Virus record (IMG/VR): IMGVR_UViG_2974674860_000001
Span: 1-64,000 of that record
DNA from: a virus
Lineage: Duplodnaviria; Caudoviricetes
Direction: 5' to 3' (one strand)
Length of the DNA: 64,000 nucleotides
In this document: positions 1 to 64,000 of the stretch, in pieces
Numbering within the stretch: position 1 is the stretch's first letter
How the letters are laid out: each line of letters starts with the position of its first letter
Notes under the pieces: model-generated
What the model was told of the DNA's origin: nothing
The model's input: only the letters and a program-made list of their open reading frames with translations
Database searches by the model: none
Made by a program: the position numbers and the translations under genes

Positions 1-75
1 TGGTGATGCCTGTGAGCTGGGGTTTTGGGGGGCTGTTAGACACCATATCCCACTCCTTCGCCCCTGGCTCGCGGC

Positions 76-91
76 TGTTGCATGTCTCGTG
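76..91 (+). promoter_or_regulatory. Operator-like motif copy 1 (TGTTGCATGTCTCGTG) with -10 TAGACT (95-100) of a probable leaderless promoter
   Basis: 1 mismatch to consensus TGTTGCGTGTCTCGTR; TANNNT hexamer ends 6 nt before ATG107. Confidence 0.7.
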
Positions 92-106
92 AGATAGACT
101 CGCGGC

Positions 107-538
107 ATGACGGCACAGACGACGACCTTCTTCGAGGGCAAGCGGGCGGACGGGTTCTTCCTCTTCACGGTCTACCCGCCGCGCCGCGAGGGGGAGGTGA
201 CCGACTACCAGCTGCACGTGGTACCGCCGGCGGCGGTAGAGACCAAGCACAACTTCACCGACGACTGCTGGTGCATCCCGCTCATCGCGCCGGCGAGAAG
301 CAACGGCCAGGGGACTGTCTGGCAGTACACCCACAACGCACAGGAGGAGCGTCACAGTGACGAAGCTGTTCGCGGCGACCGGGAAGATGCTGGGCAAGGA
401 GGCCTGGACCAAGGCCTGGCATCTGCCCTCGGATCACAAGGAGCAGAAGACGGCCAAGCGCCGGCGCCGCACCCGGGAGAAGAGGGCGTGGCGGACGGAG
501 GAGGCGACTGGTGGGACGACGGCCTTTTCGTGACATGA
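107..538 (+). CDS. hypothetical protein
   Basis: ORF with GC3-rich codons in its first 85 codons; stop overlaps ATG535 (ATGA); C-terminal half overlaps another ORF. Confidence 0.7.
   Translation: MTAQTTTFFEGKRADGFFLFTVYPPRREGEVTDYQLHVVPPAAVETKHNFTDDCWCIPLIAPARSNGQGTVWQYTHNAQEERHSDEAVRGDREDAGQGGLDQGLASALGSQGAEDGQAPAPHPGEEGVADGGGDWWDDGLFVT
357..533 (+). CDS. small basic protein (58 aa, MTKLFAATGKMLGKEAW...KRRRRTREKRAWR), nested in a different frame of 107-538
   Basis: GGAGGAG at 343-349, GTG357, typical codon usage. Confidence 0.55.
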   Translation: MTKLFAATGKMLGKEAWTKAWHLPSDHKEQKTAKRRRRTREKRAWRTEEATGGTTAFS

Positions 539-789
539 ACTCGATGCGCCTTGACGAGCTGATGTCGCAGTACCGGCCCGGCTCCCGCACCGACTGGTGG
601 CTCTGGTCTGACGAGTTTCAGGACCTCTGGAGTCGGCAGCCGGACTACATGGCCAAGCTGCTCGCGGACATCAACGCCAACGGCATCCACGACCCGATCT
701 GCCTCGGTACCGACGGCCGGATCTGGGATGGACACCACCGCATCGCAATCGCCACGGCCCTCGGGTTTCAGCGGGTGCCGGTCGAGTGA
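535..789 (+). CDS. ParB-like nuclease domain protein
   Basis: INANGIHDPI...IWDGHHRIAIA (DGHHR motif). Confidence 0.8.
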   Translation: MNSMRLDELMSQYRPGSRTDWWLWSDEFQDLWSRQPDYMAKLLADINANGIHDPICLGTDGRIWDGHHRIAIATALGFQRVPVE

Positions 790-959
790 GCGAGTACGTC
801 CCGGCCGCCGCCGAGATCAAGAAGCTCCGCGACGACACCCGTAGCACCCACCCCGACGGCTACTACCGAGCGCCGTACTGGCTCTGCCGTGACGCGCTGA
901 TCCAGGCCCGCGGCGACCAGTCCGCGGCGGTGGAGTTCATGTGTCTCGTCCGCGCATAA
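786..959 (+). CDS. 57-aa protein resembling the EF-Ts N-terminal (UBA-like) domain
   Basis: [11 protein letters not shown]...[19 protein letters not shown] follows the EF-Ts pattern AxxVKxLRxxTG...CKxALxxxxGDxxxAVExL; GTGA-coupled to the upstream gene. Confidence 0.65.
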
Positions 960-1039
960 ACCGCCACGACTGGCGCAACTTTCAGACCTGCCAGTGCGGG
1001 GAGCCGGGGTGCTTCTCGTACGAAAATCGAAGGAGGACA

Positions 1040-1846
1040 ATGCGTATCGACACACCCTATGAGGACCTTCTGTTCAGGGTCCTTGCCGACGGCGACTACA
1101 AGCCCGACCGCACCGGCACCGGCACCCGCAGCATCTTCGGAGCCCAGTTGCGCTACGACCTCGCGAAGGGCTTCCCGCTCCTCACCACCAAGAGGGTCCA
1201 CTTCAAATCGATCGCGTACGAGCTGCTCTGGTTCCTGCGCGGCGATACGAACATCGAATGGCTGAACGACCATGGTGTGACGATCTGGGACGAGTGGGCC
1301 GACCAGCGTGGTGACCTCGGGCCGATCTACGGCGAGCAGTGGCGAACGTGGTACGCCGGCGACTACCGGCCCGCCATCGACCAGATCTCGAACGCTGTGA
1401 AGCTCCTGCGGTCGGACCCCAACTCTCGACGCAACGTCGTCTCGGCATGGAACGTCGCAGACCTCGACGAGATGGCACTGCACCCGTGCCACATCATGTT
1501 CCAGCTGTACGTCGTCGACGGCCGACTCTCGCTCCAGGTCTACCAGCGCAGCGCCGATCTCTTCCTGGGTGTGCCGTTCAACATCGCCTCGTATGCGCTC
1601 CTGACGCACATGTTCGCCGCGGTGGCCGGCCTGGAGGTCGGCGAGCTGATCTGGACCGGCGGGGACTGCCACATCTACGCCAATCACTTCGAGCAGGTCT
1701 TGGAGCAGCGCGGCCGAACTGCCCGACCGTACCCGCAGCTGCGACTCCTGGCCGACCGGGACTCGATATTCGACTTCGAGTACGACGACTTCGAGATCCT
1801 CGGCTACGACCCGCACCCCGCGATCAAGGCACCGGTGGCCGTCTGA
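1040..1846 (+). CDS. thyA: thymidylate synthase
   Basis: [15 protein letters not shown], catalytic [29 protein letters not shown]; RBS GGAGG before ATG1040. Confidence 0.97.
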
Positions 1847-1977
1847 TGTGGGTCGCCTGGAGCGATCACGACGACCTGGACAAGCTCGAACCGATGACCT
1901 GGGACGAAGCCTTCGCCTACATGCGATGGCTGAGCACCCGCAACATCCCCGCCTACGCCCGAAAGGTGCCAGCGTGA
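1846..1977 (+). CDS. small hypothetical protein (43 aa)
   Basis: TGATG-coupled to thyA and GTGA-coupled to the next gene. Confidence 0.65.
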   Translation: MWVAWSDHDDLDKLEPMTWDEAFAYMRWLSTRNIPAYARKVPA

Positions 1978-2192
1978 TCAAGCGCCACCACTACCGCCTC
2001 GCCGAGTTCGACAAGGACGGCATCTGTGAAGATGAAGCTCGAGTGGAACTCTTCAATCACCTTGTGCAGCAAGGGATCGACCCAGAGGCAATCACCTTCC
2101 ATGATGCCGACCGCGCCCTGTTCAAGAACGGTGTCATCAGCCTCGATCCCGAGGGCGCCTACGTCCTCGTGACGGCGAGCGTCCGCCCGTGA
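1974..2192 (+). CDS. hypothetical protein
   Basis: GTGA coupling at both ends, codon usage. Confidence 0.7.
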   Translation: MIKRHHYRLAEFDKDGICEDEARVELFNHLVQQGIDPEAITFHDADRALFKNGVISLDPEGAYVLVTASVRP

Positions 2193-2479
2193 TCCTCCCG
2201 AACATGCCACCACGGTTCGCGCTTCTCGCATTCGACCTCGACACCAACGAGCTGATCTTCCGTGCCGAGCGCGCACAGTTTCTTCCGACCGAGCAGCCCG
2301 AGCGCGAATACCAGGACATCTGGGACCGCCAGGTCATCACCTGGTGCCCGAAGTACACCGACGTCCTCCTGCGCCTCCACGGCGACGAGCGCACCGGTGT
2401 CCAGTACACGCGGACGCTCACCAAGGCCCAGGTCGCCGAGATGAAGGAGGCGCTCGATGGGCTCGCCACCGTCGACTGA
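2189..2479 (+). CDS. hypothetical protein
   Basis: coupled ORF, codon usage. Confidence 0.7.
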   Translation: MILPNMPPRFALLAFDLDTNELIFRAERAQFLPTEQPEREYQDIWDRQVITWCPKYTDVLLRLHGDERTGVQYTRTLTKAQVAEMKEALDGLATVD

Positions 2480-2897
2480 ATCCTTCGCCACGTCGGCCCG
2501 AGCCCTGGGGGAGGCATTCCAGGCGCTGGGCAAGATGATCGAGGAGTTCGCCGCCAAGACACAGCTCGCCGACCTGATCTACAGCACGGACGGCTCGATC
2601 GCCGAGGGCGACCAGGTCACTGAGATCGAGGGCATCCAGCTCGTGCGTGTCCACGACCAGCGCCAGTGCGCCGGCCAAGCCTGCGTCATCCACAACCCGC
2701 TCGACCACCACATGCGCGACTGGACGCTGCATTGGCGCGACGACCGCAAGATCTTCGAGCGCATCTGCCCGAGCCATGGCTGCGGGCATCCCGATCCCTC
2801 CCAGTTCGACTACTGGGAGTCCGCCGGCCGCACCTGGGAGGCAGTCCACGGCTGCTGCGGGTGTTGCCAGTCAACCGAGAAAGCAGGTAGCTCATGA
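2457..2897 (+). CDS. Cys/His-rich putative metal-binding protein
   Basis: CAGQACVIHNP...ERICPSHGCGHPDP...HGCCGCC; start uncertain. Confidence 0.7.
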   Translation: MGSPPSTESFATSARALGEAFQALGKMIEEFAAKTQLADLIYSTDGSIAEGDQVTEIEGIQLVRVHDQRQCAGQACVIHNPLDHHMRDWTLHWRDDRKIFERICPSHGCGHPDPSQFDYWESAGRTWEAVHGCCGCCQSTEKAGSS

Positions 2898-3046
2898 ACG
2901 ACCGCTACGAAGAGGACCGCAAGCGCCGCCGCCGCGACGAGGAGGAGGCAGCCCGCCGCCGCCGGTCCCAGGACGCGACCAACCTCGCGATCAACACGGC
3001 CATCTCCGCGGCCACGACCGCGGCCATCACCTCGGCCACCTTCTGA
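2894..3046 (+). CDS. small hypothetical protein (50 aa; charged N-terminus, Ala/Thr-rich C-terminus)
   Basis: ATGA-coupled; MNDRYEEDRKRRRRDEEE... Confidence 0.65.
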   Translation: MNDRYEEDRKRRRRDEEEAARRRRSQDATNLAINTAISAATTAAITSATF

Positions 3047-3349
3047 GTGGCCTGGTCTGACACCTCCACGGCACTGACCCCCGAGTTCCGCCGCAACCGC
3101 CCTTTGGTGCTGCAGCGGGACCGGGGGCAGTGTCGTCTTCGCTATGACGGCTGCGCTGGCGAAGCGACAGAGGTCGATCACATCAAGAACCGAGCCGAGG
3201 GTGGGGATGACTCCATGGAGAATCTCCAGTCGGTCTGTCCTCATTGCCACACGATCAAGACTCGCCGCGAGTGGGCTCGTGCTCGCCGGCGCTCCCGGGA
3301 GGCGGCCAGGCATCCGTGGACCCGGCTCAAGCACCCCGGCCTGAAATAG
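3047..3349 (+). CDS. HNH endonuclease (terminase-associated type)
   Basis: C-x6-C...EVDHIK...NLQSVCPHCHTIKT; lies upstream of the terminase genes. Confidence 0.9.
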   Translation: MAWSDTSTALTPEFRRNRPLVLQRDRGQCRLRYDGCAGEATEVDHIKNRAEGGDDSMENLQSVCPHCHTIKTRREWARARRRSREAARHPWTRLKHPGLK

Positions 3350-3366
3350 TCGGCGTGTCGCCGCGC

Positions 3367-3382
3367 TGTTGCGTGTCTCGTG
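3367..3382 (+). promoter_or_regulatory. operator-like motif TGTTGCGTGTCTCGTG with -10 TACCTT (3386-3391)
   Basis: exact consensus; same AGA spacer to TANNNT as the copies at 76, 50925 and 60147. Confidence 0.75.
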
Positions 3383-3397
3383 AGATACCTTACGAAG

Positions 3398-3790
3398 ACA
3401 TCCCAGCGCCCGAGGAGTTGAGTATCGGGTGACACGCCTTGCCAGCGTGGTCGTCCCCGGTCAGAGCGGGAGGTGCACTCACGCCCGCAATTCGTTGCGT
3501 GCGTGGCGATCACAGCCCATCCACCCTGGATAAATAGAAGGACAGCCCGCCTGGGGGACGTGTGGCAGCGTAGCGGTGACTGTGAGCATCCCGGCCTGTA
3601 GGCAAGCGAGTCATACCCGCAGCCTGTTGTCTTCAAAGCGACCGATCCGACCGACGCGACCGACGCGATGGACAGCGCCCCGGCCCCTGCGAAAGTGGGG
3701 GGATCTGACCTTTGCGGTTACGGGGTTGCCGCGCTCCCTCACCTTCCCTCTGCTCCCTCTGCGATAGACGAAGAGCGGCCCTGGGTCAAT
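3398..3790 (+). ncRNA. candidate structured non-coding RNA A
   Basis: no credible ORF; UUCG and GAAA tetraloop hairpins; long-range pair 3452-3458/3554-3560; follows a promoter-like site. Confidence 0.35.
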
Positions 3791-3794
3791 AGAG

Positions 3795-3810
3795 TGTTGC
3801 GTGTCTCGTG
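3795..3810 (+). promoter_or_regulatory. operator-like motif with extended -10 TGtTAGACT (3809-3817)
   Basis: exact consensus; lies upstream of the tRNA-like element. Confidence 0.75.
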
Positions 3811-3886
3811 TTAGACTGGCTGCATGCTCGGAGGGCGCGATCCGCTCTTCGACGCAGGGGTTCAGCAACCGACGCTGACTCCCATA

Positions 3887-3963
3887 GCCTCCGTACGTCT
3901 CAATTGGCAGAGCGGCCCGTCTTGTGGGGAGTGTGTGGGTTCGAGTCCCACCGGGGGTTACCA
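3887..3963 (+). tRNA. tRNA-like element or pseudo-tRNA (possible Lys CTT) with a degenerate anticodon arm and encoded CCA
   Basis: acceptor GCCTCCG/CGGGGGT; D-arm CTC-AATTGGCA-GAG; perfect T-arm GTGGG-TTCGAGT-CCCAC; ends ACCA; anticodon stem only 3 bp. Confidence 0.7.
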
Positions 3964-3966
3964 GAC

Positions 3967-4267
3967 GCGATGGGGCGTCAACGCTCGGGTGCTGACAGTC
4001 ATCCGCGCAAAGGTCTCGGCGGCTTCGGGGTGTCATTGTCGTGACACCCGCGGCCCGGCTGGGGGTGGCCTCCAACTCACCCTGCAATCAGCTAGCCTGC
4101 GCCCCATCGCAGCCACACCTCCCGAGCCCAGGGGAAGTGCCGGATAGCTACCGGCGATGGGTGAAGCCTCGCGTGATCGATCGTACGAAGCGGCGCGAGG
4201 GGTCCGAGGTCTGGCCGGCCTCGCTTAATCTACCGGCCGGAACTTGAATCGGACTGGGACCGGCCGG
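3967..4267 (+). ncRNA. candidate structured non-coding RNA B, directly 3' of the tRNA-like element
   Basis: 11-bp stem 3967-3977/4100-4110 enclosing hairpin 4028-4049; further stems 4167-4173/4194-4200 and 4233-4240/4260-4267. Confidence 0.4.
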
Positions 4268-4288
4268 ATTCCAAGAGGCCTTGAATCT

Positions 4289-4304
4289 TGTTGCGTGTCT
4301 CGTA
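4289..4304 (+). promoter_or_regulatory. operator-like motif upstream of the terminase operon
   Basis: TGTTGCGTGTCTCGTA lies in the spacer of TTGAAT(4281)-16-TAGTCT(4303). Confidence 0.7.
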
Positions 4305-4537
4305 GTCTGGAAGATGTAAGCGGTGGGATGCGCCATCGTCGCCCGAAATGAAACCAGTAAAGGGCCAAAGCAACGCATACCCTTCGGGGCCGGTTTCTCC
4401 GCTGACGTCATGTCCACGCGGGCCGCATGCCTCCACCTCACATCCCGACATGGGAGTCCGACAAATGAGTCATTCCATATCTGTCTGTCGCGCAGCCGTT
4501 TTGACGGTGCGCGATTTTGTTGTACCTGGGGGCGGTC

Positions 4538-4999
4538 GTGGCTAAGACCGGACCCGCACCCAAGGACCCATCGCAGCTGCAGGGCCACTACTCGGCCGCC
4601 AAGCTGGCTGGCGACGACTGGGAAGAGATCGACCCCGACAAGGTGGTCGAAGCCCCCGAGATCCCCGACTGGATTGACGCCAGCCCGCGAGCTGTTGCGA
4701 TCTACGAATACCTCACATCCCTGCCTCAGTCCCAGCTCTACGGCGCTGGAACGTATTTCGAGCTGTGGATGTCGCTGCCCCTGATCGAGCGATACCTGTC
4801 TCGGCCGGGCGGCGAGACCTACAAGACCCTCGTCAGCACTCTCGGCACAGCCCTGCGCCTCACCGAGGACGACATGGCCAAGGCCCGCATCCGCATGGTC
4901 AAGGCCGACGAGCAGACTGACGACCCCTCCGAGACCAGTGAGCAGAACGCCCGAGTCATCGCGATGAAGGAACGTCGGAACCGACTCAAGGGGGCCTAG
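4538..4999 (+). CDS. terminase small subunit
   Basis: immediately upstream of terL; MAKTGPAPK N-terminus. Confidence 0.8.
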   Translation: MAKTGPAPKDPSQLQGHYSAAKLAGDDWEEIDPDKVVEAPEIPDWIDASPRAVAIYEYLTSLPQSQLYGAGTYFELWMSLPLIERYLSRPGGETYKTLVSTLGTALRLTEDDMAKARIRMVKADEQTDDPSETSEQNARVIAMKERRNRLKGA

Positions 5000-6736
5000 A
5001 TGCCCCACGACCTCGTGCGAGCACCTGGGCACGACCGAGAGGTCAGCCTCGGGTGGCTCGCCGTCGCATGGATGGAGTGGTTCTGCGTCCACGGCCCCGG
5101 CGACATCCAGGGTCAGCCAGTCGATCCGATGATCGACGAGTATGTCGGCTTCGTCGTCGACACCTACGCCCACGACTCCGAGGGCAAGCGCCTCTACGAC
5201 CACGTATTCCTCTCGCGCCCAAAGGGTTGCGCCAAGTCCGAAGTCGCCGCGCTCATCGCCATGTTCGAGGCGTTCGGACCCTGCCGCTTCGACGGATTCG
5301 CCGAGGGAGGCGAAGTCTTCCGTGATCCGTGGGGCTCGGGCTTCGAGTACACGTATCAGGCCGGCGAGCCCATGGGGAAGCGGCTGCAGACGCCGTTTAT
5401 TCGGTGCATGTCGACGACCGAGGACCAGTCCGGCCTCGTCTACGACACCATCTACCTCAACCTCACTGAGGGCCCGCTCCAGGTCGCGCTCCCGCGCAAG
5501 GACATGGCAGGCCTGACCCGCATCGTCATCCCCGGTGGCGGCGAGATCGTCCCCTCGTCGGCCGGCAGCGCATCGAAGGACGGCGGCAAGGACACGCTCG
5601 CCATCTTCGACGAGACGCACCTCTACAACCTCCCCGGCCTGCGGTCGATGTACAAGACCGTCTGCCGCAACCTCGTGAAGCGCCGCAAGACCGCTGGCAC
5701 CTTCGCCATCGAGACCACCACGATGTACGCCCCTGGTGAAGACTCGGTCGCCGAGCAGACCTACGACCTGGTCAAGAAGGTCAAGGCCGGCAAGGTCAAG
5801 CGCAACAAGCAGCTGTTCGACCACCGATTCGGCGACATCACCCCCGAGGATCTCCAGGACCAGGAGCTGGTCCGCAAGGCCCTCACGGAAGCCTACGGCG
5901 ACTGCACGTGGAACGACGTCGACGGCCTCATGGACGAGATCTACGGCGCCCGCGACCCCGGCGACATCACCTCGATGTTCCGCTACTGGTTCAACAGCCC
6001 GTTCAGCGCAGAGAACGCCTGGATCGCCTCCTGGGAATGGAATGGCGCCGGCCTCATCGACGAGGACGAACTCGACCCCGACGAGCCCAACCCCAACCCC
6101 GATCCCATCAAGCCTGGCGACACGATCGTGCTCGGCTTCGACGGTTCCCGCAAGCGCCGCAAGGGCGTCACCGACTCCACCGCGCTGATCGGCTGCCGCG
6201 TCAAGGACGGCGCCATCTTCGAGGTCGAGATCTGGGAGCAGCCCGCGGACTGGAAGGGGGCCGAGGGCTGGGAAGTCGACACCGGCCGCGTGGACCTCAA
6301 GATCCGCGAGACCTTCAAGAAGTACCGCGTCGTCGGCTTCTACGCCGACCCGGCGCTCTGGGAAACCTGGGTGGCCAAATGGGAGGCCCGCTACGGCGAC
6401 CGGCTCAAGCTCAAGTCCACCGGAACACACCCGATCGAGTGGTGGATGACCGGTGCGCGAGGCTCCAAAACCGTTGCCGCGCTTGAAGAGTTCCAGAACG
6501 CCGTCCTCGACCGCGAGTTGAAGCACTTCAACGAAGACATCCTCTCCGCGCACGTGCTCAACGCCCGCCGGTCCGAGACCACCCGCGGCGTGCAGATCCG
6601 CAAGGAGAACCCCGACTCACCACGCAAGATCGACGCCGCCGTTGCCGCGGTGCTCGCCTGGCAAGCCCGACTCGATGCCGTCTCCCGAGGCATCGCTGAG
6701 GCGCCGAAGAAGCGCATCGTTCGCAAGATCCGATAG
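5000..6736 (+). CDS. terminase large subunit
   Basis: Walker A-like RPKGCAKS, Walker B AIFDETH, nuclease LGFDGS...KIDAAVA. Confidence 0.95.
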   Translation: MPHDLVRAPGHDREVSLGWLAVAWMEWFCVHGPGDIQGQPVDPMIDEYVGFVVDTYAHDSEGKRLYDHVFLSRPKGCAKSEVAALIAMFEAFGPCRFDGFAEGGEVFRDPWGSGFEYTYQAGEPMGKRLQTPFIRCMSTTEDQSGLVYDTIYLNLTEGPLQVALPRKDMAGLTRIVIPGGGEIVPSSAGSASKDGGKDTLAIFDETHLYNLPGLRSMYKTVCRNLVKRRKTAGTFAIETTTMYAPGEDSVAEQTYDLVKKVKAGKVKRNKQLFDHRFGDITPEDLQDQELVRKALTEAYGDCTWNDVDGLMDEIYGARDPGDITSMFRYWFNSPFSAENAWIASWEWNGAGLIDEDELDPDEPNPNPDPIKPGDTIVLGFDGSRKRRKGVTDSTALIGCRVKDGAIFEVEIWEQPADWKGAEGWEVDTGRVDLKIRETFKKYRVVGFYADPALWETWVAKWEARYGDRLKLKSTGTHPIEWWMTGARGSKTVAALEEFQNAVLDRELKHFNEDILSAHVLNARRSETTRGVQIRKENPDSPRKIDAAVAAVLAWQARLDAVSRGIAEAPKKRIVRKIR

Positions 6737-6744
6737 GACACCGC

Positions 6745-8310
6745 ATGCAGGAATCCGAAGACGTCGAATCCCCAGAGTTCTGGTTCCAGAAGACCATGGA
6801 GCAGTTCTCCAAGCAGACCGAGGACAGTGACCGTCTGGCGTCATGGGCCAACAAGCCCGCCGACCGTCGCGAGCGCCTCACGCTGCTCTGGGACTACGTC
6901 ACCGGCAACCCGCCGCTGCCCTACATCTCGGACAAGTACAAGGACATCTTCGCGCAGATCATGCGCAAGGCCCGCACCAACTACGCCCTGCTCGTCGTCG
7001 AATCCATGGTCGACCACTCCAAGGTTGCCTCGGTCACCACCGAGGCCGACGAGGACTTCGACGGCGACGAGTACGCCGCGATGGTGCACGAAGCCTCAGG
7101 CTTCGAGTCGATGCACTCTGACCTGCAGACATTCCTCTACACCTTCGGCGAGACCTACGCCCAGGTCGTCCCGCCGGCCGAGGGTCTCGACGTGTCGACC
7201 ACGCCGCCGATGATGGTCGCCGAAGACCCGCGGTTCTGCGTCGGCATCCCCAACCCACTCCTGCCCGGTCGCCTCAAGTCCTGGGTCAAGGTGTGGAACG
7301 ACGAGATCCTCGACCAGCAGGTGGCCATCTTCTGCTACGCCGGCCAGCGACTGATCGCCCGCCGCACGCCCGAGGTCTACGCAGACACGTTCAGCATCGA
7401 AGAGTGGGAGTGGTCCACCCTCCCCGGCGAAACCGCCGTCAGCATGGACTACCTGGAGGCCTTCGGAGGCGTCCCGGTCGTCCGCTTCGAGAACAAGTAC
7501 GCAATGGGCGAGTTCGAGCCCCACATCGACGTCCTGGACCGCATCGTCGACGCCGTCCTGCAGCGCGTGGTCATCCAGTGGTACCAGAGCTTCCGTCAGC
7601 GCGCCGTCTCCGGCGACATAGACGGGGGAGAGGACCTCACCGACGACGACGAGACCGACTCGCTCATCAAGTCGATGCACAACGGCGATGACGAGCTGCG
7701 CAACCTGTTCGAGGCCGACCCCGGCTCGCTCTGGCTGCTGCCTGAGGGCGTCCAGTTCTGGGAGTCGGGCAACACCGACTTCGGGCCACTCCAGAAGGCC
7801 ATCCAGGACGACGTGAAGGCCTTCGCCAGCGTCTCCCGCACCCCGCTGACCATGTTCAACCCCGACTCGGCCAACCAGACCGCCGAGGGCGCCGCGACGA
7901 TGAAGGAATCGCACCTCGACAAGGTGAAGAACCGCCAGTCGCGCCAGACCCCGGGCCTGATCCTTCTTCACCAGATCGCCTTCGCCATGGGCGGCCAGGA
8001 GAACCGTGCGGCCAAGGTCAAGATCCACTGGCAGAACCCCGAGCGCACCACACTGCAGCAGAAGGGTGACTTCATCACCAAGGCCGCCGGCGTGCTCTCG
8101 CGCCACCGCATCCTGGCCAAGGTCCTCGAAATGACCCCCGAGGAGATCCGCCTCAACGAGAAGGAACTGCTCCAGGAGGCGATGATGGCCGCGACCATGG
8201 CCGCATCCCTGGCACCCGAGACGCCCGAGGATGACCCAGAGGCCGACACGGAGAGCGGCAACGAACCCACCGAGGAGCAGGAGCCAGCCGAAGCTGAGCA
8301 GGCGGCCTGA
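6745..8310 (+). CDS. portal protein (SPP1 gp6-like)
   Basis: position, size, VPVVRFEN..GEFE..IDVLDRI motif. Confidence 0.9.
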   Translation: MQESEDVESPEFWFQKTMEQFSKQTEDSDRLASWANKPADRRERLTLLWDYVTGNPPLPYISDKYKDIFAQIMRKARTNYALLVVESMVDHSKVASVTTEADEDFDGDEYAAMVHEASGFESMHSDLQTFLYTFGETYAQVVPPAEGLDVSTTPPMMVAEDPRFCVGIPNPLLPGRLKSWVKVWNDEILDQQVAIFCYAGQRLIARRTPEVYADTFSIEEWEWSTLPGETAVSMDYLEAFGGVPVVRFENKYAMGEFEPHIDVLDRIVDAVLQRVVIQWYQSFRQRAVSGDIDGGEDLTDDDETDSLIKSMHNGDDELRNLFEADPGSLWLLPEGVQFWESGNTDFGPLQKAIQDDVKAFASVSRTPLTMFNPDSANQTAEGAATMKESHLDKVKNRQSRQTPGLILLHQIAFAMGGQENRAAKVKIHWQNPERTTLQQKGDFITKAAGVLSRHRILAKVLEMTPEEIRLNEKELLQEAMMAATMAASLAPETPEDDPEADTESGNEPTEEQEPAEAEQAA

Positions 8311-9206
8311 TGGCGGCCGACACCTTCCGCAGCCTGATCGACGTCTACGCGAGCCGACGAACCGCACGGATCGAGCGCAGCAAGTCGCACCTGGAGATGC
8401 TCTGGCGCCAGGTCGATCCGTACGACGGCTCCGCGGTCAGCGACTTCGCCGAGCAGGCGGCCATGATCTCCGCGGCCAGCCAGCAGCACGTCGCCCTGAT
8501 GGCCTCCACGAAGCAGACCAGCGCCCTCGAACTCCTGGGCGCCGGCGACCTCGACTTCGCTCCGAACGTGCCAGATGAGGTCCGACTCTACAATCCCGAC
8601 CAGACCTCCGATCACGTCCGCCCCATCCGCAAGCGCACGAATGCTGGCTATTCCGAACGCATTCCGCTGGAAGAGGTGTTCGATCGGCCGGCGCGAAAGT
8701 ACCGGTACCTCAGGTCGGTCGGAAAGTCTCACACAGAAGCCCTTGAAGTTTCCGTCGAGCGTGTGAAAATTGCTATAGAGACCAATGTGATGCTCGCCGA
8801 ACGTGAGGCTGAGAATCAGGTCTTCACCGAGGCAAGTAAGCGCAAGCGCGTAACCGGTTGGCGCCGAATCCTTCACCCCGAGAAGTCCGAGGGCGGCGCG
8901 TGCGGTCTCTGCATCGCAGCAGCCGACCGAATCTACACGGTGAAGGAACTCAAGGCCCTCCACGCACGATGCAAGTGCGACACCCTCCCGATCTACAAGG
9001 GTAACGACCCCGGCCTTGACCTGAACGCGCAGGATCTCGAATCGCTCTACAGCGCAGCAGGATCTACGGCCGGCGCCGACCTCAAGAAGCTCCGCTTCCT
9101 GGTCGAGCAGCACGGCGAACTCGGACCGGTCCTCGTCTCACCTAAGGGCGTGACCATCCCGTTCTACTCCGCAGCTGAGCCTCAGATCGACACGCTCGCA
9201 GCGTAA
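8310..9206 (+). CDS. capsid maturation / MuF-like minor head protein
   Basis: GWRRILHPE..GACGLCIAAADRIY...LHARCKC motif; follows portal. Confidence 0.8.
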   Translation: MAADTFRSLIDVYASRRTARIERSKSHLEMLWRQVDPYDGSAVSDFAEQAAMISAASQQHVALMASTKQTSALELLGAGDLDFAPNVPDEVRLYNPDQTSDHVRPIRKRTNAGYSERIPLEEVFDRPARKYRYLRSVGKSHTEALEVSVERVKIAIETNVMLAEREAENQVFTEASKRKRVTGWRRILHPEKSEGGACGLCIAAADRIYTVKELKALHARCKCDTLPIYKGNDPGLDLNAQDLESLYSAAGSTAGADLKKLRFLVEQHGELGPVLVSPKGVTIPFYSAAEPQIDTLAA

Positions 9207-9290
9207 CTCATTCTTCCAACCCGCTCGGGTTGGGCACTCAGGCCCGTCATGGGCGATCACATCCTATCCCGACAGGGGAGCAATACACGT

Positions 9291-10022
9291 ATGTCCGACA
9301 CCTCGCAGGTCACCGACAACCAGGAAGCCCAGGCAGCAGCCGCCGCAGCAGAAGCCGCGGACGAGCAAGCACAGAACGCCGGGGCCGACAACCAGGGCGG
9401 TGACGGCGACGATGCGCCGGTCACCTCGAACGGTAAGCCGTTCGCGATGGCCAACGGAAAGTCCCTCGGCTACCCGGCCGAAACACCTTGGCGCGAGATG
9501 GAACCCGAAGAGCAGACCGCCTACTGGATGCACCAGTCCAAGGGGTGGCAGCGCAAGGCCCAGAACGGTGAGGGCTCGGAGGAATCCGAGGAACTGACCC
9601 GACTGCGCACAGAGAATCAGCAGCTCAAGGATTCCAAGCTGACGGACGAACAGCGTGAATCGGCCCAGGCGCTCGATGCAGCCAAGCAGGCTGGCGTCGA
9701 GGAGGCCGAGGCCCACTACAAGCCTCTCCTGCGAAACCTGTTGCTGGAGAACATCGCCACCGGGGTCATCGGCGATGCGAAGGCGAAGAAGTGGGCGCCG
9801 ACCGTCGACAAGGGAGCCTTCCTGGACGACGCCGGCGAACTCGATGGCGCAGCGGTGCTCGCACACCTGCGTGACATCTACGGCGAGGAGAACACCTCCA
9901 AGCCGCCGATCCCGGGCACCTACCAGCAGGCCGGCCAGTTCCAGCCCGGTGGCAAGACGCGCCCGAATCACATCGCCCAGAGCGATAGCCAGCTCGCCAA
10001 GCGATTCCCCGACGCCAAGTAA
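9291..10022 (+). CDS. scaffolding protein
   Basis: acidic low-complexity N-terminus, coiled coil, position before capsid genes. Confidence 0.8.
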   Translation: MSDTSQVTDNQEAQAAAAAAEAADEQAQNAGADNQGGDGDDAPVTSNGKPFAMANGKSLGYPAETPWREMEPEEQTAYWMHQSKGWQRKAQNGEGSEESEELTRLRTENQQLKDSKLTDEQRESAQALDAAKQAGVEEAEAHYKPLLRNLLLENIATGVIGDAKAKKWAPTVDKGAFLDDAGELDGAAVLAHLRDIYGEENTSKPPIPGTYQQAGQFQPGGKTRPNHIAQSDSQLAKRFPDAK

Positions 10023-10046
10023 CCCACTCTCCACAAAGGAAACCCC

Positions 10047-10457
10047 ATGACAGACATCGCAGTTCGGACGACCTACGAGGGCTTCTCCGACAACCACGCC
10101 TGGGTCTACGCAGACATCGGCAAGCAGGTCTCCCGTCGGACCATCACGCTCGACACCACCAAGTTCGACAAGGCGACGGACTACCCGAAGGGCTTCGTCC
10201 CGTCCGGCACCCCGCTGGGCAAGGTGACCGCGACCGGCAAGTACGCGCCGTTCGACAGCACCGAGACCGACGGCACCCAGGTCTTCGAGGGCTTCCTCTG
10301 GACCTACACCGACGTCGTCGACGGCCAGGAGATCGCCGTGACCGCGATCTGGGACGGCCCCGGCACCATCCGCGAGAACAAGCTCCCGAAGGCAGCTACG
10401 GCAGCCCTCAAGACGGCGGTGGCAGCGCACGGCCGCTTCAAGTTCGTCACCGCCTGA
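10047..10457 (+). CDS. head decoration protein
   Basis: VPSGTPLGKVTATGKYAPFD motif (lambda gpD-like). Confidence 0.8.
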   Translation: MTDIAVRTTYEGFSDNHAWVYADIGKQVSRRTITLDTTKFDKATDYPKGFVPSGTPLGKVTATGKYAPFDSTETDGTQVFEGFLWTYTDVVDGQEIAVTAIWDGPGTIRENKLPKAATAALKTAVAAHGRFKFVTA

Positions 10458-10492
10458 TCTCGGGCACCGAAACCACCTAAAGGACATCCTCC

Positions 10493-11542
10493 ATGGCTGA
10501 CAACATCCTCTACTCCCCGGTTCACCCCGACGCGGCGACGAGCTTCGTGCGGAAGATCCCGACGCCGGCGGACCACCTGCTCGCGAAGTACCTGCCCACC
10601 AAGGAGATCGTCGGCACCCGTGTCGAGGTCACCGAGGCCGTGCTGATCTCGCGGACTGCGAAGTTCCGTGCGTTCGACGCCCAGCCCACGAAGCTGGAGC
10701 GAGACGGCTACAGCAAGCGGCAGCTCGGCCTGCTCCCCGTCACCGTCGAAGGCGGCTACGGCGAGCTGGAGCGCCTCAAGATCGATCAGATGCGTCTGGC
10801 CGGCACGTCCGACCAGCCCATCGTCGAGGCGATCTACGACGACCTCACCAACGGCGTCGAGGCGATCCGCAACCGCATCGAGCTGGCCCGTGGTCAGCTG
10901 CTCTCGACCGGCCAGGTGGAGATCAACGAGAACGGCATCGTCGGTGCCGTCGCTGACTTCAACGTGCCGACGTCGAACTTCCCCGATGCCGCAGTCGCGT
11001 GGTCGGACGTCGAGAACGCCACCCCGGTCGAAGACCTCACCGCATGGGTGCTCGACTACAAGAAGAAGAACGGCTTCGCCCCCGCGGGCATGGTCGTGTC
11101 GCGCCAGGTGCTCAGCTACCTGCAGCGCAACAAGGAGATCCGCGTTCACGCGAACCTCCAGGCCAACGGTGGCCCGCAGCTGGTCGGCCTGGACGTCGTG
11201 AGCGCCGTCCTGTCGAACTTCATGCTGCCGCCGATCGTGGATGTCTACGACACCATCCTGAACGTGGATGGTGTGGACCAGCGCGTCCTGCCCGAGAACC
11301 AGCTCGTCTTCGTGACCCCGGTTGCCAAGACCCTGGGCGAGACCGTGTTCGGAGCGCCGTCGGCGTCGCGGGCACTGGCCGCCAGCTCGGCAGTGGAGCT
11401 GTCGATGGAGTCCGCACCGGGCCTCGTCGGCATGGTCATCCAGGAGCCGGACTTCCCGTTCCAGGAGAAGGTCATCGTCGATGGCATCGTCCTCCCGGTC
11501 CTGAACTCGCCGAAGGCTCTGTACTCGCCGACGGTGTACTGA
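10493..11542 (+). CDS. major capsid protein (lambda gpE-like family)
   Basis: size 349 aa, position, RIELARGQLLSTG motif. Confidence 0.9.
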   Translation: MADNILYSPVHPDAATSFVRKIPTPADHLLAKYLPTKEIVGTRVEVTEAVLISRTAKFRAFDAQPTKLERDGYSKRQLGLLPVTVEGGYGELERLKIDQMRLAGTSDQPIVEAIYDDLTNGVEAIRNRIELARGQLLSTGQVEINENGIVGAVADFNVPTSNFPDAAVAWSDVENATPVEDLTAWVLDYKKKNGFAPAGMVVSRQVLSYLQRNKEIRVHANLQANGGPQLVGLDVVSAVLSNFMLPPIVDVYDTILNVDGVDQRVLPENQLVFVTPVAKTLGETVFGAPSASRALAASSAVELSMESAPGLVGMVIQEPDFPFQEKVIVDGIVLPVLNSPKALYSPTVY

Positions 11543-11556
11543 CCCCAGACCCCCTG

Positions 11557-11593
11557 ATGAAGCCGGGTGCCGGATACCGGCGCCCGGCTTCAT
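11557..11593 (+). terminator. hairpin after the major capsid gene
   Basis: ATGAAGCCGGG...CCCGGCTTCAT inverted repeat. Confidence 0.7.
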
Positions 11594-11635
11594 TCGTCTC
11601 CACCCCACCCCCTCTCAAAGGACCCATCAGCCGCC

Positions 11636-12079
11636 ATGGCACGCCTCCGTAGCTTCGTGTTCGTCAAGGACGAGCAGAACCGCCCCGTACTCCTCGGCCC
11701 CGATACCGATGTGCCCACGTGGGCACTGGCCAAGATCACCAACCCCCGAGCATGGCTCGACTACAACCCCGACGTCGTGGTCATCGACTCCGAGGTCGTT
11801 GACGCCGTCACCGATGCCATCGAGGCCGCCGACGCCGCCGAAGCCGGCGCCCTGGAGGCCAGTCAGGACCTCGCCGCGGCACACGCCGACGCCACGGAAA
11901 TCCTCGAGGAAGCCAACACTGAGCTGGCCGAAGAGCCCGCGGAAGCCGCTGAGCGACCGAATGATTCGGACTCCAAGGGCGAGTGGGTCGCCTACGCCGA
12001 TGCCCGTGGAATCGACACCACCGGCCTGACGAAGAACGCCATCATCGCTGCTGTCGAGGCCGCTGACAGCGAGGCCTGA
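11636..12079 (+). CDS. head-associated hypothetical protein with a C-terminal helical extension domain
   Basis: KGEWVAYADARGIDTTGLTK C-terminus; position. Confidence 0.75.
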   Translation: MARLRSFVFVKDEQNRPVLLGPDTDVPTWALAKITNPRAWLDYNPDVVVIDSEVVDAVTDAIEAADAAEAGALEASQDLAAAHADATEILEEANTELAEEPAEAAERPNDSDSKGEWVAYADARGIDTTGLTKNAIIAAVEAADSEA

Positions 12080-12080
12080 C

Positions 12081-12467
12081 ATGGCCGACTTCGCCGTCGC
12101 GCAGGACGTCTTTGACGCCTCGTGGGACCACATTGACCCGAGCCGCGAGACGTGGATCAGCACCCAGATCGGCCGCGCTGAGACTCTGCTCAAGACCAAG
12201 GTCACCCGACTGCAGAACGTCAGCTCACTCAGTGAGCTGGATGCCGCCAACGCGAACACCGCGGTGGTCAACGCAGTCCTGCGATTCATCGCCAACCCCA
12301 AGGGCATCAAACAGGAGTCGGTCCAGGACCAGAGCGTCACTCGCTTCGAGGACGCCCGCGGTGGCGGGATCTACTTCACCGACGAGGAGCTGTCGTGGTT
12401 CCGCCCGACAGCCCGCCGACGAGTCGGCAACATCGGCGTCGCGCCGCCGAAGTGGGGGCAGGTCTGA
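12081..12467 (+). CDS. head-to-tail adaptor
   Basis: VLRFIANPKGIKQESV motif; position. Confidence 0.8.
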   Translation: MADFAVAQDVFDASWDHIDPSRETWISTQIGRAETLLKTKVTRLQNVSSLSELDAANANTAVVNAVLRFIANPKGIKQESVQDQSVTRFEDARGGGIYFTDEELSWFRPTARRRVGNIGVAPPKWGQV

Positions 12468-12796
12468 TGGCCGACGTGAAGGTGCTGCGTGCACCAGCCG
12501 GTCGGGTCAAGCACGGCGAGAAGCACCGCGGCCTGGAGGATTCCCACGCGCTCTACGGCGTCATCGTCACGTGGTACGACACCGACGACATCAACTCCGC
12601 GTCGGGCCACGGCCGCGACGGCAAGAAGGTCGACGGAGAGATGTCGATCAACCCCGGCGACGACCTGACTCCCACCGACCGCGTCGAGATCGACGGCCTC
12701 ATCTACAAGATCGAGGGCAAGATCATGCGCAAGCGAAATGACCTCACCGGCACCGAGTTCCGACCGCGAGTCCATCTCGTCCGCTTCGAGGGCTGA
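12467..12796 (+). CDS. head-to-tail stopper
   Basis: DRVEIDGLIYKIEG motif; TGATG coupling. Confidence 0.8.
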   Translation: MADVKVLRAPAGRVKHGEKHRGLEDSHALYGVIVTWYDTDDINSASGHGRDGKKVDGEMSINPGDDLTPTDRVEIDGLIYKIEGKIMRKRNDLTGTEFRPRVHLVRFEG

Positions 12797-12799
12797 TCG

Positions 12800-13213
12800 G
12801 TGGCCCCGCACAATGTGCGCTTCAAAATGGAGCGTGACTACGCCGAAAAGGCCTTGAAGTCACCTGCCATGCGTCAGATGATTGGTAGGAAGGCGAGGCT
12901 CGCCATCGCGCTGTTTCAGCAGCGGGCGACCAAACGCACCGGCGAGAACGCCCGGAAGATCCGCTCACGCACCGTCATTGGTGGCGACAAGCGAGATCGC
13001 ATCGAAGCCCACATCGAGACCTACTCGGATCACAACCTGGCTCGTGAGTTCGGCACCGTCCGAAAGCGCGGAGGTTCCTACTCCGACGAGGTTGCCAAGC
13101 GGTACGGCCGAGACGTCCTCGGACGCGCCACATCTCGCTCATCTCGTGAAGCGGTCCTCGGTGGCGACAACCGCAAGCGCCTGTCTGTCGTCAAGACCCT
13201 GGAGGAGAAGTGA
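12800..13213 (+). CDS. neck / tail completion protein (putative)
   Basis: position; AREFGT motif. Confidence 0.65.
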   Translation: MAPHNVRFKMERDYAEKALKSPAMRQMIGRKARLAIALFQQRATKRTGENARKIRSRTVIGGDKRDRIEAHIETYSDHNLAREFGTVRKRGGSYSDEVAKRYGRDVLGRATSRSSREAVLGGDNRKRLSVVKTLEEK

Positions 13214-13608
13214 GCCTTCCCGACGTGGAGAAGCTCATCGAGATCTACCTCGACGACCTGGTCTACACCGACACCCACCTGCCCGAGCCGCCATGGGACG
13301 ACATCTTCCCGATTGCAGTCTACAACCGACTGCCCGCCGGCGGCGTTGACGCAGACGGACTCACCGACCGAGCCCTGGTCGGATTCCTGATCATCGGCGA
13401 GACCCGCGACGCCGCCCAGTCGGCCGCCCGTGAGGTCACCGAGAAGATCCTGAACGACGGGCTCTGCTACGAGATCCACCACAACGGCCAGGACTGGCTC
13501 GTCGAAAGCGTCGAGCAGGTTTCCTCCGGCGCCAACGAGCTGGACGTCAACCCCGACAACCGATTTGTCGAACTGTCGTTCTGGCTCAATATCTCACTGA
13601 GGTTCTGA
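13210..13608 (+). CDS. tail terminator protein
   Basis: position before the major tail gene; RLPAGG motif. Confidence 0.7.
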   Translation: MSLPDVEKLIEIYLDDLVYTDTHLPEPPWDDIFPIAVYNRLPAGGVDADGLTDRALVGFLIIGETRDAAQSAAREVTEKILNDGLCYEIHHNGQDWLVESVEQVSSGANELDVNPDNRFVELSFWLNISLRF

Positions 13609-13725
13609 CGCCGCCACTCTGAGCGGCCCCTCATTCTCGCGCACCATCGCGCATCTTCCCATCTCGCTGTGGCTGACAGCGTCTCATTTTCAGCCGCGAA
13701 AACCCTGCCACACCAAGGAGATTCA

Positions 13726-14382
13726 ATGGCTGACAATGCGGCTATCATGAACGCGCAGAACAAGCTCGTTCGCAAGATGACGGCCGGCGCCGTCCTGCTC
13801 GGCGACCTGGACACCGACATCCCCGATGAGTTCACCACGGGCGCCCTTGCGGAGTTCACGGTTCCGACCGGATTCAGCTCGCTGGGCCTGACCTCGCGAG
13901 ACGGTTCGCCGACGTTCACCCCCGAGACCGAGACCAGCGACGTCGACAGCTGGGGCCTGCTGGAGCCGTCGCGTTCGGACATCATCCGGCGCACGACCTC
14001 GGTGGCCTGGACCAGCCAGGAGACCAACAAGAAGGTCCTCGGCCTGTACCACAACGCCGACCTGACCGCGGTCACCTCGGACGCGACCACCGGCGAGACC
14101 CACGTGGTCGACCCGACCAGCCCCGACATCATCTACCACCGCGCCATCTTCGTCGGCATCGACGGCACCGGCGCGAACGCGATCTACATCCTCAAGATCT
14201 GCCCGCGCTTCCACATCACCGAGGTGGGCGAGCAGCAGTGGGGCGCCGAGAACGCGGTCGAGTACCCGTTCACCGGTTCGGCCAAGGTCGACGAGGACCT
14301 GGGCTACGCGGTGATGACCGTGTTCGGCGGCCCGGGCTGGAAGAAGATCGCGGTCGCCGCGGGCTTCCAGGCCGCTCCGTGA
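13726..14382 (+). CDS. major tail protein
   Basis: GFSSLGLTSRDG..SDVDSWG..EPSRSDI motif; RBS AAGGAG. Confidence 0.9.
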   Translation: MADNAAIMNAQNKLVRKMTAGAVLLGDLDTDIPDEFTTGALAEFTVPTGFSSLGLTSRDGSPTFTPETETSDVDSWGLLEPSRSDIIRRTTSVAWTSQETNKKVLGLYHNADLTAVTSDATTGETHVVDPTSPDIIYHRAIFVGIDGTGANAIYILKICPRFHITEVGEQQWGAENAVEYPFTGSAKVDEDLGYAVMTVFGGPGWKKIAVAAGFQAAP

Positions 14383-14400
14383 CCCTGACCAACTGACCCA

Positions 14401-14447
14401 TCGGCCCCGTCCGCTGTTTACTCCCCGGCAGCGGCGGGGCCGATTTT
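14401..14447 (+). terminator. intrinsic terminator after the major tail gene
   Basis: TCGGCCCCG...CGGGGCCGA followed by TTTT. Confidence 0.75.
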
Positions 14448-14487
14448 CTCTCTACCCCCGGGGATTTCATCCAGAGGAGTACCACCC

Positions 14488-14763
14488 ATGGCCGCATTCG
14501 AGCCCGTCACCCTTGTCCACCACCGTACCGGCGAGGAGTGCAAAGCGTACTCGGCCGTCGGTCTGAATAACCTTGTGGCCGCCGGTTTCGCACGGAAGAA
14601 TGAAGTCAGGCGATCGAACCCGGCCACTTCTGAAAAGGCCGCTGGGGACGCCGAATCCGCTCCGAGCACCGAGGTCTCGACACCCGTCGAACCGGTCACA
14701 CCGGAAGCACCTGCCGAGGGCGTCGAGAAGCCCGAAACCAGCACCCGCGCCAAGCGTCGCTGA
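14488..14763 (+). CDS. hypothetical protein
   Basis: RBS GAGGAG; ORF between major tail and chaperone genes. Confidence 0.7.
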   Translation: MAAFEPVTLVHHRTGEECKAYSAVGLNNLVAAGFARKNEVRRSNPATSEKAAGDAESAPSTEVSTPVEPVTPEAPAEGVEKPETSTRAKRR

Positions 14764-14795
14764 TCACCACGAACTCAAGGGGAGTTTGAAACATC

Positions 14796-15215
14796 ATGTC
14801 CAAGAAGGATTCCAAGGTCGAAGACGTCAACGACGTGGCAGTCGAGTCGCCGGTGACCAGCCGGTTCGCGAAACTGTTCGACGAGGCGATGGCCGACTTC
14901 ACGCCGGCCAAGCCATACCCGTTCGATGCCGACCCTGAGAACGTCGTCTACATCACCCGGCCGGATTCCACGGAGCGGGCACTTGCACTGGCGACCATCG
15001 TCGATGACCGCGGCAACGTGGACGTCGAGGGACTGCGGCCGATGCTCGAACAGCTCTGCGGCCCCAACGCTTTCCCGTACGTGTGGCGCATCATCCGCGA
15101 CGCACCGCTCGAAGTGACGATCGCCCTCGTGCTCGACATGCAGGACTGGTTCTACGGCTCCGCGGCCGAGGGTGCCAGTGATCTGCCGGGGGGTTCGCGG
15201 GGCTCATCCGAATAA
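14796..15215 (+). CDS. tail assembly chaperone (short form)
   Basis: position; slippery sequence near the 3' end. Confidence 0.85.
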   Translation: MSKKDSKVEDVNDVAVESPVTSRFAKLFDEAMADFTPAKPYPFDADPENVVYITRPDSTERALALATIVDDRGNVDVEGLRPMLEQLCGPNAFPYVWRIIRDAPLEVTIALVLDMQDWFYGSAAEGASDLPGGSRGSSE

Positions 15216-15721
15216 TCGAGGAACACGGTGAGTCCATCGAGTGGGATCTCCACGCTGAGCTGAACCTCGACCTGCTCGACTTCTTCCGCGGGCAGGCGCC
15301 ATGGGCAAAGCTGTATCGGCTCCTCAGGAAACTACCTCAGGGGAGCCGATACAAATCGGCTCTGGCAGAAAACATGGAGCTTGCGAAAGTGCTCCTTGAG
15401 ATGGAAGACCAACAGTCCGAAGACGATTGGATGTCGTCTCTCCTCGAAGACGAGGACGACGAATCCCCTGAGGACGAAGAACTTTCGCCCACGTCTGCCG
15501 TCGGTCACACAGCTGAAATCGAGCTGCTGATGAAGATCACCGACTGGCTCCAGACGCTCAATTCCACCCTCATCGGCGTCAATCAGGCCAGAGGGAAGCG
15601 GCCCCCGCGTGTGCGACCACATCCGCGCCCGGTGTCGGCAATCCAAGTCTTGAAGCGCGAGCGCGAGAAGACGGCAGTGCGAAGCATGCTGGCCGACCTC
15701 GGAGTCTCCAACACAGAGTGA
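14796..15721 (+). CDS. tail assembly chaperone, -1 frameshifted long form
   Basis: G GGG GGT at 15188-15194; the -1 frame is open (FAGLIRIIEEHGESIEWDL...) through the 15374-15721 ORF. Confidence 0.85.
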
Positions 15722-15736
15722 TTCGAGGAGTGTGCA

Positions 15737-18700
15737 GTGGCTCTCAACCGCTACCAGGCAGGCACTGCATGGATTCGGGTCACCCCCGACTTCCGCGACT
15801 TCGGCAAGAAGCTGGAACGCCAGGTCCAGGACAATCTGAATAGCGTCGCAGCCCGAGCGAAGGTCGATACGAAGAGTATCGATCGCGCTCGGGCTGAAAT
15901 GCGTGCGCTCTCAAAGGAGACCGTCACCCCAGGCATCGAGCCCAAGGTGAACAAGAAGGCCCTCGCCCAGGCCGAGCGGCTCCTGGACGGACTCGACGCC
16001 AAGCGTCGCACCGCCGTCGTCACCGCTGAGGTCAACAAGATCAAGGCCGAGCAGGAACTGTCTCGCCTGACCAAACGTCAGCGAGTGGTCATCGAGGCCG
16101 ACGTCGACGGCAAGTCGGTCACCAAGAACTTCGACAAGATCCGCACCGAGATCAGCAAGCGGATGGCCAAGGAGGGCCCGCTCACCGACGCCGGTGCCAA
16201 GGCCATCTCCCAGGCCCTGCGCCGCGCCCTCAAGACCGACGTCGCCTCGGCGGCCCTTCTGCCACACAAACGCGAGTGGGACGCCGCCACACGCGAGGCC
16301 AAGCGCCTGCAGGGCATCATCAACAGCGGCCGAGTCATCGACCCCCGCGAGATCGAGAAGGCCAGCGACGCGATCGTCAAGGCCGCCCGCGAGCGCACGA
16401 AGGCAGAGAAGGACTACGCAGACGCGCAGCGCGCCGCCGTCAAGCACACCCGGGAGCTGGAAGACACCAGCGCCAAACTGACGTCGCACGAGCGCGCTCA
16501 GGCCCACTGGGCAACCAAGCGTGCGAAGGCCAACAAGGTCGCCGAGCAGGCCAGCAAGCAGATCGCCAAAGCCCCCGAAGCCGAGGCCGAACAGCTCGCA
16601 CGCATCGATCGCCTGCGCAAGGCCCGCGAGCGCGCCGACGAGAAGGTCGCCAACCATCCAGCGACAGCGACCTGGGAGAACCGCAACAAGACCCAGCAGC
16701 TCGAAATCGACCGACAGGCCCGCGCCGTCGCTCGCCTCGCCAAGGCCGAGGACGACCTCAGGATCATGCGCGAGGACGTCGCGGTCGCCGAGGCTCGACG
16801 CAACCGATCCACCGACAGCGTCAAGACCTATGACCGGCGCCTGCGCGCCGCCGAAGCGATCATCGAGCAGGAGAAGGGGCTCGTCAAGCGCGCCCGCACC
16901 ATGGCCAACCAGGCAGAAGATGCCATGGAGACCGCGGCCGTGAAGCGCGAGCGCGCCCAGGACAAGTACGCCCAGGCGCTCGCCAACCACGAGGAGGCGC
17001 GACTCGGCGCCATCGCGAAGGCCGAGAACGAACTCGCCTCGGTTCGCGCCGCCCACACCGAGGCCATCAACCGCGAAGCTGCGGCGTCGGCCCGCTACAA
17101 CCAGCTCCTCCCGCAGCAGACCCACGAGGCCCGCCGGCTCGCCGACTCCCTCAAGCGACTGCGCTCGCAGTCACTGTCCACCCGCGACGAGGTCGAGACC
17201 GCGCTCAACCGCGCCAACACCTCGCTCGGTCGCGACCGCGCCAAGGTGGACCTCCGCGTCGACGGCCGCGAGACAGACACCGCCCACAACCGGCTGCTGG
17301 AGCGCATGCCCAGCCACATCGCCGACTCGCGCATCGAGAAGGATGTCGTGGCCCGACAGGCTGCGATGAAGTCCGCGGCCGCCTACGACCGCACAATGTC
17401 GCAGCTGGAGCAGCGCACCTACGCCGTCCGCAACGCCGAGCGCGCCCTGGCTGACGCAACCCGCCAGCGCATCGCCCTCGAAGAGGCTGGCCAGATCACC
17501 AGCGAGCGCGGCGTGGCCGCACTGGAGCGCGAGGCCATCGCCATCGAGCGCGTGACCCACGTGCAGCGGCAGCAGAAGGTCTCCCGCGAGCAGGCCGACC
17601 GCGCCCGCGGCTCGTACAACCTCGCCAGCCGGGGCCTGGAAGACCGCATCAACCTCAACCCGATCCAGCGGTTCCTCGACAAGCTCGACCATGGCGCCAA
17701 CCAGGTCATCGGCAAGATCAACGAACGACTGATCTTCGCCGGCCGACTCCTGTCCGCCGTCTCGTCGCTCGGCATGGCCGCGGCCGCCGGACTCGCCGGC
17801 CTCGGCGCGATCAACCTCGTCCCACTCGTCGGCTCGATCAGCCAGGTCGTCGGCGTCCTCGGACTCGTCCCGGCCATGGCCGCCAGCGCAGCGACCGCTA
17901 TCGCAGCCATCGCCGTCGGCGCCAACGGCATCGGCGACGCATTCAAGGCCGCAGCCAAGCTGACCGACGCCAAGGCCAAGCCCGCCACGGGTGGCGGCGC
18001 AACCCGCGGCGCACAGCGGACGCTGGAGAACGCGCAGAAGTCACAGGCGCGCACCGCAGTCCAGGGTGCACGCCAGATCCGCGATGCCGAGAAGTCGGTC
18101 ACCAAGGCGCAGAAATCGTCCGAGGACGCACAGAAGGACCTCACTCGCGCACGGGCCGAAGCTCGCGACGAGATCGAGGACATGAACCGGTCCCTCAAGG
18201 GCCTGGCGCTCGACGAAGAAGACGCCGCACTCTCGGTCCAGGAGGCCCGCAAGAACCTGCGCGAGACCATGGCCGATCCCGACGCGGACGCCATCGATCG
18301 CAAGCGCGCCAACCTCAGCTACCGCCAAGCTATCCAGAACCTCGACGACGTCCGTCGGGCCAACCAGGACACCCGCAACGAGGTCGCCGAAGCCAACCGC
18401 AAGGGCGTCGAGGGGTCCGACAAGGTCGTCTCCGCCCAGGAGCGCGCCACCGCGGCCCAGGAGGGCCTCGTCGAAGCGCAGCAGAACCTCGTCGAGACCC
18501 AGCAGGACGTGGCGCAGGCCAACGCCGACGCCGCCGACCGCATCGCCGACGCCCAGGAAGCCCTCGCGGCGGCAGCCGCCGGCGGGGCCTCAGCTGTCGA
18601 CACCGCGGCCGCCGAGTTCGAGGCCTCCATGGAGCGCCTCGCCCCCAATGCCCAGGCTCTCGTCGTGGGCCTCCTTGGCGTGGGCGACGCATGGACCGAA

Positions 18701-21700
18701 GTCCGCAAGCGCGTGGGCCAGAACCTATTCCGCGGCATTGCCGATGATGTGTTCCGTCTGGCCAACGTCGGCCTGCCGGTCCTGGACAAGGGCCTGTCGA
18801 ACACCGCCGCCGGACTCAACCGCGGCGGGCAGCACATCCTGAACTACCTCGCCAGCGCCAAGGGCCTGTCGGATCTCGACTCGATCTTCACCAACACCGC
18901 CACCTCGGCGGGTAGCTTCTCTGTCGCCATCTCCAATGGCCTGCAGGCCCTGATCTCGATGGCCGAGGTCGGCACCCGATTCATGCCGTGGTTCGGACAG
19001 TCCGTCGAGGACACCACCCGCCGCTGGCGGGCACTGGCTGACGCGCAGCAGGCCAACGGCGGCATGGAGGCATACTTCGCCCGCTCGATCGTCCGCGCTC
19101 AGCAGCTCGGCAGCATCCTCGGCGACATCGGCGGCATCATCGCCACCACGTTCCAGGCCACCTCGACAATGGGCCTGACCTCGCTCACCCACCTGAGCAT
19201 GTCGCTGGAGCAGTTCCGCGAGAAGCTCAACACCGACGCCGGCCAGGACGGCATCCGCGAGTTCTTCACCAACGTCCGCGAAATGCTCCACGCAGCAGGC
19301 GATCTCGCCAGCTCGGTGTGGACTGTCATCTCCAACGACGTCATCCCCGCCCTGCAGATGGTCAACGACATCATGTCGCCGATCATCCGCCTGATCGCGG
19401 GCATCAGCGCCGGCATCAGCGACTGGGCTCCGCTCCTGCGCACCGCCCTGAGCGCCTACCTCGCCTTCCGAATCGTGAAGGGCACCTTCGGCCTGATCGG
19501 CACCGCGCTGACCAAGGTCGGCGTGAACATCAGCACCCAGACCGGGCTCGTCGGCGCACTGACCCGCGCCTGGACCGGCGCCACCACCGCGATGAACGGG
19601 TACGCCGCCCGCGCCATCGGCCTCAACACCGCCAGTGCCGCCATCGCGACCACCACCGCCCGCACCGGCGCGCTCGCCGGGGCGATGGGCAAGGTGTCCA
19701 CCGGAGCCCGCAACCTCTTCTCGTTCGTGGGCGGACCGGCCGGCATCGCCGTCGGCGCGCTCGTCGTCGGCCTGACCGCCTGGTACGGCGCCAACCAGAA
19801 GCTCGACGAATCCACCAAGCGACTCACCGAGAACGCCAAGCTGGCAAAGAAGGCCCAGGAGAACCTCCACGACGCGATCGAAGGCGGCCGCGGCAAGTCG
19901 ACACCCGAGATGCTCGCTGCCACACAGGAGCACGTCGAGGCGATCGTCCAGCAGTGGCAGATCCTGTCCGAGGCCAAGCCCGGCAAGTTCGATCTGTTCG
20001 GCGGCATGGTCGCCGAGATCGCAACCCTCGGCAAGAGCGACCTGTTCAACAAGCAGCTCGACGCCAAGCTCGATGAAGAGTCGGTGCGCAAGTACGTCGA
20101 CGTGATGAACGACCTCAAGCTCACCACCGAGGACATCGCACTGGCACTCTCGGGCACCGACGAGCAGTGGGCGGCCTTCAAGACGCGGCTCGACGGCGCC
20201 GGTGAATCCGGTGCGGCCTTCGCCCGCCAGATGGAGCTGCAGCGGTACGAAATCCAGCAGCAGCGCGAGGCTATCGCACAGCTGGAGCCCGGCTACCTCG
20301 ACCTGCAGGCGTCCCTGGGAATCCTCGCCGACACCGCCTCGTCGACCGCCGACAAGTTCGACGCACTGAGCCAGGCCTTCAAGGCGCTCATCCCCGGCAA
20401 CGAGGAGCGCGAGGCTGTCGCCAAGTTCGGCAAGGCCCTCGAAGACATCCAGTCCAAGATCAACTCCGTCCGCCCCGACGGCGGCTTCGGCGCTGAACTG
20501 CTGCGCCCTGACGGCGATCTCGACCTCACCAAGGGCAACGCCATCGTGCTCGACCAGGCCATCCAGGATGGCCGCGACACGATCGGCCAGATGCAGATCC
20601 AGGGCGCCGACCAGGCCCAGATCGACGACGCCTGGGCCCAGTGGACCCAGCAGGTCGAGACCCTCGGCGCAGCCATGGGCATCACCGGCGGACAGCTCGA
20701 CACCCTCCTGGAGAAGCTGCGCGCCACACCCGATCAGGTCACCACCCTCGTCGCCGTCCAGGGCATCGACAAGGCCGGACAGGACCTGGTTGCCCTGCGC
20801 GCCAAGTTCTCCGACCTCGCACCCGGCGAGACCCGCACCATCAAGGTCCGCCTCAACGACGAGAACAGCAAGCAGGTCATCCGCGACCTCGGCGGCGAGA
20901 TCGAGGAACTCGGCAACGGCCAGGTCGCCGTCACTATCGACGAGGCGACCTTCAACGACGGCTTCGACCGCACCGTGGCCAAGATCCAGGCGCTCAACCT
21001 GATCAAGTCCACGGCCACCGTCGACCTCGACACCGGCCAGCTGCGCCTCGAAGCGGGCCAGGCCGCCAACATCGTCAACCTGCTCGACCAGTACAAGGCC
21101 GACCCGGTCGCCCGCCTGCTCATCGATCAACTGCAGGCGAACTCGGCCGTCGCCATCACCTCCCTCGATAGCATCGAGCGCACCGAACCCAACCCGGTCG
21201 TCGACGCAAACATCCAGCCCCTCAAGGACAAGGTCGCCGAAGCCAAGCGCGACCTCGATGGTCTGGCCACCCCGTGGGACATGCTCACCGCCATCCACGC
21301 GCCGATGCCCGACGGCAGCCGTCCGACCCCCGAGGTCATGGAGCAGCGCCAGCGCGAGTGGGCCCAGAAGCACGGCCAGGCACCCACCGGCCCGGCGCCC
21401 GAGAGCGGCGTCCCCGGCGTCCTGCAGCCCGGCGACTTCGCCAAGCCACGCAAGCCCGGCAACTACCGCGGCGGCCGCATCCCCGGCTTCTCAATCGGCG
21501 GCATGCTGCCCACCTCCGGCCCGGGCACCCAGACCCGCGACGGTATCTACGCAGTGGGCCCCGACGGGCTTCCGCGGGCCATGGTCAACGGCGGCGAGTG
21601 GGTCATCAACCCGGCTATGTCGCAGAAGTACAGCGCGCTCCTGGCGCTGATCAACGCCGACAAGCTCACCGGATTCGCCAACGGCGGCACACTGCCGGGC

Positions 21701-24547
21701 GGAAAGCCCAAGCAGGGCGCAGGCATTCAGCTCGGACCCGTCGGCGACCCGTTCGCCGCGATGGTCCAGGGCGTCGGCCAGCTCGGTTCCATGTTCACCT
21801 CGGCCCTCGACGGCGAGGCGATCCCGGCGTGGACCCAGTTCGCGGCGCAGCTGCAGGCCGGTGCGACGTCGTTCATCAACCCGGCACTGACCGGTGTGTC
21901 GACCATGGTCACCGCACTCGGGCAGAAGTTCCCCGAGGTCGGCGGCCTGATCACCCCTGCCTGGCAGACCATGTCGGATGCGATCCTCGCGGCCAAGACC
22001 ACGACGATCGATCCCGTCTTCTCGGGAATCCAGGGCGGCCTGACCACCGTCGAAGGCGCATTCACCAACGGCGTCAACAACATCCGCACCCAGTGGGCCG
22101 GCATCCAGGAAGCCACCGCGGCTCCCGTGCGCTTCACCATCGGCACCGTCTTCAACGACGGACTCGTGGGCATGTGGAACTCTGTCGCCGACCTCATCGG
22201 TGCCACGAAGATGAACCCGTACGTGGCCAAGTTCGCCACCGGTGGCGTCCTGCCCGGCTACACCCCGGGCCGCGACGTCCACGAGTTCTACTCGCCGTCG
22301 CTGGGCGAGCTGCACCTGTCCGGCGGCGAGGCCATCATGCGCCCCGAGTGGACCCGCGCCATGGGCGGCCCGGCGGCCGTCGACAAGATGAACCAGGACG
22401 CCCGCGCCGGCAAGCTCAAGCCCATCCACGGCGACCCCGCGGTGTACCGCAACGGCGGCGTCTTCGGGCGTTTCGCCAGCGGCGGCACGATCGCGAACGG
22501 CTCCGAAATCACCTCGCCCATCCAGCGGGTGATGTGGGACGCTGTCCGTACAGCCTTCCCGAATGTCGTTCTCTCCTCGGGAACTCGCTATGCCGACGTC
22601 GGCTCCGGCTTCGACAACCACATGGGCCAGCGCGCCCTGGACCTCACCGGGCCCATGCCCGAGATCGCCCGCTGGATCTACCAGCTCAACAAGGTCCAGC
22701 CGGTCGAGGAACTGATCCACGCGCCGCTCAACGGCTGGCAGAACCTCAAGGCCGGGCAGCCGCTCAACTACGGCGCCGGCACCGACGCTGACCACCTCGA
22801 CCACGTGCACTGGGCGATGGCCAGCATGCGCTCGTTCGCGGGCAAGCTCGTCTCGATGGCCATGGGCAATGGCCCGCTGTCGCAGGCCGCGGTCATCTCG
22901 CCCGAGGAGATGGTCCGCAACACCCTCGCACCGATGAAGGACGAGCTGGCCACGAAGGTCGCTGGCGGCAAGTTCCCTGGCCAGATCGGCACTCTGCCGG
23001 CCAAGGTCGCCGAGTCGATGACCAAGTCGATCGAGGCCAAGGCGATCCAGCTCGCCAAGGAGATGGGCCTGTACAACGGCCCGGCCATCGCCGGGGGCGG
23101 CAACGTCGAGCGGTGGCGGCCGATGGTCATCGCCGCCCTCAAGAAGCAGGGCTTCGAGCCGTCCAAGCGCAACCAGGACCTGATGCTCTCGCAGATCGGG
23201 TCCGAGTCGGGCGGCGACCCGAATGCGATCAACCTGTGGGACTCGAACGCCCAGGCGGGATACCCGTCACAGGGCATCCTGCAGACGATCCCCTCGACGT
23301 TCGAGGCCAACCGCGACCCGTCGATCCCGGGCGGCATCACCGACCCGTGGGCGAACATGAACGCGGCACTGCGGTACTACCGCGGCAAGTACGGCCCCGA
23401 CCTCGGTGCCCAGTGGGGCCAGGGCCACGGCTACGACCGCGGCGGCATCTTCGAGGACGGCACGTTCGGCTTCAACACCTCAGGCAAGCCTGAGGCCGTC
23501 TTCACCAACAAGCAGTTCCTCATGCTCGACAAGCTCGTCGAGTCGCTGCTCAACCCGAAGATGTTCGCTCGCCTGACCGGTGAAACCCCGGTCGCGGCGA
23601 ACGGTGCCAAGGTGGCCCCGAAGGCGACCGAAGTCGACCCTGAGTACATCGCGCTCGGCGAGAACCCCGAGGCCGTCAGCCCCGAGGTCGCGGAGATGTA
23701 CAAGAAGTACGGCACCCCCGTCCCGGGCACCAAGAAGAAGGACGACCCGAAGGCCACCGACCCGGCAGCCCCGGCTGACCCGGCAACCCCGGCAACACCG
23801 CCGGCAGTCCCGACCCCGGCCGATCCCAACGCCCCGGTGGACCCGAAGACGGGCAATCCGCCGCTTCCGACGGACCCGAAGGCGACCGCTCCGACCACGC
23901 CGCCGAGCACCACCAACCCGCAGATCCCGGGCGCGGACCCGACGAAGCCGACGGTCCCCGAAGAGCCGGTTGACCCGCTCGACAGCTACAACGGCCCGTT
24001 CTCGGACATCCTCAAGAAGGGTCGGCTCATCGGGCAGGCCGCGCAGGGGCTCGCGAGCCCCGACGGCCTCGCTCGCATCGGTGACATCGATCACGACTAC
24101 AAGAAGGCCAAGGCTGCCAAGCAGCGACTGGCCGTCGCGACGAAGTACCGCACCGACGCCGAGGGCCTGGTCTCCCGTCTCCGCGCCGAAGGCAAGGAGA
24201 AGGAGGCGGCCGAGGTCGAGGCTGGCATCGCGGCCAAGGAGCGCGAGCTGGCCGGCGGCGATCCGCAGAAGATCGCCGAGCTGGCATCGCTCGCCGATGG
24301 CGAACCGGCCAGCGAGACCTTCCGTCTGCAGGCCGAGGAGTCGTTCAAGCAGTACCTCGCCGAGAACGCGATCGGCATCAGCGAGTCGGTCGTTTCGGCC
24401 GGCATTGGCGCCGCAGGTAACTCGGGTGCCGGCGACATCATCATCAACGGCGGCATCCGCACCAACTCCTGGAACGACGCTCAGCGCAAGATCGAGCGGA
24501 CCCGGAAGCGGCAGTCGCGTCAATCAGCACGGGCAGGATTCCGATGA
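15737..24547 (+). CDS. tape measure protein (2936 aa) with peptidase-like and lytic transglycosylase domains
   Basis: length, Ala-rich coiled coils, H-x6-D...H motif, SESGGDPNAINLWDSN SLT-like motif. Confidence 0.97.
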   Translation: MALNRYQAGTAWIRVTPDFRDFGKKLERQVQDNLNSVAARAKVDTKSIDRARAEMRALSKETVTPGIEPKVNKKALAQAERLLDGLDAKRRTAVVTAEVNKIKAEQELSRLTKRQRVVIEADVDGKSVTKNFDKIRTEISKRMAKEGPLTDAGAKAISQALRRALKTDVASAALLPHKREWDAATREAKRLQGIINSGRVIDPREIEKASDAIVKAARERTKAEKDYADAQRAAVKHTRELEDTSAKLTSHERAQAHWATKRAKANKVAEQASKQIAKAPEAEAEQLARIDRLRKARERADEKVANHPATATWENRNKTQQLEIDRQARAVARLAKAEDDLRIMREDVAVAEARRNRSTDSVKTYDRRLRAAEAIIEQEKGLVKRARTMANQAEDAMETAAVKRERAQDKYAQALANHEEARLGAIAKAENELASVRAAHTEAINREAAASARYNQLLPQQTHEARRLADSLKRLRSQSLSTRDEVETALNRANTSLGRDRAKVDLRVDGRETDTAHNRLLERMPSHIADSRIEKDVVARQAAMKSAAAYDRTMSQLEQRTYAVRNAERALADATRQRIALEEAGQITSERGVAALEREAIAIERVTHVQRQQKVSREQADRARGSYNLASRGLEDRINLNPIQRFLDKLDHGANQVIGKINERLIFAGRLLSAVSSLGMAAAAGLAGLGAINLVPLVGSISQVVGVLGLVPAMAASAATAIAAIAVGANGIGDAFKAAAKLTDAKAKPATGGGATRGAQRTLENAQKSQARTAVQGARQIRDAEKSVTKAQKSSEDAQKDLTRARAEARDEIEDMNRSLKGLALDEEDAALSVQEARKNLRETMADPDADAIDRKRANLSYRQAIQNLDDVRRANQDTRNEVAEANRKGVEGSDKVVSAQERATAAQEGLVEAQQNLVETQQDVAQANADAADRIADAQEALAAAAAGGASAVDTAAAEFEASMERLAPNAQALVVGLLGVGDAWTEVRKRVGQNLFRGIADDVFRLANVGLPVLDKGLSNTAAGLNRGGQHILNYLASAKGLSDLDSIFTNTATSAGSFSVAISNGLQALISMAEVGTRFMPWFGQSVEDTTRRWRALADAQQANGGMEAYFARSIVRAQQLGSILGDIGGIIATTFQATSTMGLTSLTHLSMSLEQFREKLNTDAGQDGIREFFTNVREMLHAAGDLASSVWTVISNDVIPALQMVNDIMSPIIRLIAGISAGISDWAPLLRTALSAYLAFRIVKGTFGLIGTALTKVGVNISTQTGLVGALTRAWTGATTAMNGYAARAIGLNTASAAIATTTARTGALAGAMGKVSTGARNLFSFVGGPAGIAVGALVVGLTAWYGANQKLDESTKRLTENAKLAKKAQENLHDAIEGGRGKSTPEMLAATQEHVEAIVQQWQILSEAKPGKFDLFGGMVAEIATLGKSDLFNKQLDAKLDEESVRKYVDVMNDLKLTTEDIALALSGTDEQWAAFKTRLDGAGESGAAFARQMELQRYEIQQQREAIAQLEPGYLDLQASLGILADTASSTADKFDALSQAFKALIPGNEEREAVAKFGKALEDIQSKINSVRPDGGFGAELLRPDGDLDLTKGNAIVLDQAIQDGRDTIGQMQIQGADQAQIDDAWAQWTQQVETLGAAMGITGGQLDTLLEKLRATPDQVTTLVAVQGIDKAGQDLVALRAKFSDLAPGETRTIKVRLNDENSKQVIRDLGGEIEELGNGQVAVTIDEATFNDGFDRTVAKIQALNLIKSTATVDLDTGQLRLEAGQAANIVNLLDQYKADPVARLLIDQLQANSAVAITSLDSIERTEPNPVVDANIQPLKDKVAEAKRDLDGLATPWDMLTAIHAPMPDGSRPTPEVMEQRQREWAQKHGQAPTGPAPESGVPGVLQPGDFAKPRKPGNYRGGRIPGFSIGGMLPTSGPGTQTRDGIYAVGPDGLPRAMVNGGEWVINPAMSQKYSALLALINADKLTGFANGGTLPGGKPKQGAGIQLGPVGDPFAAMVQGVGQLGSMFTSALDGEAIPAWTQFAAQLQAGATSFINPALTGVSTMVTALGQKFPEVGGLITPAWQTMSDAILAAKTTTIDPVFSGIQGGLTTVEGAFTNGVNNIRTQWAGIQEATAAPVRFTIGTVFNDGLVGMWNSVADLIGATKMNPYVAKFATGGVLPGYTPGRDVHEFYSPSLGELHLSGGEAIMRPEWTRAMGGPAAVDKMNQDARAGKLKPIHGDPAVYRNGGVFGRFASGGTIANGSEITSPIQRVMWDAVRTAFPNVVLSSGTRYADVGSGFDNHMGQRALDLTGPMPEIARWIYQLNKVQPVEELIHAPLNGWQNLKAGQPLNYGAGTDADHLDHVHWAMASMRSFAGKLVSMAMGNGPLSQAAVISPEEMVRNTLAPMKDELATKVAGGKFPGQIGTLPAKVAESMTKSIEAKAIQLAKEMGLYNGPAIAGGGNVERWRPMVIAALKKQGFEPSKRNQDLMLSQIGSESGGDPNAINLWDSNAQAGYPSQGILQTIPSTFEANRDPSIPGGITDPWANMNAALRYYRGKYGPDLGAQWGQGHGYDRGGIFEDGTFGFNTSGKPEAVFTNKQFLMLDKLVESLLNPKMFARLTGETPVAANGAKVAPKATEVDPEYIALGENPEAVSPEVAEMYKKYGTPVPGTKKKDDPKATDPAAPADPATPATPPAVPTPADPNAPVDPKTGNPPLPTDPKATAPTTPPSTTNPQIPGADPTKPTVPEEPVDPLDSYNGPFSDILKKGRLIGQAAQGLASPDGLARIGDIDHDYKKAKAAKQRLAVATKYRTDAEGLVSRLRAEGKEKEAAEVEAGIAAKERELAGGDPQKIAELASLADGEPASETFRLQAEESFKQYLAENAIGISESVVSAGIGAAGNSGAGDIIINGGIRTNSWNDAQRKIERTRKRQSRQSARAGFR

Positions 24548-25425
24548 TCATCACCAATCCCTCAGCGTTCCTGCGGGATGACCGCACCAAGGTCATCTAC
24601 TTCGGGATCGACGGGTCAGTGTGGCACCTCTCGGGCTACGGCCAGGGCCGCGAGGGTGCGACGCTCGGTGTCGAGCCGGGCATGCTCTACATGCCCGACA
24701 TGGAGCTGCTCTACCTTGAAGGTGCACGGCAGGACGGCGCGAAGTACCAGGACACCGTCCTGCCGCGGCGCGAGATCGACTTCGAGGTACAGATCGCGGG
24801 AAAGACCAACCGCGAGTTCATGGCTCGCAACGACGCATGGTGGCGAGCGTGGTCGACCCGTACGCCGGGCACCCTGGCCATGTTCACCTCGTCGACCGGG
24901 TGGCGATGGATCAAGGTCCGCCTCGCCGGAAACATCGACACGAAGTGGGGCAAGGACCCGTCGCTGATCAAGGCCTGCGACTACGACATGACCGCATCGG
25001 CCGACGATCCGCTCTGGCGCACATTCAAGGACAAGTCGCACTGGAAGAACACGGCCGCAACAGGTTCGGGCGTTCTGCAGTTCCGCAACTGGGCTGACCA
25101 TGAGGCCTACCCCGAGTACGTCATGCCGGGGCCGGGGACCTACTCGATCCAGGATGGACCCGACGGTGAGATGATCCCGCTCCCGTACATCAAGTACGGG
25201 CAGACCCTCCGTCTCGACACCCACCCCCTGCGCCTCATCCTCCGCATGTACGACTCCACCACTGGCGTCGACGGCCGGTCATTCTGGCGCGGCATGGGCA
25301 CCCGGCGATTCCGCGGATCGATTGCGCCCTGGAGCGATTCGGTGATCAAGGTGGCGGTCGAGGGTGGCGACGTCGAGGCCCAGGTCTACGGCATCATCAC
25401 GCCCCGCCATCTGCGTCCGTTCTGA
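24544..25425 (+). CDS. minor tail protein (Dit-like)
   Basis: immediately follows the tape measure gene. Confidence 0.85.
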   Translation: MIITNPSAFLRDDRTKVIYFGIDGSVWHLSGYGQGREGATLGVEPGMLYMPDMELLYLEGARQDGAKYQDTVLPRREIDFEVQIAGKTNREFMARNDAWWRAWSTRTPGTLAMFTSSTGWRWIKVRLAGNIDTKWGKDPSLIKACDYDMTASADDPLWRTFKDKSHWKNTAATGSGVLQFRNWADHEAYPEYVMPGPGTYSIQDGPDGEMIPLPYIKYGQTLRLDTHPLRLILRMYDSTTGVDGRSFWRGMGTRRFRGSIAPWSDSVIKVAVEGGDVEAQVYGIITPRHLRPF

Positions 25426-25431
25426 CCGCAC

Positions 25432-25447
25432 TGTTGCGTATCTCGTA
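25432..25447 (+). promoter_or_regulatory. operator-like motif TGTTGCGTATCTCGTA between minor tail genes
   Basis: 1 mismatch to consensus; sits in a 40-bp intergenic gap. Confidence 0.7.
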
Positions 25448-25465
25448 CTCACAGCAAGGATCTCA

Positions 25466-27352
25466 ATGACCACGGCTATTGGCTCATCGGCGAACTGGAA
25501 TCCCGAGGCCGCCGCGTCCTACCTCCGCGAACACGACGTCCAGGAGACCCAGGACCTCCTGGACCCCTCGGTCGAGGTGCGGATCTTCGACAAGTACTAC
25601 GACCTCGCCGAGTTCGCCCAGGACTACATGGACCTGGAGTTCACGATCAAGCGCAACGGCGCCGGCGCACTCTCGATGACCCTGCCCGGCGATTCCCTGT
25701 GCCGTGACCACATCTTCAACAACGTCGACGGCGCCGATGCCATCATCCCGATCATCGTCGACACCGCGGGATTCCAGTGGTCGGGCCAGGTCGACACTGC
25801 GTCCATCGTGCTCGACGAAAACGGCATCGAGACCATCGAGATCACCGCGCTGCACGACTGGGAGTGGTGCAACCGAATCGCCATGTGGCCCTCGCCATTT
25901 GCGCCACTTGAGGCACAGTTCCCCAAGCGGATGATCGGGATCGGCCCCGCGGCTACCATCATCAAGACCTTCTACCGCGCCAACCTCATCCGCCTGCAGC
26001 TACCCCTCTGGCGGATGCCCGCCCTCAACGAGCTGTTCGACGCTGAGTCGTTCAACCTCCCCGCAGCCGCGGTCGGCACGGCGGTCGGCGGCGGGATCGG
26101 GGCCGTCATCGGCGGCGTCGCCGGGGGAGCGGCCGGCGGCGCGATCGGCACCGTGGTCCAGCCCGCCGGCGGTCAGGCCGCGGGCATTCCCATCGGCGCT
26201 GGTGTCGGTGCGGTCGTCGGCGGCGTCGTCGGCGCGGGCATCGGTGGTGTCGTGGGCGGCTACGCCATCGGCCAGGGCGATCCCAACTTCCCAGTCGCCG
26301 TCGTTCCGCCGGAAGGGCTCCGCGACACCACCAAGTGGTGTGCGGTGTCCGCTCGCATGCAGATGGGCGGCGAGCTGTTCGACCAGGTGCTCAAGGACTC
26401 CGGCCTGGCCCTCGTCGCCCGCGTGTTCATGCCAGGCGAGCACGAACAGCCAGCGCCCGAGCACTTCACCCTCAACCACCCCACCATCGTCCTCGACGTC
26501 GAGGACCACACGGGCGTCACCGGGCCCACCGGCACTGTCATCGACGGAATGCTCTGGTGGTCCACCGAACTCCTCGGCGACATGGTCACCGAGGTGCTCG
26601 GCCAAAGCTCCAAGGAGAAGGGTGACCTGGTCTCCGACGACGACCTCAACGAGGTGTCGAAGTGGCTCGGCCTACGCAAGGCCCGCCCCGATGTCGTCTG
26701 GCTCGACGGCCAGTACTCGGGCATCATCTCGGGACAGGTCACCATCCACAAGCCGATGGCCCGCGACATCATCGTCGGCGGCCGCAGCCCCGGCTGGGTG
26801 AACTCGCTCATCGACGTCGGAATGTCGCTGCTGCTCAACTACATCGGCATCCTTGCCGCAGCACCCGGCCTGTCCTCGATCTACACCGGACAGTTCGACG
26901 ACATCCTGCTCGCATACCAGCGATTCACCGACGCCGGCCGGGCCATGCGCGCCGGGCCCTACCTCTACCACGAGCACGTCGTCGCCGACGCCTCGTCCGC
27001 CTACACCATCGACGGCACCATGTCCGGCCGCGGGGGAGTGTGGGACACCCGCGGCTACACCTCGAAGACGGTCAAGGTCCGCGACGCCAACCCGTACATC
27101 TTCGGCGTCGACTACGGCATCGGACACCTGGTCGGCTACGAGCTGGACGGTGTGATCTGGACCGACTACGTCACCGAGGCCACCTTCTCCGACAACCGTG
27201 AAGAGCGGGCATTCTGGGACATCACCATCGGCGACGGCTCCGACGAAGAGTCCGACGGCGTTCGCGCACACCGCAAGATCTCCGGCCTGTTCTCCATCGC
27301 GAAGGATCTGGCCACCGACGTCGGCGCCGACCTTGGTCTCGGGGTGATCTGA
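25466..27352 (+). CDS. minor tail protein (Tal/hub-like) with a glycine-zipper segment
   Basis: position; RBS AAGGA before ATG25466. Confidence 0.85.
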   Translation: MTTAIGSSANWNPEAAASYLREHDVQETQDLLDPSVEVRIFDKYYDLAEFAQDYMDLEFTIKRNGAGALSMTLPGDSLCRDHIFNNVDGADAIIPIIVDTAGFQWSGQVDTASIVLDENGIETIEITALHDWEWCNRIAMWPSPFAPLEAQFPKRMIGIGPAATIIKTFYRANLIRLQLPLWRMPALNELFDAESFNLPAAAVGTAVGGGIGAVIGGVAGGAAGGAIGTVVQPAGGQAAGIPIGAGVGAVVGGVVGAGIGGVVGGYAIGQGDPNFPVAVVPPEGLRDTTKWCAVSARMQMGGELFDQVLKDSGLALVARVFMPGEHEQPAPEHFTLNHPTIVLDVEDHTGVTGPTGTVIDGMLWWSTELLGDMVTEVLGQSSKEKGDLVSDDDLNEVSKWLGLRKARPDVVWLDGQYSGIISGQVTIHKPMARDIIVGGRSPGWVNSLIDVGMSLLLNYIGILAAAPGLSSIYTGQFDDILLAYQRFTDAGRAMRAGPYLYHEHVVADASSAYTIDGTMSGRGGVWDTRGYTSKTVKVRDANPYIFGVDYGIGHLVGYELDGVIWTDYVTEATFSDNREERAFWDITIGDGSDEESDGVRAHRKISGLFSIAKDLATDVGADLGLGVI

Positions 27353-27358
27353 TTCGAC

Positions 27359-27392
27359 GGCAATTCCCCGTTCTCCCGGAATTGCCACTTTT
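27359..27392 (+). terminator. intrinsic terminator before the lysis cassette
   Basis: GGCAATTCC...GGAATTGCC followed by acTTTT. Confidence 0.7.
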
Positions 27393-27532
27393 GCTCAAGA
27401 GGCCTGTTTCACCCGGCCGGGCGGCGTTACGATCGAGATGAACGATCTGGCCGCTCGGCCATTTTCTTGCGCTCACTCGACATCCGAGTTTGATTGCGCC
27501 TCTTCATCTCTAACCTTGATAGGTGGCGCCTT

Positions 27533-28168
27533 ATGGCCGACGAAACCGTGATCATCCTCCGTCACACCTACCACGTCCAGCGCACCGGATACACCTGCGG
27601 ACCTTCGGCTCTGCTCATGGTCCTATCCACGTTCGGCATCAACGTCGACGAGGCCACGCTCGCACGGCTCTGTGGCACCACGTCCGACGGCACCGGAGAC
27701 GTGAACAACATCATCCCAGTTGCCAAGCGGTACACCAAGGTTGACTGGCGTCGCACCGGCGGCATGTTCGACCCGCCGAGCAAGGCGCAGAAGGAGCTGC
27801 TCTGGCAGCGGCTGGTCGAGACGGTCGCGAACTCCCGCCGCGGAGTCGTGGTCAACATCTGGGCGCCGGCCGACAACCACCCGCCCGGCTACCCGAACTA
27901 CATGATCATGCACTACATCGCGGCGGTCGGAATCGACCTCGTGAACCGGCGGATCTACATCGCCGACAGTGCACGATTCGGCGGCATCGAGCACTACTGG
28001 CTCAGCCTCGACAAGCTCGCGAGCCTGATCCCGCCCAAGGCGATCATGTCGCTGCTCAATCCCGTCGTCCCGCCCAGCGCAGACCCCTTCTCGGTGTTCA
28101 CCGCCGACCAGCTGCGGCTCATCGTCGCGGCCGCACATCAGGTCGCAGCACCCCAGGAGAGCGTATGA
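27533..28168 (+). CDS. lysin A part 1, C39-like cysteine peptidase
   Basis: QRTGYTCGP...MHYIAAVG...IADS catalytic pattern. Confidence 0.85.
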   Translation: MADETVIILRHTYHVQRTGYTCGPSALLMVLSTFGINVDEATLARLCGTTSDGTGDVNNIIPVAKRYTKVDWRRTGGMFDPPSKAQKELLWQRLVETVANSRRGVVVNIWAPADNHPPGYPNYMIMHYIAAVGIDLVNRRIYIADSARFGGIEHYWLSLDKLASLIPPKAIMSLLNPVVPPSADPFSVFTADQLRLIVAAAHQVAAPQESV

Positions 28169-29085
28169 CCTTCCGCCGCGTCTACGGCTACGACTGGTCT
28201 GAAAATGGCTGGCGCATGTGCAATTCCGACGAAACCGTCGTCGTTACGGTCGCCGGGATGGGCCTGCGTGTCCGCTCGGGCTACGCGGCCATCGTGCTCG
28301 AAGCCTGGCTGCGCTGGTACCACGAGAACGCCGACCGGATCGATGAGTACAAGCCACTCGACGACTGGGGCTGGTCGGCCACCAACGACGTCTATACCTC
28401 GAATCACCTGTCCGGCACCGCCGTCGACATCAACGCCACCGAGTATCCGTGGGGCACACGCACCATGTCGGCCGCCCGCAAGGCGAAGATCCGCGAGGGG
28501 CTCAAGCTCTTCGAGGGAACGATCTTCTGGGGCGCCGACTGGGACCGCGCCGACGAGATGCACTTCCAGCTCAACAGCGGAACAAACTCCGGCACAGGCG
28601 CTTCCGCCAAGCTCATCGACTTCTGCAAACGACGAATCCGCAATGGACGTCTCATCACCGACACCGAGGAGGACGGTCTCATGGCCGCAATCTCAGACAA
28701 GGATGCCGTCACCGTAGTCGGTGCCGCGATCCAGACCGCGAACGCCCAGGAGGACAACGGCGCCAAGAACGCCGACGACCGCACCTATGGACCGCGTGCG
28801 CTGCGTCACCCCGATCTGTACAACGTCGCCGGCAACGAGCGACTCCGCAAGGCCCGCAAGAAGCTGGGCTACCTGCGCGCCATGGTCACCGACGTCTGGA
28901 ACGAGGTCGTCTTCGACGGCTACGTCGCCGAGGTCACCGATCCGCGCCTGGAGGAGGGCAAGTTCGGCAGCCTCGTCGGCTTCGTCCTGGCCTCCCACGC
29001 AAACGCCCGCGAGGCAAACCTCGTGGCTCAGCGCGTCGCCGACAAGCTCGGCGTCGACATCTCGGACATCGTGAAGGAGTCCTGA
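28165..29085 (+). CDS. lysin A part 2, M15-type (L-Ala-D-Glu) peptidase
   Basis: SNHLSGTAVDIN (H-x6-D), DEMHFQL. Confidence 0.9.
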   Translation: MTFRRVYGYDWSENGWRMCNSDETVVVTVAGMGLRVRSGYAAIVLEAWLRWYHENADRIDEYKPLDDWGWSATNDVYTSNHLSGTAVDINATEYPWGTRTMSAARKAKIREGLKLFEGTIFWGADWDRADEMHFQLNSGTNSGTGASAKLIDFCKRRIRNGRLITDTEEDGLMAAISDKDAVTVVGAAIQTANAQEDNGAKNADDRTYGPRALRHPDLYNVAGNERLRKARKKLGYLRAMVTDVWNEVVFDGYVAEVTDPRLEEGKFGSLVGFVLASHANAREANLVAQRVADKLGVDISDIVKES

Positions 29086-29086
29086 C

Positions 29087-29497
29087 ATGGCAGAAATCAG
29101 CGCCCTCGACATTCGATCCTGGTCTGACGTACGAGCTTTCGTCCACGTCGCCGCACCGGGCATCGGTGCCACCCTCGTCGGCACCTCCGCGTTCGCAGGC
29201 AGCGGCCAGGCTGTGCTCGCCATCGTCGGCCTCATCGTCGCACTGACGAGCCCCGCCCTGTCGGCAGTCAACACCGCCGACGGCTTCCGCAAGTACTTCT
29301 ACCCGGCCGTCGGTGCGCTCGGCGGCCTGCTCGGCACCTTCGGCATCGTGACCGACACCCAGTGGGCCCTGTACACCTCGATCGCGGTCGTACTACTCGG
29401 TGCCGGTACCGCCGGCGCGAACACCCCCACGACATCGGCATGGTCGGTGAAGGCAGATCCACACGCCGTCGCCGCCAAGGCTCCGATCTACGAATGA
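29087..29497 (+). CDS. holin
   Basis: four short hydrophobic segments; follows lysin A. Confidence 0.8.
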   Translation: MAEISALDIRSWSDVRAFVHVAAPGIGATLVGTSAFAGSGQAVLAIVGLIVALTSPALSAVNTADGFRKYFYPAVGALGGLLGTFGIVTDTQWALYTSIAVVLLGAGTAGANTPTTSAWSVKADPHAVAAKAPIYE

Positions 29498-29512
29498 TCG
29501 GCGCCACGCCAC

Positions 29513-29968
29513 ATGATGATCTCCAAGTTCCTCAAGTGGGTCGATAGCGAGAGCCTCCGGCTGCCACAGGCGATTCTCTACAGCGCCTTCTGGCTCGCCG
29601 GGGTCTACATGCTGGCCCTCAATCGGACCCCATCCGTCGTTCAGGACGCGATGGGGTCCGTGTGGCACTTCGCTTGGGCCGCAACCCTAGTCGCATGCCC
29701 CATGCTGGTACTGATCGGGTACCGCATGAAGAACCAGTACACCGGTCTCTCAATCCAGCTTGGCTGTAACGCCGCAATCACATTGAGCCTCATCGCATAC
29801 GGAGGGTCACTCCTCGACCAGGGGCTCCTCGCAAAGGGCACGTTCGCCCTGTTCTCCACGGCCGCCCTGGCTGCGGTCACGGCCGTCATCACCCTGCGCG
29901 ACTGGCGCCGAATCAAGCTGATCGAGGACGTCGCAAAGGAATTGGACCGCGTCGACAATGAGTCCTGA
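29513..29968 (+). CDS. membrane protein (4 TM), lysis cassette
   Basis: hydrophobic segments; position. Confidence 0.75.
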   Translation: MMISKFLKWVDSESLRLPQAILYSAFWLAGVYMLALNRTPSVVQDAMGSVWHFAWAATLVACPMLVLIGYRMKNQYTGLSIQLGCNAAITLSLIAYGGSLLDQGLLAKGTFALFSTAALAAVTAVITLRDWRRIKLIEDVAKELDRVDNES

Positions 29969-30338
29969 CTTCATCAACCTACTCATCGGCCTCGGTGCTG
30001 GGTCGGTCATCGTCGCGGTCATCAACGGATTCTTCAACCGCGGCGGGAACAAGGCCACCGCAGCCAAGCTCGTCGCCGACACCACCAAGGTCGCCCACGA
30101 CATGGTCATGGAGATCGCCGACGACCTGCGCGAGGACAACGCACACCTACGCAACGCCCTCGCCGACATGAACGCCAAGTTCGAGGGCCATGAGCGCCGC
30201 CTGGAACTCGCGCTGAGCCGCCTCGACCGCACTGTCGGTGAGCTGCAGAGCGTCATCCCCCTCATCGAGCAGGCCGGCCACCTGAGCCGCGCAGACCACC
30301 TTCGCCGCGTCGTCGCCGACGCCACCGCCGAGACATAG
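29958..30338 (+). CDS. membrane-anchored coiled-coil protein, lysis cassette
   Basis: N-terminal TM segment followed by a coiled coil. Confidence 0.75.
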   Translation: MSPDFINLLIGLGAGSVIVAVINGFFNRGGNKATAAKLVADTTKVAHDMVMEIADDLREDNAHLRNALADMNAKFEGHERRLELALSRLDRTVGELQSVIPLIEQAGHLSRADHLRRVVADATAET

Positions 30339-30346
30339 AAGGACCA

Positions 30347-31420
30347 ATGACCACCTACGACGAACTCTATGGCCCGCCCGTCGATGTCCTGCACCCGACC
30401 GTCAAGGTCTACGCGGTCGACGACAACGAGGGCGTGCCGATTCGTCACCTCGCCGTCCACCTCACCCCAGGCGAGGGCCGCATGCTCCTGCCGCGAGGAC
30501 TCAAGGGGGACAAGGGCGACGATGGCGCGCCGGCCACCGCATGGCAGATCAAGGGCGAGCGCACCACCGCCCAGCTCGCGGCGCTGACCCTCGGCGCATC
30601 CGAGAAGGGCTGGGCCTACAAGAACTCCCAGACCAACGCCCTGCACTACTGGGACGGCACCGGATGGATCGTCCTGACCGACGCCTTCGGCACCGACGGG
30701 CCGGTCGGCCCCGCAGGCTCCCTCAGCGGCGTCAATATCCAGATGAAGGCCGCCGGCACCGAGCCCGAGGCCTACCTGACCGGACCAGTCGGCAACCAGT
30801 CCCTGATCCTCATGCTGCCCGAGAAGCCCGGCCCCAAGGGCGACGCTGGCCCGGCTGCGGCCATCGCGTCGGCGAGCGACTTCGACACGACCACGTCACC
30901 CGCAGCTGGCGACTTTCTCACCCGGCTGCCGAATGGCAAATGGGGCCCCGGGTCGAGCCCCCGCACGCGCTACTACAGCATCCCCGAGGGCAACTTCACC
31001 GACACCGGCGACCTCTGGAGCGGGCAGCGCGCCACCCTGGTCAGCCTGTCACTCGACCAGCTCACCTACTCCACGTTCCTCGAAGTGACCGGCCACATGC
31101 GCGTCGGCACCGGCATCCCGGCATCCAGCATCTCCATCGAGGTCCGCATCGGCGACGCGGCCACCGGCGAGCTGATCGCTCGCGGCTACACCTCCTCGCG
31201 CACCGGCGAGGACGTTGTCGCCATCCACCCGCACTTCTCAACCAACGCGCAACCCAGTCGCAACGCAGCACCGGGAGGCACCGTCGGGATCGTCCCCGCC
31301 TCGCACACCGGCACCGCAGGCACTCTCTACGTCACCGCGGTGCGCACCAGCGGTCTCGGCTCGGTCCGTGCGTTCTCCGACGACGCCCAGCTGCTCATCA
31401 AGCGACTGCCGGCGGTCTAA
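30347..31420 (+). CDS. minor tail protein with short collagen-like triplets
   Basis: GLKGDKGDDG, GPVGPAG, GPKGDAG. Confidence 0.85.
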   Translation: MTTYDELYGPPVDVLHPTVKVYAVDDNEGVPIRHLAVHLTPGEGRMLLPRGLKGDKGDDGAPATAWQIKGERTTAQLAALTLGASEKGWAYKNSQTNALHYWDGTGWIVLTDAFGTDGPVGPAGSLSGVNIQMKAAGTEPEAYLTGPVGNQSLILMLPEKPGPKGDAGPAAAIASASDFDTTTSPAAGDFLTRLPNGKWGPGSSPRTRYYSIPEGNFTDTGDLWSGQRATLVSLSLDQLTYSTFLEVTGHMRVGTGIPASSISIEVRIGDAATGELIARGYTSSRTGEDVVAIHPHFSTNAQPSRNAAPGGTVGIVPASHTGTAGTLYVTAVRTSGLGSVRAFSDDAQLLIKRLPAV

Positions 31421-31429
31421 GGGGCCCCG

Positions 31430-34400
31430 TTGAACGACAACAGCAAGAAGGCCGCCGAGGCTCTCGTCCAGCACTTCCAGGGCATGGTCGACGGGCAGGC
31501 CGGCAACATCCAGGACCTGTTCGACTCCCTGCTCCCGGTCCAGGACTTCGTCAACGCGATCCTGGAAACACTCGGCGGCAACCCCACCGCGATGGCGACC
31601 TTCTTCGCCACGTGGGCCGAAAACCTGCCCTGGCTCAAGGACTTCGAGAACTGGGTGCCCAACATCGGTGCCGACCTCGCAGGCCTGCGCGACGCGGTCG
31701 AGGGAACCTACGTCGGCAATGACGTGGTGCTCAACGCCATCCAGCGCGCAGTCGGCGCGATCCGCTCGCTGGCCGGCGGCCTCATCGACCCGTCGCGCAT
31801 CCCGCAGATCTTCCTCGGGCAGCTGTCCAACCAGCCAAGCCCCAACCTACTCAGCGGCTTTGGCGACTTCTCGGCGGCCGGCACCATCGACGGCGGCGAC
31901 GTCTGGGTCTGGGACGAATCCGAAGGCCACACCACCCCCGGCTCCGTTCGTGGCACCGCCGACGGTGAACGTCACGTCCTGACCTCCGAGCTGGTCTCGG
32001 TCAGCGAGGGGCAGAAGCTCGACCTCTCGGGCTGGGCGAAGTGGGCCCAGCCGAAGTGGCCGAACATGCTCACCTATTCGCAGGCGACGCTGGAAACCGA
32101 TGAGTCCGTACTCGTTGCGACCCCCATCGCCCGGCGCCTGAACTCGAACAACGCCGTGCTCACCCGCGACAACTCGTGGTCCGACGGCGGCAACTACTCG
32201 GTCAAGCTCACCGCAGACAACAAGGCCGACACCAACTTCAACTGGGGCGGCGATGGCGTCTTCGCGCCGCCCTACAACGCCCCCGGGTCATTCCGCATGG
32301 GCACCCAGCCGGGCCGGACATACCGCATGTGCGCGACGTTCCGGCTCACCGAGGCCATGACGTCGGCAACGACAGGGAACCGAAGCCTCGGCCTGACCGC
32401 CTGGTACACCCGCGGCCAGGGCTCCCACACCAAGGTCAACATCGGCGAGGCGGCGCCCAACGCAGCAGGCGAGTACCGCCTGGAGGGCGACTTCACTATC
32501 CCCGCCGACGCCACGGGCGCATTCTTCCGCATCTACTTCGGCTACACCACCGGCACCATCTGGATCGACCGGATGGGCCTCTTCGACATCACCGATTCGG
32601 TCCCGCCGGCTGGCTACTATGTCCAGCCGCACAACGGCATCGGTGACACCTACACCCTGTCGGTCATTCCGCAGTCGGGCGACATCGCCGGCGCAGAGTC
32701 CGTCATCAAGGCCATCGCCAACCCCTCAGCTTCGGGCGGATGGTCGGAGCTGAATGGCACCTACACTGTGCCCGCCGGTGTCGACGGCGTTCGCGTGCGT
32801 CTCGGGATCGAGGCGCCGGCATCGGCCGGCGTTGCATGGTTCGACGACGTCTCCCTCCGCAAGACCGCCACATCACTCCCGCAGCAGTGGGTGTCAGGTC
32901 TCGCCGAGACCCTCGGCGACCTCTGGGATGGGCTCGGCAACCTCATCGACAACCTGCTTGCCTCCCTGGGCATTCCGCCCACCGGCACCATCGTCGATCG
33001 CATCCTCGATCTCTCCGACGAGTTCGGGGATTGGCTCGACGACACCCAGACCCAGGCCGCCAAGTTTGCCGATCTCGTCGGCGATCTCCTCGCCGACCCT
33101 GGCAAGGTGCTCGGAACACTGCCTCAGACTCTCGTCTCGGGGCTGTCGACCTCGCTGAACAGCCTGCAGTCGTTCATCCAGAACCTCCTCAACGCGATCC
33201 TCCAGGGCATCCGTGGCGTCCCCGTTGTCGGCGGCTCCATCGCCAACGTCATCGAGGACCTGACCGGGATGAACAAGGATGTCGCGGCCGCGGCAGAGTC
33301 TGCGGACGTCGCCCAGGCGCAGATCGTCACCATCCAGCAGGTGTTCGCCGTGCGCTCGAACCGCCCACTCTGGGAGGGCCTCGATCCGACCGGGGAATCG
33401 ACCTTTCCCTATACCCAGCTCGCCCAGCCTGCCGCGCATGGACACACGGGGTCCACGAACTCAACCGGCAACCACACTGGCCACGAGGGCACCGCGAACA
33501 GCAGGGGCGCACACTCCCACGACGTCACTGTAACCAACTGGGGCACATCGGAGATTCCGGTCGCGGGATCGATGACGCCGGGCGGCTGTATCCGCATCGA
33601 ATCCCCGGTCGAGAAGCGCCAGATCACATTCCAGGCCCGGCGCAGCGGTGCTGTGTCGTCGTTCTACATCGACGTCTACCACATGGAGGACGACGGCTCC
33701 TTCACGCTACTGCACTCCTCGGCGAACATCGCCGCCGACATCCTCACCGTCATGACCTGGCAGCAGGTCGAGATCCCGCCCACCCTCGTCGAGCTGGGCG
33801 ACGTCATCATGATCCAGTTCCGCGCCAACGCAAACTGCTTCGTCGCCGGCATCCAGCTACCAGCCCCGGCGAACGCGCTCGGATTCCGGCCGTTGCAGAT
33901 CGGCATGCTGCGCAACTCATCTGACGCACCCGCTGTTCTGTCACAGACCGCCGCCGACTCGGCCTACTCGGGCTACACCCCCTACATCCAGCTCGGGTCC
34001 GACGTCGGCCAGCTCAACGCAGCGCGCAACTTCTACGACAACTTCAACCGCACCATCCTGGGCTCCAACTGGGCGGCGAACTGGAGGTCGAACAGCGGGG
34101 GCGAGTACCTCACCGTCAGCGGGAACCGGCTGGTCAACCCGACCTCTGGCATGCTGCTGTACCAGCGTTCACTCGCTCTCTACACGCTGCCACTGTCCTC
34201 CGACGACGTGAGTGTCGAGTTCGACCTGACGTCCGTGAACGGCGTGGCTTCCGGTGTGATCATCTGCGCCGACAACAACGCGCAGAACTACGTCGGCGCA
34301 TTCGTTACCACCAGCGGCGGCGGCATCTGGACCAACGTCGGCGGCGTCAACGGAACCATGACCGAACGATCGACCGTCGCGGCATCCAACAACAACGCCC

Positions 34401-34606
34401 GCTGGAAGATCACCTACACCTCAGCCGACAACACCTACCGGCTGTACAAGAACGGGGCCCTGCACACCTCCTGGACCGACTCGACCAACATCATCGGCCA
34501 CGGCAAGGGGCGCCGATTCTGCGGCGCGCAGATCGACAATCAGAGCTTTACAACCGGGTCGCCGATCGACAACTGGAACGCCTACGACAACGAGGCGGGG
34601 ACATGA
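31430..34606 (+). CDS. large minor tail protein with carbohydrate-binding-like modules
   Basis: 1058 aa; beta-rich Trp/Gly/Asn modules; FDDVSL motif. Confidence 0.85.
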   Translation: MNDNSKKAAEALVQHFQGMVDGQAGNIQDLFDSLLPVQDFVNAILETLGGNPTAMATFFATWAENLPWLKDFENWVPNIGADLAGLRDAVEGTYVGNDVVLNAIQRAVGAIRSLAGGLIDPSRIPQIFLGQLSNQPSPNLLSGFGDFSAAGTIDGGDVWVWDESEGHTTPGSVRGTADGERHVLTSELVSVSEGQKLDLSGWAKWAQPKWPNMLTYSQATLETDESVLVATPIARRLNSNNAVLTRDNSWSDGGNYSVKLTADNKADTNFNWGGDGVFAPPYNAPGSFRMGTQPGRTYRMCATFRLTEAMTSATTGNRSLGLTAWYTRGQGSHTKVNIGEAAPNAAGEYRLEGDFTIPADATGAFFRIYFGYTTGTIWIDRMGLFDITDSVPPAGYYVQPHNGIGDTYTLSVIPQSGDIAGAESVIKAIANPSASGGWSELNGTYTVPAGVDGVRVRLGIEAPASAGVAWFDDVSLRKTATSLPQQWVSGLAETLGDLWDGLGNLIDNLLASLGIPPTGTIVDRILDLSDEFGDWLDDTQTQAAKFADLVGDLLADPGKVLGTLPQTLVSGLSTSLNSLQSFIQNLLNAILQGIRGVPVVGGSIANVIEDLTGMNKDVAAAAESADVAQAQIVTIQQVFAVRSNRPLWEGLDPTGESTFPYTQLAQPAAHGHTGSTNSTGNHTGHEGTANSRGAHSHDVTVTNWGTSEIPVAGSMTPGGCIRIESPVEKRQITFQARRSGAVSSFYIDVYHMEDDGSFTLLHSSANIAADILTVMTWQQVEIPPTLVELGDVIMIQFRANANCFVAGIQLPAPANALGFRPLQIGMLRNSSDAPAVLSQTAADSAYSGYTPYIQLGSDVGQLNAARNFYDNFNRTILGSNWAANWRSNSGGEYLTVSGNRLVNPTSGMLLYQRSLALYTLPLSSDDVSVEFDLTSVNGVASGVIICADNNAQNYVGAFVTTSGGGIWTNVGGVNGTMTERSTVAASNNNARWKITYTSADNTYRLYKNGALHTSWTDSTNIIGHGKGRRFCGAQIDNQSFTTGSPIDNWNAYDNEAGT

Positions 34607-35670
34607 GCTGGTCCCCCGGTGGGCCACCCGCCGCGGGACCAGTAGTCATCCCAGGCTGGTCGACCGACGGGCCGGAGCCCACGGAGGCGCCGATCACCAC
34701 GGGCTGGCGGGTCGTTCAGCAACGCCGCGGTGAAGGTTCCGGCGTCGGCGACGACGCGGCAATCGCCAAGGCGCGCATACTAACCAGCGGCGCTGCGGCT
34801 GGACAAGACCGCCCCGCGGCGAAGCCGAAGCTGCCCGGCACCGGCCAGGCCGCCGGCCGCGATCTGGCGACACAGCGGCCGCGGGTCGCGGCGGCTGGGT
34901 CTGGCGCCGGGAAAGGCGATGCGCGGTTCCGGCTGAACGGGCAGGGCGTGGCCTCTGGCGATGACCTCGCCATCCCCAAGCCGAAGCTGATCGTGCCCTC
35001 CAGTGGCGCCGGCAGCGACAGAGTGCTCGTACCGCGAGCTGCGACCGCAGGCGCTGGCCAGGGAGCGGGCGGCGGAACGGCCAGCGCGAGCTTCAAGAAC
35101 GAGGGCCCCTGGGACGTCACCTGGACGAGCGGGTCCAACGCCTACACGTTCACCTTCCCGGTCTGGTGTCGATACATCGACGTCATCCTCCTGGGCGGCG
35201 GCGCCTCGGGCCAGACGGGATCTGGCGCGATCAACCAGCCCGGCCGAGGTGGTGCGGCCGGGTCGTGGGCCGCGATCCGACTCGAACGCGGCGTCGACAT
35301 CCCGTGGTCGCTCTTGAGCATGCAGGTCGTCACCGGAGTGGGCGGGGCGCAGGCAGCCAACTCCGACTACGCCAGCCCCAACGCTGGGGCGGCCAGTCTT
35401 CTCGTGGTGTCCGGCTCGACGGTATTGACCGCGGCCGGCGGCCAGGGAACCAAGCCCGAGGACGGCCAGGCGATGCGCGACGGACAGGCCGCCGGCACCT
35501 ACTCCTTCGGTGGTCGGACCTACACGGGCGGCGGGCTTAACGGGTCCAGCGGCGGAACTGGAAACCCGCCCGGCGGCGGCGGATCTGGTGGCAATGGAGG
35601 CATTTTCGGCAACCGCACACGCGGCGGGGCCGGAGCATACGGCGGGGCGTGGCTGTGGGTGTACCAGTGA
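34603..35670 (+). CDS. glycine-rich minor tail protein
   Basis: LLGGGASG...GGGGSGG...GAGAYG pattern. Confidence 0.85.
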   Translation: MSWSPGGPPAAGPVVIPGWSTDGPEPTEAPITTGWRVVQQRRGEGSGVGDDAAIAKARILTSGAAAGQDRPAAKPKLPGTGQAAGRDLATQRPRVAAAGSGAGKGDARFRLNGQGVASGDDLAIPKPKLIVPSSGAGSDRVLVPRAATAGAGQGAGGGTASASFKNEGPWDVTWTSGSNAYTFTFPVWCRYIDVILLGGGASGQTGSGAINQPGRGGAAGSWAAIRLERGVDIPWSLLSMQVVTGVGGAQAANSDYASPNAGAASLLVVSGSTVLTAAGGQGTKPEDGQAMRDGQAAGTYSFGGRTYTGGGLNGSSGGTGNPPGGGGSGGNGGIFGNRTRGGAGAYGGAWLWVYQ

Positions 35671-35945
35671 TCGTAAACGCAGACATCATCGTCGAGTGCC
35701 CCCTTGGCGGCATGGTCATCCTGCCCAGGGGCTTCACGGTTTTACTCACCTCGCCTGGCGACACCGCGGTCGTCGTCACAGTCCACGCGAGCTACGACTA
35801 CGACAGCTTCGACGATCCGTCGGCACCGGCATTCGAGTTCCAGGCCGACACCCTCACCGTCTCCACGTCAGGGGACATCTCCATCACTCGCGACGTGACG
35901 TGCATCAGCCTGCCGGGTCGCATCACCCAACAGAAGGGCATCTAA
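35667..35945 (+). CDS. hypothetical (tail-associated) protein
   Basis: GTGA-coupled. Confidence 0.6.
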   Translation: MIVNADIIVECPLGGMVILPRGFTVLLTSPGDTAVVVTVHASYDYDSFDDPSAPAFEFQADTLTVSTSGDISITRDVTCISLPGRITQQKGI

Positions 35946-35948
35946 CCC

Positions 35949-36314
35949 ATGGCATCGACCTACTCCGACGCCCACCGAAACGCATGCGCGAACGCCATCT
36001 GCGCACTCGGCAACCGCATCGGCCTCTACGTCGGCAGCACCCGCGTCGGCACCGTCTACGCCGACACCACGTGGGCCGCGGCCGTGAAGGTCACCGAGTC
36101 GTCCGTCGATAAGGCGCAGAGCACCGGATCGACCGTCACGATCACCGTGCCGGCGGGCACCGTGGCCAATGGAACCGTGATCAACAAGTTCGGCGTGCAC
36201 AACGGCTCGACCCTTCTACGCACCGAAGACCTGCCGCTGTCGCTGACTGTCAACGACGGCGGGCAGGCCTTTAGTGTGGACATCACCCCGATCTTCAAGT
36301 ACCGGGGCGAGTAG
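35949..36314 (+). CDS. minor tail-associated protein
   Basis: beta-rich small protein at the end of the tail operon. Confidence 0.7.
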   Translation: MASTYSDAHRNACANAICALGNRIGLYVGSTRVGTVYADTTWAAAVKVTESSVDKAQSTGSTVTITVPAGTVANGTVINKFGVHNGSTLLRTEDLPLSLTVNDGGQAFSVDITPIFKYRGE

Positions 36315-36674
36315 CTATTCGGTGGCGGCTTCGTATTGCTCGATGATGTCGTTCGGGATGCGGCCCTTCGGATTCACTTCGATGCCGTTGGCCACGGCCC
36401 AGTCGCGCACATCCTTCATGGTGTAGGCGGCATGGGCTGACCCGTTCGAGCCGTTCGCCGGTGCGCCCGTGGACGGCTGACGTTTGCGGCCGCCGATCTT
36501 CGTGGCGGTCTCGACCAGCTTGACCATCTGCTTCTCGAGTTTCTTGTAGTTCGCGGCGCTGGTCTGCACCTCGTAGTCCACCCCGAGCCAGCTGACCTGG
36601 GCGCGCATCATCGTCTTCTCGTCGAGCAGTTTTCCGTCGATGTCGTCGTAGTACTCGATCTTGTCCCGACGCAT
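36315..36674 (-). CDS. lsr2: Lsr2-like nucleoid-associated DNA-bridging protein
   Basis: N-terminal YYDDIDG..YEV dimerisation domain; C-terminal VRDWAVANGIEVNPKGRIP (RGR-like hook). Confidence 0.9.
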   Translation of the reverse strand: MRRDKIEYYDDIDGKLLDEKTMMRAQVSWLGVDYEVQTSAANYKKLEKQMVKLVETATKIGGRKRQPSTGAPANGSNGSAHAAYTMKDVRDWAVANGIEVNPKGRIPNDIIEQYEAATE

Positions 36675-36720
36675 TTACTCCCTCTCTCTGTACTACTGCT
36701 TGCGGTTCTACTTCATCACA

Positions 36721-36769
36721 CACATGAGCCCCGGCTGGAATCTTCGTTGATCCGGCCGGGGCTCATGTG
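36721..36769 (-). terminator. 15-bp perfect hairpin between the mini-ORF array and lsr2
   Basis: CACATGAGCCCCGGC / GCCGGGGCTCATGTG; weak U-tract. Confidence 0.7.
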
Positions 36770-36921
36770 GATGGTGGATGCTTCACTCTGGTGCTGCCTA
36801 CTCTGTTCGCGTCCTGCAGATGTTGATCGCGGACGGCCATGGTGGGCCTCGTGTGCGCATCGTCCTCCTTTCGTGTTTGCGAATGTCGGCGCGGGGTTGA
36901 TGGTGGGCTTCTGGCGTTCAC
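36763..36921 (-). CDS. mini-ORF 3 MNARSPPSTPRR...VKHPPST (52 aa); its stop lies inside the downstream hairpin
   Basis: GAAAGGAGAAGCC directly upstream of GTG. Confidence 0.5.
   Translation of the reverse strand: MNARSPPSTPRRHSQTRKEDDAHTRPTMAVRDQHLQDANRVGSTRVKHPPST
36798..36860 (-). CDS. mini-ORF 4 MRTRGPPWPSAINICRTRTE
   Basis: GAAAGGAGGACG directly upstream of ATG. Confidence 0.55.
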   Translation of the reverse strand: MRTRGPPWPSAINICRTRTE

Positions 36922-36942
36922 GGCTTCTCCTTTCGATCGATG

Positions 36943-36981
36943 TCAAGTTCGGGGCGTGTCTGGTGGGCCTCGGGTGTTCAT
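36943..36981 (-). CDS. mini-ORF 2 MNTRGPPDTPRT
   Basis: GAAAGGAGAGC directly upstream of ATG. Confidence 0.55.
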   Translation of the reverse strand: MNTRGPPDTPRT

Positions 36982-36998
36982 GCTCTCCTTTCTCCTGA

Positions 36999-37040
36999 TC
37001 ACAATCTGATTGGTGATGGTGGGCCTCTGCTGGAGGTCAT
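36999..37040 (-). CDS. mini-ORF 1 MTSSRGPPSPIRL
   Basis: AAAGGAGAAG directly upstream of ATG. Confidence 0.55.
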   Translation of the reverse strand: MTSSRGPPSPIRL

Positions 37041-37061
37041 CTTCTCCTTTGTTAGTTTCTG

Positions 37062-37113
37062 TGTTGCGCGGCTTGTGAGACAACAATAAGTCACCAATTC
37101 GAGACGCGCAACA
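37062..37113 (-). promoter_or_regulatory. leftward SigA-type promoter TTGCGC-17-TATTGT overlapped by two operator-like motifs
   Basis: -35 at 37111-37106, -10 at 37088-37083; motif copies 37098-37113 (-) and degenerate 37062-37080 (+). Confidence 0.7.
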
Positions 37114-37189
37114 GTTGAGTGCACATTTGTCCTCCGTTCATTGGACGTCAACGTGAGAGTTGCCACCCGAATAGCGCCCCTAGCTGCAC

Positions 37190-37205
37190 TGTTGCGTGTC
37201 TCGTA
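37190..37205 (+). promoter_or_regulatory. operator-like motif at the rightward xseAB operon promoter
   Basis: TGTTGCGTGTCTCGTA followed by extended -10 TGtTAGTGT. Confidence 0.75.
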
Positions 37206-37259
37206 CGTGTTAGTGTTACCGTCATCACCGCCCAAAGTTCACCGACGAGAGGAGCCCAC

Positions 37260-37553
37260 TTGAGCAAGAAGCGTGCGATTGAAAACCTCAGCGACACCGA
37301 GGTATACGCAGGATTCGAGGCCGTCCTGACCTGGATGGGGGCCGCCGAGAACGCGGTGCGCATGCTCGACGCATTCGGCGAGAACGCTGCAGCCGAGCGG
37401 GTCGAAGCGGTCCTCGACAAGCTCGACACCGTCATCAACAACGCGATCGACGGAGTACCCAACAGCACCCCGATCAAGGACGACCCGAATCAGATCACCC
37501 TGATTCAGCCAGCCGACATCGTTCATCTCGCGTCACGGAAGGGCAATCGCTGA
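37260..37553 (+). CDS. hypothetical protein
   Basis: RBS AGGAG before TTG37260. Confidence 0.75.
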   Translation: MSKKRAIENLSDTEVYAGFEAVLTWMGAAENAVRMLDAFGENAAAERVEAVLDKLDTVINNAIDGVPNSTPIKDDPNQITLIQPADIVHLASRKGNR

Positions 37554-37698
37554 GACCCCTGTCGATAGGGCCGATCACCAACATCTTCACGCCCGACGAG
37601 AAGACCCGACTCGGCCGGTGCCAGATCTGCGAATGGCACCTCAAGAAGCAGGGGCACCACCCCGACTGTCCATCCCAGAAACGAAAGCGAGGTCGACG

Positions 37699-37899
37699 AT
37701 GAAGCACATCCCCCTGCGACCACCCACGCCCGGCGAGGCCATGTCCGCGGCGATCACGCTCATCCGCCTCGCTGAGTACGAGGGCAGCTACCAGAACGAG
37801 TCTCGCGAGTTCAGCGCGAAATACCTCGGCGAATGGGCTGACAACCGCCGGGCCGAGCTTCGAGACGAGGAGGCCGCCGGTGTCGACAACCACGCTTGA
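37699..37899 (+). CDS. hypothetical protein
   Basis: ORF overlapping the xseA start; start uncertain. Confidence 0.6.
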   Translation: MKHIPLRPPTPGEAMSAAITLIRLAEYEGSYQNESREFSAKYLGEWADNRRAELRDEEAAGVDNHA

Positions 37900-39199
37900 T
37901 ACCCCGATCCGCGTCAAGGAACTCAACACCAAGATCGGTGCCTGGATCTCCCGCCTCGGCCACATCCATGTCGAAGGCCAGGTCACCCAGATCAACCGGC
38001 GACCAGGCGCGCACACCGCATTCCTGACGCTCCGCGACCCCCAGGCGGCGGCCTCCGTGTCCGTCACTGCGTCGCCAGGGAAGATCCCGGCCGAACTCAC
38101 CGACGGCGACAGCGTCGTCGTCTTCGGCAAGCCATCGTTCTGGCAGGGCCGCGGCAACCTTTCCCTGCGTGCGAGCGAGATCCACCAGGTCGGCGAGGGT
38201 GACCTCCTGCGCCGCATCGCACTCTTCCGCCAATCGCTGGCCGGCGAGGGCGCACTGCGACCCGAGTTGAAGAAGCGCCTGCCGATGCTCCCACGCCGGA
38301 TCGGCCTCATCACCGGCGCAGAGTCCGCCGCCGAGCGTGACGTCCTGAGTGTCGCCAAGCAGCGATGGGCCGCCGCCGACTTCTGCGTCATCAACACCCC
38401 TGTCCAGGGCCCGTCGACGTCCCGCGAGGTTGCCCGAGCGATCAAGGCGCTCGACGACCAGGACGACATCGACGTCATCATCATCGCCCGCGGCGGTGGC
38501 AGCGTCGAAGACCTCCTGCCCTTCTCCAGTGAGCAGATCATCCGCGCAGTGATGATGTGCGAAACCCCGGTCATCTCTGCAATCGGCCACGAGCCCGACA
38601 ATCCGGTGCTCGACGACGTCGCCGACTTCCGTGCAGCCACCCCGACCGACGCCGCGAAGAACGTCGTCCCCGACGCCATGGTCGAGGTCGCCGGCCTACT
38701 CACCGTCGGCGAGTCCCTCGCCTCGGCATTCGCTCGCAACGTCGAGCGCGAGGTCACGGGACTGCATTCCATGGAAGCCCGAGTGAACGGGCTCGGCGGT
38801 CAGATCCTCGCCCGCGAACGATCCACCTTCAACGGCTGGCGCAGTCAGTTCGACCTGACCATGGCCCACTCACTCCAGTCGGAGCGGAACTCGCTCCTGT
38901 CGTTCTCCAATGCCATCCGCTACGCCAATCCCGGCTCGCGGATCGAGAACGAGTATGTGGCCATCGCAGCCCTTGGAGACCACCTCGAAGCAGTCTCTCC
39001 GAAGGCCGTCATGGAGCGCGGATTCGCGATCGTCACCAACGCACGAACGGGTGACGTGATCACCACTGGCAGTCAGATCTCCGGCGGCACAAGCCTGACC
39101 ATCACCTTCGCCGACGGCAGCACCAGGGACGTCATGGCACTCGCACTGCCCCACTCATCGGTGGGGATCAAACAACCCGAAGGGACCGAAGCACAGTGA
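37880..39199 (+). CDS. xseA: exodeoxyribonuclease VII large subunit
   Basis: N-terminal OB fold (HVEGQVTQ..FLTLRD), RRIGLITG, IARGGGSVEDLLPFS, VISAIGHEPD..ADFRAATPTDAA, PKAVMERGF. Confidence 0.95.
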   Translation: MSTTTLDTPIRVKELNTKIGAWISRLGHIHVEGQVTQINRRPGAHTAFLTLRDPQAAASVSVTASPGKIPAELTDGDSVVVFGKPSFWQGRGNLSLRASEIHQVGEGDLLRRIALFRQSLAGEGALRPELKKRLPMLPRRIGLITGAESAAERDVLSVAKQRWAAADFCVINTPVQGPSTSREVARAIKALDDQDDIDVIIIARGGGSVEDLLPFSSEQIIRAVMMCETPVISAIGHEPDNPVLDDVADFRAATPTDAAKNVVPDAMVEVAGLLTVGESLASAFARNVEREVTGLHSMEARVNGLGGQILARERSTFNGWRSQFDLTMAHSLQSERNSLLSFSNAIRYANPGSRIENEYVAIAALGDHLEAVSPKAVMERGFAIVTNARTGDVITTGSQISGGTSLTITFADGSTRDVMALALPHSSVGIKQPEGTEAQ

Positions 39200-39372
39200 C
39201 CTACGAAGAGAAGAAGGCCGAGCTGAACGGCCTCGTCCAGAAGATCGAGAAAGGCGGGCTCACCCTCGACGAGCAGCTCGAACTCTGGAACCGCGGCAAG
39301 GAACTCATCGACGAGCTGGAGAAGATGCTCGGCACCTACGAGGACCGGATCAAGGAAGGGCACGCCGCGTGA
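39196..39372 (+). CDS. xseB: exodeoxyribonuclease VII small subunit
   Basis: TYEEKKAELNGLVQKIEKGGLTLDEQLELWNRGKEL matches the XseB pattern; GTGA-coupled to xseA. Confidence 0.88.
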   Translation: MTYEEKKAELNGLVQKIEKGGLTLDEQLELWNRGKELIDELEKMLGTYEDRIKEGHAA

Positions 39373-39671
39373 CGGCCGCCCCAACCGGCCTGAACGTCGA
39401 AGAGGCTCGTCAGCGTCTCAACGACCTGGTCTTCAACCAGCTCGACATGCACACCGTCCTCGATGTCATTGTCGAGCACAAGCGGGCACTCGACGAGATC
39501 GAGCAACTGCGACTCAGCTCCAGGTCCCGAGCCCTCGACTATGAGGACACCGTCCAGCATCTGACCCGCAAGCTCGATGAGATTGCCGACATCAGCCGAA
39601 GTGCACGTGGGATGGACTCGTATGGCCGTGGCGTGCAGCTCAGTCGAATCGCAGAGCTGGCGACCGTATGA
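39369..39671 (+). CDS. hypothetical protein
   Basis: coupled ORF. Confidence 0.7.
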   Translation: MTAAPTGLNVEEARQRLNDLVFNQLDMHTVLDVIVEHKRALDEIEQLRLSSRSRALDYEDTVQHLTRKLDEIADISRSARGMDSYGRGVQLSRIAELATV

Positions 39672-40063
39672 AGCGCATCCTGATCACCGGCGGCCGCGAC
39701 TGGACCGACGTCACCCGAATCGGCTGGGCCCTCCGCGACCTCTGGATCGACTGGGGCGAGCCGACAGACGCAATCCTCGTTGAAGGCGAGTGTCCCCACG
39801 GCGGTGCAGACATCATCGCCCGCGACGTCTGGCTCAGCAGGGGGTACCCGGTAGAGCGTGTGCCCGCCAACTGGAAAGAACTCGGCAAGGCTGCGGGCCC
39901 GTACCGCAATCAGCTGATGGTGGACCGCGGCGCCGACATGTGCCTCGCCTTCCCGACCGCCAAGTCCCGCGGCACCTGGGACTGCGTTCGCCGAGCACGC
40001 GATGCCGGCATCCCCATTCGGATCTATCACGCCGACGGCACCTATGAAGAGGAGTACCCATGA
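39668..40063 (+). CDS. SLOG-family (DUF2493/YspA-like) protein
   Basis: RILITGGRDW...GGAD...AGPYRNQLM...SRGTWDC. Confidence 0.85.
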   Translation: MKRILITGGRDWTDVTRIGWALRDLWIDWGEPTDAILVEGECPHGGADIIARDVWLSRGYPVERVPANWKELGKAAGPYRNQLMVDRGADMCLAFPTAKSRGTWDCVRRARDAGIPIRIYHADGTYEEEYP

Positions 40064-40242
40064 TCAACCCCGAGGACCTCAAGAGCGGCACCATCCACGA
40101 ACTCTCGTCCGCGCTGGCCGACATTGACAGTCTCGCCCAGCTGGCGGTCGAAAGCCTCGACGGCGAGATCGAGCACCTCGCCGAGATCGCCTACGCCGCG
40201 GTGGACGAGCTACAGGATGCAATCCAGGCTCGGCGGTCATGA
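40060..40242 (+). CDS. small acidic hypothetical protein
   Basis: coupled ORF with RBS GAGGAG. Confidence 0.7.
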   Translation: MINPEDLKSGTIHELSSALADIDSLAQLAVESLDGEIEHLAEIAYAAVDELQDAIQARRS

Positions 40243-40478
40243 GCGGCCACGTGAGGAGCGGGAAGGGCCGACCATGCCCCACCCCGAGCAAGACCGTCTA
40301 CGGCAGCGGCTACGAGGCAGAGCGGGCCATGTACAAGATGTGGCGGGCCGGACGGGCTCGGCGCGGGAACAAACTCCCGAGCCGAACCTACCGATGCCCC
40401 TGTGGGAAGTGGCATCTCACGTCCAAGCCGAAGCGCGATCGAGTCCAGGTCAACGAGGGGAACTATGTCCGTCAGTAG
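40239..40478 (+). CDS. small Zn-finger-like protein
   Basis: CPTPSK...YRCPCGKWHLTS. Confidence 0.75.
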   Translation: MSGHVRSGKGRPCPTPSKTVYGSGYEAERAMYKMWRAGRARRGNKLPSRTYRCPCGKWHLTSKPKRDRVQVNEGNYVRQ

Positions 40479-40692
40479 AGATCACCTGGTCGACATGATC
40501 GGCTCGACCGCCCCGGGTGAGATGATCGATCTGAACATCGCAATCAGCGGCTGTGACGACACCACTGAGTTCACATTCGCCTGCCACCTCGGCGCGGCGG
40601 TGTGGATCGCCGAGATGGCCGAACGCAGTCAAGCGGAGTCCGAGTACAACTGTCAGCCACGCATCATCGTCAGAAGCGCGAAGCTGCAGTGA
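40465..40692 (+). CDS. hypothetical protein
   Basis: RBS GAGGGG; codon usage. Confidence 0.65.
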   Translation: MSVSRDHLVDMIGSTAPGEMIDLNIAISGCDDTTEFTFACHLGAAVWIAEMAERSQAESEYNCQPRIIVRSAKLQ

Positions 40693-40931
40693 CCAGCGAC
40701 AAGGAGAGGCGACCCCACCAGCCCGTCGTGGCGACCTGGGAGAACCCCTGCTTCCCGCCGGCGGACCGCCCGGTAGAGATCCCCTACATCTACCGGGCGC
40801 CCGACACGGGCTGGCTGGATGACCAGATCGCCGAGCTGCGCCGCCTGATGCCCGACCGAGGTGCGCTCGCCGACGCAGTCAGGGCGGCGAAGGAGGCCTG
40901 GGCGCGTGCCGGTGGATTCACCTCCTTCTGA
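40689..40931 (+). CDS. hypothetical protein
   Basis: GTGA-coupled. Confidence 0.65.
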   Translation: MTSDKERRPHQPVVATWENPCFPPADRPVEIPYIYRAPDTGWLDDQIAELRRLMPDRGALADAVRAAKEAWARAGGFTSF

Positions 40932-41370
40932 CCCTGCGACGTCGCAGGCCGTGAAGCGGTGTGGCCGGTGCAAGATCGACCGACCGGTGACCGCGTTCCA
41001 CAAGAACAGGTCGACCAAGGATGGACTCCAGAAGTCGTGCAAATCGTGCGTCAAGGAGATCAACCGGACGTACTACCTCAGCTCGCCCCAGAAGAGCGGT
41101 GATCGACTCCGTAGCCGCAACAGGGCTAGATGGGCAGCGCGACTCGTCGTGCGTGCATTCAAGGCGTCCCACTCGTGCGTCGACTGCGGACTCAGGGATC
41201 GGGTCGTCATGGAGTTCGACCATGTCCGCGGTGAAAAGCTCGGCGACCTTTCCAGAATGGCAAATGACGGATTCGGCGTCGAAAAGATTCTCGCGGAAAT
41301 AGCGAAATGCGACCTGGTTTGTGCGAATTGCCACCGGCGCAGAACGGCCAGTCGGGCGGGCTGGAGATAG
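40906..41370 (+). CDS. HNH endonuclease (freestanding, Zn-binding)
   Basis: CGRC...CKSC; CVDC...EFDHVRG...LVCANCHRRRT; start uncertain (40906 or 40951). Confidence 0.85.
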   Translation: MPVDSPPSDPATSQAVKRCGRCKIDRPVTAFHKNRSTKDGLQKSCKSCVKEINRTYYLSSPQKSGDRLRSRNRARWAARLVVRAFKASHSCVDCGLRDRVVMEFDHVRGEKLGDLSRMANDGFGVEKILAEIAKCDLVCANCHRRRTASRAGWR

Positions 41371-41384
41371 GGGATAGGAATCGA

Positions 41385-41570
41385 ATGCCGGGAATGATGC
41401 ACCACAATTGCAGCCGCGGTTGTTGCCTGCGCGGATCTCGGCGGATCGACTACGAGGAGGTTCGCCGCCAGATCGAGGACGAGCTGCACGGACTGCCCGA
41501 GGTCGACCTGACCCTCTGCCCGATCCTCAATATCAGATGTCCCGACGACTGTGCGGGCGACTACTGCTAG
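41385..41570 (+). CDS. small Cys-rich hypothetical protein
   Basis: RBS GATAGGA; 7 Cys in 61 aa. Confidence 0.6.
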   Translation: MPGMMHHNCSRGCCLRGSRRIDYEEVRRQIEDELHGLPEVDLTLCPILNIRCPDDCAGDYC

Positions 41571-41578
41571 GAGATGCG

Positions 41579-41767
41579 TTGAAAGACAGCACAATCGGGG
41601 AGTACACCTACAACCAGGTCCCCATCAGTGCACGGGAGATTGTTTCCGAGCGGCTGTACCACCAGGTGGGCATGCAGCGCGGGTACGCCATCGAGGTGGC
41701 CGGCAAAATCGTCGAGGACCTGGGCCGATGGTTCGACCTGCAGCCCGACCCGCCATTCCGCCGATAG
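41579..41767 (+). CDS. hypothetical protein
   Basis: AGGAG before TTG41579. Confidence 0.6.
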   Translation: MKDSTIGEYTYNQVPISAREIVSERLYHQVGMQRGYAIEVAGKIVEDLGRWFDLQPDPPFRR

Positions 41768-41783
41768 CCCCCCCGGGCGCCAC

Positions 41784-41816
41784 GAAGGCCCCCCGTCATT
41801 GCGACGGGGGGCCTTC
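41784..41816. terminator. hairpin between the converging xseAB operon and tRNA-Lys
   Basis: perfect 14-bp stem GAAGGCCCCCCGTC/GACGGGGGGCCTTC. Confidence 0.85.
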
Positions 41817-41820
41817 TGCG

Positions 41821-42131
41821 TGCCCCCTCGGAGTTTCGATCTCCGCACCCGCGGATTAACTGTCCCACTTCGACTTTCGCCGCCGCAGTGCTCTGCGTTC
41901 GTGGTCTGGACTATCCCTTGACCGTAGGCTCGCGCCCGTAGGTCCGACCCGTCTAGTCTCTACACCTTCCGCCAGGCTGGCTGCCTGGCGACTTGGCTCG
42001 GGATTGCCAGCTGGCCGGGGCGGGCCAGGGGAGGGTTCCCCGAGTTTGAGTCGTGCCATCCGGTCGGTTTCCCGGCCGGCGCTCCTATTTGGTTGTGAAG
42101 TCCGCTGCTCTTCCGAATGAGCTAAGGGGGC
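41821..42131 (-). tRNA. tRNA-Lys(UUU) interrupted after U34 by a group I intron (exons 42131-42098 and 41859-41821)
   Basis: the spliced 73-mer has perfect stems: acceptor GCCCCCT/AGGGGGC, D GCTC/GAGC, anticodon GCGGA/TCCGC with loop CT-TTT-AA, T CGGAG/CTCCG; discriminator A73; no encoded CCA. Confidence 0.95.
41860..42097 (-). ncRNA. group I self-splicing intron, 238 nt, IC3/Azoarcus-like, no ORF
   Basis: P1 CUU/GAG with U.G at the splice site; P2 GAAA loop; P3 CGACUC/GGGUCG; P4 CUCGGG/CCCGAG; P6a; P7 GACUA/UAGUC (GUGUAGAGACUAGACGG ... AAGGGAUAGUCCAG); P9 GGC-GAAA-GUC; terminal omega-G. Confidence 0.95.
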
Positions 42132-42282
42132 GGGTCAGAGACTAGCAGGTGGGCGGCGGTGCGACCCAGCCGCGGCCCTCCTGCTCTAGCCCTCAGTTCA
42201 CGCACACCCACTTCGCGTATGCGGACTGTAAACGGACTCGGTTTCCGAAACCTGCGCTGAGCTGGGGTTTTATGGGGTGGCT

Positions 42283-42302
42283 CTGCGGATTAAAAGTCCG
42301 TA
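42283..42302 (-). other. probable attP core matching the anticodon arm of tRNA-Lys(UUU)
   Basis: minus strand TACGGACTTTTAATCCGCAG; 400 bp upstream of the integrase; no adjoining D- or T-arm. Confidence 0.75.
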
Positions 42303-42697
42303 GAATGGACCATGCACACGCTGCATCTTTGAGTCAAATGCGCAGGTCAGAGGCCATCATGTAGACTCAAGGTAGTCCAAGATCCCCCTTGGATAAACGG
42401 ACAGATAAACGGACTCGACGGACGGAGCCCCGCGATGCAGGTTCAGACCCACCTCAACCCCTCCACTCGTCGATGCCGGGCGACGGCGCTCGCCGCCGAC
42501 CGCGAGCCTGTGCTCGCTGGTGCCGATCGGCCCGACCTTCCGTCCTGGATTGCGCAGCCGGCGATTGTGCGTCAATGCGGAGGGCCCGCTGGACACTCGG
42601 GGGATCACGAATCTCACTGGAATGGGAAGCCGTTTCTCTGGCCCAATTCGAGCTACTGATTCCACTCACCTCAAGATTGCATTCAGGAGACTTAACA

Positions 42698-44056
42698 ATG
42701 GATGAAACGGGCACACGAGCGAAGCGCGGCAGCGGCGGTATTCGATACCGGGCCGACAAGGACATCTGGATCGCCAGTGAAACCGTCACGCTCAACGGGA
42801 AGAGGACGCGACTCGAAGCCACGGGCAAGACCGAGACGAAGGCCCGCGCTGCCATCGCGAAGAAGCGCAACGAGTTCATCCGCGGGAAGAAGAAGAAGGC
42901 GAGCCGAGGAACCGTCACGGAGTGGCTGAACAAGTTCACCGACGAGATCGCGATCCATGACATCCGGCCGGGCACGATGCGCTCGTACAAGAGCGTCATC
43001 AACAACCACATCATTCCGACGATCGGAGACAAGAAGCTGGCCACCCTGGAGCCCGCCGACGTGCGCACGATGCGCGACGAGATCATGCGTCGCTGTGAGG
43101 CCGCGGACAAGGCGGGAACATCCAAGCGCAAGGGTGCCGGGCCGAGCCGCGCTCGATACGCACAGACGGTCCTGTCGGTTGCGCTCGCGAGAGCCGTCCA
43201 GGATGAAGTGATTGATCGCAACGTGGCGAACAAGGAGTACGTGAAGAAGCTGCCCGCTCCCGACAAGGCAGTGGCCGCGCTCGATGCCGATCAGGCGAAG
43301 CGGTTCCTGCGCGATGTAGCCCGCAGCGAGGGCACCAACGCATCGCGGTGGGCGTTCGCGTTCCTGACGGGCGCACGGCAGGGCGAGATCCTCGGACTGG
43401 AGATCAACCGGCTCGACTTCACCTTCGACTCGTTGAAGCTCACCAAGCAGCTCCAGATCCTGCCGAACCGCCACGGCTGTGGTGAGCAGAATGAAGACGG
43501 GACATGGCCGTGCGGGAAGACCGCTCCCCGTGCGTGCAAAGACCGTGAGTTCGACATCTCGCCGACGTACGCCGAGCAGGTGAAGGTGCTCCACGGAAGC
43601 CTCGCCCTGGTCCCCACCAAGACGAAGATGTCGAAGCGCGACCTGCCGATGGTGGGGCCGTTGAAGAAGATCCTCCAGGCGCACCTGGAGGCCACGGCGC
43701 ATATGCCCAACCCGCACGGCCTGGTGTGGCGAAACGAGGACGGTTCGCCGCTGCAGCCGCGCAGTGACTTCGATACGTGGTCGGACGCTCTGACGAAGAG
43801 CGGCTTTGATCACATCAAGCTGCACTCGTCGAGGTCGAGCACGGCCAGCATCATGAGCGACATGGGAATCGATCGCGAGGTGATCGCGGAGATCCTTGGA
43901 CATACCAATCTGGAGACCACGGCTGGCTACGTTGCGGTGGGTGACAAGTTCCGGCGGGATGCGCTCGGAAAGGTCGGCGGTGCGCTGATGCTGGAGCTGT
44001 TCGGAGATGACGATGGTGACGACAACGCCCCGACGACAGAAGCCATCGGGGCGTGA
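42698..44056 (+). CDS. int: tyrosine integrase
   Basis: N-terminal arm-binding domain; GARQGE (R), KT, HSSR, LGHT, TAGY; RBS AGGAG before ATG42698. Confidence 0.95.
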   Translation: MDETGTRAKRGSGGIRYRADKDIWIASETVTLNGKRTRLEATGKTETKARAAIAKKRNEFIRGKKKKASRGTVTEWLNKFTDEIAIHDIRPGTMRSYKSVINNHIIPTIGDKKLATLEPADVRTMRDEIMRRCEAADKAGTSKRKGAGPSRARYAQTVLSVALARAVQDEVIDRNVANKEYVKKLPAPDKAVAALDADQAKRFLRDVARSEGTNASRWAFAFLTGARQGEILGLEINRLDFTFDSLKLTKQLQILPNRHGCGEQNEDGTWPCGKTAPRACKDREFDISPTYAEQVKVLHGSLALVPTKTKMSKRDLPMVGPLKKILQAHLEATAHMPNPHGLVWRNEDGSPLQPRSDFDTWSDALTKSGFDHIKLHSSRSSTASIMSDMGIDREVIAEILGHTNLETTAGYVAVGDKFRRDALGKVGGALMLELFGDDDGDDNAPTTEAIGA

Positions 44057-44079
44057 CGGTGATCAGGTCAGGCGCGGTC

Positions 44080-44853
44080 CTACGGGAACTCGGCGAGGTG
44101 TCGCTGCCGGCGCGGGCATTCCCCCGAGGTCTCGCGGAGTGCGACGGTCATCGCGAGCCCGGCAATGATCGAGGAGGCGAACACTACCGAGGTGATGCTG
44201 AGTGTGTTGAAGAAGGTCTCGGCCGGTACCGAGTTGTTGAACACGAAGCCAAGCGTGACAACCTGGCTGCCCCAGGCGAAGGCTGCGCCGGCGCCGAAGA
44301 GGTAGACGGCGATGATGTGCTTCTCCACGAAGCTCTGGGCGCGAACAACAATCGATGCGTATCCGAAGCACATGCCAGTAATGATGGCCAGCATGCCGAG
44401 CAGGATTGTGTAGGCGTTCATCCAGACGCCCTCGAAGCCCTTGAACTGCACGCCGTCGGGGAACTGGGTCGAGTCGGCGTAGGGGGAGCGGATGTAGGAG
44501 AGGATCATCCCGCCGGCGACAAGGACGCAACAGAGGATGACGGCCAGATGCAGGTCTGGTCGCCCGAGCGAATGGACGACGTGAAGCAGGAGGAGGGCGC
44601 ACAGTATGACCGAGAGCATGTCGCTGAGAAGCTCACCAGTATTCGCCGCGCCGACCAGGTCGTAGACAGGCCTGCCGATCAGTGGGTCCTGAATCCTCGG
44701 GGTTTTGGCAACAAGGGCGACCGCAAGAACGCCGGACGCCGCCGTCATGTATCGAGAGCTTGGGTCGATACGCCAGTACAGGACCACGCGGATCAAAAAG
44801 ATGGTGGCGAGCAGCAGGGCTGCTACTCCAAGGACGATGGTTGGGTGGTGCAT
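44080..44853 (-). CDS. 7-TM membrane protein (MAB_1171c-like architecture)
   Basis: seven hydrophobic segments by eye; TGATG-coupled to the HTH gene. Confidence 0.8.
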   Translation of the reverse strand: MHHPTIVLGVAALLLATIFLIRVVLYWRIDPSSRYMTAASGVLAVALVAKTPRIQDPLIGRPVYDLVGAANTGELLSDMLSVILCALLLLHVVHSLGRPDLHLAVILCCVLVAGGMILSYIRSPYADSTQFPDGVQFKGFEGVWMNAYTILLGMLAIITGMCFGYASIVVRAQSFVEKHIIAVYLFGAGAAFAWGSQVVTLGFVFNNSVPAETFFNTLSITSVVFASSIIAGLAMTVALRETSGECPRRQRHLAEFP

Positions 44854-45236
44854 CAGCTCAAGAAACCTCTTCCCCGACGCCGCGGTTTGGTGGTGCGTAC
44901 GCCGGCGTGCTCACCGCGGGCAAGAGCACGCGACGCCAGCTCGTCGAGCAGCTCTATCTCGGGGATAGCTGCCAATGGTTGTATCGCCGAACCCGCGACT
45001 TTCGCTACATCGGCGAGGTCAAGATGCCCGAGTTCTACAAGCATCTGGGACCGCGACACCTGGAAGAAGTCGCACATCTGCATGACCTCTTCGAGTCGGA
45101 ATCCCTCGTTGCCCGACATGCGTCGCGAGATCGTCGACACGTGGACGTTGAGGGCTTCGGCGATCTCGGACCGAGTGACATCTCGGCCGAGCATTTTGCC
45201 GAAGATCGCAATCGACTGCACTGTATCTCCGTTCAT
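44853..45236 (-). CDS. XRE-family HTH transcriptional regulator
   Basis: TRSEIAEALNVHVSTISRRMSG HTH. Confidence 0.85.
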   Translation of the reverse strand: MNGDTVQSIAIFGKMLGRDVTRSEIAEALNVHVSTISRRMSGNEGFRLEEVMQMCDFFQVSRSQMLVELGHLDLADVAKVAGSAIQPLAAIPEIELLDELASRALARGEHAGVRTTKPRRRGRGFLS

Positions 45237-45445
45237 TAAGCGCCCCCTGAGTGGAGCCTGTGCTGGAGATGTCTAGTTGCAGGTCTGCACATCGCCGTTC
45301 CGGGGTAGAAGGTACAGGTCAGAGCGGGTAGTTGACAATCCAAGTTCACTCAGGGTTAACTCGGTCGTGCAACAGCGCACACCGGGGGTCGGCGGTGCGA
45401 CGTGCAACACCCATCTCCAGCCCTGCGTGATCGTGAAGGATCTCA

Positions 45446-45670
45446 ATGTCATCCTGTGAGCCACCTGCCGTGGTAGCCATCGTCCCCGTCACAACCCTCG
45501 GCGAGCCCGTCGAGTTGAGTACCGAGACCGTTGACGGTGAACGCCTCTTTGTGATCGAGATCGGCGAGATGCTGATCGACCTCGATCGGGATCAGGCCGT
45601 GCTGATGCACAGGATGTTCGGTGCGCTTTTGCACGCAGATGATGACGCCCCTCTCACGGTTGCTTCCTGA
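45446..45670 (+). CDS. hypothetical protein, divergent from the XRE gene
   Basis: RBS GAAGGA; followed by a terminator. Confidence 0.65.
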   Translation: MSSCEPPAVVAIVPVTTLGEPVELSTETVDGERLFVIEIGEMLIDLDRDQAVLMHRMFGALLHADDDAPLTVAS

Positions 45671-45682
45671 ATAGAGCAAAAC

Positions 45683-45713
45683 AGCCCGGCAGTGATTTTC
45701 TCACTGCCGGGCT
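45683..45713. terminator. intrinsic terminator
   Basis: perfect 13-bp stem AGCCCGGCAGTGA/TCACTGCCGGGCT with A/T-rich flanks. Confidence 0.85.
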
Positions 45714-45787
45714 TATTTCTGCGGTTAAGACGGGGCCGCACGTGATAGCGGTCACAATGGCATAGTCTGGGCCGAGATCGACGAAAG

Positions 45788-46108
45788 GTGACGATGAAAG
45801 GTAGAGACAAGGTCTTACGGCAAGCGGATCGACTCGGATGGAGAGCGATTCAAGCCGACTGGAGACACGCCTCGTTTATCAACGACAGCAATGTCGTGGT
45901 CAATGTCGACTTCACGCCCAGTAGCGGCGTGCGGTGGGGATCAGTAACTCAGTTCCCGACCGGCAACCTCGACAACTACCGCCAGGCTTCTGAGCTGAGC
46001 CGGCGGTTGCGCCCAAAGGTCCTCAGGCAGACAGGGACCGAACGCAAGGCAGATGATGTCGCCGAGTGGCTTCGGATGTATCGCCCCGTCTATCGAATGA
46101 GCACCTAG
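45788..46108 (+). CDS. hypothetical protein
   Basis: -10 TAGTCT and RBS GAAAGG upstream. Confidence 0.7.
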   Translation: MTMKGRDKVLRQADRLGWRAIQADWRHASFINDSNVVVNVDFTPSSGVRWGSVTQFPTGNLDNYRQASELSRRLRPKVLRQTGTERKADDVAEWLRMYRPVYRMST

Positions 46109-46677
46109 CCCTCGCTCGCGTTGGCGGCGTCCTCGACCTCTTCCAGCTCCTCCAGGAGCGCCTTCTGCGCCTTCAACCGAGACTTGCCCAGCGCGGATCG
46201 ACCGGACGGCGTGTGGGTCGCACGGAACTTCGTGGAGTCGGCCTCATCGCGCACGAGCACAATGTCATCGGGATCGATGTAGTCCAGCGCATCCAGTGAT
46301 GGCCAGGTGCCGTCATCGTTGCGTCGGACATACACGCCCTGGTCGTATTCGGAGATCCGGCCGCCCATGCCGGCCGACGGAATCCACCGCACGATTTCCA
46401 GCTCGGGATGGCGGCGGTATCCGGCGTCGTGGAATGAGTCGGCGAGACGGATCGCGCCGCCGTCGGCGAGGAACACCTCAATGCTCGGCATCCGGCCCAG
46501 CGCGGGCGCTCGCATGTTGTTGAACCGCTCGTAGAAGTACTCGCGGCCCTCGGTCGGCTTCACGAACGACGACATGTCGAGACCCTCGGCCTTGGCCTTG
46601 GCGATCTTCTCGGCGGCGTTGAAGTCGACTCGCTGGATCACCTTGCGGTTCGGGTGGTTCTCGATCGGGCCACTCAT
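46105..46677 (-). CDS. hypothetical protein
   Basis: last gene of the leftward operon; codon usage. Confidence 0.75.
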   Translation of the reverse strand: MSGPIENHPNRKVIQRVDFNAAEKIAKAKAEGLDMSSFVKPTEGREYFYERFNNMRAPALGRMPSIEVFLADGGAIRLADSFHDAGYRRHPELEIVRWIPSAGMGGRISEYDQGVYVRRNDDGTWPSLDALDYIDPDDIVLVRDEADSTKFRATHTPSGRSALGKSRLKAQKALLEELEEVEDAANASEG

Positions 46678-46901
46678 CGCGTGGTTCGCGTTCCGAGCTT
46701 GGTCTGTCGCTCACGCATGCGGGCGAAGGCCTCTTCCGCGGCCGGCGTCTCGGGTGCGGTGCCGTTGTTCACGATGGTGACCTCGCCGCGGACGAACCGC
46801 TGCTTCGGGTACGCCACGGCATCGCGAAGGGTGGTGAGCTTGTCGTTGACTTCGCGCAGGAGTGCGAGCACTTCGCGCTGGAACTCCACGTCAGCGCCCA
46901 T
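46674..46901 (-). CDS. hypothetical protein
   Basis: coupled ORF. Confidence 0.7.
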   Translation of the reverse strand: MGADVEFQREVLALLREVNDKLTTLRDAVAYPKQRFVRGEVTIVNNGTAPETPAAEEAFARMRERQTKLGTRTTR

Positions 46902-47278
46902 CAGTAGACCTCCAGCACATTGATCGAGACCGCGGTTTTGTGCATGTCCGACAACAGGTTCGCCCTGCGCAATGCAGCCTTGCTGTCAGTGAAGACCTCG
47001 GTTGGCGTGCTGTGGATCGAGAGGATGTGCACCTTCGGCGAGTCGTAGGTCGCTCGCGCTTCCGCCTCGTCGACCTTTGCGCTCATCCGTGCCGAATACT
47101 CCTCCAGCTCGGCGATGACGTCGGCCGACGGGCGCTTCACGAGGCGCAGGGGTCCGTAGAGCGCGTCGAGTTCATCGAGCGAGAGCTGCGAGGAGATCTC
47201 GCGGTCTTCGCGATGCCAGAAGTCATCGACGGCCCGGCGCTCCCAGACGTCGTCGAAGCGGTCGGTTACCAGGGTCAT
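46901..47278 (-). CDS. hypothetical protein
   Basis: coupled ORF. Confidence 0.7.
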   Translation of the reverse strand: MTLVTDRFDDVWERRAVDDFWHREDREISSQLSLDELDALYGPLRLVKRPSADVIAELEEYSARMSAKVDEAEARATYDSPKVHILSIHSTPTEVFTDSKAALRRANLLSDMHKTAVSINVLEVY

Positions 47279-47475
47279 CCGATCAGCCACTTTCCATATT
47301 CGGTGAAGGTCATGCCGAGGTAGTCGGCGAGGGTGTAGTCGGCGCCCTCGTAGCGCGCCAGTGTCTCGGTCGCGCCGGGCGGCAGGGAGTGCCACTCGTG
47401 CACCAGGTCATCGATCTCGTCCGCGGTCAGCTCTTTCCAGGCGCCGGCGGGTGCGGGGCCGATCAGCGGGATCAC
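47275..47475 (-). CDS. hypothetical protein
   Basis: coupled ORF. Confidence 0.7.
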   Translation of the reverse strand: MIPLIGPAPAGAWKELTADEIDDLVHEWHSLPPGATETLARYEGADYTLADYLGMTFTEYGKWLIG

Positions 47476-48095
47476 ACGAACCTCCTGGCGAAGGCGCCCT
47501 TGCCGACGACGTTCTTGGCGAGCTGGAGGAACGGGGGGCGGCCGCCGAGGTCGCACGAGGACACGGACATGCAGGCGGCCTCGACCGCGTCGGCGAGGAC
47601 GTCCTTCATCGACGGCGAGATGCAGTCTTCGAGGCGGCCTGCGATGTAGCCGAGGGTGAAGTCACCGCCGGTGCCGATGGCGTCGAACGCGGCGGCGGGC
47701 TCCATCGCGGCGTTGTCGAGCAGGCGGTAGATCTTGTGGCCGATGACCATGAGGAAATCGCCGTTGATTCCCTGCTGGCCGTCCTCGTAGGTGAGCATCG
47801 GCGGCAGGGGAGATTCCATGATCCGCTTCGTGACTGCGCGAGCTACCGAGTCGGCCCAGATGATGTCGGGGCCGTCCTTGGGCAGCGGTGGCAGTATCAG
47901 CCCGTGCAGCAGGGATGGGATCGCGCTGTCGCCGGCCATGCCGATCAGTGCCGGCGTGTTGCTGCCTTCGATCGGGAACTCGCGCACCTTCGGCGAGTTG
48001 TCGATGAAGAGGACGTCGGTGTCGTCGTACGAGCACGCCCAGTCGGCGGCGATGTATGCGCTGTTGCCGTCAATGACGGCGGCGATGATGGTCAA
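47472..48095 (-). CDS. Ntn-hydrolase, proteasome beta/HslV-like protein
   Basis: N-terminal Thr (MTIIAAV), YIAAD, PKV, LIGMAG, AIGTGG. Confidence 0.75.
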   Translation of the reverse strand: MTIIAAVIDGNSAYIAADWACSYDDTDVLFIDNSPKVREFPIEGSNTPALIGMAGDSAIPSLLHGLILPPLPKDGPDIIWADSVARAVTKRIMESPLPPMLTYEDGQQGINGDFLMVIGHKIYRLLDNAAMEPAAAFDAIGTGGDFTLGYIAGRLEDCISPSMKDVLADAVEAACMSVSSCDLGGRPPFLQLAKNVVGKGAFARRFV

Positions 48096-48481
48096 TGCCT
48101 GTCCTCTTCGAGCGCGGAGAATCGGTAGATCAATCGGAGGTATTCGTCGAGCGACATGACGGCGAGATGCACGGGCGGGCGCCCGCCGGAGCCGCGGCGC
48201 TTGACCACGAGCGCGGCCGTATCGGCGGCGGCTCGCTCGCTTTGCAGCTCCAGCTGGTCGAGCCATTCACGCCACTGGGGTGTTGCGACATCCTTCGTCT
48301 GGAGGATGTGCTGGCCGCCGAGGGCACCCAGGTGGCCCGTTTCGCGGAAGAGGTGAATGTCGCCCTGGTCTTCCATGCGGCCGGGCCGGGTTCGCTTGGC
48401 TCCAGCGAACCCGGCCTCGATGGCAGCGGCTAGGACATCACGCTCGTACTTGTCGCCCTTGGCCTTGTTGCGATTGGCCAC
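48092..48481 (-). CDS. Holliday junction resolvase (Hjc-like PD-(D/E)XK)
   Basis: KAKGDKYERD...DQGDI...QTK. Confidence 0.8.
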   Translation of the reverse strand: MANRNKAKGDKYERDVLAAAIEAGFAGAKRTRPGRMEDQGDIHLFRETGHLGALGGQHILQTKDVATPQWREWLDQLELQSERAAADTAALVVKRRGSGGRPPVHLAVMSLDEYLRLIYRFSALEEDRH

Positions 48482-48483
48482 GG

Positions 48484-48804
48484 TCAGATGTGTGAGCCGA
48501 TGGAGTACGGCCGGACATGGTTCTCGGGGCGCCAGTCCTCGATCGGTCCGATCCAGGTTGCACCGTCGGTGCCATCGACCGTGGCGAACTCGCGGCCGCG
48601 GGTGCCCGGGGCGATGATGTCCAGGACGGGGATCAGTGCGTCGAGGTCGTCCAGCTCAGCCGGTACGCGGGTGTAGCGGAAAGGTCCGCCCGTGGCGAGG
48701 TCCTCGTCGCGCACCTGGAGCAGATGCCGGGCCAGTCGCCGGTAGCCGAGGATGGCGGGGTCGAGGACATCCTCGGCCTGTCCGGTCACCAGTGGCGCGC
48801 TCAT
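48484..48804 (-). CDS. hypothetical protein
   Basis: coupled ORF. Confidence 0.7.
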   Translation of the reverse strand: MSAPLVTGQAEDVLDPAILGYRRLARHLLQVRDEDLATGGPFRYTRVPAELDDLDALIPVLDIIAPGTRGREFATVDGTDGATWIGPIEDWRPENHVRPYSIGSHI

Positions 48805-49253
48805 CGCTTCAACTCGGCGATCTGGTCGGCGACCGCGCACCAGTCACCGCCGGGCTTCGCGTCGGCGAATGCGGGGATCTGCTTGGGGTACCCGCTCGGG
48901 CCGACGACCTTGGCCTCGAAGAGGTTGGCCTGGCGGCGGTTGTAGTCAGTGCGGATGTTGCGGTAGGTCGCGGCGTAGGCCTGCGCGGGGTCTTCGATCA
49001 GCAGCGGGTTGCCGTCAGCCTTGGCCACGGTGCTCGCGGTGCAGGCGTTGTTCGCGGCGTCCTGGAGGGCCTCGAACTTCTCGATCACCTGGGTGTACTG
49101 GATCTCGACGTTCTCGGGGCTGACGACCTCGGCGGCCTTGTCGCCCCAGGAGACTGCGTAATTGCAGCCGGCGACACCGATCAGCAGGACGATCAACACT
49201 CCCACGGTGCCGAAGACGAGGCGGCCGATGGATGGCTCTTTGGCGTTGCTCAC
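48801..49253 (-). CDS. putative lipoprotein
   Basis: hydrophobic signal ending in lipobox VAGC. Confidence 0.7.
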   Translation of the reverse strand: MSNAKEPSIGRLVFGTVGVLIVLLIGVAGCNYAVSWGDKAAEVVSPENVEIQYTQVIEKFEALQDAANNACTASTVAKADGNPLLIEDPAQAYAATYRNIRTDYNRRQANLFEAKVVGPSGYPKQIPAFADAKPGGDWCAVADQIAELKR

Positions 49254-49531
49254 TTGGCGGCCTCGTCCTTCTGCCGGGCGATGGCCGCGTTGGCGAACAT
49301 CATCGCTTCTTCGATCTTGGTGAGGGCGAGGGAAAGCTCGCGGCCCTCGGGGCAGTACGTCGACACCACGGTCGCGAACTGCTTGGCGCCGAGTCGAACC
49401 ATGTCGTGGTCGTTGCGGCGCTCGATGGTGGTGGCCGGGTGGTAGTCGAATCGGCCGGCGAGCGCGGGGAACTCTTCGGCGGCGGCGTCGACGATGGGCC
49501 GGATGAGGCCGATCATGTCGGTGGAGTTCAC
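49250..49531 (-). CDS. Acb2/Tad1-like hairpin protein (putative signalling-nucleotide sponge)
   Basis: RFDYHP...H..VR...CPEGRELSLALTKIEEAMMFANAAIAR. Confidence 0.65.
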   Translation of the reverse strand: MNSTDMIGLIRPIVDAAAEEFPALAGRFDYHPATTIERRNDHDMVRLGAKQFATVVSTYCPEGRELSLALTKIEEAMMFANAAIARQKDEAAK

Positions 49532-49746
49532 TGTTCTGCTGCGTCCTTCTTTGCGAGGAGGGGGGCGAGGTGGGGGTGCTCGACGATGAAGGTGAGTAGC
49601 CCCATGACGACGTCATCGGGGAGGTCGGAGGCCTTCGGGCTGCCTTCGCCGTAGCCGGGGTTGCGCTTGATGGTCAGCGTCCACGCCGCCTCGTCCGAGA
49701 GGCCGTAGCCCGAGTCCGAGGCGACGTGAGTGACGACTGAGATCAT
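49528..49746 (-). CDS. hypothetical protein
   Basis: coupled ORF. Confidence 0.7.
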   Translation of the reverse strand: MISVVTHVASDSGYGLSDEAAWTLTIKRNPGYGEGSPKASDLPDDVVMGLLTFIVEHPHLAPLLAKKDAAEQ

Positions 49747-50360
49747 CGGGGGAGCGCGCCTTCGAGGATCTTCTGTGCGCCGGCCTGGTCACCCTTGGCT
49801 AGGGCGTCCTGGGCGCGCTTCTGTGCGTCGGCGAGGCCCGGGTCGACGGCGAGTGCGATCTCGGTCTTCTCGCGCTGGAACTGGGTCGGCTGCGTGGTGC
49901 AGAAGGTCTCCAGGCCGAAGAAGTCGACGTACTGGCCCGAGGGGGTGAATCCGTAGCGGTAGCCGGGCGGGTTGCCGTGGTACATGCCGTCCACGGATCG
50001 GGCCTCGGCGGTCCAGTTCTCACCGTTGTCGTAGGCGAGTTCCTGACCGCGGAAGTAGCTGACCGAGCTGGAGGTGAGCTTGCCGCGGATCGGCACGGTG
50101 AACAGCGGCGCGCTGTCATTCGGGAAGGTGGCGGTGCACCAGATGATCGTGTTGGGCGAGTCGTAGAGCTTCTGCGCCTCGTTGTAGTTGTTGAACTCGA
50201 CGTTGTTCTTGGGGATGTAGGCCCCGCCGCGGTTGTTGACCTGCGCGTTGACCTTGTCCTTGTCGGACTGCACGGCTGGGTCCGACTGACCACATGCGGT
50301 CAGTCCGGCGGCGAGCCCCAGGGCTGCGACGCCGGCGAATACCTTGTGCTTCAACTTCAT
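49743..50360 (-). CDS. putative lipoprotein
   Basis: MKLKHKVFAGVAALGLAAGLTAC signal peptide with lipobox. Confidence 0.8.
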   Translation of the reverse strand: MKLKHKVFAGVAALGLAAGLTACGQSDPAVQSDKDKVNAQVNNRGGAYIPKNNVEFNNYNEAQKLYDSPNTIIWCTATFPNDSAPLFTVPIRGKLTSSSVSYFRGQELAYDNGENWTAEARSVDGMYHGNPPGYRYGFTPSGQYVDFFGLETFCTTQPTQFQREKTEIALAVDPGLADAQKRAQDALAKGDQAGAQKILEGALPR

Positions 50361-50371
50361 TCCGATTCTCC

Positions 50372-50905
50372 TTATCGAATGACCACGGGTGTGGTCGGGG
50401 TGAGCACGAGGGACTTCATGCCGCGCTCGGTGTTGATGCGTACGTGAATATCGATCGCCTTCGCGCACGTTTGCGATGGCCGAATCCGCGCTCGGACTTC
50501 GTGAATGACCCCGCCGAGGCTGCCGACTTGGAGCATCTTGCCGGCGTGCTCGGGGCGTAGCGATGCGGCGATCATGCGATCACTCGGGTCCGGTGGCGGT
50601 GAGGGTGTATCTTCATCTGGCTCTTCTCCGTTCGCGATGGCCTGCAGTCGTGCGTAGGCCTGCTTGTACGAGTCCGTCGAGGTGTCTTCGCTGAGGGCAA
50701 CCCCAGCGACGATCACCCCGATCGGCGCGTCGGAGACACTCAATGCGTATGCGGCGCAGGGCTGGTGCATCCCGCAGGGGGCGCAGAGGCTGCGTGCGTA
50801 GTTCTGCATCGGTCCGCGGCGGGAGTCGGTGAACCAGCGGTTGCGGTCCTCAGCCGTGCGGCAGAATGCGGTGGTCATCCAGTCGCGGTCATTTGGCTTC
50901 GGCAT
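50372..50905 (-). CDS. whiB: WhiB-family transcription factor with a C-terminal extra domain
   Basis: W...AFC...WF...ARSLCAPC..HQPC..YAL...G.IVAG four-Cys pattern. Confidence 0.85.
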   Translation of the reverse strand: MPKPNDRDWMTTAFCRTAEDRNRWFTDSRRGPMQNYARSLCAPCGMHQPCAAYALSVSDAPIGVIVAGVALSEDTSTDSYKQAYARLQAIANGEEPDEDTPSPPPDPSDRMIAASLRPEHAGKMLQVGSLGGVIHEVRARIRPSQTCAKAIDIHVRINTERGMKSLVLTPTTPVVIR

Positions 50906-50924
50906 CGTGTGCTCCACTCTATCT

Positions 50925-50973
50925 CACGAGACACGCAACAGCCCCAATCCAGGGGCGCCGGATTGGGGCTGTT
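50925..50973 (-). promoter_or_regulatory. 14-bp hairpin (50937-50973) overlapping an operator-like motif (50925-50940), with -10 TAGAGT, upstream of whiB
   Basis: AACAGCCCCAATCC/GGATTGGGGCTGTT; exact motif copy. Confidence 0.75.
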
Positions 50974-50997
50974 GGCGGCAAGTCTCGACGGAAGGCG

Positions 50998-51381
50998 TTA
51001 CGCCCAGGGGTCTTCGCTGGCGTCGGCCCAGGGGTCGGCCGGGTCGGTGTCGACCGGGGACTCCTTGGCGGCCTGCACTGCGGACTCGACGACCTTCGAG
51101 TTGATCCAGAGTGAGATCCGGCTTCCCTTGCGGGACTTCTGCGACGAGCGCAGATCGCCGATGCGGGTGATCCGACCATCGGCCGCCAGCTCGGCGAACT
51201 TGCGGCCGATGGTGTTGCGATTGCCGGTGGTGACCATGTCGTGCACGTCGTCAGCGGAGAAGGGGTAGCCGTAGCCGATCAGCGACTCGATCGCGGCGTC
51301 GACCGTCTTGGGTCGCAGCCGCAGCGTCGGATCGACGAAGACGCTCTTGTTCTCGGGCTGGTAGGTGATGGTGCCGGTCAT
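50998..51381 (-). CDS. hypothetical protein (possible winged-helix)
   Basis: FSADDVHDM...NTIGRKFAELA...RITRIG. Confidence 0.7.
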   Translation of the reverse strand: MTGTITYQPENKSVFVDPTLRLRPKTVDAAIESLIGYGYPFSADDVHDMVTTGNRNTIGRKFAELAADGRITRIGDLRSSQKSRKGSRISLWINSKVVESAVQAAKESPVDTDPADPWADASEDPWA

Positions 51382-51587
51382 TCGGCGTCCTTTCGCGGTT
51401 GGTCATCACGGGGGAGTTCGAGCGTGGAGAAGATCTCGCGCAAGGCCCGCTCGATCCGCGGCTTGAAGGCCGCGGGCAGACGCTCGGCGATGTAGGCCGG
51501 CGCGGTGCGATAGACGATCTCGGTCGAGACGTCATCGGCCATGGCGATGAGTGCCGTGCGGATCTCGGCACGTTCGGCGGGGGTCAC
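51378..51587 (-). CDS. hypothetical protein
   Basis: coupled ORF. Confidence 0.7.
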   Translation of the reverse strand: MTPAERAEIRTALIAMADDVSTEIVYRTAPAYIAERLPAAFKPRIERALREIFSTLELPRDDQPRKDAE

Positions 51588-51850
51588 GGCTTCTCCATCA
51601 CTGCCCAGGCTTCGGGCTCGTGGATGATGCGGGCCTGCTCGGTCTGAACGGCGACCAGGGCCTCGTAGACAACCGGCCCGGTCGGAACTCCACTCTGGGT
51701 GTACTGAACGGCCAGTCCCATCATCTTGTTGAAGGCAATGGCGACCGCGAGGTAGCGCGACCGAAGGCTGGCCTCGTCGAGGGCATCGGTCCGCTCGCGG
51801 ATGCGGGCTTCGATGTCGTCGCGCAGCTCGACGTGAGCGAGGGTGCTCAT
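51584..51850 (-). CDS. hypothetical protein
   Basis: coupled ORF. Confidence 0.7.
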   Translation of the reverse strand: MSTLAHVELRDDIEARIRERTDALDEASLRSRYLAVAIAFNKMMGLAVQYTQSGVPTGPVVYEALVAVQTEQARIIHEPEAWAVMEKP

Positions 51851-52110
51851 GACTGAGTCCCGTAGACGGTGGCGAGGTGCGCCTCAGAGTAGCTGAGAAT
51901 CGTCCTGATCACCCGGGCCTGCGCGTCACGCTCGGGCCCGGCCGGCATGGCGCGGATGGCGGCGAGGGTGGTCTGGATGTAGAGCATCAGGAGGTAGAGC
52001 TTGGCGTTCCTGATGTCCTGGTGGAGCGTGTCGATCGACTGGCCGACCCTGATCGCCTCGGCGGTCGGGAGGGCGAAGTCGCTGAGGTCGAGAATGTCTG
52101 GCTCAGGCAC
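51847..52110 (-). CDS. hypothetical protein
   Basis: RBS AAGGAG. Confidence 0.7.
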   Translation of the reverse strand: MPEPDILDLSDFALPTAEAIRVGQSIDTLHQDIRNAKLYLLMLYIQTTLAAIRAMPAGPERDAQARVIRTILSYSEAHLATVYGTQS

Positions 52111-52190
52111 GTGGACTCCTTGAGTGGGGGAAGATCGGGCGAGCGGGGCGGGGTGAAAGGAGGAAAGTCCCCACCCCGCTCAAGCCCTGG

Positions 52191-52691
52191 TCAGAACGGC
52201 GGTTCGTCGTCGCCGTAGTTCGCGAAGTTGCCCTGCCCCTGCGGCGTGCCGCCCCACGGATCGTCGCCGCGCTGCTGCTGCTGGCGGCCCTGGTTGCGCT
52301 GCTGGCCCTGGATGGCGCCGCCGACCGACTGCTGGCCGCGTCCGCCGCCGTTGCCGTTGCCGTCCTTCTTCCAGACCTTGAAGAACTTGATGTTGATGAC
52401 GTCCTTCGACCGCTTCTGGCCGGTGTCGCGGTCTTCCCATTCCTGGGTCTCGGGCTCACCGACGATCTCGATGCGGTCGCCCTTGACGGCCTGCTCGGTG
52501 ATCGCCTCAGCCTCGGGGCCCCAGGCTTGGATGTTGGCCCAGTGGGTGGCGAGGGTCTCGTAGCTGCCGTCTTGCAGCCGCTTGTTCTTGTTCGCTGCGG
52601 CGCGGAGCGACACGACAGCAGTGCCGCTCTGGGTGAACCGCAGTTCTGGGTCTGCGGCGAGGGTGAAGGTGCCGAAGATGCGTGCGAGCAT
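52191..52691 (-). CDS. ssb: single-stranded DNA-binding protein
   Basis: ADPELRFTQSGTAV OB fold; Gly/Gln-rich tail ending DDPW...DDEPPF. Confidence 0.95.
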   Translation of the reverse strand: MLARIFGTFTLAADPELRFTQSGTAVVSLRAAANKNKRLQDGSYETLATHWANIQAWGPEAEAITEQAVKGDRIEIVGEPETQEWEDRDTGQKRSKDVINIKFFKVWKKDGNGNGGGRGQQSVGGAIQGQQRNQGRQQQQRGDDPWGGTPQGQGNFANYGDDEPPF

Positions 52692-52706
52692 ATGGGTTGT
52701 CTCCCT

Positions 52707-52964
52707 TTACTTCTTGAAGTGCTGTTCGAGCTTGGTGGCCTTGTGGCCAGACCAGACGTCCAGTTGGGCGCCGGTCTCGTCTGCGATGACCACGACAGGG
52801 GCCTGGAGGTAGCCGAGGGCCTTGAGCTTGTCGAGGGCCGCCTCGTCTTCGGTGATGTCGATGACGTCGAATGCGATCTCGCGCTTGATGAGCCACGACT
52901 TCGTGGCCTTGCACTGGACGCAGAGACGGTCGGGCTTGCTGTAGACGGTGACGGACGTTGGCAC
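52707..52964 (-). CDS. nrdH: NrdH-like glutaredoxin
   Basis: VTVYSKP..CVQCKATK...GYLQAPVV...WSG. Confidence 0.9.
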   Translation of the reverse strand: MPTSVTVYSKPDRLCVQCKATKSWLIKREIAFDVIDITEDEAALDKLKALGYLQAPVVVIADETGAQLDVWSGHKATKLEQHFKK

Positions 52965-53001
52965 GTGGCTCCTTGGGTATCTGGGCACCAACGGTAACAC
53001 G

Positions 53002-53017
53002 CACGAGACACGCAACA
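53002..53017 (-). promoter_or_regulatory. operator-like motif with extended -10 TGtTACCGT upstream of nrdH/ssb
   Basis: exact consensus. Confidence 0.75.
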
Positions 53018-53040
53018 GCGGAGCTAGGGGCGCTGGCTGA

Positions 53041-54657
53041 TCAGGCGATACGGGCCTGGTAGGGCTTCCAGTCGAGCGAGTGTCGGCTCATGCTGCCGGT
53101 GCGGTTCTTGCCGAGGATGAACTCGACTTCGCCGGTGGGCTGGCCCTCGTACTTCTGGTGGTGGATCAGGAAGATCACGTCGGCGTCCTGCTCGATCGCG
53201 CCCGACCCGCGAAGATCCGAGATCTGTGGCGGTCGATCCTCGTTCGCGGTGTTGCGGTTGAGCTGGACCGCCGAGATCGACGCCGCGTTGCACTCCTTGG
53301 CGACCTGGCGGATGCCCTGGCCGATGTCTTCGAGCACCTCGTGTTGCTTCTTCTCGCGCATGGTCTTGATGAGCTGCATGTAGTCGAACAAGAACAGGTC
53401 GATGTCATGCTCGGCGTTGAGCTTTCGGCACTCAGCCATCATCTTCTCGATCGTCAGGCCGACGCGATCGGAGATGAACAGGTCCGACCCGGCGCTCTCG
53501 TCCATGTAGCTCGCGACGCGCTCGGTGTTGAACTGGTCGATGTCGCGGCGGGTGATCTGGCCGTACTCGGCCCGGGCGCCGGCAGCCACGACGCGGGAGA
53601 CGATCTCGTTGCGCTCCATCTCTAGCGAGTAGATCGCGACCTTGAAGCCGTTACGCATTGCGTGGTCGGCGATATTGGTAAGCGACAGAGACTTTCCTTC
53701 ACCTGGTCGCCCGGCGAACAGGTAGCTTCGCTTGCGGTGGAACCCGCCGGCGATCGTGTGGTTGATGAAGTCCCACGGTGACGGGATGACGTCCATCTCG
53801 CCCGGGTTGGTCTGCCACTCCCACCAGTCGGCCAGGGCGTCATCCCAGTGGGTGAATGCCTTGTCGGAGGCCTCGCCGAGGACCTTGACCGCGGCACGGT
53901 CGAGGGTGCGCTGCAGGTGCGCGACAGCGTCGGCCGCCGACATCTCGGCAGCGGCCTTGGTCTCGCGCCAGACCTCGGTGAGCATGGCCCGCTTGGCCAG
54001 CTCGACGTCGGGGACCAACTCCTCGACGGTGCGCCCCGCCGCGACATGGTCGGCGGCGTCCTTGCCGATCGCCGAGCGCATGACACCGACCTGGCAGTGA
54101 GGGGAGAGCAGGTCGAGCAGGTCCTTGGCGTGGGCCTCGCCCTTGTCGTCGTTGTCGCGGATGATGACCACGCGGCGGCCGTAGAGCGGCGAGAGGTCGA
54201 ACATCTTCGCCTTGCCGGCGCCCATCGCCGTGGACACTGCGGTGAGCCCCTGCGCTTCCAGTGCGTGGACATCCTTCTCGCCCTCGACCACGTAGACCGT
54301 GTCGGCGTCACCGAGGCGCTCGACGCGGTAGAGCTGGTCGCCCTTGGTGTTGCCGGACTGGCGGAAGGACTTGTCGACGCCGCGGTGGACCCGGCGGCCG
54401 TCGGAGTACTTGTACTCGATCCCCCGGTCGGAGTCGAAGAGATCCTTCATCTCCAGACCGAGGGATTCGAGCACCAGCGAGGTCTCGTCGGAGTGCGAGA
54501 AGACCAGGCACTGGCCGTCGATGTCGGTGATGGTCACCGAGCGATCGTTGTGCGAGTGGCCGGGCGCCTGCGCTGCAGCCTTGCCCCGACCCTTTTCCTC
54601 GACGATGAGTCCCTCGTCTCGGAATCGCTCGAGAACGCGGTTGTATGCGACGCCCAA
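53041..54657 (-). CDS. DNA primase/helicase (TOPRIM + DnaB-like)
   Basis: VVEGEKDV..IRDNDDKG (TOPRIM); AGRPGEGKS, LFDYMQL, QLNR, DLRGSGAIEQDAD (DnaB). Confidence 0.95.
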   Translation of the reverse strand: MGVAYNRVLERFRDEGLIVEEKGRGKAAAQAPGHSHNDRSVTITDIDGQCLVFSHSDETSLVLESLGLEMKDLFDSDRGIEYKYSDGRRVHRGVDKSFRQSGNTKGDQLYRVERLGDADTVYVVEGEKDVHALEAQGLTAVSTAMGAGKAKMFDLSPLYGRRVVIIRDNDDKGEAHAKDLLDLLSPHCQVGVMRSAIGKDAADHVAAGRTVEELVPDVELAKRAMLTEVWRETKAAAEMSAADAVAHLQRTLDRAAVKVLGEASDKAFTHWDDALADWWEWQTNPGEMDVIPSPWDFINHTIAGGFHRKRSYLFAGRPGEGKSLSLTNIADHAMRNGFKVAIYSLEMERNEIVSRVVAAGARAEYGQITRRDIDQFNTERVASYMDESAGSDLFISDRVGLTIEKMMAECRKLNAEHDIDLFLFDYMQLIKTMREKKQHEVLEDIGQGIRQVAKECNAASISAVQLNRNTANEDRPPQISDLRGSGAIEQDADVIFLIHHQKYEGQPTGEVEFILGKNRTGSMSRHSLDWKPYQARIA

Positions 54658-54662
54658 AGTGG

Positions 54663-55211
54663 TTACCCCTCAAGTTCTTTCAGGTTAATCGTGCCGATCG
54701 AATGTGGGCTGTCGGTGCCAGCGAAAACCCGCGACTCGATCTCGGTGAGGTTGGAGCCGATCCATTCCATGAACGCTCTGCGATGGAACTGACGGACGGC
54801 GGATGAACCCTGGGCGGCGATCTCGGCCGGCGGCTCAGGGGGAGCCCATTGTAGCCCACACCTCTCCTGAATCACCGTGGAGTAGGGGAAGTAGCTCCAC
54901 TTCCGCAGCCAGTGACGCAGGCGCTCAGGCGAACTCGTGACGGGCATCTTCGCGGCGTGGCCGATGAGGTCGCCCGGCATGATCGGCCACGCGCCCGCCT
55001 TGCCGTAGTGAGCCTTGATCCCAGCCATGGCCTCGACGGTGAACACGTCGCTCTCGGAGAGCTGCTCGGCCCACGCGGCGACGGCCTCGTCGAGCGTCTC
55101 GGCTTCGAGCTTCATCCGGCGATCCAGGAGCGAGACCTTGGCGAGGATTGCACGAGCGAGAGGCTCGACTTCCTCGAAACGTCGCGGCGGGATCGATGTG
55201 GATGCCGTCAT
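54663..55211 (-). CDS. replication accessory protein (helicase loader/inhibitor-like)
   Basis: lies between rep and helicase; LDRR..AWAEQL...IMPGD pattern. Confidence 0.6.
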   Translation of the reverse strand: MTASTSIPPRRFEEVEPLARAILAKVSLLDRRMKLEAETLDEAVAAWAEQLSESDVFTVEAMAGIKAHYGKAGAWPIMPGDLIGHAAKMPVTSSPERLRHWLRKWSYFPYSTVIQERCGLQWAPPEPPAEIAAQGSSAVRQFHRRAFMEWIGSNLTEIESRVFAGTDSPHSIGTINLKELEG

Positions 55212-56200
55212 GCGACCCCCTCATCCAACTCTGCAGCGACAAACTCGCCTTGTTGGTACACCGGTGGCCGAGAGGCACCTTGGAGCAGTGCACGGGCAAG
55301 CTCCCCGCCCTGCAATGTCCCGGTGCGAGCCGGGCCGGCGGGCGCCTGTGGTTCGTCGAGGTAGCAATCCTGATTGAGCCAAGTCGCGGGCTGCTTGGTG
55401 TACTTCGGCGTGCGGGTCGGACTGTCGCGGTAGCGCGCCGCCCCGGCGAGGAGATCCCCCACCGTGGCGCCACGCTCGATGGCGAGTTCGTACTTCGCCC
55501 GTGCGGCCCGCTTGCCCTCCCGCCGCGGGTAGACCGACCACCACTCATCGAATGCGCTGTCGAGCTTCGGGTTGGCCCGCGCCGCCTTGCGCTTCGGCTT
55601 CGTCGACGCCTCGGCCTTCGCCACGTCCAGCTCCAGCTCCAGTTCGGCCGCCTCGCGTGAACCGGCGCCGGACGGCGCCGGAGCATCCGACGTAGGAGGA
55701 TGCAGAGTGTCCGACGTAGGAGGACACTCAGGAGTAGATACGTCAGTATCTACTAGGGGTCGGGTCGGGTCGGGTCGGGTCGGGTCGGGTCGGGGCGCTG
55801 CAACACTCTCACCCTGTTGCGCCGCAACAGTTCCGGCATTGAGGCTTTGGCCTGCAGATTCTGCCCGACGACGGGCTCGACTGCGCTCCATTCGCTCCGC
55901 AGACGCAGCTCTCTTGGCTTCCGAATCGGCCTTACTCGGGTTGTAGTCAAGCCATGAACAGAAGGCGAATCCATCGCGAGTGCGCTCCCAAAGCCCCGCG
56001 TTCACGAGAGATTCGACCGTTTTTGTTGTCGCGCCCCATGCCTTAATCATGTAGTCGGGGACCTCTCCATCGGTCTCCTGCTGGGACGCCCAGGACCCCG
56101 CGATGACCCACAATCCGGCCGCCTGGAACCGCTGCCGGGCGGGGATTGCGTTCAGTTTGTGCGACGAGTGAAAGCGGTCGTCGACCTTCATCCAGCCCAC
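55208..56200 (-). CDS. replication initiator protein (RepA/DnaD-like)
   Basis: WMKVDD..HSSHK N-terminus; PDPTR repeat linker; FDEWWSVYPRR..K...QPATWLNQDCYLDE C-terminus. Confidence 0.85.
   Translation of the reverse strand: MGWMKVDDRFHSSHKLNAIPARQRFQAAGLWVIAGSWASQQETDGEVPDYMIKAWGATTKTVESLVNAGLWERTRDGFAFCSWLDYNPSKADSEAKRAASAERMERSRARRRAESAGQSLNAGTVAAQQGESVAAPRPDPTRPDPTRPLVDTDVSTPECPPTSDTLHPPTSDAPAPSGAGSREAAELELELDVAKAEASTKPKRKAARANPKLDSAFDEWWSVYPRREGKRAARAKYELAIERGATVGDLLAGAARYRDSPTRTPKYTKQPATWLNQDCYLDEPQAPAGPARTGTLQGGELARALLQGASRPPVYQQGEFVAAELDEGVA
55683..55830. repeat. tandem hairpins + (GGGTC)7 + palindrome inside rep; candidate replication origin
   Basis: two hairpins with an identical GACGTAGGA loop; a third hairpin 55733-55754; seven GGGTC units 55757-55791; CTGTTGCG-C-CGCAACAG. 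Confidence 0.6.
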
Positions 56201-56203
56201 GGT

Positions 56204-57031
56204 TCAGGCCTGAGCCAGCGCGTCGATGAGCTGATTGATCTCGCGTTGCCACGTCTCCAACTGCCGCTCGGGATCGACCTCTTCGATCTCCTCGTTGGCT
56301 GGTCGAGCGCCGTTGCAGGAGGTCCGTTTGCGGTCGATGGTGTACTCGTCGTACTGGAACGGCACCGGCCAGCCCTCCTCGATGCCACGTGCCCGAGCCT
56401 CGTCGCTGGGCCCGGCGACCTGCTCCAGCCGGTTGAAGACCTGGGGGATTGAGCGGAGCATGTCCAGGTCCAGGTTGTCTTCGCCGGCCAGGATGTTCTC
56501 GATCTCGTCCTCGCTGGCGACCAGCTCGTCGGCGAGGATCTCGACTGGGTATCCCCAGCGGACGAGCGCCTGTAGCCGGCGGGTCGCACCGATGGGTGAG
56601 GCAACACGCTCGCGAATGTCGGCCGGCAACGCCTCTAGGGCCTCGGCGGTCGAGTTGCGCAGGGCGCGCTTGGCTTTGCCGGTGCGAATGTCGCTGATCA
56701 GGTGCGCGTCGACGCCGACGATGTGGGCGAGGTGCGGGCCGTCGTAGCCGGTCTCGAACAGCGCGCTGATGTGCTCGGCGAGCGCGGTGCGGCGCTCGTC
56801 GGAGACCTTGATGCCACTGGGGCCGTCGGGATGGAACTCGGCCCAGATCATGGCGGCTTCGATAATGCTGTCCGCGGCGTCCTCGGGGATGTCGTCGACC
56901 TCGCGCAGCCGAACGCGGTCGAGCAGGCCTCGATTCAGGCCAGAGAGCCCGCCGAGATCTTGGAGCGTTGCGCCGTGTCGAATGGCGCGGTGGATGGCGT
57001 TCTCGGCCTGGATGCTGGTCATGGTCTTCAA
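56204..57031 (-). CDS. multi-HTH DNA-binding protein
   Basis: several HTH-like segments; RRLQALVRWGYPVEILADEL; RBS AAGGAG. Confidence 0.75.
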   Translation of the reverse strand: MKTMTSIQAENAIHRAIRHGATLQDLGGLSGLNRGLLDRVRLREVDDIPEDAADSIIEAAMIWAEFHPDGPSGIKVSDERRTALAEHISALFETGYDGPHLAHIVGVDAHLISDIRTGKAKRALRNSTAEALEALPADIRERVASPIGATRRLQALVRWGYPVEILADELVASEDEIENILAGEDNLDLDMLRSIPQVFNRLEQVAGPSDEARARGIEEGWPVPFQYDEYTIDRKRTSCNGARPANEEIEEVDPERQLETWQREINQLIDALAQA

Positions 57032-57192
57032 GCTGCGGGCTCCTTGCTGATGTGTCGTTGCAGTTCTCTGGTGTGGGTGGGACAGAGCCATTGCTCACCG
57101 CCCCAACGCATTTCGTGTCTAACAAGCTCCGACGCCTCTTCGGCACATTCACCGAAGAGGTCGCGGAACTCGCAGGAGTGGGGCTCAGGCAT
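57028..57192 (-). CDS. small Cys/His protein
   Basis: C...C...WLCPTH; coupled. Confidence 0.6.
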   Translation of the reverse strand: MPEPHSCEFRDLFGECAEEASELVRHEMRWGGEQWLCPTHTRELQRHISKEPAA

Positions 57193-57310
57193 CGAGGTCG
57201 TCGCGGAGATCGGGCGCGTACTCCTCGATGTAGTCCGAGCCCTCCCAGTCGTCGTCCTCATAGCCGCTGTTGTCGCCGAAGTCGACGGAGCTGTCGTAGA
57301 TGGTCGCCAC
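57185..57310 (-). CDS. 41-aa highly acidic protein
   Basis: GGAGGAGG upstream of GTG; MATIYDSSVDFGDNSGYEDDDWEGSDYIEEYAPDLRDDLDA. Confidence 0.65.
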   Translation of the reverse strand: MATIYDSSVDFGDNSGYEDDDWEGSDYIEEYAPDLRDDLDA

Positions 57311-57312
57311 GG

Positions 57313-57681
57313 TCAGACCTCCTCCGCTGCGCTGTACGAGATACGCAACACTCGGCGGACGAGCTTGGCGTCGTAGCCGCGCACGCCGATACCCGCGGCG
57401 ATCTCGATGAGCTGCTCCAGGACGTCTTCGGCCTCGGCTGGGTCTCCGGTCCAGAACCGATCCGCCGGCGTGGTCGCCGCCCGCAGCCTGGTGCTGGAGA
57501 CAAGCTCGCCATCGGGCAGCTGGACCGAGTACTCGTATCGGACCTCGGCGGTCGGGTCGGCGATCTTCTCCCGCAGCGATGGGTGCTCGGCGAGTAGTTC
57601 GGCGAGCTTGGCGTTCGGTCCGAGCACGATGTCCTCCGATGTGGGGTGGGTGGTGAAGATGACTGCGTGTTCCACGGGCAC
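57313..57681 (-). CDS. hypothetical protein; its 3' end contains an operator-like motif (57335-57350)
   Basis: RBS GGAG; codon usage. Confidence 0.7.
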   Translation of the reverse strand: MPVEHAVIFTTHPTSEDIVLGPNAKLAELLAEHPSLREKIADPTAEVRYEYSVQLPDGELVSSTRLRAATTPADRFWTGDPAEAEDVLEQLIEIAAGIGVRGYDAKLVRRVLRISYSAAEEV

Positions 57682-57689
57682 TAGGGCTC

Positions 57690-57872
57690 CTATGCGTCTT
57701 CGAGTGCGGAGGGGAGGGCGTCGAACCAGGCCTTGAGTTCCTCGTCGGGGATCACGACTCGGGTGCCGATCCGCTTGGCCATGAGATCGCCGGCCTTGAT
57801 GGCACGCTCGATGGTCGGCTCACTGACTCCGACGATGCTGGCGGCCTCGGACTTGCTGTATGCGAGCTTCAC
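57690..57872 (-). CDS. excisionase-like HTH protein
   Basis: YSKSEAASIVGVSEPTIERAIKAGDL.A.RIG.RVVIP. Confidence 0.8.
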   Translation of the reverse strand: MKLAYSKSEAASIVGVSEPTIERAIKAGDLMAKRIGTRVVIPDEELKAWFDALPSALEDA

Positions 57873-58699
57873 TGCACGACCTCGCCCTCGATGACGGTCG
57901 ACTCGGCGTCGACGGCCGCCTGGTTGGGCACGACATTCGGGTCGCTGGGCGGCGGGGTGGTGGCGCTGGAGAAGGCGTCCGTGGCCGCGGCGACGCCGAC
58001 ACTGCGGCGGTCCTCACTGGAGGTGTCGACGAAGTCGATGAGCATGCGGATCGCCGTCTTGAGGACCATGATCTCGTCCCACTGCTCCCAGACCTTGCCG
58101 CGAGACTGGGCGCGGACCTTGGCGAGGTAGCGGGGATCGGCGAGCTTGACCTCGCTGGTGGTGCCGTCGGCGCGCACGGCGTAGGCGTAGGACATGATCG
58201 GCTTGGAGCTGCCGTCGCGGGCGGCCCAGTCGATCTCGTGGCGCGGGCGCTCGTCGACGTTGCGGTCGTACTGGAACTTGCCGGCGCGGTACTCGCTGTC
58301 GTAGACGACCTCGGCGACGACGCGGACGTACTGGCCCGAACGCAGGATGCGCTGGATCATGCCCTTGTAGGACTCGGCGCCCTGGATCTTGCCGCTGCGC
58401 ACGGTGAGGTAGTAGTCGTCGGTGCCCGGGATGTGGCCCAGGCGTGCGCACTCCAGAAGTGCGCGCATGAGTGCGGCGCGGTCATTGAGTGCGGCGCGCT
58501 CGATCTCGGGGGTGGCCTTGGTGGCGGCCTCGGCCATGCGCAGCCATGCGCGCTGCTCGACCTGGCCGGGCAGGACCTTGAAGAAGTCCTCCGAGCGGCT
58601 GCGGACCATGGCGGCCGGGCTGGCTGGCTTCTGCTGTTGTGGGAGGTTTCCCGATGGCTCGCCGTTCTGTTCGGCGATTGCGTTTCCGATGAGGCTCAA
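57869..58699 (-). CDS. RecT-like single-strand annealing protein
   Basis: LLECARLGHIPG..YYL...SYKGMI...VVY...W....MVLKTAIR. Confidence 0.85.
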   Translation of the reverse strand: MSLIGNAIAEQNGEPSGNLPQQQKPASPAAMVRSRSEDFFKVLPGQVEQRAWLRMAEAATKATPEIERAALNDRAALMRALLECARLGHIPGTDDYYLTVRSGKIQGAESYKGMIQRILRSGQYVRVVAEVVYDSEYRAGKFQYDRNVDERPRHEIDWAARDGSSKPIMSYAYAVRADGTTSEVKLADPRYLAKVRAQSRGKVWEQWDEIMVLKTAIRMLIDFVDTSSEDRRSVGVAAATDAFSSATTPPPSDPNVVPNQAAVDAESTVIEGEVVQ

Positions 58700-58745
58700 G
58701 GGGTTTCAGTTCCTTTTCTGGTGGGTGGAGCGAGATTGAACTCTA

Positions 58746-58785
58746 GGTGACGTGGCTCGCAGATGTCAACACGAGACACGCAACA
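58746..58785 (-). promoter_or_regulatory. SigA promoter TTGACA-18-TAGAGT with an operator-like motif (58770-58785) abutting the -35
   Basis: minus strand reads TGTTGCGTGTCTCGTG-TTGACA-N18-TAGAGT. Confidence 0.8.
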
Positions 58786-59811
58786 CTAGGCCGCGACTTT
58801 GTCGAGGGCCTCGCGGATCGACTCGGGGTAGGGCTCTTCGAGTCCGAGGTAGCGCAGATACGGCGGCTTGTTGCCGCGTCCGGCCTTCTGCCGGCGGGCG
58901 ACCTTCTCGACCTGGATGTCGAACTCGTCCTCGCCTGGTCGCTCGACGTAGACGTACTGAGCGCGACCGGCCAGCTGGAGAACCTGAGACTCCATGTACA
59001 GGCGCTCGGCCTTCGCTGCCTCGTCGGCCTTCACCGCGGCGAGGTAGCGCGCCGCGACGTCGGGTTCGAGCGTGATGCCTTCTCCCATGTCGATCTCGGG
59101 GTGCATCTGGCGCACGATCTCGTAGGTCGCGCCATGCTTGTCGAGGGAGGGCTCGACGCCGGCGGCCAGGTTGTCCATGAACTCTTGGCCGGCGTCGATC
59201 AGGATCTGCGCATCCTCGGCCGAGAACTCCAGCTCGTAGGTCCGATAGTCCCAGCCACTGATCAGCACGGCCACGATCATCTTCTCGACCTTCATCACCG
59301 CGGCGTAGTAGAGCACCTGGCATAGGTAGTAGATCGGGATCTGCTTGGAGCCTTGTGGTCCCCAGCCGTCGCCTCGGGCGCTGGTCTTGATCTCCAGGAG
59401 CGCGACGCAATTGCCTTGTTCGTCCCAGATCAAGCCGTCGGGGTTGACGTTCATCCACGCCCGATTGATGTCGCGGAAGGTGTCTCCGGTGGTCATCGTG
59501 CACCCGGGCGCAAGCTGCTGCAGCCCGTCACCGAAGGTGCCGTCGGTGGTCTTGAAGAACTCGTAGATGGTGGGCTCGTGATTGGTGCCCCAGCGCATGA
59601 TCGCGGTCTCTTCGGCCAGTCCGATCCCGTCGCGCTTGTTGTAGTACAGCGAGAAGTGACTCGTCCATGGGTTGAGTCCGACGACCGCTGAGATCTCCGA
59701 GCCGCCGATGGCGTGTGCGCGAGCGGCGTGCCATTCAGGAGATCCCGGTGGCCAGTTGCCGATCTTCACGGCATTGCCGTTGATCAGCTCGTTCACTTCG
59801 AGGTCACGCAA
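58786..59811 (-). CDS. RecE/YqaJ-like exonuclease
   Basis: WHAAR...IGGSEIS...WG..HEP...NPDG...LEIKT...YLCQV. Confidence 0.9.
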   Translation of the reverse strand: MRDLEVNELINGNAVKIGNWPPGSPEWHAARAHAIGGSEISAVVGLNPWTSHFSLYYNKRDGIGLAEETAIMRWGTNHEPTIYEFFKTTDGTFGDGLQQLAPGCTMTTGDTFRDINRAWMNVNPDGLIWDEQGNCVALLEIKTSARGDGWGPQGSKQIPIYYLCQVLYYAAVMKVEKMIVAVLISGWDYRTYELEFSAEDAQILIDAGQEFMDNLAAGVEPSLDKHGATYEIVRQMHPEIDMGEGITLEPDVAARYLAAVKADEAAKAERLYMESQVLQLAGRAQYVYVERPGEDEFDIQVEKVARRQKAGRGNKPPYLRYLGLEEPYPESIREALDKVAA

Positions 59812-60037
59812 TGGTGTACTCCCGAACCTGAGATTCGAGCACTTCGGTGCGAATCGTAGCCCAGCCCGCGTTGCGCACGAGGGTCACTACTCGCCCGCTG
59901 CGCGGTGGTCGCGTGCGGGATCGCCTGGTGCCCACCGAGATGCGCATCCGCATGCCCTCCACGATCCAGATGAACGGCTGACCGATGATGGTGACCGTGT
60001 CTCCCGGCTTGAAACGACCGGGCAAGGTGATGTCCAT
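59804..60037 (-). CDS. hypothetical protein, first gene of the leftward early operon
   Basis: RBS GGGAG; operator-like motif at 60055-60070 just upstream. Confidence 0.7.
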   Translation of the reverse strand: MDITLPGRFKPGDTVTIIGQPFIWIVEGMRMRISVGTRRSRTRPPRSGRVVTLVRNAGWATIRTEVLESQVREYTIA

Positions 60038-60141
60038 AGAGGCTCCCTGATGTGTGTTGCGTGTCTCGTACGTTATACGCTAACACGGTGCGACGACAGG
60101 GCTCCTGAGCTGCGGGGCTATGTAGCTGGCGCTACTTACAG

Positions 60142-60177
60142 TTGACTGTTGCGCCTCTCGTGAGACATGATGTAGCA
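60142..60177 (+). promoter_or_regulatory. leaderless repressor promoter TTGACT-18-CATGAT with an operator variant in the spacer
   Basis: -35 at 60142-60147, TGTTGCGCCTCTCGTG at 60147-60162, -10 at 60166-60171, ATG 6 nt later. Confidence 0.75.
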
Positions 60178-60651
60178 ATGCCGAATGCAAACGAGCTACC
60201 CGAGCCCTGGTACACCGCGCTCACTGACGCGGGGTACGTCGGGCCATACGGCGAACCCTCGTTGTGCAAACTCGCCGAGGGGATCGACGCGCACCCGTCG
60301 ACCGTCTCGCGGCTGATCCGTGGCGCCAACGCGAAGGGGGCCCGCCCTGAACTCGTCGCCAAGATCGCCGATGCCCTGGGGCGCAAGCCTGAGGATGTCG
60401 CGTCATGGGCGGGGGAGCAGTGGCAGGCGGGGCTGGGTCCGTACTCTGTGCCCTCCGGCGCCGAGAGTCTGACACTGCGCCAGCGGGAGTCGGTCGACCG
60501 CGTGATTCGAGCGTTCATCGAAGTCAATCGCCGCGAGCGTAGCCGCCGGGCCCTCGACACCAAGATGGTCCGCCAGCTCGCGAAGGCCACCGGCAAGACT
60601 CGCGTCGAGATCGCCGACATCCTGGAGGAGATCGAAGGCCGCGAGGAGTAG
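60178..60651 (+). CDS. XRE-family immunity repressor (putative)
   Basis: SLCKLAEGIDAHPSTVSRLIRG...LVAKIADALG HTH; flanked by operator-like motifs and divergent operons. Confidence 0.8.
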   Translation: MPNANELPEPWYTALTDAGYVGPYGEPSLCKLAEGIDAHPSTVSRLIRGANAKGARPELVAKIADALGRKPEDVASWAGEQWQAGLGPYSVPSGAESLTLRQRESVDRVIRAFIEVNRRERSRRALDTKMVRQLAKATGKTRVEIADILEEIEGREE

Positions 60652-60675
60652 CCCTTCCGCCACAACAGAATACGA

Positions 60676-60720
60676 GAAAAGAGAACCCCGAGGGCCGCAG
60701 CGCCCCGGGGTTTTTCTTTT
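60676..60720. terminator. bidirectional terminator after the repressor
   Basis: AGAAAAGAGAACCCCG...CGGGGTTTTTCTTTT. Confidence 0.8.
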
Positions 60721-60755
60721 GCCTCGGATGTATGTGTATAGTGACTAACGCATCG

Positions 60756-60771
60756 CACGAGACACGCAACA
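60756..60771 (-). promoter_or_regulatory. operator-like motif just downstream of -10 TATAGT (60737-60742) of the rightward operon
   Basis: exact consensus in reverse orientation. Confidence 0.75.
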
Positions 60772-60791
60772 GTGACGGAGGATGAGACACC

Positions 60792-61007
60792 TTGGCCAAC
60801 ACGAAGACCTGCCCAGCCACGCTCAATCGCGAGGTCGGCGATCACACGTTCAAGCTCGACTGCGCGATTGACCCCGACGATCACTACGAGATGGCACACA
60901 CCCTCGCCAATGGCATCACCTGGCACGCCGGCGAGGAGCGCACCGCGGCAATGCAGGTCGAAGCCCTACCCAAGCCGGACCCCAACCGCCGCGGCGGACG
61001 CCAGTGA
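60792..61007 (+). CDS. hypothetical protein
   Basis: RBS GGAGG, TTG start. Confidence 0.65.
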   Translation: MANTKTCPATLNREVGDHTFKLDCAIDPDDHYEMAHTLANGITWHAGEERTAAMQVEALPKPDPNRRGGRQ

Positions 61008-61684
61008 GTAGTCCGAGCATCCTCCTCGACGGAACCGTCGGCAGCCAGGCCTACGGTCTCGCCACCAAGAGCTCCGATGTCGACACCATGTCTGTCCACG
61101 TGCAGCCGACCGTGGTCCTCACCGGGCTCGACAAGCCGCCGGCCGAGACCATCGAGACCAAAGCGCCCGACAGTGTCTCGCACGAGATCGGCAAGTTCCT
61201 CCGACTCTCCCTCGGCGGCAACCCGAACATCCTGGAGTTCCTGTGGCTGCCGGTGCACACCGTCTACTACCAGGCCGGTAACGACCTCATCAACATCCGC
61301 GAGGACTTCCTGTCGCAGGAGATCCGCCACCGATACCTCGGATACGCCGACCAGCAGTTCAAGCGCCTCGAACGCGACCATCGATTCCCGGACGTCCCCA
61401 TCGCCCGCAAGGAGAAGCACGCACGCCATCTGCTGCGCCTCCTCCAGCAGGGCATGTACATCTGGCGCACCGGCGAGCTGAAAGTCGAAGTCGACAACCC
61501 AGACGAGCTGCACGACGCAGCCAAACGAGTGATCGACCCCGACGTCGGAAACCTCCTCGCCGGCGAGCTGTGCAGGCAGGCCTCCGACTACTTCGACAGC
61601 GTCGCCACGCCCCTCCCGCTCGAACCCGCCCGCACCCGCGCCCGCGACCTTCTCGCCGACATTCGCGCCGGCTGGATCAGATGA
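61004..61684 (+). CDS. pol-beta superfamily nucleotidyltransferase (RlaP-like)
   Basis: GSQAYGLATKSSDVD...GNPNILEFLW...KHARHLLRLL. Confidence 0.85.
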   Translation: MSSPSILLDGTVGSQAYGLATKSSDVDTMSVHVQPTVVLTGLDKPPAETIETKAPDSVSHEIGKFLRLSLGGNPNILEFLWLPVHTVYYQAGNDLINIREDFLSQEIRHRYLGYADQQFKRLERDHRFPDVPIARKEKHARHLLRLLQQGMYIWRTGELKVEVDNPDELHDAAKRVIDPDVGNLLAGELCRQASDYFDSVATPLPLEPARTRARDLLADIRAGWIR

Positions 61685-63072
61685 AAGGCCTACACCACCA
61701 CATGACCCTCACCCTCGAACCGCCCCTCAACCCGAACTACGTCGCCACCGTCGTCAAGCTCGGCGCGCCGCACACCCTCGACGGCCTCGACAACCTCGTC
61801 GGCGTGCCCGTCTTCGGCCTCCAGGCACTGACCACCAACGACCACGAGGTCGGCGAACTGATGGTCGCGTTCACCGCGGAGACCCAGCTCTCCGAGGAGT
61901 TCACGAAGATGAACAACCTCTACCGCGATACCGACCTGAACGTCAGCTCGTCGGCGCCCCGTGGCTACCTCGAAGCCAACCGCCGGGTGCGAGCCATCCG
62001 ACTCAAGGGCCATCAGTCCAGCGCGCTACTGTTGCCTGTCTCGTGCATCGAGTACACCGGCATCAACCCGGCCGAACTCGAGGCCGGAATGTCGTTTGAC
62101 CAGCTCAACGGGCATGAAATCTGCCGCAAGTACGTCGTGCCGGTCAAGAGCAACCCGGGCCGCACCGCCAAGCAGGCCGAGAAGGCCTTCCGCAAGGTCG
62201 ACGAGAAGGTCTTCCCGCTCCACATCGACACCGCCAACTTCTGGCGCGCACTGCCCGAACTCAAGGGCCTCGGCGGCGAGCTGATCATCACCCAGAAGCT
62301 CCACGGCACCTCGGTCCGCGCCGGCAACGTCCCGGTCCTCAACCCGCCCATCGAGCCCGCCTTCAACGGCCTGCGCCGCAAGCTCGGCCTCACCCCCAAG
62401 CCAGCCCGACCAGCCACGACCGTCTGGGCCGAAGACACCGAGTTCGTCGTCGGCTCCAAGCGCGTCATCAAGGACGAGGCCAACGCCAGCCAGGGCTTCT
62501 ACGGCGGCGTCGACGTCTTCACCGCCGTCGCCACCGAGCAGCTCGACGGCAAGATCCCCGAGAACTTCATGGTCTACGGCGAGATCATCGGCTGGGTGCC
62601 CGGCACCGACAAGCCGATCCAGAAGGGCTACACCTACAACCTGCCCCAGGGCCGCGCTGACCTCTACATCTACCGCGTCGCCATGATCAACCGCAGCGGC
62701 CAGATCGCCGACCTGTCCTGGGACGCCGTGAAGACCTTCTGCTCCGAGCGCGGACTCAAGTGGGTGCCCGAGTATGCCCGCATCCCCGCCATCCGACTCA
62801 AGCGCGCATTCGGCGACCTCAACATGACGAAACTCGTCGAGGAGTACCTCGACGTTCGCCACGAAGACGTGTGGCTCGACGGCGGGCCCGTGTACCGCGA
62901 GAAGCCCGTCCCGCTCTCCAACAAGAAGACCGTCGACGAGGGCGTCTGCATCCGCCAGGACAACACCGTCCCGACCATCCTCAAGGCCAAGAGCCCCAAG
63001 TTCTTCGAGCACGAGACCAAGCTGCTCGACAAGGGCGAGGTCGACATCGAGAGCGCGGAGTCGGCGGCATGA
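61681..63072 (+). CDS. RNA ligase (Rnl2-like, with an N-terminal OB-like domain)
   Basis: motif I QKLHGTS, YGEIIG, EGVCIR, LKAKS. Confidence 0.85.
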   Translation: MKGLHHHMTLTLEPPLNPNYVATVVKLGAPHTLDGLDNLVGVPVFGLQALTTNDHEVGELMVAFTAETQLSEEFTKMNNLYRDTDLNVSSSAPRGYLEANRRVRAIRLKGHQSSALLLPVSCIEYTGINPAELEAGMSFDQLNGHEICRKYVVPVKSNPGRTAKQAEKAFRKVDEKVFPLHIDTANFWRALPELKGLGGELIITQKLHGTSVRAGNVPVLNPPIEPAFNGLRRKLGLTPKPARPATTVWAEDTEFVVGSKRVIKDEANASQGFYGGVDVFTAVATEQLDGKIPENFMVYGEIIGWVPGTDKPIQKGYTYNLPQGRADLYIYRVAMINRSGQIADLSWDAVKTFCSERGLKWVPEYARIPAIRLKRAFGDLNMTKLVEEYLDVRHEDVWLDGGPVYREKPVPLSNKKTVDEGVCIRQDNTVPTILKAKSPKFFEHETKLLDKGEVDIESAESAA

Positions 63073-63638
63073 CCGAGGAGTACCGACCAGTCCCGGGCTT
63101 CGAGACGCACTATCAGGTCTCGAACCTCGGCAACGTCCGGTCGATCGATCGCACGATCACCGACACCCGCGGCGTTCTACGCAGCATGCGCGGCAAGCAG
63201 CTCTCCGCTGCCTCGCACGCCGACGGATACCGGTACGTGAACCTCCGCATCGGCAGCGACGTCCAGAACGTCGTCAACATCCGCCAGCTCGTGGCCGCCG
63301 CATTCCTCGGCCACCCGCTGCACGACCGATCCAAGGTGATCGTCAACCGCAACGAGGACCGGGCCGATGACCGCGCCGAGAACCTCACGCTCGTCGACGG
63401 CCGATCCTTCCGCGCCGACCTGGTCGCCCGGGCCCGCGAGTCGATCACCGCCCGTGAGGTCTGCGGCCGCGGTCACAAGATGGTCGAGGAGAACATCTAC
63501 GAGCCCGGCCGGCGTTGCCGGGCGTGCCACCTCGGCCGCTCCTACGTGTACCGCAAGGGCCTGACCCGCGCTGACATCGCCCCGGCGTCGGACAAGGCCT
63601 ACGCCAAGCTCCTCGGCATCGAAGGGGTCGCGGCGTGA
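63069..63638 (+). CDS. NUMOD4-HNH family protein with a degenerate active site
   Basis: YRPVPGFETHYQVSNLGNVRS; HNH region lacks the His residues; C-terminal CGRGH...CRAC. Confidence 0.8.
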   Translation: MTEEYRPVPGFETHYQVSNLGNVRSIDRTITDTRGVLRSMRGKQLSAASHADGYRYVNLRIGSDVQNVVNIRQLVAAAFLGHPLHDRSKVIVNRNEDRADDRAENLTLVDGRSFRADLVARARESITAREVCGRGHKMVEENIYEPGRRCRACHLGRSYVYRKGLTRADIAPASDKAYAKLLGIEGVAA

Positions 63639-63958
63639 GGTTCGTCAAGATCACCGTCGACCACTCCCGCACGATCAGCCGCGTGAAAGTCACCGCCGAC
63701 GAGGTCCGCGTGAAGGTCCGCCGGCAGGAGTTCGACGGCCCAACCGCGTGCCAGATCGCGCACGAGGTCGACCGCATCGTCCCCGCCCTCGACCGCAAGC
63801 TCAAGGGCAACCTCTACCTGACCCAGCGATGCGACACGGGAGCCTGGGGCGAAGTCCCCATGCTCTCGCTCCACGACGACCACGGCGAGCGGTTGCGCAT
63901 CGAGTTCGATCCCGCCGGCAACGCGGTGGAGGTCGTCGACCGAGATGCAACCAGCTGA
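63635..63958 (+). CDS. hypothetical protein
   Basis: GTGA-coupled. Confidence 0.7.
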   Translation: MRFVKITVDHSRTISRVKVTADEVRVKVRRQEFDGPTACQIAHEVDRIVPALDRKLKGNLYLTQRCDTGAWGEVPMLSLHDDHGERLRIEFDPAGNAVEVVDRDATS

Positions 63959-64000
63959 TCTCGGAATCTACGTCGACGACGGCGAGCACCAGGCATGGCT
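63945..64000 (+). CDS. partial ORF truncated by the window edge
   Basis: ATG63945 preceded by GGAGG. Confidence 0.4.
   Translation, partial: MQPADLGIYVDDGEHQAW

Follow-up and report, generated by a model that had tools for sequence, protein, structure and literature searches.

The window analysed here comprises the first 64,000 nucleotides of a 90,490-bp IMG/VR record (IMGVR_UViG_2974674860_000001), which is rated complete and derives from a high-G+C tailed phage; the window begins at base 1 of the record, and the recorded phages most closely related to it, Mollymur, Bantam and DatBoi, infect Gordonia terrae. At the left genome end, five plus-strand genes form a chain in which stops and starts overlap. 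The first gene (107–538) encodes a phrog_12377-like N-domain recognised by its PHROG match, and its tail overlaps a gene for a small basic protein (357–533; phrog_5655-like, E = 4.9e-5). These are followed by a ParB-like nuclease-domain gene (535–789; phrog_7527, E = 1.1e-13, and ParB-like families), by a gene for a 57-residue protein (786–959, stop codon included), and by a thymidylate synthase gene (941–1846; PF00303, E = 2e-114). The ATG of the ParB-like gene at 535 overlaps the stop of ORF 107–538, and its homologue in Mollymur is annotated as a ParB-like nuclease domain protein. GC3 in the frame of the small basic gene is 0.90–1.00 over frame-plot windows 340–460. In all four phages, the frame of the first gene is stop-free up to the small basic gene and runs over it (window 107–538 over 357–533; L001:93–677; L002:111–683), with the coding frame by GC3 switching away from it at ∼330.

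The 57-residue gene, which we call the TS-N gene after the EF-Ts N-terminal (TS-N) domain that its product resembles, was characterised from its reading frame, GC3, selection, homology and predicted fold. It starts with GTG at 786–788, the earliest start codon past the preceding in-frame stop, and this GTG overlaps the TGA (787–789) of the ParB-like ORF in a GTGA junction. Its GC3 is 0.93 in frame, and the GC3 frame plot changes to this frame at ∼775. Compared with the copies in Bantam and DatBoi, changes fall mostly at third codon positions and dN/dS is 0.16–0.47. ORF 786–959 is thus a real, conserved gene under purifying selection. A sequence-only reading of this DNA had given the same coordinates and the same 57-residue translation, both of which we reproduced exactly, and the coupling to the ParB-like gene that it described is present as the overlap above. 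Searching a public viral structure library, we found that the protein is 100% identical to an 'uncharacterised protein' of Gordonia phage Daredevil, so that the window represents Daredevil or a near-identical phage. Daredevil belongs to Cluster DL and plates on G. terrae (PMC10865867).

The TS-N gene is an accessory phage gene, since Mollymur, the closest relative, joins its ParB-like gene straight to the thymidylate synthase frame: the ParB-like stop directly overlaps the start of that frame, at the point where the TS-N gene begins in the window, and a tblastn search with the 57-residue protein found no copy in Mollymur. In Bantam and DatBoi it is the ParB-like gene that is absent, and the TS-N gene comes after the small basic gene. 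No sigma-70-like promoter was found in positions 1–3500, and the sole terminator-like site in the same interval lies on the minus strand and is within the number expected from shuffled sequences. From this arrangement we infer that the TS-N gene is expressed within the overlapping gene chain.

Relatives of the protein are few. The Bantam and DatBoi copies are 62% and 59% identical to it, and one further true relative, P0007, came from an exhaustive HMMER scan of 1.84 billion representative proteins; it is also 57 residues long and is 47% identical. P0007 is encoded on short, actinophage-like metagenomic contigs of much lower G+C, with a methyltransferase-like gene upstream and a convergent lsr2 gene downstream; its gene has its own GTG start and is followed by a hairpin with a T-run. 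The family as found therefore has four members, mutually about 44–60% identical, with 19 invariant residues, and two of the members are clearly stand-alone. A collection of 5.8 billion proteins held only the protein itself and P0007, with no longer forms; a homologue search of IMG/VR returned Bantam only, and none were found in GTDB genomes. Two further candidates from the scan of representative proteins, P0005 (2521 residues) and P0006 (203 residues), were rejected because they are highly repetitive and align to a short stretch of the query only. Single-sequence searches of Pfam, PHROGs, PDB sequences and the ESM Atlas with the 57-residue protein were empty, and a single-sequence AlphaFold2 model of it (pLDDT 73) had no Foldseek match.

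At the level of profiles, similarity to EF-Ts N-domains is significant. A DNA pattern for L-R-x-x-T-G-A-G-M served to draw 112 distinct EF-Ts N-domains from diverse bacteria; it fixed seven columns, so that the invariance of these columns in the EF-Ts set is by construction. An hhalign comparison of the four-member family with this set gave a probability of 97% (P = 8.5e-11) over 40 aligned columns, in an alignment that holds a single 9-residue insertion; as controls, P rose to 0.88 with the target reversed, and among 60 column-shuffled targets the best had E = 0.018. Applied without filters to all 1068 six-frame segments of the window, an HMM of the EF-Ts N-domain picked out ORF 786–959 only (E = 3.5e-4), the next-best segment having E = 0.13. 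In the other direction, the best natural match of the family profile among 177,635 PDB sequences was EF-Ts of M. tuberculosis (E = 0.008), with the whole domain aligned and one gap, and EF-Ts of E. coli matched with E = 0.015. Designed TPR proteins that topped this search were rejected, as they share only a short G-D-x-x-x-A-I-E-Y motif whose score is summed over repeats. One of the four family members matches the Pfam UBA/TS-N model PF00627 (E = 7e-4); the window's own protein had no Pfam hit at E up to 10, nor was it found when PF00627 and PF25025 (EF-Ts_N) were searched over the whole phage genome. Of the 14 EF-Ts N-domains with the highest scores against the family profile, 8 are actinobacterial, and because Bacteroidota and Bacillota also rank high beside them, we claim no donor for the domain.

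To compare structures, we modelled the protein with AlphaFold2 from the four family sequences alone, in an alignment free of EF-Ts. The model has a pLDDT of 86 (82–86 across five models) and consists of a helix at residues 8–17, a short hairpin at 20–27, and helices at 31–41 and 45–56, that is, the compact three-helix UBA-like fold (about 40–55 residues) of a TS-N domain. In a Foldseek search of the PDB, the top 11 matches were all EF-Ts N-domains (TM 0.61–0.67, probability 0.91–1.0, rmsd 1.5–2.3 Å and 1.5–1.8 Å for most), with UBA and CUE domains ranking next; the E-values are only 0.1–1 because the domain is very small. VIA-align superposed the model on bacterial EF-Ts chains with Z of 7.0–8.1, rmsd of 0.6–1.5 Å and 35–38% identity, on bovine mitochondrial EF-Ts with Z of 7.0 and 24% identity, and on UBA domains with Z of at most 6.8 and 12–20% identity. 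Z values of such size can by themselves come from common helical arrangements. The case for the fold rests on the level of identity and on its agreement with the sequence profiles. Taken together, the modelling supports an EF-Ts N-domain three-helix fold for the 57-residue protein, with EF-Ts matches ranking ahead of UBA domains. On the strength of the profile–profile comparison, the profile search of PDB sequences and the fold search with a model free of EF-Ts sequences, the protein is very probably a divergent, stand-alone TS-N homologue.

The motifs of the TS-N domain can be followed along the gene. Helix 1 (residues 8–17, positions 807–836), delimited by the AlphaFold2 model and by comparison of alignment columns, carries the motif K-x-L-R-x-x-T, in which R15 is shared by all four family members and corresponds to R13 of M. 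tuberculosis EF-Ts. In helix 2 (residues 31–41, positions 876–908), a hydrophobic pair and an invariant C34 are followed by A37-L38, common to EF-Ts, and R35 aligns with EF-Ts K24. A G-D turn (residues 43–44) leads into helix 3 (residues 45–56, positions 918–953) with A-[IV]-E-x-[LM]-R, both common to EF-Ts; helices 2 and 3 were each placed by hhalign, the model and the column comparison. At 11 of the 21 EF-Ts positions conserved at 80% or above, the family majority residue is identical, including L-R and T in helix 1, C-x-x-A-L in helix 2, the G-D turn, and A and R in helix 3. In the crystal structure of the M. tuberculosis EF-Tu/EF-Ts complex, R13 of EF-Ts helix 1 bonds EF-Tu P114 and E155, K24 of helix 2 bonds EF-Tu D144 and D145, and mutation of R13 disturbs the complex (PMC9529903). 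Where EF-Ts has K24, two of the four family members have R, and Bantam and DatBoi carry T or A.

The loop between helices 1 and 2 is where the family departs from EF-Ts. Of the T-G-A-G-M-M turn only the T is retained, and the place of G-A-G is taken by an insertion of 9 residues (10 in DatBoi, 12 in P0007), which in the window occupies residues 21–29 (positions 846–872) and is seen in the hhalign gap, the AlphaFold2 model and the family alignment. Together with residue 20, the insertion is predicted to form a β-hairpin with strands at 20–22 and 25–27; invariant residues are Y26 and A29 inside the insertion and, on its two sides, S20 and P30. Where EF-Ts has its two Met residues after the turn, the four members have aromatic or hydrophobic residues (Y-W, Y-W, I-W and V-S), and the acidic residue that follows the Met pair in EF-Ts is an invariant Leu. 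Since both EF-Tu contact residues flank the loop, we infer that the hairpin sits at, or adjoins, the EF-Tu-facing end of the domain, from where it could either enlarge the EF-Tu interface or turn the domain towards a different partner. The initial reading had proposed likeness to the EF-Ts N-domain, which the profile and structure comparisons bore out (the hhalign match with its clean controls, and the Foldseek ranking), and had described the GAGMM loop as replaced by a longer insertion, which holds for the G-A-G turn only, as the Met positions are merely substituted.

Set against EF-Ts itself (N-domain at residues 1–54 in E. coli, PDB 1EFU and 4PC1-7; M. tuberculosis, 7VMX), the phage protein shares the three-helix fold, the motifs K-x-L-R-x-x-T, C-[KR]-x-A-L, G-D and A-[IV]-E-x-[LM]-R, and the EF-Tu-contacting arginine. 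It differs in having a 9-residue hairpin for the G-A-G turn and the invariant Leu for the acidic residue after the Met pair, and in having no core, dimerisation or C-terminal modules, and so no exchange activity. Eukaryote-type UBA, CUE and NAC UBA domains belong to the same three-helix fold class (Z 5–6.8), but they are only 12–20% identical and do not have the TS-N motifs. The M-G-F/Y loop of UBA domains serves ubiquitin binding; the phage protein has the hairpin in its place and is probably not of the ubiquitin-binding UBA type.

Other phage genes, too, encode pieces of EF-Ts. Just upstream of ssb in Ralstonia phage RSP15, we found an unannotated 70-residue ORF (L155:1156–1368, that is, NC_030948.1 110782–110994) that encodes a close copy of the EF-Ts N-domain (∼49% identity to that of a Mycobacterium EF-Ts) with a C-x-x-C tail after it. 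Like the TS-N gene, it is a small phage copy of the EF-Ts N-domain without the catalytic core; unlike it, the RSP15 copy has T-N-E-T-M-M for T-G-A-G-M-M, has no insertion, and is near enough to EF-Ts for BLAST or Pfam, whereas the actinophage family is far more divergent and carries the hairpin. Caulobacter phage Colossus gp247 is likewise a phage-encoded EF-Ts fragment, a truncated EF-Ts of 98 residues proposed to modulate host translation (PMC3556154). It consists of core subdomain N with the Phe81-type GDP-expelling residue and has no TS-N domain, and is thus the complementary piece of EF-Ts (PMC3556154). It was also the only published phage EF-Ts fragment found in our literature searches, which returned no description of stand-alone TS-N proteins in phages.

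The 57 residues of the protein end after helix 3 and include no EF-Ts core domain, nor did a Pfam search find the EF_TS core anywhere near ORF 786–959. In EF-Ts, the T-D-F-V wedge of the core (Asp80/Phe81 in E. coli) is needed to expel GDP. Because the catalytic core with this wedge is absent, the 57-residue protein is not an EF-Ts and cannot catalyse nucleotide exchange. What it has kept is the part that grips EF-Tu, and we give host EF-Tu about an even chance of being its partner. In such a mechanism, the protein would dock without catalysis on domain I of host EF-Tu, on the face normally used by the EF-Ts N-domain, by way of K12, R15 and T18, which helix 1 has retained, and of the hydrophobic pair, C34 and R35 in helix 2. 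The interface would be enlarged by the hairpin so that a lone small domain binds well enough. With this face occupied on a subset of EF-Tu molecules, access to them could change for EF-Ts or for other binders, among which are defence proteins that cleave EF-Tu or recruit it; alternatively, EF-Tu could be tethered to a second partner through the hairpin.

EF-Tu makes up 6–10% of the E. coli proteome and is among the most abundant cell proteins (as cited in PMC13581612). Bulk competition with EF-Ts is therefore unlikely, as it would demand very large amounts of a small accessory protein, and the same abundance speaks against any simple titration (PMC13581612). Shielding or marking of a subset of EF-Tu molecules by the 57-residue protein is possible. 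Several features of the sequence argue against docking on EF-Tu: the altered G-A-G-M-M-D stretch is invariant or nearly so in the EF-Ts comparison set (for the pattern columns by construction), the hairpin lies between two known contact residues where it might clash or create a new specificity, the K24 equivalent is T or A in Bantam and DatBoi, and the window's own protein reaches no Pfam model.

The main rival of EF-Tu docking is that a TS-N scaffold of EF-Ts descent has been retargeted by the hairpin to some other host or phage partner, which we consider possible though somewhat unlikely. In its favour, the stretch most divergent from EF-Ts is precisely the loop beside the reported EF-Tu contact residues (PMC9529903), the hairpin's own invariant S20, Y26, A29 and P30 point to a selected function, and UBA-like folds bind many different partners. 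Yet the surface motif K-x-L-R-x-x-T and the G-D turn are invariant or nearly so among members that are only 44–60% identical, and the fold alone does not need these motifs, since UBA domains do not have them. Moreover, no consistent neighbour suggests a phage partner, as the neighbouring genes differ between Bantam, the window and the metagenomic contig.

A broader reading builds on docking on EF-Tu and is in our view unlikely as a whole: unrelated phages, such as actinophages and Ralstonia phages, would have acquired the EF-Ts N-domain time and again as a portable module for docking on EF-Tu, and the Gordonia copy would serve as a counter-defence factor. The protein would occupy the helix-D face of EF-Tu and deny it to immune proteins that cleave or recruit EF-Tu, such as Lit-type proteases, type IV Thoeris and Avs7-like sensors, with the hairpin giving the lone domain extra affinity. 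Lit and type IV Thoeris cleave EF-Tu, Avs7 has it built in and the Q-beta replicase borrows it (PMC13581612), and it is in this sense a recurring battleground between phages and bacteria. A phage-encoded copy of just the domain with which EF-Ts grips EF-Tu would open a new route to the translation machinery, and if EF-Tu is not bound, the family would still represent a translation-factor domain that phages have reused as a small binding scaffold. The system is tractable, with a protein of 57 residues, a culturable host in Gordonia terrae, and a natural near-isogenic comparator in Mollymur, which does not have the gene.

A further alternative concerns the form of the protein. In Bantam and DatBoi, the frame of the first-gene N-domain passes stop-free into the TS-N frame, and the TS-N segment has CTG at the position of the window's GTG, as if TS-N belonged to a larger protein and formed the C-terminal part of gp1 as annotated (194 and 190 residues, respectively). 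On this view, insertion of the ParB-like gene would have severed the window ORF from the larger protein as a fragment, and the domain would be a mere tether for the N-domain protein. We regard this as quite improbable, because the middle of gp1 codes in the frame of the small basic gene (phrog_5655) by GC3, so that the annotated gp1 spans three coding frames; in addition, a strong Shine–Dalgarno-like run precedes the CTG, an in-frame GTG lies six codons upstream, and the window and metagenomic P0007 copies are stand-alone by necessity. Some read-through fusion protein may possibly be made in Bantam and DatBoi; as the main form in Bantam, the gp1 fusion was rejected on the GC3 frame plots. A fusion to the ParB-like protein by −1 frameshifting was also discarded, as no slippery heptamer was seen by eye before the stop.

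Finally, that ORF 786–959 is a chance ORF or a decaying, functionless piece of a captured host tsf gene is close to refuted: the ORF is small, its product matches no curated family and the TS-N-like family has very few members, but selection is purifying with third-position changes dominant, length and 19 residues are kept in four lineages (one of much lower G+C), starts and stops overlap exactly with those of the neighbouring genes, and the fold is predicted with confidence.

Elsewhere in the window, a stretch of ∼1.1 kb at 3350–4500 has no convincing plus-strand ORF and no Rfam family at gathering score; it is flanked by an HNH gene (3047–3349) and by the gene for the terminase small subunit (about 4517–4999), beyond which lies that for the large subunit (5000–6736). 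Daredevil is reported to form clear plaques and to integrate at the host tRNA-Lys-TTT gene, which it does not rebuild, and to encode no tRNA of its own (PMC10865867). ARAGORN detected no tRNA in the window and a scan against Rfam at gathering score no family, both being scans not designed for a tRNA interrupted by a long intron, as considered for the integrase region (41784–44056).

The gene downstream of the TS-N gene shows a conserved feature of its own. The Pfam thymidylate synthase domain starts at ATG 1040, and an in-frame extension runs back from there to GTG 941, so that it overlaps the TS-N gene by 19 nt in the window. This extension of ∼100 nt before the usual start (941–1039) is conserved at the protein level in four phages (window 941–1039; L001:674–763, L002:680–769, L003:762–851) and reads M-(S)-R-P-R ... 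H-D-W-R-N-[YF], with 10 further residues after the last of these. In three of the four phages, the start of the extension overlaps the stop of the preceding gene as ATGA or GTGA, while in the window it lies 19 nt inside that gene; the overlapped stop is that of the TS-N gene in Bantam and DatBoi and that of the ParB-like gene in Mollymur. The annotated thymidylate synthase starts omit the conserved extension, and judging from its conservation in these reading frames, ThyA in these phages may have a Cys-rich N-terminal extension or two start sites.

Follow-up and report, generated by a model that had tools for sequence, protein, structure and literature searches.

The window analysed here, a stretch of 64,000 nt, belongs to a temperate, Gordonia-type phage that carries an integrase gene. 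On the minus strand, the region preceding lsr2 is most likely a leader of ~400 nt of the phage lsr2 mRNA, and is A-rich, U-poor and nearly unstructured. The protein encoded downstream matches both the Pfam Lsr2 dimerization domain (E 3.8e-11) and the Lsr2 DNA-binding domain (E 1.6e-13), and is 67-69% identical to the Lsr2 proteins of phages Bantam and Mollymur. From promoter to gene, the locus comprises the following features (SD, Shine-Dalgarno sequence).

37111-37106, minus strand: promoter -35 hexamer TTGCGC, inside a copy of the phage-wide CTGTTGCGYRTCTCG motif (37100..37114)
37083..37088, minus strand: promoter -10 hexamer TATTGT, 17-nt spacer from the -35
37062..37073, plus strand: partial inverted copy of the promoter motif, operator-like, within the first 15 nt of the leader
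36999..37050, minus strand: unit 1, SD AAAGGAG at 37050-37044, ATG at 37040, MTSSRGPPSPIRL, TGA
36943..36993, minus strand: unit 2, SD AGAAAGGAG, ATG at 36981, MNTRGPPDTPRT, TGA
36763..36934, minus strand: unit 3, SD GAAAGGAG, GTG at 36921, MNARSPP..., 52-codon frame
36798..36873, minus strand: unit 4, SD GAAAGGAGG, ATG at 36860, MRTRGPPWPSAINICRTRTE, TAG
36763..36786, minus strand: unit 5, Arg-less, GTG at 36786, MKHPPST, TGA at 36765-36763
36714..36776, minus strand: terminator-like hairpin, GC core GAGCCCCGGCCGGA / TCCAGCCGGGGCTC, U-enriched tail AUGUGUGUGAUG at 36725-36714
36315..36674, minus strand: lsr2, 119 aa, SD GAGAGAGGGAG at 36688-36678

Transcription is predicted to start at ~37076 (A). 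The first four units each contain AAAGGAG 3-5 nt 5' of the start codon, with units 2-4 carrying GAAAGGAG, and their starts are 59, 60 and 61 nt apart. The encoded peptides begin MTSSRGPP, MNTRGPP, MNARSPP and MRTRGPP, with Arg specified by AGA, CGA, AGA and CGA in turn and Pro-Pro by CCA-CCA throughout. The five units occupy frames 0, 2, 2, 0 and 2. Unit 3 continues in frame through unit 5, which lacks a strong SD, so that the two share a TGA, and the TAG of unit 4 lies 11 nt 5' of the unit 5 GTG. The shared TGA sits within the 5' arm of the hairpin, whose arms (36776-36751 and 36739-36714) are 26 nt each and 85% complementary, with a loop of 11 nt. The hairpin is followed after just 47 nt by lsr2, which leaves no room for another promoter in between. 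The original prediction had described the promoter, the four evenly spaced mini-ORFs with these peptides, the alternation of Arg codons beside a constant CCA-CCA, and a fifth Pro-Pro frame stopping inside the hairpin ahead of lsr2, and reading of the sequence bore out each of these. Its further statement that all of the codons are rare stands for AGA, which makes up 3% of Arg codons, and less well for CGA and CCA, at ~12% each.

The array stands out from its surroundings. In long, high-GC3 frames of this genome only two of 130 Pro-Pro pairs are CCA-CCA. Within the array's 200-nt stretch fall four of the 13 CCCACCA sites and three of the four GAAAGGAG sites of the window, and across the whole 90.5-kb genome the pattern of SD, start, 2-8 codons and CCACCA is matched by the four array units only. 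The array is present without differences in two other public assemblies, so it is no assembly artefact, and three public DNA runs likewise show no differences in it. General-purpose searches do not recognise it. Tandem Repeats Finder called no array at the units, because they share the SD-to-CCACCA core and not their full length. Comparison with Rfam, at E up to 10, gave sub-threshold chance matches only, and ARAGORN detected no tRNA either in the window or genome-wide. A strict promoter/terminator scan called neither the promoter, which scores 7/12 sigma-70 consensus matches in a simple scan and was not called, nor the hairpin, the latter because of its 11-nt loop and imperfect U-tract. Elsewhere in this genome, a 13-codon MTSTTRGPP frame at 89609 is without equivalent in relatives. 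ORFs that cross the array on the opposite strand (window 36747-36998 and others; gene 43 of Bantam) were rejected, as the repeat lies in differing frames and they are unannotated in close relatives.

The CTGTTGCGYRTCTCG motif occurs 16 times in the window, where 0.9 matches would be expected, and 18 times genome-wide; three copies of this phage-wide motif adjoin the array region. An inverted-repeat search paired 37062..37073 with 37102-37113 as inverted repeat I4, and the inverted copy is kept as ACGCAACACAG in Bantam and Mollymur. At the equivalent of the -35 position Bantam has TTGCAT and Mollymur TTGCGT, each 17 nt before TAnTGT, and at positions matching the -10 the relatives carry TAATGT, TAGTGT, TATAGT or TAAACT.

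In Bantamvirus, Mollymurvirus, Oneupvirus and Smoothievirus, the lsr2 operon is likewise preceded by a promoter, one to four RxPP units and a hairpin. Sharing of the design by four other genera is not due to chance; lsr2 itself is at most 72% identical at the DNA level (Bantam, Mollymur), and the Lsr2 proteins of Oneupvirus and Smoothievirus are only ~35% identical. The Arg-less last frame is common to these genera except Smoothievirus, which has a single unit and no frame ending at the hairpin. In place of unit 5, Bantam and DatBoi have MQEEPP-TAG, Mollymur has MEEPPG-TGA and OneUp has MTPAPPEKD-TGA, and each of these frames finishes at or within the base of the hairpin: the stop is inside the stem in the window, Mollymur and OneUp, and 2 nt before it in Bantam and DatBoi. 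Placement of the last stop in or at a terminator-like hairpin before lsr2 is supported in four of five lineages.

In these relatives, the array came to light solely by reading the DNA upstream of lsr2. A blastn search with the array against a phage collection returned lsr2 matches only, and among viral contigs a search for related loci based on Lsr2 yielded no relative. A pattern of three CCACCA sites gave at least 120 chance matches in viral contigs, none with SD mini-ORFs; a stricter three-unit pattern recovered only Bantam itself there and, in genome contigs, 32 matches that either were coding repeats or contained no SD-led mini-ORFs (e.g. a His-rich repeat and CPR repeat proteins). In the whole genomes of five relatives, in-frame SD-led units matching an RxPP mini-ORF pattern were confined to the lsr2 leader. 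Matches near 90.5 kb in Bantam and DatBoi have no SD and lie in a hairpin after a promoter motif. Within the limits of the patterns used, no array turned up outside this phage group. No publication describing the element was found.

Comparison among the 14 distinct units of the five lineages bears on what is under selection. Starts are restricted to ATG, GTG and TTG at a fixed distance from the SD. Arg is kept in 14/14 units via AGA, CGA, CGG and CGC; Ser is kept via AGC and TCG, which belong to two unrelated codon families; and the residue preceding Arg is Ala, Thr, Pro or Ser, with several codons used. The x of RxPP is G, S, D or E only, giving RGPP, RSPP, RDPP and REPP. Conservation of the peptides is confined to their first 7-8 residues, beyond which the tails vary in sequence and in length (8-52 aa). 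Changes are limited to valid starts, synonymous Arg codons and the AGC/TCG exchange at Ser. Together these features support the view that the units evolve as translated mini-ORFs around an RxPP arrest motif.

Two alternatives meet this evidence directly. In the first, the repeats would be untranslated, with TGGTGGGCC and CTCCTTT serving as DNA or RNA sites for a phage or host protein, for example regulator sites by the promoter motif. CCACCA is indeed invariant as nucleotides, the base after it is U or G in 18/18 units counted in a leader with 9% U, and the three motif copies are close by. Nevertheless, variation of the kind just described, with a fixed SD-start distance, argues against binding sites; the period ranges over 57-69 nt (87 before the last frame of OneUp) with no helical phasing, and no RNA structure recurs. 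We regard this reading as extremely improbable. In the second, which is very unlikely, the units would encode small peptides or pieces of one repeat protein. Start-to-start intervals are all multiples of 3 in Bantam, DatBoi, Mollymur and OneUp; all Mollymur units lie in one 94-codon frame that stays open as far as the hairpin, and in DatBoi the frame of unit 1 continues into unit 2. Against a protein product, the units of the window are in different frames, conservation ends after the first 7-8 residues with differing tails, every unit keeps its own SD and start, and ribosomes would have great difficulty in translating a protein that contains four or five RxPP motifs.

The RNA of the leader offers few structural landmarks. 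Leaders are 31-35% A and 7-13% U, and apart from the terminal hairpin they fold no better than shuffled sequences (z -2.6, -1.2 and -1.0). The GC-rich hairpin is present in 5/5 lineages, and the five tails together hold 28 U in 60 nt, in interrupted tracts. No alternative antiterminator helix was found in four lineages, folding without the 3' arm giving energies like those of shuffles and weaker ones in Bantam, and no helix masking the lsr2 SD was seen in the fold. Two RNA-based suggestions of the original prediction fail on these grounds. A GGA-repeat protein sponge of the CsrB/RsmZ type is rejected, as no repeated GGA-presenting hairpins occur, leaders fold like shuffles outside the terminal hairpin, and there is no Rfam match. 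A ToxIN-like type III toxin-antitoxin layout is likewise rejected: the units are neither near-identical nor structured, there is no Tandem Repeats Finder array, and the downstream protein, with both Lsr2 Pfam domains, is not a ToxN-like RNase.

Ribosome-bound stabiliser leaders exist in Gram-positive bacteria, and parked ribosomes might correspondingly guard the 5' region of the lsr2 mRNA from RNase J/E decay or Rho loading, the hairpin being a stability or processing element. An unstructured, A-rich, U-poor leader, in which C outnumbers G in the case of the window, Bantam and DatBoi, would lie open to Rho and RNases if ribosomes did not cover it; strong SDs and early stalls would give long ribosome residence; and uncoupling at polyproline exposes rut sites (PMC5021804). 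This shielding role is nonetheless rather improbable, since the C-over-G bias is missing in Mollymur, OneUp and Smoothievirus, since a stabiliser requires no Arg, no particular Pro codon and no stop placed in a hairpin, and since the U-enriched tails favour termination.

The sequences show the anatomy of this locus, its conservation and its pattern of selection; arrest, termination at the hairpin and the direction of control are inferred. The reading we favour, which is about equally likely to hold or to fail, is that the leader senses translation by means of minimal RxPP arrest mini-ORFs and so sets hairpin read-through into lsr2. Each unit would recruit one ribosome via its 7-9-nt Shine-Dalgarno sequence, and that ribosome would arrest five or six codons into the frame, its P site occupied by fMet-x-x-Arg-x-Pro-tRNA and its A site by Pro-tRNA. 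The arrest would be of the RAPP/RGPP type, at the peptidyl-transferase centre, and would be strengthened by CCA-only usage, decoded by scarce tRNA-Pro(UGG). A ribosome stalled at codons 6/7 (7/8 in unit 1) would still lie over its own start, and with 41 nt or more to the next start each unit could hold one ribosome without collision. Ribosomes escaping the last arrest unit would run on or re-initiate into the Arg-less Pro-Pro frame. A ribosome at the stop in the 5' arm would block folding of the hairpin, and transcription would read into lsr2; with ribosomes lagging behind the polymerase, the hairpin would form and transcription end. Because there is no alternative antiterminator pairing, the ribosome itself would have to be the antiterminator. 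Lsr2 output would then report cellular speed at CCA-CCA diprolyl sites.

Several published results bear on such a scheme. In mutagenesis of ApdA and ApdP, Arg is irreplaceable and Gly is best at the next position, with Ser, Asp, Pro and Glu partly permissive and Val so in one ApdP assay; RGPP, RDPP and RSPP belong to the tetrapeptides that bacterial proteomes avoid most (PMC12992588). The x residues of the array, G, S, D and E, are a subset of this permissive set and so match the arrest motif. Conservation fades ~2 nt past the second CCA, the expected A-site codon of a RAPP-type arrest, and Bantam and DatBoi differ mainly directly 3' of CCACCA. In E. coli the tRNA for CCA is limiting and CCA tunes diprolyl pausing (PMC8129111), and stalling at diprolyl sites breaks the coupling of translation to transcription and makes intrinsic terminators act more often (PMC5021804). 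Of the ribosome-stalling attenuator originally proposed before lsr2, the translated RxPP mini-ORFs and the stop in a terminator-like hairpin, the latter in 4/5 lineages, are borne out by conservation, but arrest itself remains an inference, because in known RAPP peptides the motif depends on several residues on its N-terminal side and here three or four precede Arg. The EF-P dependence suggested along with it is doubtful, published RAPP/RGPP arrests being refractory to EF-P (PMC12992588), although the Arg-less last Pro-Pro frame could depend on this factor. No member of the EF-P or Pth families is encoded in the phage genome.

Several points count against the attenuator. A long arrest would bring ribosomes late to the hairpin, so that nearly all transcripts would terminate; a simple attenuator has no need of four units; the loop of the hairpin is 11 nt long and its U-tract imperfect; and the Smoothievirus layout combines one unit with no frame ending at the hairpin. 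Moreover, all 36 Pro codons counted across lineages are CCA, and arrest alone leaves the invariance of CCA-CCA unexplained, because ApdA and ApdP use CCT-CCT and CCG-CCA. The main rival, which we consider unlikely, addresses this last point: the leader would act in trans as a minigene-like trap for ribosomes and tRNA-Pro(UGG), with control of lsr2 secondary. Most transcripts would stop at the hairpin to give an abundant RNA of ~350 nt, and each unit would park a ribosome with two tRNA-Pro(UGG) or shed short peptidyl-tRNA-Pro, depleting the scarce tRNA and some ribosomes and so reprogramming host or phage translation. Such a trap accounts, unlike arrest alone, for a single rare codon pair at 36/36 Pro codons, and also for the multiple units, very strong SDs and collision-free spacing; the hairpin with its U-rich tail would yield a discrete RNA, and the phage has no ARAGORN-detected tRNA and no Pth. 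Rare codons within the first 8 codons, and the lambda bar minigenes, inhibit translation through peptidyl-tRNA build-up and tRNA sequestration (PMC2490762). However, the one unit of Smoothievirus would be a weak sponge, depletion would harm the phage too, ~12% of whose Pro codons are CCA, and the constant linkage to the lsr2 operon, with the last stop inside the hairpin, points to a role in cis. Equally improbable is a collision-free "ribosome parking lot", in which up to four ribosomes, one per unit, on six- or seven-residue RxPP chains, each with two tRNA-Pro(UGG), would either starve CCA decoding in trans, and thereby reprogram translation in the host, or form a multi-step delay line whose escape time would set the timing of Lsr2.

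Judged by its sequence, the element is most likely a miniature translation-sensing switch of repeated units, of a kind not yet described. The known RAPP/RGPP arrest peptides, a recent and active topic, are to our knowledge all long sensor proteins, and the prevailing view is that residues upstream must assist the four-residue motif. If chains of 6-7 residues arrest, they would define a minimal arrest unit, six or seven residues being enough for RAPP-type arrest. The array would also be a natural instance of repeated arrest sites on a single RNA and of codon-specific arrest tuning (CCA, tRNA-Pro(UGG)), and would extend arrest-peptide regulation to phages. As the regulated gene is an Lsr2-type xenogeneic silencer in an integrase-bearing phage, the element could make lysogeny or silencing decisions depend on how translation stands in the host. 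It could further serve as a compact regulatory part for actinobacterial synthetic biology.

Known systems share parts of this design. Type III toxin-antitoxin loci have the same order of direct repeats, hairpin and ORF, but ToxI repeats are near-identical, structured, untranslated and cut by ToxN, whereas the array units share the SD-to-CCACCA core only and are unstructured. The ermBL, ermCL and cat/cmlA leaders arrest at chains of <10 residues near the start and control a downstream gene; they need an antibiotic in the tunnel and unmask an SD, whereas the array has no helix over the lsr2 SD. The lambda bar minigenes (PMC2490762) are, like the array, phage-encoded combinations of SD, start and very short frame, and the rare codons of the array, at positions 4-8, are compatible with such a layout. 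The bar minigenes consist of two codons and a stop, with drop-off at the stop, in contrast to the 8-52 codons and conserved internal RxPP of the array frames.

In its peptides, the array resembles the RAPP-like arrest peptides (ApdA, ApdP, ApcA, SecM with RAGP, CruR and seven Streptomyces lividans uORF products), which are common in Actinomycetota and share with the array a core of R-(G/A, less well S/D/E/P)-P-P (PMC7897499, PMC10951233, PMC10987492, PMC12992588). Arg is irreplaceable in known members and kept in 14/14 units of the array and its relatives; in both, arrest is expected with motif codon three in the P site and four in the A site, and the element lies upstream of the controlled gene on the same strand. 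Known members are 100-200 aa long with a signal or membrane segment, and carry the motif once per gene, near the C-terminus; the array repeats it one to four times as separate mini-ORFs, always with CCA-CCA. The former need 5-12 residues before the motif, where the array has three or four including fMet; ApdP requires residues 125-130 and ApdA 108-119, and the motif alone is held to be insufficient, yet in the ApdP structure only ~3 residues before RAP are ordered. Known RAPP-like arrest is relieved by pulling on the nascent chain, whereas the array chain, 6-7 residues at the predicted stall, cannot emerge from the tunnel. As to a sensor that relieves the arrest, no signal peptide, membrane segment or ligand site is present in the array, whose tails past Pro-Pro are unconserved. 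The array also differs in residing in a phage, and in preceding a terminator-like hairpin rather than an SD-masking helix.

In regulatory layout, a parallel is provided by the pyrBI-type attenuators, whose terminator is blocked by the ribosome directly. The array differs from them in its tandem upstream arrest units, which have no counterpart there, in its imperfect U-tract, and in a signal that would be diprolyl/CCA speed and not nucleotide or amino-acid supply. The attenuator feature of a stop within ribosome reach of the terminator 5' arm is present in the array and absent in Smoothievirus. Common to both is a short translated leader, with its own SD in the array, that ends in or at a terminator hairpin, that of the array being terminator-like only; and in both, without an antiterminator helix, read-through depends on how fast the leading ribosome moves compared with the polymerase, as is here proposed for the array.

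The anatomy that the original prediction described upstream of lsr2, on the minus strand, is borne out. A promoter (TTGCGC at 37111-37106, a 17-nt spacer and TATTGT at 37088-37083) is followed by four units whose start codons (ATG or GTG), at 37040, 36981, 36921 and 36860, are spaced by 59, 60 and 61 nt and preceded at 3-5 nt by AAAGGAG; the Shine-Dalgarno sequence (SD) reads GAAAGGAG in units 2-4 and unit 4 has the longer GAAAGGAGG. The encoded peptides start with MTSSRGPP, MNTRGPP, MNARSPP and MRTRGPP (Arg-x-Pro-Pro, RxPP), with Arg encoded by AGA, CGA, AGA and CGA in turn and Pro-Pro always by CCA-CCA. A fifth, Arg-less frame (GTG 36786, MKHPPST) ends at TGA 36765-36763, which is also the stop of unit 3, inside a hairpin whose core lies 47 nt from the start of lsr2; the identity of that gene is confirmed by Pfam matches to both Lsr2 domains.

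Hairpin:
36776-36751 and 36739-36714, minus strand: the two arms, with the stop of the fifth frame and unit 3 within the 5' arm

The pattern 'SD, start, 2-8 codons, CCACCA' occurs at these four sites only in the whole genome (90,490 bp), and an identical array is present in two other public assemblies. All the codons concerned had been called rare, a description that is partly accurate (AGA 3% of Arg codons, CGA and CCA ~12% each); CCA-CCA accounts for 2 of the 130 Pro-Pro pairs in this genome.

The neighborhood of the array also carries copies of a motif, CTGTTGCGTGTCTCG, that occurs 16 times in the window against 0.9 expected, and 18 times genome-wide.

Copies of CTGTTGCGTGTCTCG:
37189-37203 (+), 37100-37114 (-) and 37062-37073 (+, partial): beside the array
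75, 3366, 3794, 4288, 25431, 50927, 53004, 57337, 58772, 60054, 60146, 60758 and 62029: elsewhere in the window

The motif lies nearly always directly upstream of a TAnnnT -10-like hexamer at a variable spacing of 9-17 nt, several copies precede leaderless ATG starts, and three flank divergent promoters next to the array. The motif is also found in Bantam, DatBoi and Mollymur, and is probably a phage regulator site or a phage-specific promoter element. A variant of it precedes a second SD-led mini-ORF of the same genome, MTSTTRGPPRPDA with SD GGGAGGTGA, at 89609-89568 (minus) in the largely non-coding right-end region (L166), outside the window. This frame uses CCG-CCT, not CCA-CCA; nothing equivalent is seen at the right ends of the Bantam, DatBoi, Mollymur, OneUp and WilliamBoone genomes, and the frame may be due to chance.

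The phage genome is complete (64.8% G+C), the window being its first 64 kb, and ARAGORN found no tRNA genes in the window or the whole genome. Because a tyrosine integrase is present at 43.6 kb, the phage is probably temperate, a lifestyle that bears on the timing of lsr2 expression.

Integrase:
43592-43939, plus strand: tyrosine integrase domain (PF00589, E 1.3e-14, Pfam), inside a 563-codon open frame

The nearest relatives in a public phage collection are the Gordonia terrae phages Bantam, SpeedDemon and DatBoi (Bantamvirus) and Mollymur, with the DNA-level match confined to lsr2 (69-72% identity). They share with the window a gene order in which tail genes occupy one strand and lsr2 alone the other, followed by an intergenic region of 490-610 bp, where the array lies on the minus strand, and then by divergent small genes and exonuclease VII. 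A palindromic hairpin at 36217-36280, ~35 nt past the lsr2 stop, lies in the 3' end of a convergent tail-region ORF (35949-36314) and has weak chance Rfam matches on both strands; it is likely the terminator of lsr2, and perhaps of the late operon too.

The same construction is conserved across five genera. Relatives were chosen by lsr2, independently of the motif, and the sequence upstream of lsr2 was then read.

Mini-ORFs upstream of lsr2 in relatives:
Bantam, SpeedDemon, DatBoi: RxPP units MFNPRGPP, MNARDPP, MNARDPP (DatBoi MNTRDPP); last, Arg-less frame MQEEPP-TAG
Mollymur: RxPP units MIQPRGPP, MNARSPP, MGARGPP, MNARDPP; last, Arg-less frame MEEPPG-TGA
OneUp (Oneupvirus): RxPP unit MRAREPP, twice; last, Arg-less frame MTPAPPEKD-TGA
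WilliamBoone, ClubL (Smoothievirus): RxPP unit MKAREPP, once; no last Arg-less frame
Unit starts: L001 (Bantam) 2711-2897, L002 (Mollymur) 2573-2837, L007 (OneUp) 718-868; window 37040-36786
ORF between hairpin and lsr2: L005 and L006 (Smoothievirus) 948-1478 and 1032-1478, L007 993-1466

In all lineages the units lie 40-70 nt downstream of a sigma-70-like promoter and are followed by a strong GC hairpin. The Lsr2 proteins of Oneupvirus and Smoothievirus are just ~35% identical to that of the window. In these two genera one extra ORF (148-176 aa, of no known Pfam family) stands between hairpin and lsr2; here the leader heads a two-gene operon. Rabbitrun, whose lsr2 lies in a different setting, has no RxPP unit. 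Smoothievirus leaders also show repeated TAGACAGA motifs around the promoter and, at ~860-900 of L005 and L006 between the single unit and the hairpin, a strong SD (AGAAAGGAG) that is orphaned, as no usable start codon follows at a suitable distance. In Bantam, gene 43 (L001 2715-2864, opposite strand, a 49-aa hypothetical protein) overlaps the array; it is probably a false gene prediction there, and SpeedDemon and DatBoi lack the annotation.

The start-to-start intervals in relatives are all multiples of 3 (Bantam and DatBoi 66, 57, 63; Mollymur 66, 69, 63, 66; OneUp 63, 87), and in Mollymur all units fall in one 94-codon frame that ends inside the hairpin. The window units, unlike those of Bantam, Mollymur and OneUp, lie in frames 0, 2, 2, 0 and 2. 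The shared frame possibly arose through in-frame duplication of units, or is kept because read-through or re-initiation must stay in frame. It would also suit a peptide or repeat protein as the product, a very unlikely reading that is contradicted by the frame breaks in the window and by the unconserved tails.

The comparison of amino-acid with nucleotide conservation, which had been suggested as a check, yielded the variation pattern of translated frames among 14 distinct RxPP units aligned on CCACCA. Start codons are ATG, GTG or TTG only; Arg is kept through four codons, including an AGA/CGN exchange that changes the first base; where x is Ser, the window has AGC and Mollymur TCG; and the residue preceding Arg is Ala (GCA, GCC, GCT), Thr (ACC, ACA), Pro or Ser. 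The SD itself varies (AAAGGAG, GAGAGGAG, AAGGGGGG), with its distance to the start held. The stretch from the SD through the second CCA is highly conserved, ~2 more bases are weakly so, and conservation then ends; the tails that follow run from 1 to 45 codons without similarity, and most differences between Bantam and DatBoi, otherwise near-identical here, fall directly after CCACCA. Given this cliff and the dissimilar tails, selection seems to cover everything until the second Pro codon reaches the A site, and nothing later. The units are very probably translated RxPP mini-ORFs under selection; untranslated binding-site repeats would leave the codon-level pattern unexplained and are hardly credible.

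A purely protein-level reading is countered by the Pro codons, which are CCA in 36 of 36 cases across lineages. The base after CCACCA is U in 11 and G in 7 of 18 units, never A or C, in leaders of ~9% U and ~64% A+C, although probabilities for CCA and for this base ignore shared descent and are indicative only. This preference points to a constraint on the nucleotide sequence immediately 3' of the A-site codon. The sequence at this point is frequently CCACCAUCA (window 36840-37023 and units of relatives).

The leaders contain 31-35% A and 7-13% U (genome 17-18% each) and, minus the terminal hairpin, fold barely better than shuffled sequence (z -2.6, -1.2, -1.0). Being near-unstructured and having no Rfam match, they argue against the type III antitoxin or GGA-sponge alternatives, that is, a structured ToxI/CsrB-type RNA, and fit SDs that are always accessible. 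A leader serving as a shield from RNases or Rho would account for the composition; it leaves Arg and the codon choice unexplained, and is improbable. The hairpins have GC cores of 12-19 bp, each with a tail enriched in U downstream (28 U among the 60 tail positions of five lineages). Actinobacterial intrinsic terminators with imperfect U-tracts usually look like this, although a strict terminator scan did not call the hairpin. Without its 3' arm, the 5' arm pairs no better than shuffles do, which therefore gives no RNA antiterminator. The stop of the last frame lies inside the stem in the window, Mollymur and OneUp, and 2 nt before it in Bantam and DatBoi. This final Pro-Pro frame has only a weak SD; window unit 3 and the last RxPP frame of Mollymur read into it in frame, and window unit 4 and the last RxPP frame of Bantam stop 9-11 nt ahead of its GTG.

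There is about an even chance that the element is a translation-sensing leader of lsr2. The strong SDs would load ribosomes onto the units, and RxPP on CCA-CCA would delay or arrest them with a chain of 6-7 residues, such that only timely ribosomes would reach the stop within the 5' arm, keep the hairpin from forming and let polymerase read into lsr2. In E. coli, stalling at diprolyl sites breaks the coupling of ribosome to polymerase and thereby raises termination at intrinsic terminators (PMC5021804). The distance from the start to the first Pro codon is 15 nt, or 18 nt in first units, and 41-54 nt separate this codon in the P site from the next start. By standard footprint sizes, an arrested ribosome would still cover its own start, preventing a second from loading behind it, and 41-54 nt would just suffice for an adjacent initiation complex; thus the array could carry one ribosome per unit without collisions. 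The best rival, though an unlikely one, is a minigene-like trap, in which an abundant ~350-nt RNA holds ribosomes and tRNA-Pro(UGG); were arrest long, transcription would terminate at the hairpin almost every time. The trap is the sole idea to explain both why CCA-CCA never varies and why there are several units, and lambda bar minigenes and start-proximal 'hungry' codons provide a phage precedent (PMC2490762). In E. coli the CCA-reading tRNA is in limiting supply, and CCA serves to raise diprolyl pausing; the codon is even less common in high-GC actinomycetes (2% in S. venezuelae; PMC8129111).

Among the closest known systems are the arrest peptides ApdA and ApdP. In their systematic mutagenesis Arg is irreplaceable, Gly at the second position equals or betters Ala, and Ser, Asp, Pro, Glu and, in one ApdP assay, Val leave partial arrest; RGPP gives the most robust and least context-dependent arrest, and EF-P does not relieve RAPP/RGPP-type arrests (PMC12992588). 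The phage x residues (G, S, D, E) all fall inside this permissive set. Bacterial proteomes avoid RGPP, RDPP and RSPP more strongly than most other tetrapeptides, and RAPP/RGPP uORFs precede diverse genes in Actinomycetota (PMC12992588). On two points the phage units do not fit this class straightforwardly. According to the same study, the motif does not suffice by itself and an adjacent N-terminal region is required (PMC12992588); another summary describes a minimal RxPP as enough in a genetic screen and only ~3 residues before RAP as ordered in the ApdP complex. ApdA and ApdP also use CCT-CCT and CCG-CCA where the phage units have CCA-CCA, and therefore arrest as such does not require the latter. 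A literature search found no publication on a tandem RxPP mini-ORF element, and a survey of phage Lsr2 loci treats GC drops ahead of lsr2 in phages of other clusters and no RxPP element (PMC8612146). RAPP-type arrest and ribosome-occluded attenuators are both known kinds; the phage element, with its arrest and termination predicted from sequence, is a combination of the two that differs in its minimal, tandem form.

Follow-up and report, generated by a model that had tools for sequence, protein, structure and literature searches.

Two kinds of phage integration at tRNA genes are relevant here. At canonical tRNA-targeting sites (Boilgate [K8], Ximenita [K6], and Omega [J]; the L5 type), attP carries 38 to 52 bp that run up to the tRNA 3′ end, and the gene is rebuilt at attL. 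The other kind, in which the host tRNA is cut and a phage tRNA replaces it, has been described as tRNA-dependent lysogeny (Guerrero-Bustamante and Hatfull, mBio 2024; PMC10865867). Its users include Fionnbharth (K4), LeBron and other cluster L phages, Cain (K6), Gaia (X), and the Gordonia phages BrutonGaster, OneUp, and Mollymur, the last three having been placed in the Fionnbharth/LeBron integrase phamily. Experiments have proven the strategy for Fionnbharth and cluster L phages, and the tRNA of Fionnbharth is required for it (PMC10865867).

The other relevant systems are the small bacterial tRNA introns, represented by those in Azoarcus tRNA-Ile(CAU), cyanobacterial and plastid tRNA-Leu(UAA), cyanobacterial tRNA-fMet, and Agrobacterium tRNA-Arg(CCU). 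The tRNA-Leu(UAA) intron sits between positions 34 and 35, as does the phage intron described below. In 2014, one review restricted group I introns in tRNA genes to cyanobacteria, alpha- and betaproteobacteria, and plastids (PMC4033280), and another placed every phage intron known at the time in a protein gene (PMC3984707).

Here, we describe a phage locus that combines features of both systems. The window analyzed comprises 64,000 nt (positions 1 to 64,000 of IMG/VR record IMGVR_UViG_2974674860_000001), and the record represents a complete phage genome in its unintegrated form. We conclude that this is probably the module with which a temperate actinobacteriophage of 90.5 kb integrates at the host tRNA-Lys(UUU) gene by tRNA-dependent lysogeny, with a replacement tRNA that is split by an intron.

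Integrase and attP site

The gene at 42698 to 44056 (plus strand) encodes a lambda-type tyrosine integrase of 452 amino acids with an N-terminal arm-binding region, as identified by Pfam and alignment. Matches were to PF00589 (Phage_integrase, 5e-17) and PF14659 (SAM-like N-terminal domain, 1e-12). The protein is intact, as R227, K308, H376, R379, H402, and Y411 are invariant in an alignment with its relatives; a first-pass annotation of this DNA had placed a tyrosine integrase beside the core, and the Pfam matches and retained catalytic residues agree with it. Identity is 51 to 54% to the integrases of the Gordonia phages Bantam, Mollymur, BrutonGaster, and OneUp. A megablast search of the whole module against the phage collection returned no match, and a single-protein query found no relative of the integrase in the genome contig collection. 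Across 401 Mycobacteriales genomes, the integrases found were only 30 to 38% identical; these adjoin the 3′ halves of tRNAs of other isotypes and are uninformative about attB for this phage.

The common core of the putative attP is a 21-bp segment (42303 to 42283, minus strand) equal to positions 25 to 45 of Mycobacteriales tRNA-Lys(UUU), that is, the anticodon arm and its neighbors. It had been annotated as a 20-bp anticodon-arm match (42302 to 42283), an identification that was borne out with the addition of one base. The 15-mer CGGACTTTTAATCCG from within it has a single match in the window (42286 to 42300, minus strand), with 0 expected by chance. Comparison with candidate host genes agreed: an 18-mer of the core lay inside a tRNA-Lys(UUU) gene, in the context GAGC-TA...CAG-GTC, in 112 of 121 genomic matches, most of them in Mycobacteriales. 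Our method of measuring the core shared by attP and host gives back the published lengths for LeBron (17 bp), Fionnbharth (10 bp), and BrutonGaster (11 bp), and it yields 21 bp for L289, a sister phage considered below.

Arm-type repeats flank the core. A repeat search located two tandem copies of GTCCGTTTATC, with CGA in front, in the P arm (42417 to 42392, minus strand), while the P′ arm (42240 to 42216, minus strand; repeat search and reading of the sequence) has the arm-type repeat CGAGTCCGTTTACA and a degenerate second copy, GTCCGCATACG. Comparable pairs of repeats, with other sequences, occur in relatives, such as GTCCGCCTA in BrutonGaster and CCCGCAAT in Bantam. Just upstream of the core, inspection by eye revealed a conserved motif, TTTGAC-N12-GCAGCGTGTGCA (42338 to 42313, minus strand), that recurs at an equal distance from the core in Bantam, OneUp, BrutonGaster, and LeBron and may be a protein-binding site or a −35 element. 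In the relatives, the core occupies the corresponding position; it stems from tRNA-Lys or tRNA(CAU), and the cognate tRNA follows just downstream in each. The locus is also present in a second sample; over a 5-kb aligned stretch, the two differ by 2.3%, with the core, arms, and tRNA 100% conserved and the intron allele identical. The anatomy of core, paired arm-type repeats, and integrase thus supports identification of the site as an attP.

Proposed replacement tRNA and its exchangeable cassette

With introns allowed, ARAGORN called a minus-strand tRNA-Lys(ttt) at 42131 to 41821, in which a 238-nt intron follows U34; without the intron option, it called no tRNA in the window. Exon 1 (42131 to 42098, minus strand) supplies positions 1 to 34 and ends with U34, exon 2 (41859 to 41821, minus strand) supplies positions 35 to 73, and the two joined give a canonical tRNA-Lys(UUU) of 73 nt. 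This is the sole tRNA in the 90,490-bp genome, and it would be functional only if the intron splices. The first-pass annotation had described a complete intron-containing tRNA-Lys(UUU) 151 nt downstream of the core, and the gap is exactly 151 nt. It had also noted a 16-bp sequence common to the spliced tRNA and the core, which we recovered as CGGACTTTTAATCCGC, and that the intron splits this sequence in the DNA, as indeed it does, into 7 and 9 nt. The spliced tRNA is identical to Fionnbharth tRNA-Lys-TTT at 63/73 positions, to the BrutonGaster tRNA at 60/73, and to a bacterial intron-bearing allele at 53/73. By these identities, the exons belong to a phage tRNA lineage common to Fionnbharth and BrutonGaster.

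The tRNA probably has its own promoter. An extended −10-like element, TGcTAGTCT (TGnTAGTCT; 42147 to 42139, minus strand), stands 7 nt in front of the 5′ end of the tRNA, and the tRNAs of five related phages (BrutonGaster, Fionnbharth, LeBron, OneUp, and Bantam) are preceded by a TANNNT hexamer in the corresponding position. A scan for the strict sigma-70 consensus found nothing, so the promoter call relies on the −10-like element recognized by eye. For Fionnbharth, the fragment upstream of the tRNA was found by experiment to be a strong promoter. Directly after the tRNA, folding identified a 14-bp G+C-rich hairpin (41816 to 41784, minus strand), terminator-like but with no U tract. Its predicted stability (−42.8 kcal/mol; z-score of −7.1) confirmed the strong hairpin reported earlier, and this stretch is 92 to 94% identical to the one behind the tRNA of Bantam, DatBoi, and Mollymur.

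The sister phage L289, represented by a 56,365-nt contig, has an intronless tRNA-Lys(UUU) at the same place. Its flanks are ~98% identical, its attP core and arm repeats are identical, and its integrase falls in the same 90%-identity cluster. The alignment joint (41827/42175) delimits a segment made up of promoter and tRNA (42174 to 41828, minus strand) that spans 347 nt here and 116 nt in L289. All 6 differences between the L289 tRNA and the nearest host-type tRNA fall inside the core segment (positions 25 to 45). These alignments indicate that promoter and tRNA together form a cassette that can be swapped and that the L289 tRNA-Lys is host derived, with a re-coded anticodon stem.

A group I intron of the small tRNA kind

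The 238-nt intron (42097 to 41860, minus strand) starts after U34, ends in G, contains no open reading frame (ORF), and has an Azoarcus-like (IC3-type) core. The Rfam group I model RF00028 scored it at 15.4 bits against a threshold of 50, and the aligned part covered only P3 to P6 and J6/7. Rfam scans, whether of the region or of the isolated gene, yielded nothing beyond this sub-threshold match; the general Rfam model is weak on small tRNA introns. An alignment of 13 homologues gave a P1-to-P9 structure with a P3/P7 pseudoknot, comprising 84 pairs in 18 helices, in which 98.4% of cells are paired. Compensatory changes were observed in 25 pairs, compared to 8.9 ± 2.0 in shuffled alignments (0/500 reached 25) and 1 to 6 in slid controls, and the phage intron has compensatory changes of its own in P3, P7, and P8. 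A U.G pair at the 5′ splice site (columns 35/49) was found in 13/13 sequences, a terminal G in all introns, and the J6/7-P7 sequence GGTGTAGAGACTAGACGG is common to many tRNA introns. By its fold and covariation, the phage intron resembles the small group I introns of tRNA genes (IC3, Azoarcus-like), and it is predicted to be self-splicing.

Homologous introns split the chromosomal tRNA-Lys(UUU) gene in 12 of ~800 sampled Actinomycetes genomes, all at the same site. The phage intron is 73 to 78% identical to these bacterial introns, which are 81 to 97% identical among themselves. Since the intron family is also present in the chromosomal tRNA-Lys(UUU) of a few Actinomycetes, the intron was most likely acquired horizontally, a transfer whose direction we infer. 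In IMG/VR, a 17-mer specific to the intron identified no further phage whose tRNA-Lys(UUU) gene is split in this way. Intron-bearing tRNAs are frequent on viral contigs (87 of 120 motif matches sampled); when these 87 loci were fetched and searched for an uninterrupted anticodon-arm core near the tRNA, only 4 trivial matches were found.

Predicted fate of the host tRNA

It had been proposed from the first-pass annotation that the core is not followed by a variable loop, T arm, and acceptor and that integration therefore truncates the host tRNA and places the phage copy under the host tRNA promoter. ARAGORN calls no tRNA at the core, in agreement with the first point. When integration was simulated with an attB of the Mycolicibacterium tusciae type, ARAGORN found only the intron-bearing phage tRNA at attL and no tRNA at attR. 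The truncation stands in these simulated junctions, neither of which has a rebuilt tRNA, but placement behind the host promoter is not needed, given the −10-like element of the phage tRNA. The host tRNA promoter would thus be unnecessary for expression of the phage tRNA, and read-through from it may occur as well.

Searches with the integrase of genome contigs and of the 401 Mycobacteriales genomes turned up neither this phage nor a close relative in integrated form, and attB, attL, and attR are for this reason simulated rather than observed. Among sequencing runs, a search for the locus returned none from RNA, and the one raw-read run gave no reads that map to this stretch. An attR-like partial tRNA-Lys in one genome was rejected, as it belongs to a canonical, rebuilding prophage. 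Another partial tRNA-Lys was seen in a fragmentary assembly. Mycolicibacterium canariasense provides a canonical example, with an intact tRNA-Lys 53 kb from a 3′-half copy.

In the mechanism that we propose, the integrase would carry out a crossover between the 21-bp attP core and its exact counterpart in the anticodon arm of the host gene. Because the phage DNA past the core has no tRNA 3′ half, neither junction would contain a working tRNA. The loss would be made good by the nearby phage tRNA-Lys(UUU), with its own promoter-like element and terminator hairpin, once the ORF-less group I intron after U34 had spliced itself out. A lysogen that depends on a ribozyme for UUU decoding, as originally suggested, follows only if the host tRNA-Lys(UUU) gene is single and the intron splices, which is assumed here; a second host tRNA-Lys(UUU), if present, would make the replacement nonessential. 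M. smegmatis has one tRNA-Lys(UUU) gene (PMC10865867).

Alternative explanations for the core and the intron

We consider it very improbable that the 21-bp match is a relic of an attP or a coincidence, in a phage that integrates elsewhere or not at all and carries the tRNA for lytic growth or against a tRNA-cleaving defense. Phage tRNA-Lys(UUU) genes have been proposed to act as decoys against PrrC-type anticodon nucleases (PMC10865867, discussion), Daredevil and some other relatives no longer have the tRNA and grow lytically, and the failure to find a lysogen in the genomes searched would be expected of such a phage. However, the position of the core matches that in relatives exactly, with paired arm-type repeats on both sides and an intact integrase gene next to it; its 15-mer is not expected even once by chance; and core, arms, and tRNA have stayed unchanged between two samples that differ elsewhere. 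These observations argue for an attP in use.

Given tRNA-dependent lysogeny, the presence of an intron in the replacement tRNA calls for a separate explanation. We lean slightly toward the intron being a neutral or selfish passenger that reached a preexisting tRNA-Lys gene of the phage through recombination with, or transfer from, an intron-bearing actinobacterial tRNA-Lys(UUU) allele, with A31-U39 co-converted, that persists because it splices well enough and whose effect on the att sequence is a by-product. The lack of an ORF and the occurrence of the family in Actinomycetes, always at one site, are consistent with this origin, as are the intron-adjacent exon bases (AGAGCAGCGGACTT / TTAATCCGCGGGT), which equal those of most bacterial alleles while the other exon parts are of the phage type. 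The sister phage indicates that the cassette can be swapped and that a phage of this type can do without the intron, and the viral intron-bearing tRNAs sampled, apart from the 4 trivial matches, have no uninterrupted copy of their anticodon-loop core in the locus retrieved. Nevertheless, at 73 to 78% identity to the bacterial introns, no recent donor is identified, and a passenger leaves unexplained why every intronless counterpart has lost core sequence. This loss would be explained if the intron were selected because it hides the att core within the phage's own tRNA gene, a doubtful proposition that would supplement rather than replace the mechanism above. Without the intron, the gene would repeat 16 bp of the core, directly oriented and ~190 bp from attP. 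This repeat would be a potential pseudo-attB for the phage's own integrase (with deletion, tandem insertion, or aberrant integration as possible outcomes) or for other tRNA-Lys-targeting phages; a role for plasmid-borne phage tRNA as attB has been speculated upon, and CTT, directly behind which the intron cuts the 16-mer, has been proposed as the overlap region for the Fionnbharth integrase (PMC10865867). Moreover, the intronless replacement tRNA-Lys(UUU) genes share runs of only 7 nt (LeBron, Fionnbharth, and BrutonGaster) or 11 nt (L289) with their own attP. All 6 differences between the LeBron tRNA and the nearest host tRNA lie within positions 25 to 45, like those of L289 (point probability of such clustering, ~3e-4 each), and the 31-39 pair is exactly what the Fionnbharth and BrutonGaster tRNAs changed. 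Yet L289, with the same core and arms, copes without an intron at an 11-nt identity that equals the entire BrutonGaster core, and Bantam and OneUp, in their intronless tRNA(CAU) genes, retain 9 and 10, respectively, of the 11 bases shared by their own attP and Gordonia tRNA(CAU) (not found in the first Gordonia metagenome-assembled genome examined, so that the reference was taken from other genomes of the genus). Homologous introns also occur in chromosomal tRNA-Lys genes with no nearby att site, stem re-coding might have another cause, namely, evasion of anticodon nucleases (suggested in the discussion of PMC10865867), and the phages sampled are few and mutually related. Since relatives of the tRNA(CAU) type keep 9 to 10 nt, selection for concealment by the intron is unproven.

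As a tentative generalization, cut-and-replace elements might be under selection against a replacement tRNA that resembles the att core. On that same speculative footing, at least three routes away from resemblance could be distinguished: a swap of the 31-39 pair (Fionnbharth and BrutonGaster), re-coding of the entire anticodon stem (LeBron and L289), and splitting by an intron (this phage). If so, small tRNA group I introns may persist or spread partly by hiding tRNA genes from integrases that act at the anticodon loop, and some Actinomycetes in which the sole tRNA-Lys(UUU) gene is intron-split would offer no attB of this kind.

Comparison with known systems

Three features of this locus appear to be new: a replacement tRNA that carries an intron, with a fold backed by covariation; homologous introns in the chromosomal tRNA-Lys(UUU) of 12 among the ~800 Actinomycetes sampled; and a sister phage whose tRNA, in the corresponding position, lacks the intron and differs from a host-type tRNA only within the core segment (6/6 differences). 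A tRNA that sustains a lysogen would here first need splicing by a ribozyme, which would make splicing a life cycle requirement for a temperate phage and possibly a requirement for AAA decoding in the lysogen. The sister phage, with its re-coded intronless tRNA, represents a natural control for whether small tRNA introns benefit their carriers, and the pair raises the specific question of whether tRNA introns protect tRNA genes from site-specific recombinases.

The module shares with canonical tRNA-targeting attP sites an integrase of the same broad family, a crossover in or near the anticodon loop, and arm-type sites. Unlike those sites, whose identity continues to the tRNA 3′ end, identity here ends at position 45. 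The intron, in turn, resembles the small bacterial tRNA introns in its length (~200 to 250 nt), lack of an ORF, and insertion in the anticodon loop; in its P1-to-P9 core with a P3/P7 pseudoknot and GAAA tetraloops on P2 and P9b; and in the U.G at the 5′ splice site, the terminal G, and GGTGTAGAGACTAGACGG in J6/7-P7. It differs from them in its host gene, tRNA-Lys(UUU), in its lineage, Actinomycetes and their phages, in its score below the Rfam threshold, and in that its self-splicing is a prediction. Together, the phage locus, its 12 actinobacterial homologues, and the many viral intron-bearing tRNAs suggest that the statements of both 2014 reviews are outdated.

The closest match is to tRNA-dependent lysogeny. 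The cut-and-replace part of the mechanism matches that published strategy and is not new, because the closest relatives of the integrase are already listed in PMC10865867. Besides an integrase 51 to 54% identical to those of BrutonGaster, OneUp, and Mollymur, the module has an attP core confined to the anticodon-arm region, with no 3′ half and with paired arm-type sites, and a cognate phage tRNA with the same anticodon, located beside attP as in the Gordonia phages; its exons match, at the 63 of 73 positions given above, the tRNA that Fionnbharth requires for lysogeny. This likeness is drawn from sequence, whereas Fionnbharth and cluster L phages were tested by experiment. The core is longer, at 21 bp compared to the 8 to 17 bp tabulated in PMC10865867, and the replacement tRNA contains a group I intron, of which that study mentions none. 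Finally, where the intronless replacement tRNA-Lys genes retain 7 to 11 nt of identity with their own attP, the spliced tRNA of this phage keeps a host-like anticodon stem and a 16-nt identity that is interrupted in the DNA by the intron.

The integration module and its attP core

The virus record comprises 90,490 bp and is rated complete; the window spans its first 64 kb. Its tyrosine integrase gene (42698-44056, + strand) encodes 452 aa with a Pfam Phage_integrase domain and a SAM-like N-terminal domain, and none of the six catalytic residues (R227, K308, H376, R379, H402, and Y411) varies among aligned relatives. An insertion at residues ~259 to 280, with invariant H259, C261, C272, and C280 (HGCG...PCG...ACP), is found in all aligned relatives and looks like a small metal-binding motif. 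Between the integrase gene and the attP core lie two tandem arm-type repeats, GTCCGTTTATC (42414-42392, - strand), and, between these repeats and the core, a conserved TTTGAC...GCAGCGTGTGCA motif (42313-42338, - strand). The core itself spans 21 bp (42303-42283, - strand), and a third arm-type repeat with a degenerate copy (42240-42216, - strand) lies beyond it, reading away from the integrase gene. A 15-mer taken from the core occurs once in the window, where chance predicts no occurrence. Just upstream of the att core, the motif TTTGAC-N12-GCAGCGT(A/G)TGCA is also present in phages Bantam, OneUp, BrutonGaster, and LeBron, conserved although cores and arm-type repeats differ from one phage to the next; the integrase or some accessory protein could bind there, or the motif could be a -35 element. 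The phage also encodes a full-length homologue of the exonuclease VII large subunit (37880-39199, + strand; Pfam Exonuc_VII_L, 7.5e-70) and a YAcAr/SLOG-family protein (39668-40063, + strand).

Searching a species-level genome collection with an 18-mer of the core returned more than 120 exact matches, and 112 of the 121 examined fall in the anticodon arm of a tRNA-Lys(UUU) gene, the origin given for the core in the first-pass annotation. Genera among the matches include Mycobacterium, Mycolicibacterium, Gordonia, Williamsia, Rhodococcus, Nocardia, Dietzia, and Corynebacterium. With the commonest matching tRNA-Lys(UUU), the core shares 21 consecutive bases (positions 25 to 45), and identity ends on both sides; the core is thus one base longer than had been stated, and every element of the original observation, from the core lacking the rest of the tRNA to the split tRNA gene and hairpin downstream, was confirmed. 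Applied to LeBron, Fionnbharth, and BrutonGaster, the same calculation gave core lengths of 17, 10, and 11 bp, respectively, which equal the values in the published table (PMC10865867) and so validate the method. When crossover was simulated in silico with a Mycolicibacterium tusciae-type attB, attB contained a tRNA, attL contained only the intron-bearing phage tRNA, and attR contained none. The same 20-bp tRNA-Lys(UUU) core was also seen outside any tRNA on a 23-kb plasmid of Mycobacterium sp. M23085 (L069), flanked by GGACCTA repeats and then by a fragment resembling tRNA-Lys(CUU); this may be another attP of such a kind, on a plasmid or phage-plasmid.

The proposed replacement tRNA gene

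Downstream of the core, at a distance of 151 nt, is the sole tRNA gene of the whole phage genome, a tRNA-Lys(ttt) (42131-41821, - strand; ARAGORN, introns allowed) interrupted after position 34 by a 238-nt intron. The spliced 73-mer has a canonical tRNA-Lys(UUU) fold, and a 14-bp G+C-rich hairpin (-42.8 kcal/mol, z -7.1) directly follows the gene. It had been proposed that integration places this copy under the host tRNA promoter. Read-through is possible, but host-promoter drive is unnecessary, since the phage tRNA is preceded, at 7 nt, by a promoter-like TGnTAGTCT element, five related phage tRNAs have a TANNNT hexamer in the corresponding position, and the fragment upstream of the Fionnbharth tRNA is a strong promoter by experiment (PMC10865867).

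The spliced tRNA matches Fionnbharth tRNA-Lys at 63/73 positions, that of BrutonGaster at 60/73, and a bacterial intron-bearing allele at only 53/73, and has in common with Fionnbharth tRNA-Lys the D loop and the T arm, including an unusual A at position 54. This A for T in the T loop (GATCGA), located in exon 2 (41821-41859), is found in both Fionnbharth and BrutonGaster tRNA-Lys and marks a phage tRNA lineage common to Mycobacterium and Gordonia phages. The exon bases adjacent to the intron, the A31-U39 pair included, are those of the bacterial alleles. On the simplest reading, the intron would have entered a pre-existing phage tRNA together with a short co-converted tract.

The group I intron and its bacterial relatives

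The Rfam group I model scores the intron at only 15.4 bits, and blastn returns annotated group I introns; the J6/7-P7 string is typical of Azoarcus-type tRNA introns. Among ~800 Actinomycetes genomes (an order sample of 401 and a class sample of 401), we recovered 12 full-length homologues (6/401 in each sample), all of which split tRNA-Lys(UUU) at the same place, after U34, with intron lengths of 217 to 232 nt (L250-L255 and L262-L267); genome G236, flagged as unpublished, gave only a chance-level match to the intron, and none of the conclusions draws on it. A P1-P9 structure with a P3/P7 pseudoknot and the four tRNA stems was written onto the 13-sequence alignment. Standard pairs fill 98.4% of its cells, compared to 32 to 46% with partners slid, and changes on both sides occur in 25 pairs, versus 8.9 ± 2.0 in shuffled alignments (0/500 reach 25) and 1 to 6 in slid controls; every sequence has the U.G at the splice site. 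The phage intron is 73 to 78% identical to the bacterial introns, which are 81 to 97% identical among themselves, and compensatory changes of its own, in P3, P7, and P8, indicate that its fold has been maintained.

Two of the bacterial intron-bearing copies adjoin a tRNA-Glu-Asp-Phe cluster, the normal chromosomal neighborhood of tRNA-Lys(UUU) in Mycolicibacterium. Since the heptamer CTTTTAA occurs nowhere in three of the five intron-bearing genomes checked, the split gene is their only tRNA-Lys(UUU). No att scars were found in these three genomes, and their AAA decoding seems to depend on splicing.

A sister phage without the intron

Contigs of two public runs aligned to the locus with a joint at 41827/42175 and 116 nt in place of 347 nt; in a third sample the intron allele was unchanged. 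The 56-kb contig of this sister phage, retrieved via its integrase, has flanks ~98% identical to the window, an identical core and arm-type repeats, and an intronless tRNA-Lys(UUU) where the phage under study has the intron gene, making it a natural control for the intron. Its tRNA is 67/73 identical to tRNA-Lys of several Mycolicibacterium/Mycobacterium species and one Williamsia MAG, and the six differences (positions 27, 29, 41, 43, 44, and 45) all lie inside the 21-bp core segment. Separately, contig 9 of Mycolicibacterium canariasense (L324) has a phage-like array of ten tRNA genes, among them a tRNA-Lys(UUU) with an anticodon stem that is likewise re-coded (CCGA/TCGG) when compared with that genome's chromosomal copy.

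We asked whether the intron adaptively hides att-core identity in the phage tRNA, as the first-pass annotation had suggested. The 16-bp identity between tRNA and core is split by the intron right after CTT, which is the overlap region proposed previously (PMC10865867), and in LeBron, Fionnbharth, BrutonGaster, and the sister phage, the intronless tRNA-Lys gene has only 7, 7, 7, and 11 nt, respectively, in common with the phage's own attP. The LeBron tRNA, like that of the sister, has six differences from the nearest host tRNA, all within positions 25 to 45 (point probability, ~3e-4 each); the anticodon stem is not discussed in the published work (PMC10865867). However, such re-coding of the stem could equally mean escape from anticodon nucleases, of the 11 bases common to their attP and Gordonia tRNA(CAU), the Bantam tRNA retains 9 and the OneUp tRNA 10, the sister phage manages with no intron, and chromosomal genes that have no att context are where the intron family thrives. 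On balance, we consider adaptive masking rather unlikely.

tRNA introns on viral contigs

Our literature searches turned up no intron described for a phage tRNA-Lys gene or for tRNA-dependent lysogeny. According to one 2014 review, every phage intron known at that time lay in a protein gene (PMC3984707), while a second lists tRNA group I introns in cyanobacteria, alpha- and betaproteobacteria, and plastids only (PMC4033280); the chromosomal intron-split tRNA-Lys(UUU) of Actinomycetes was not found in the reviews consulted. In IMG/VR, 87 of 120 matches to the J6/7-P7 group I motif GGTGTAGAGACTAGACGG fall inside tRNA genes (L129-L247), suggesting that intron-bearing tRNAs are common on viral contigs, yet undescribed. 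By ARAGORN isotype, 44 of the 87 are tRNA-Leu(UAA), and the others include Met, Ser, Thr, Arg, and Lys(CUU); although some of these contigs may be host fragments, such introns are at odds with the protein-genes-only statement of 2014 (PMC3984707). Four prophage-sized IMG/VR contigs (42 to 44 kb; L290, L291, L303, and L304) carry a tRNA-Arg(CCU) split by a related group I intron of 235 to 237 nt.

Comparison with tRNA-dependent lysogeny

The central claim of the first-pass annotation, that the host tRNA would be cut and replaced, appears right, and the strategy itself is not new: it matches tRNA-dependent lysogeny, named by Guerrero-Bustamante and Hatfull (mBio 2024; PMC10865867), in which a short common core lies within a tRNA gene, the tRNA is not rebuilt after integration, and lysogens are viable only with a phage-encoded tRNA that has the matching anticodon. 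It was demonstrated experimentally for Fionnbharth and cluster L phages, and listed users include BrutonGaster (tRNA-Lys-TTT) and OneUp and Mollymur (tRNA-Ile2-CAT) (PMC10865867). For the phage under study, we infer integration, splicing, and tRNA dependence. In two Gordonia genomes (L318 and L320), the tRNA(CAU) anticodon-loop core ACTCATAATCC was found outside any tRNA, and these copies may represent either junctions or attP sites that belong to Bantam/OneUp-like elements.

The nearest integrases belong to the Gordonia terrae phages Bantam, Mollymur, BrutonGaster, and OneUp (51 to 54% identity), and the BrutonGaster tRNA-Lys is present though unannotated in its record. Like the phage under study, these Gordonia relatives have the core between their own arm-type repeats, the same distance from core to integrase gene in each, and a cognate tRNA and hairpin just downstream of the core.
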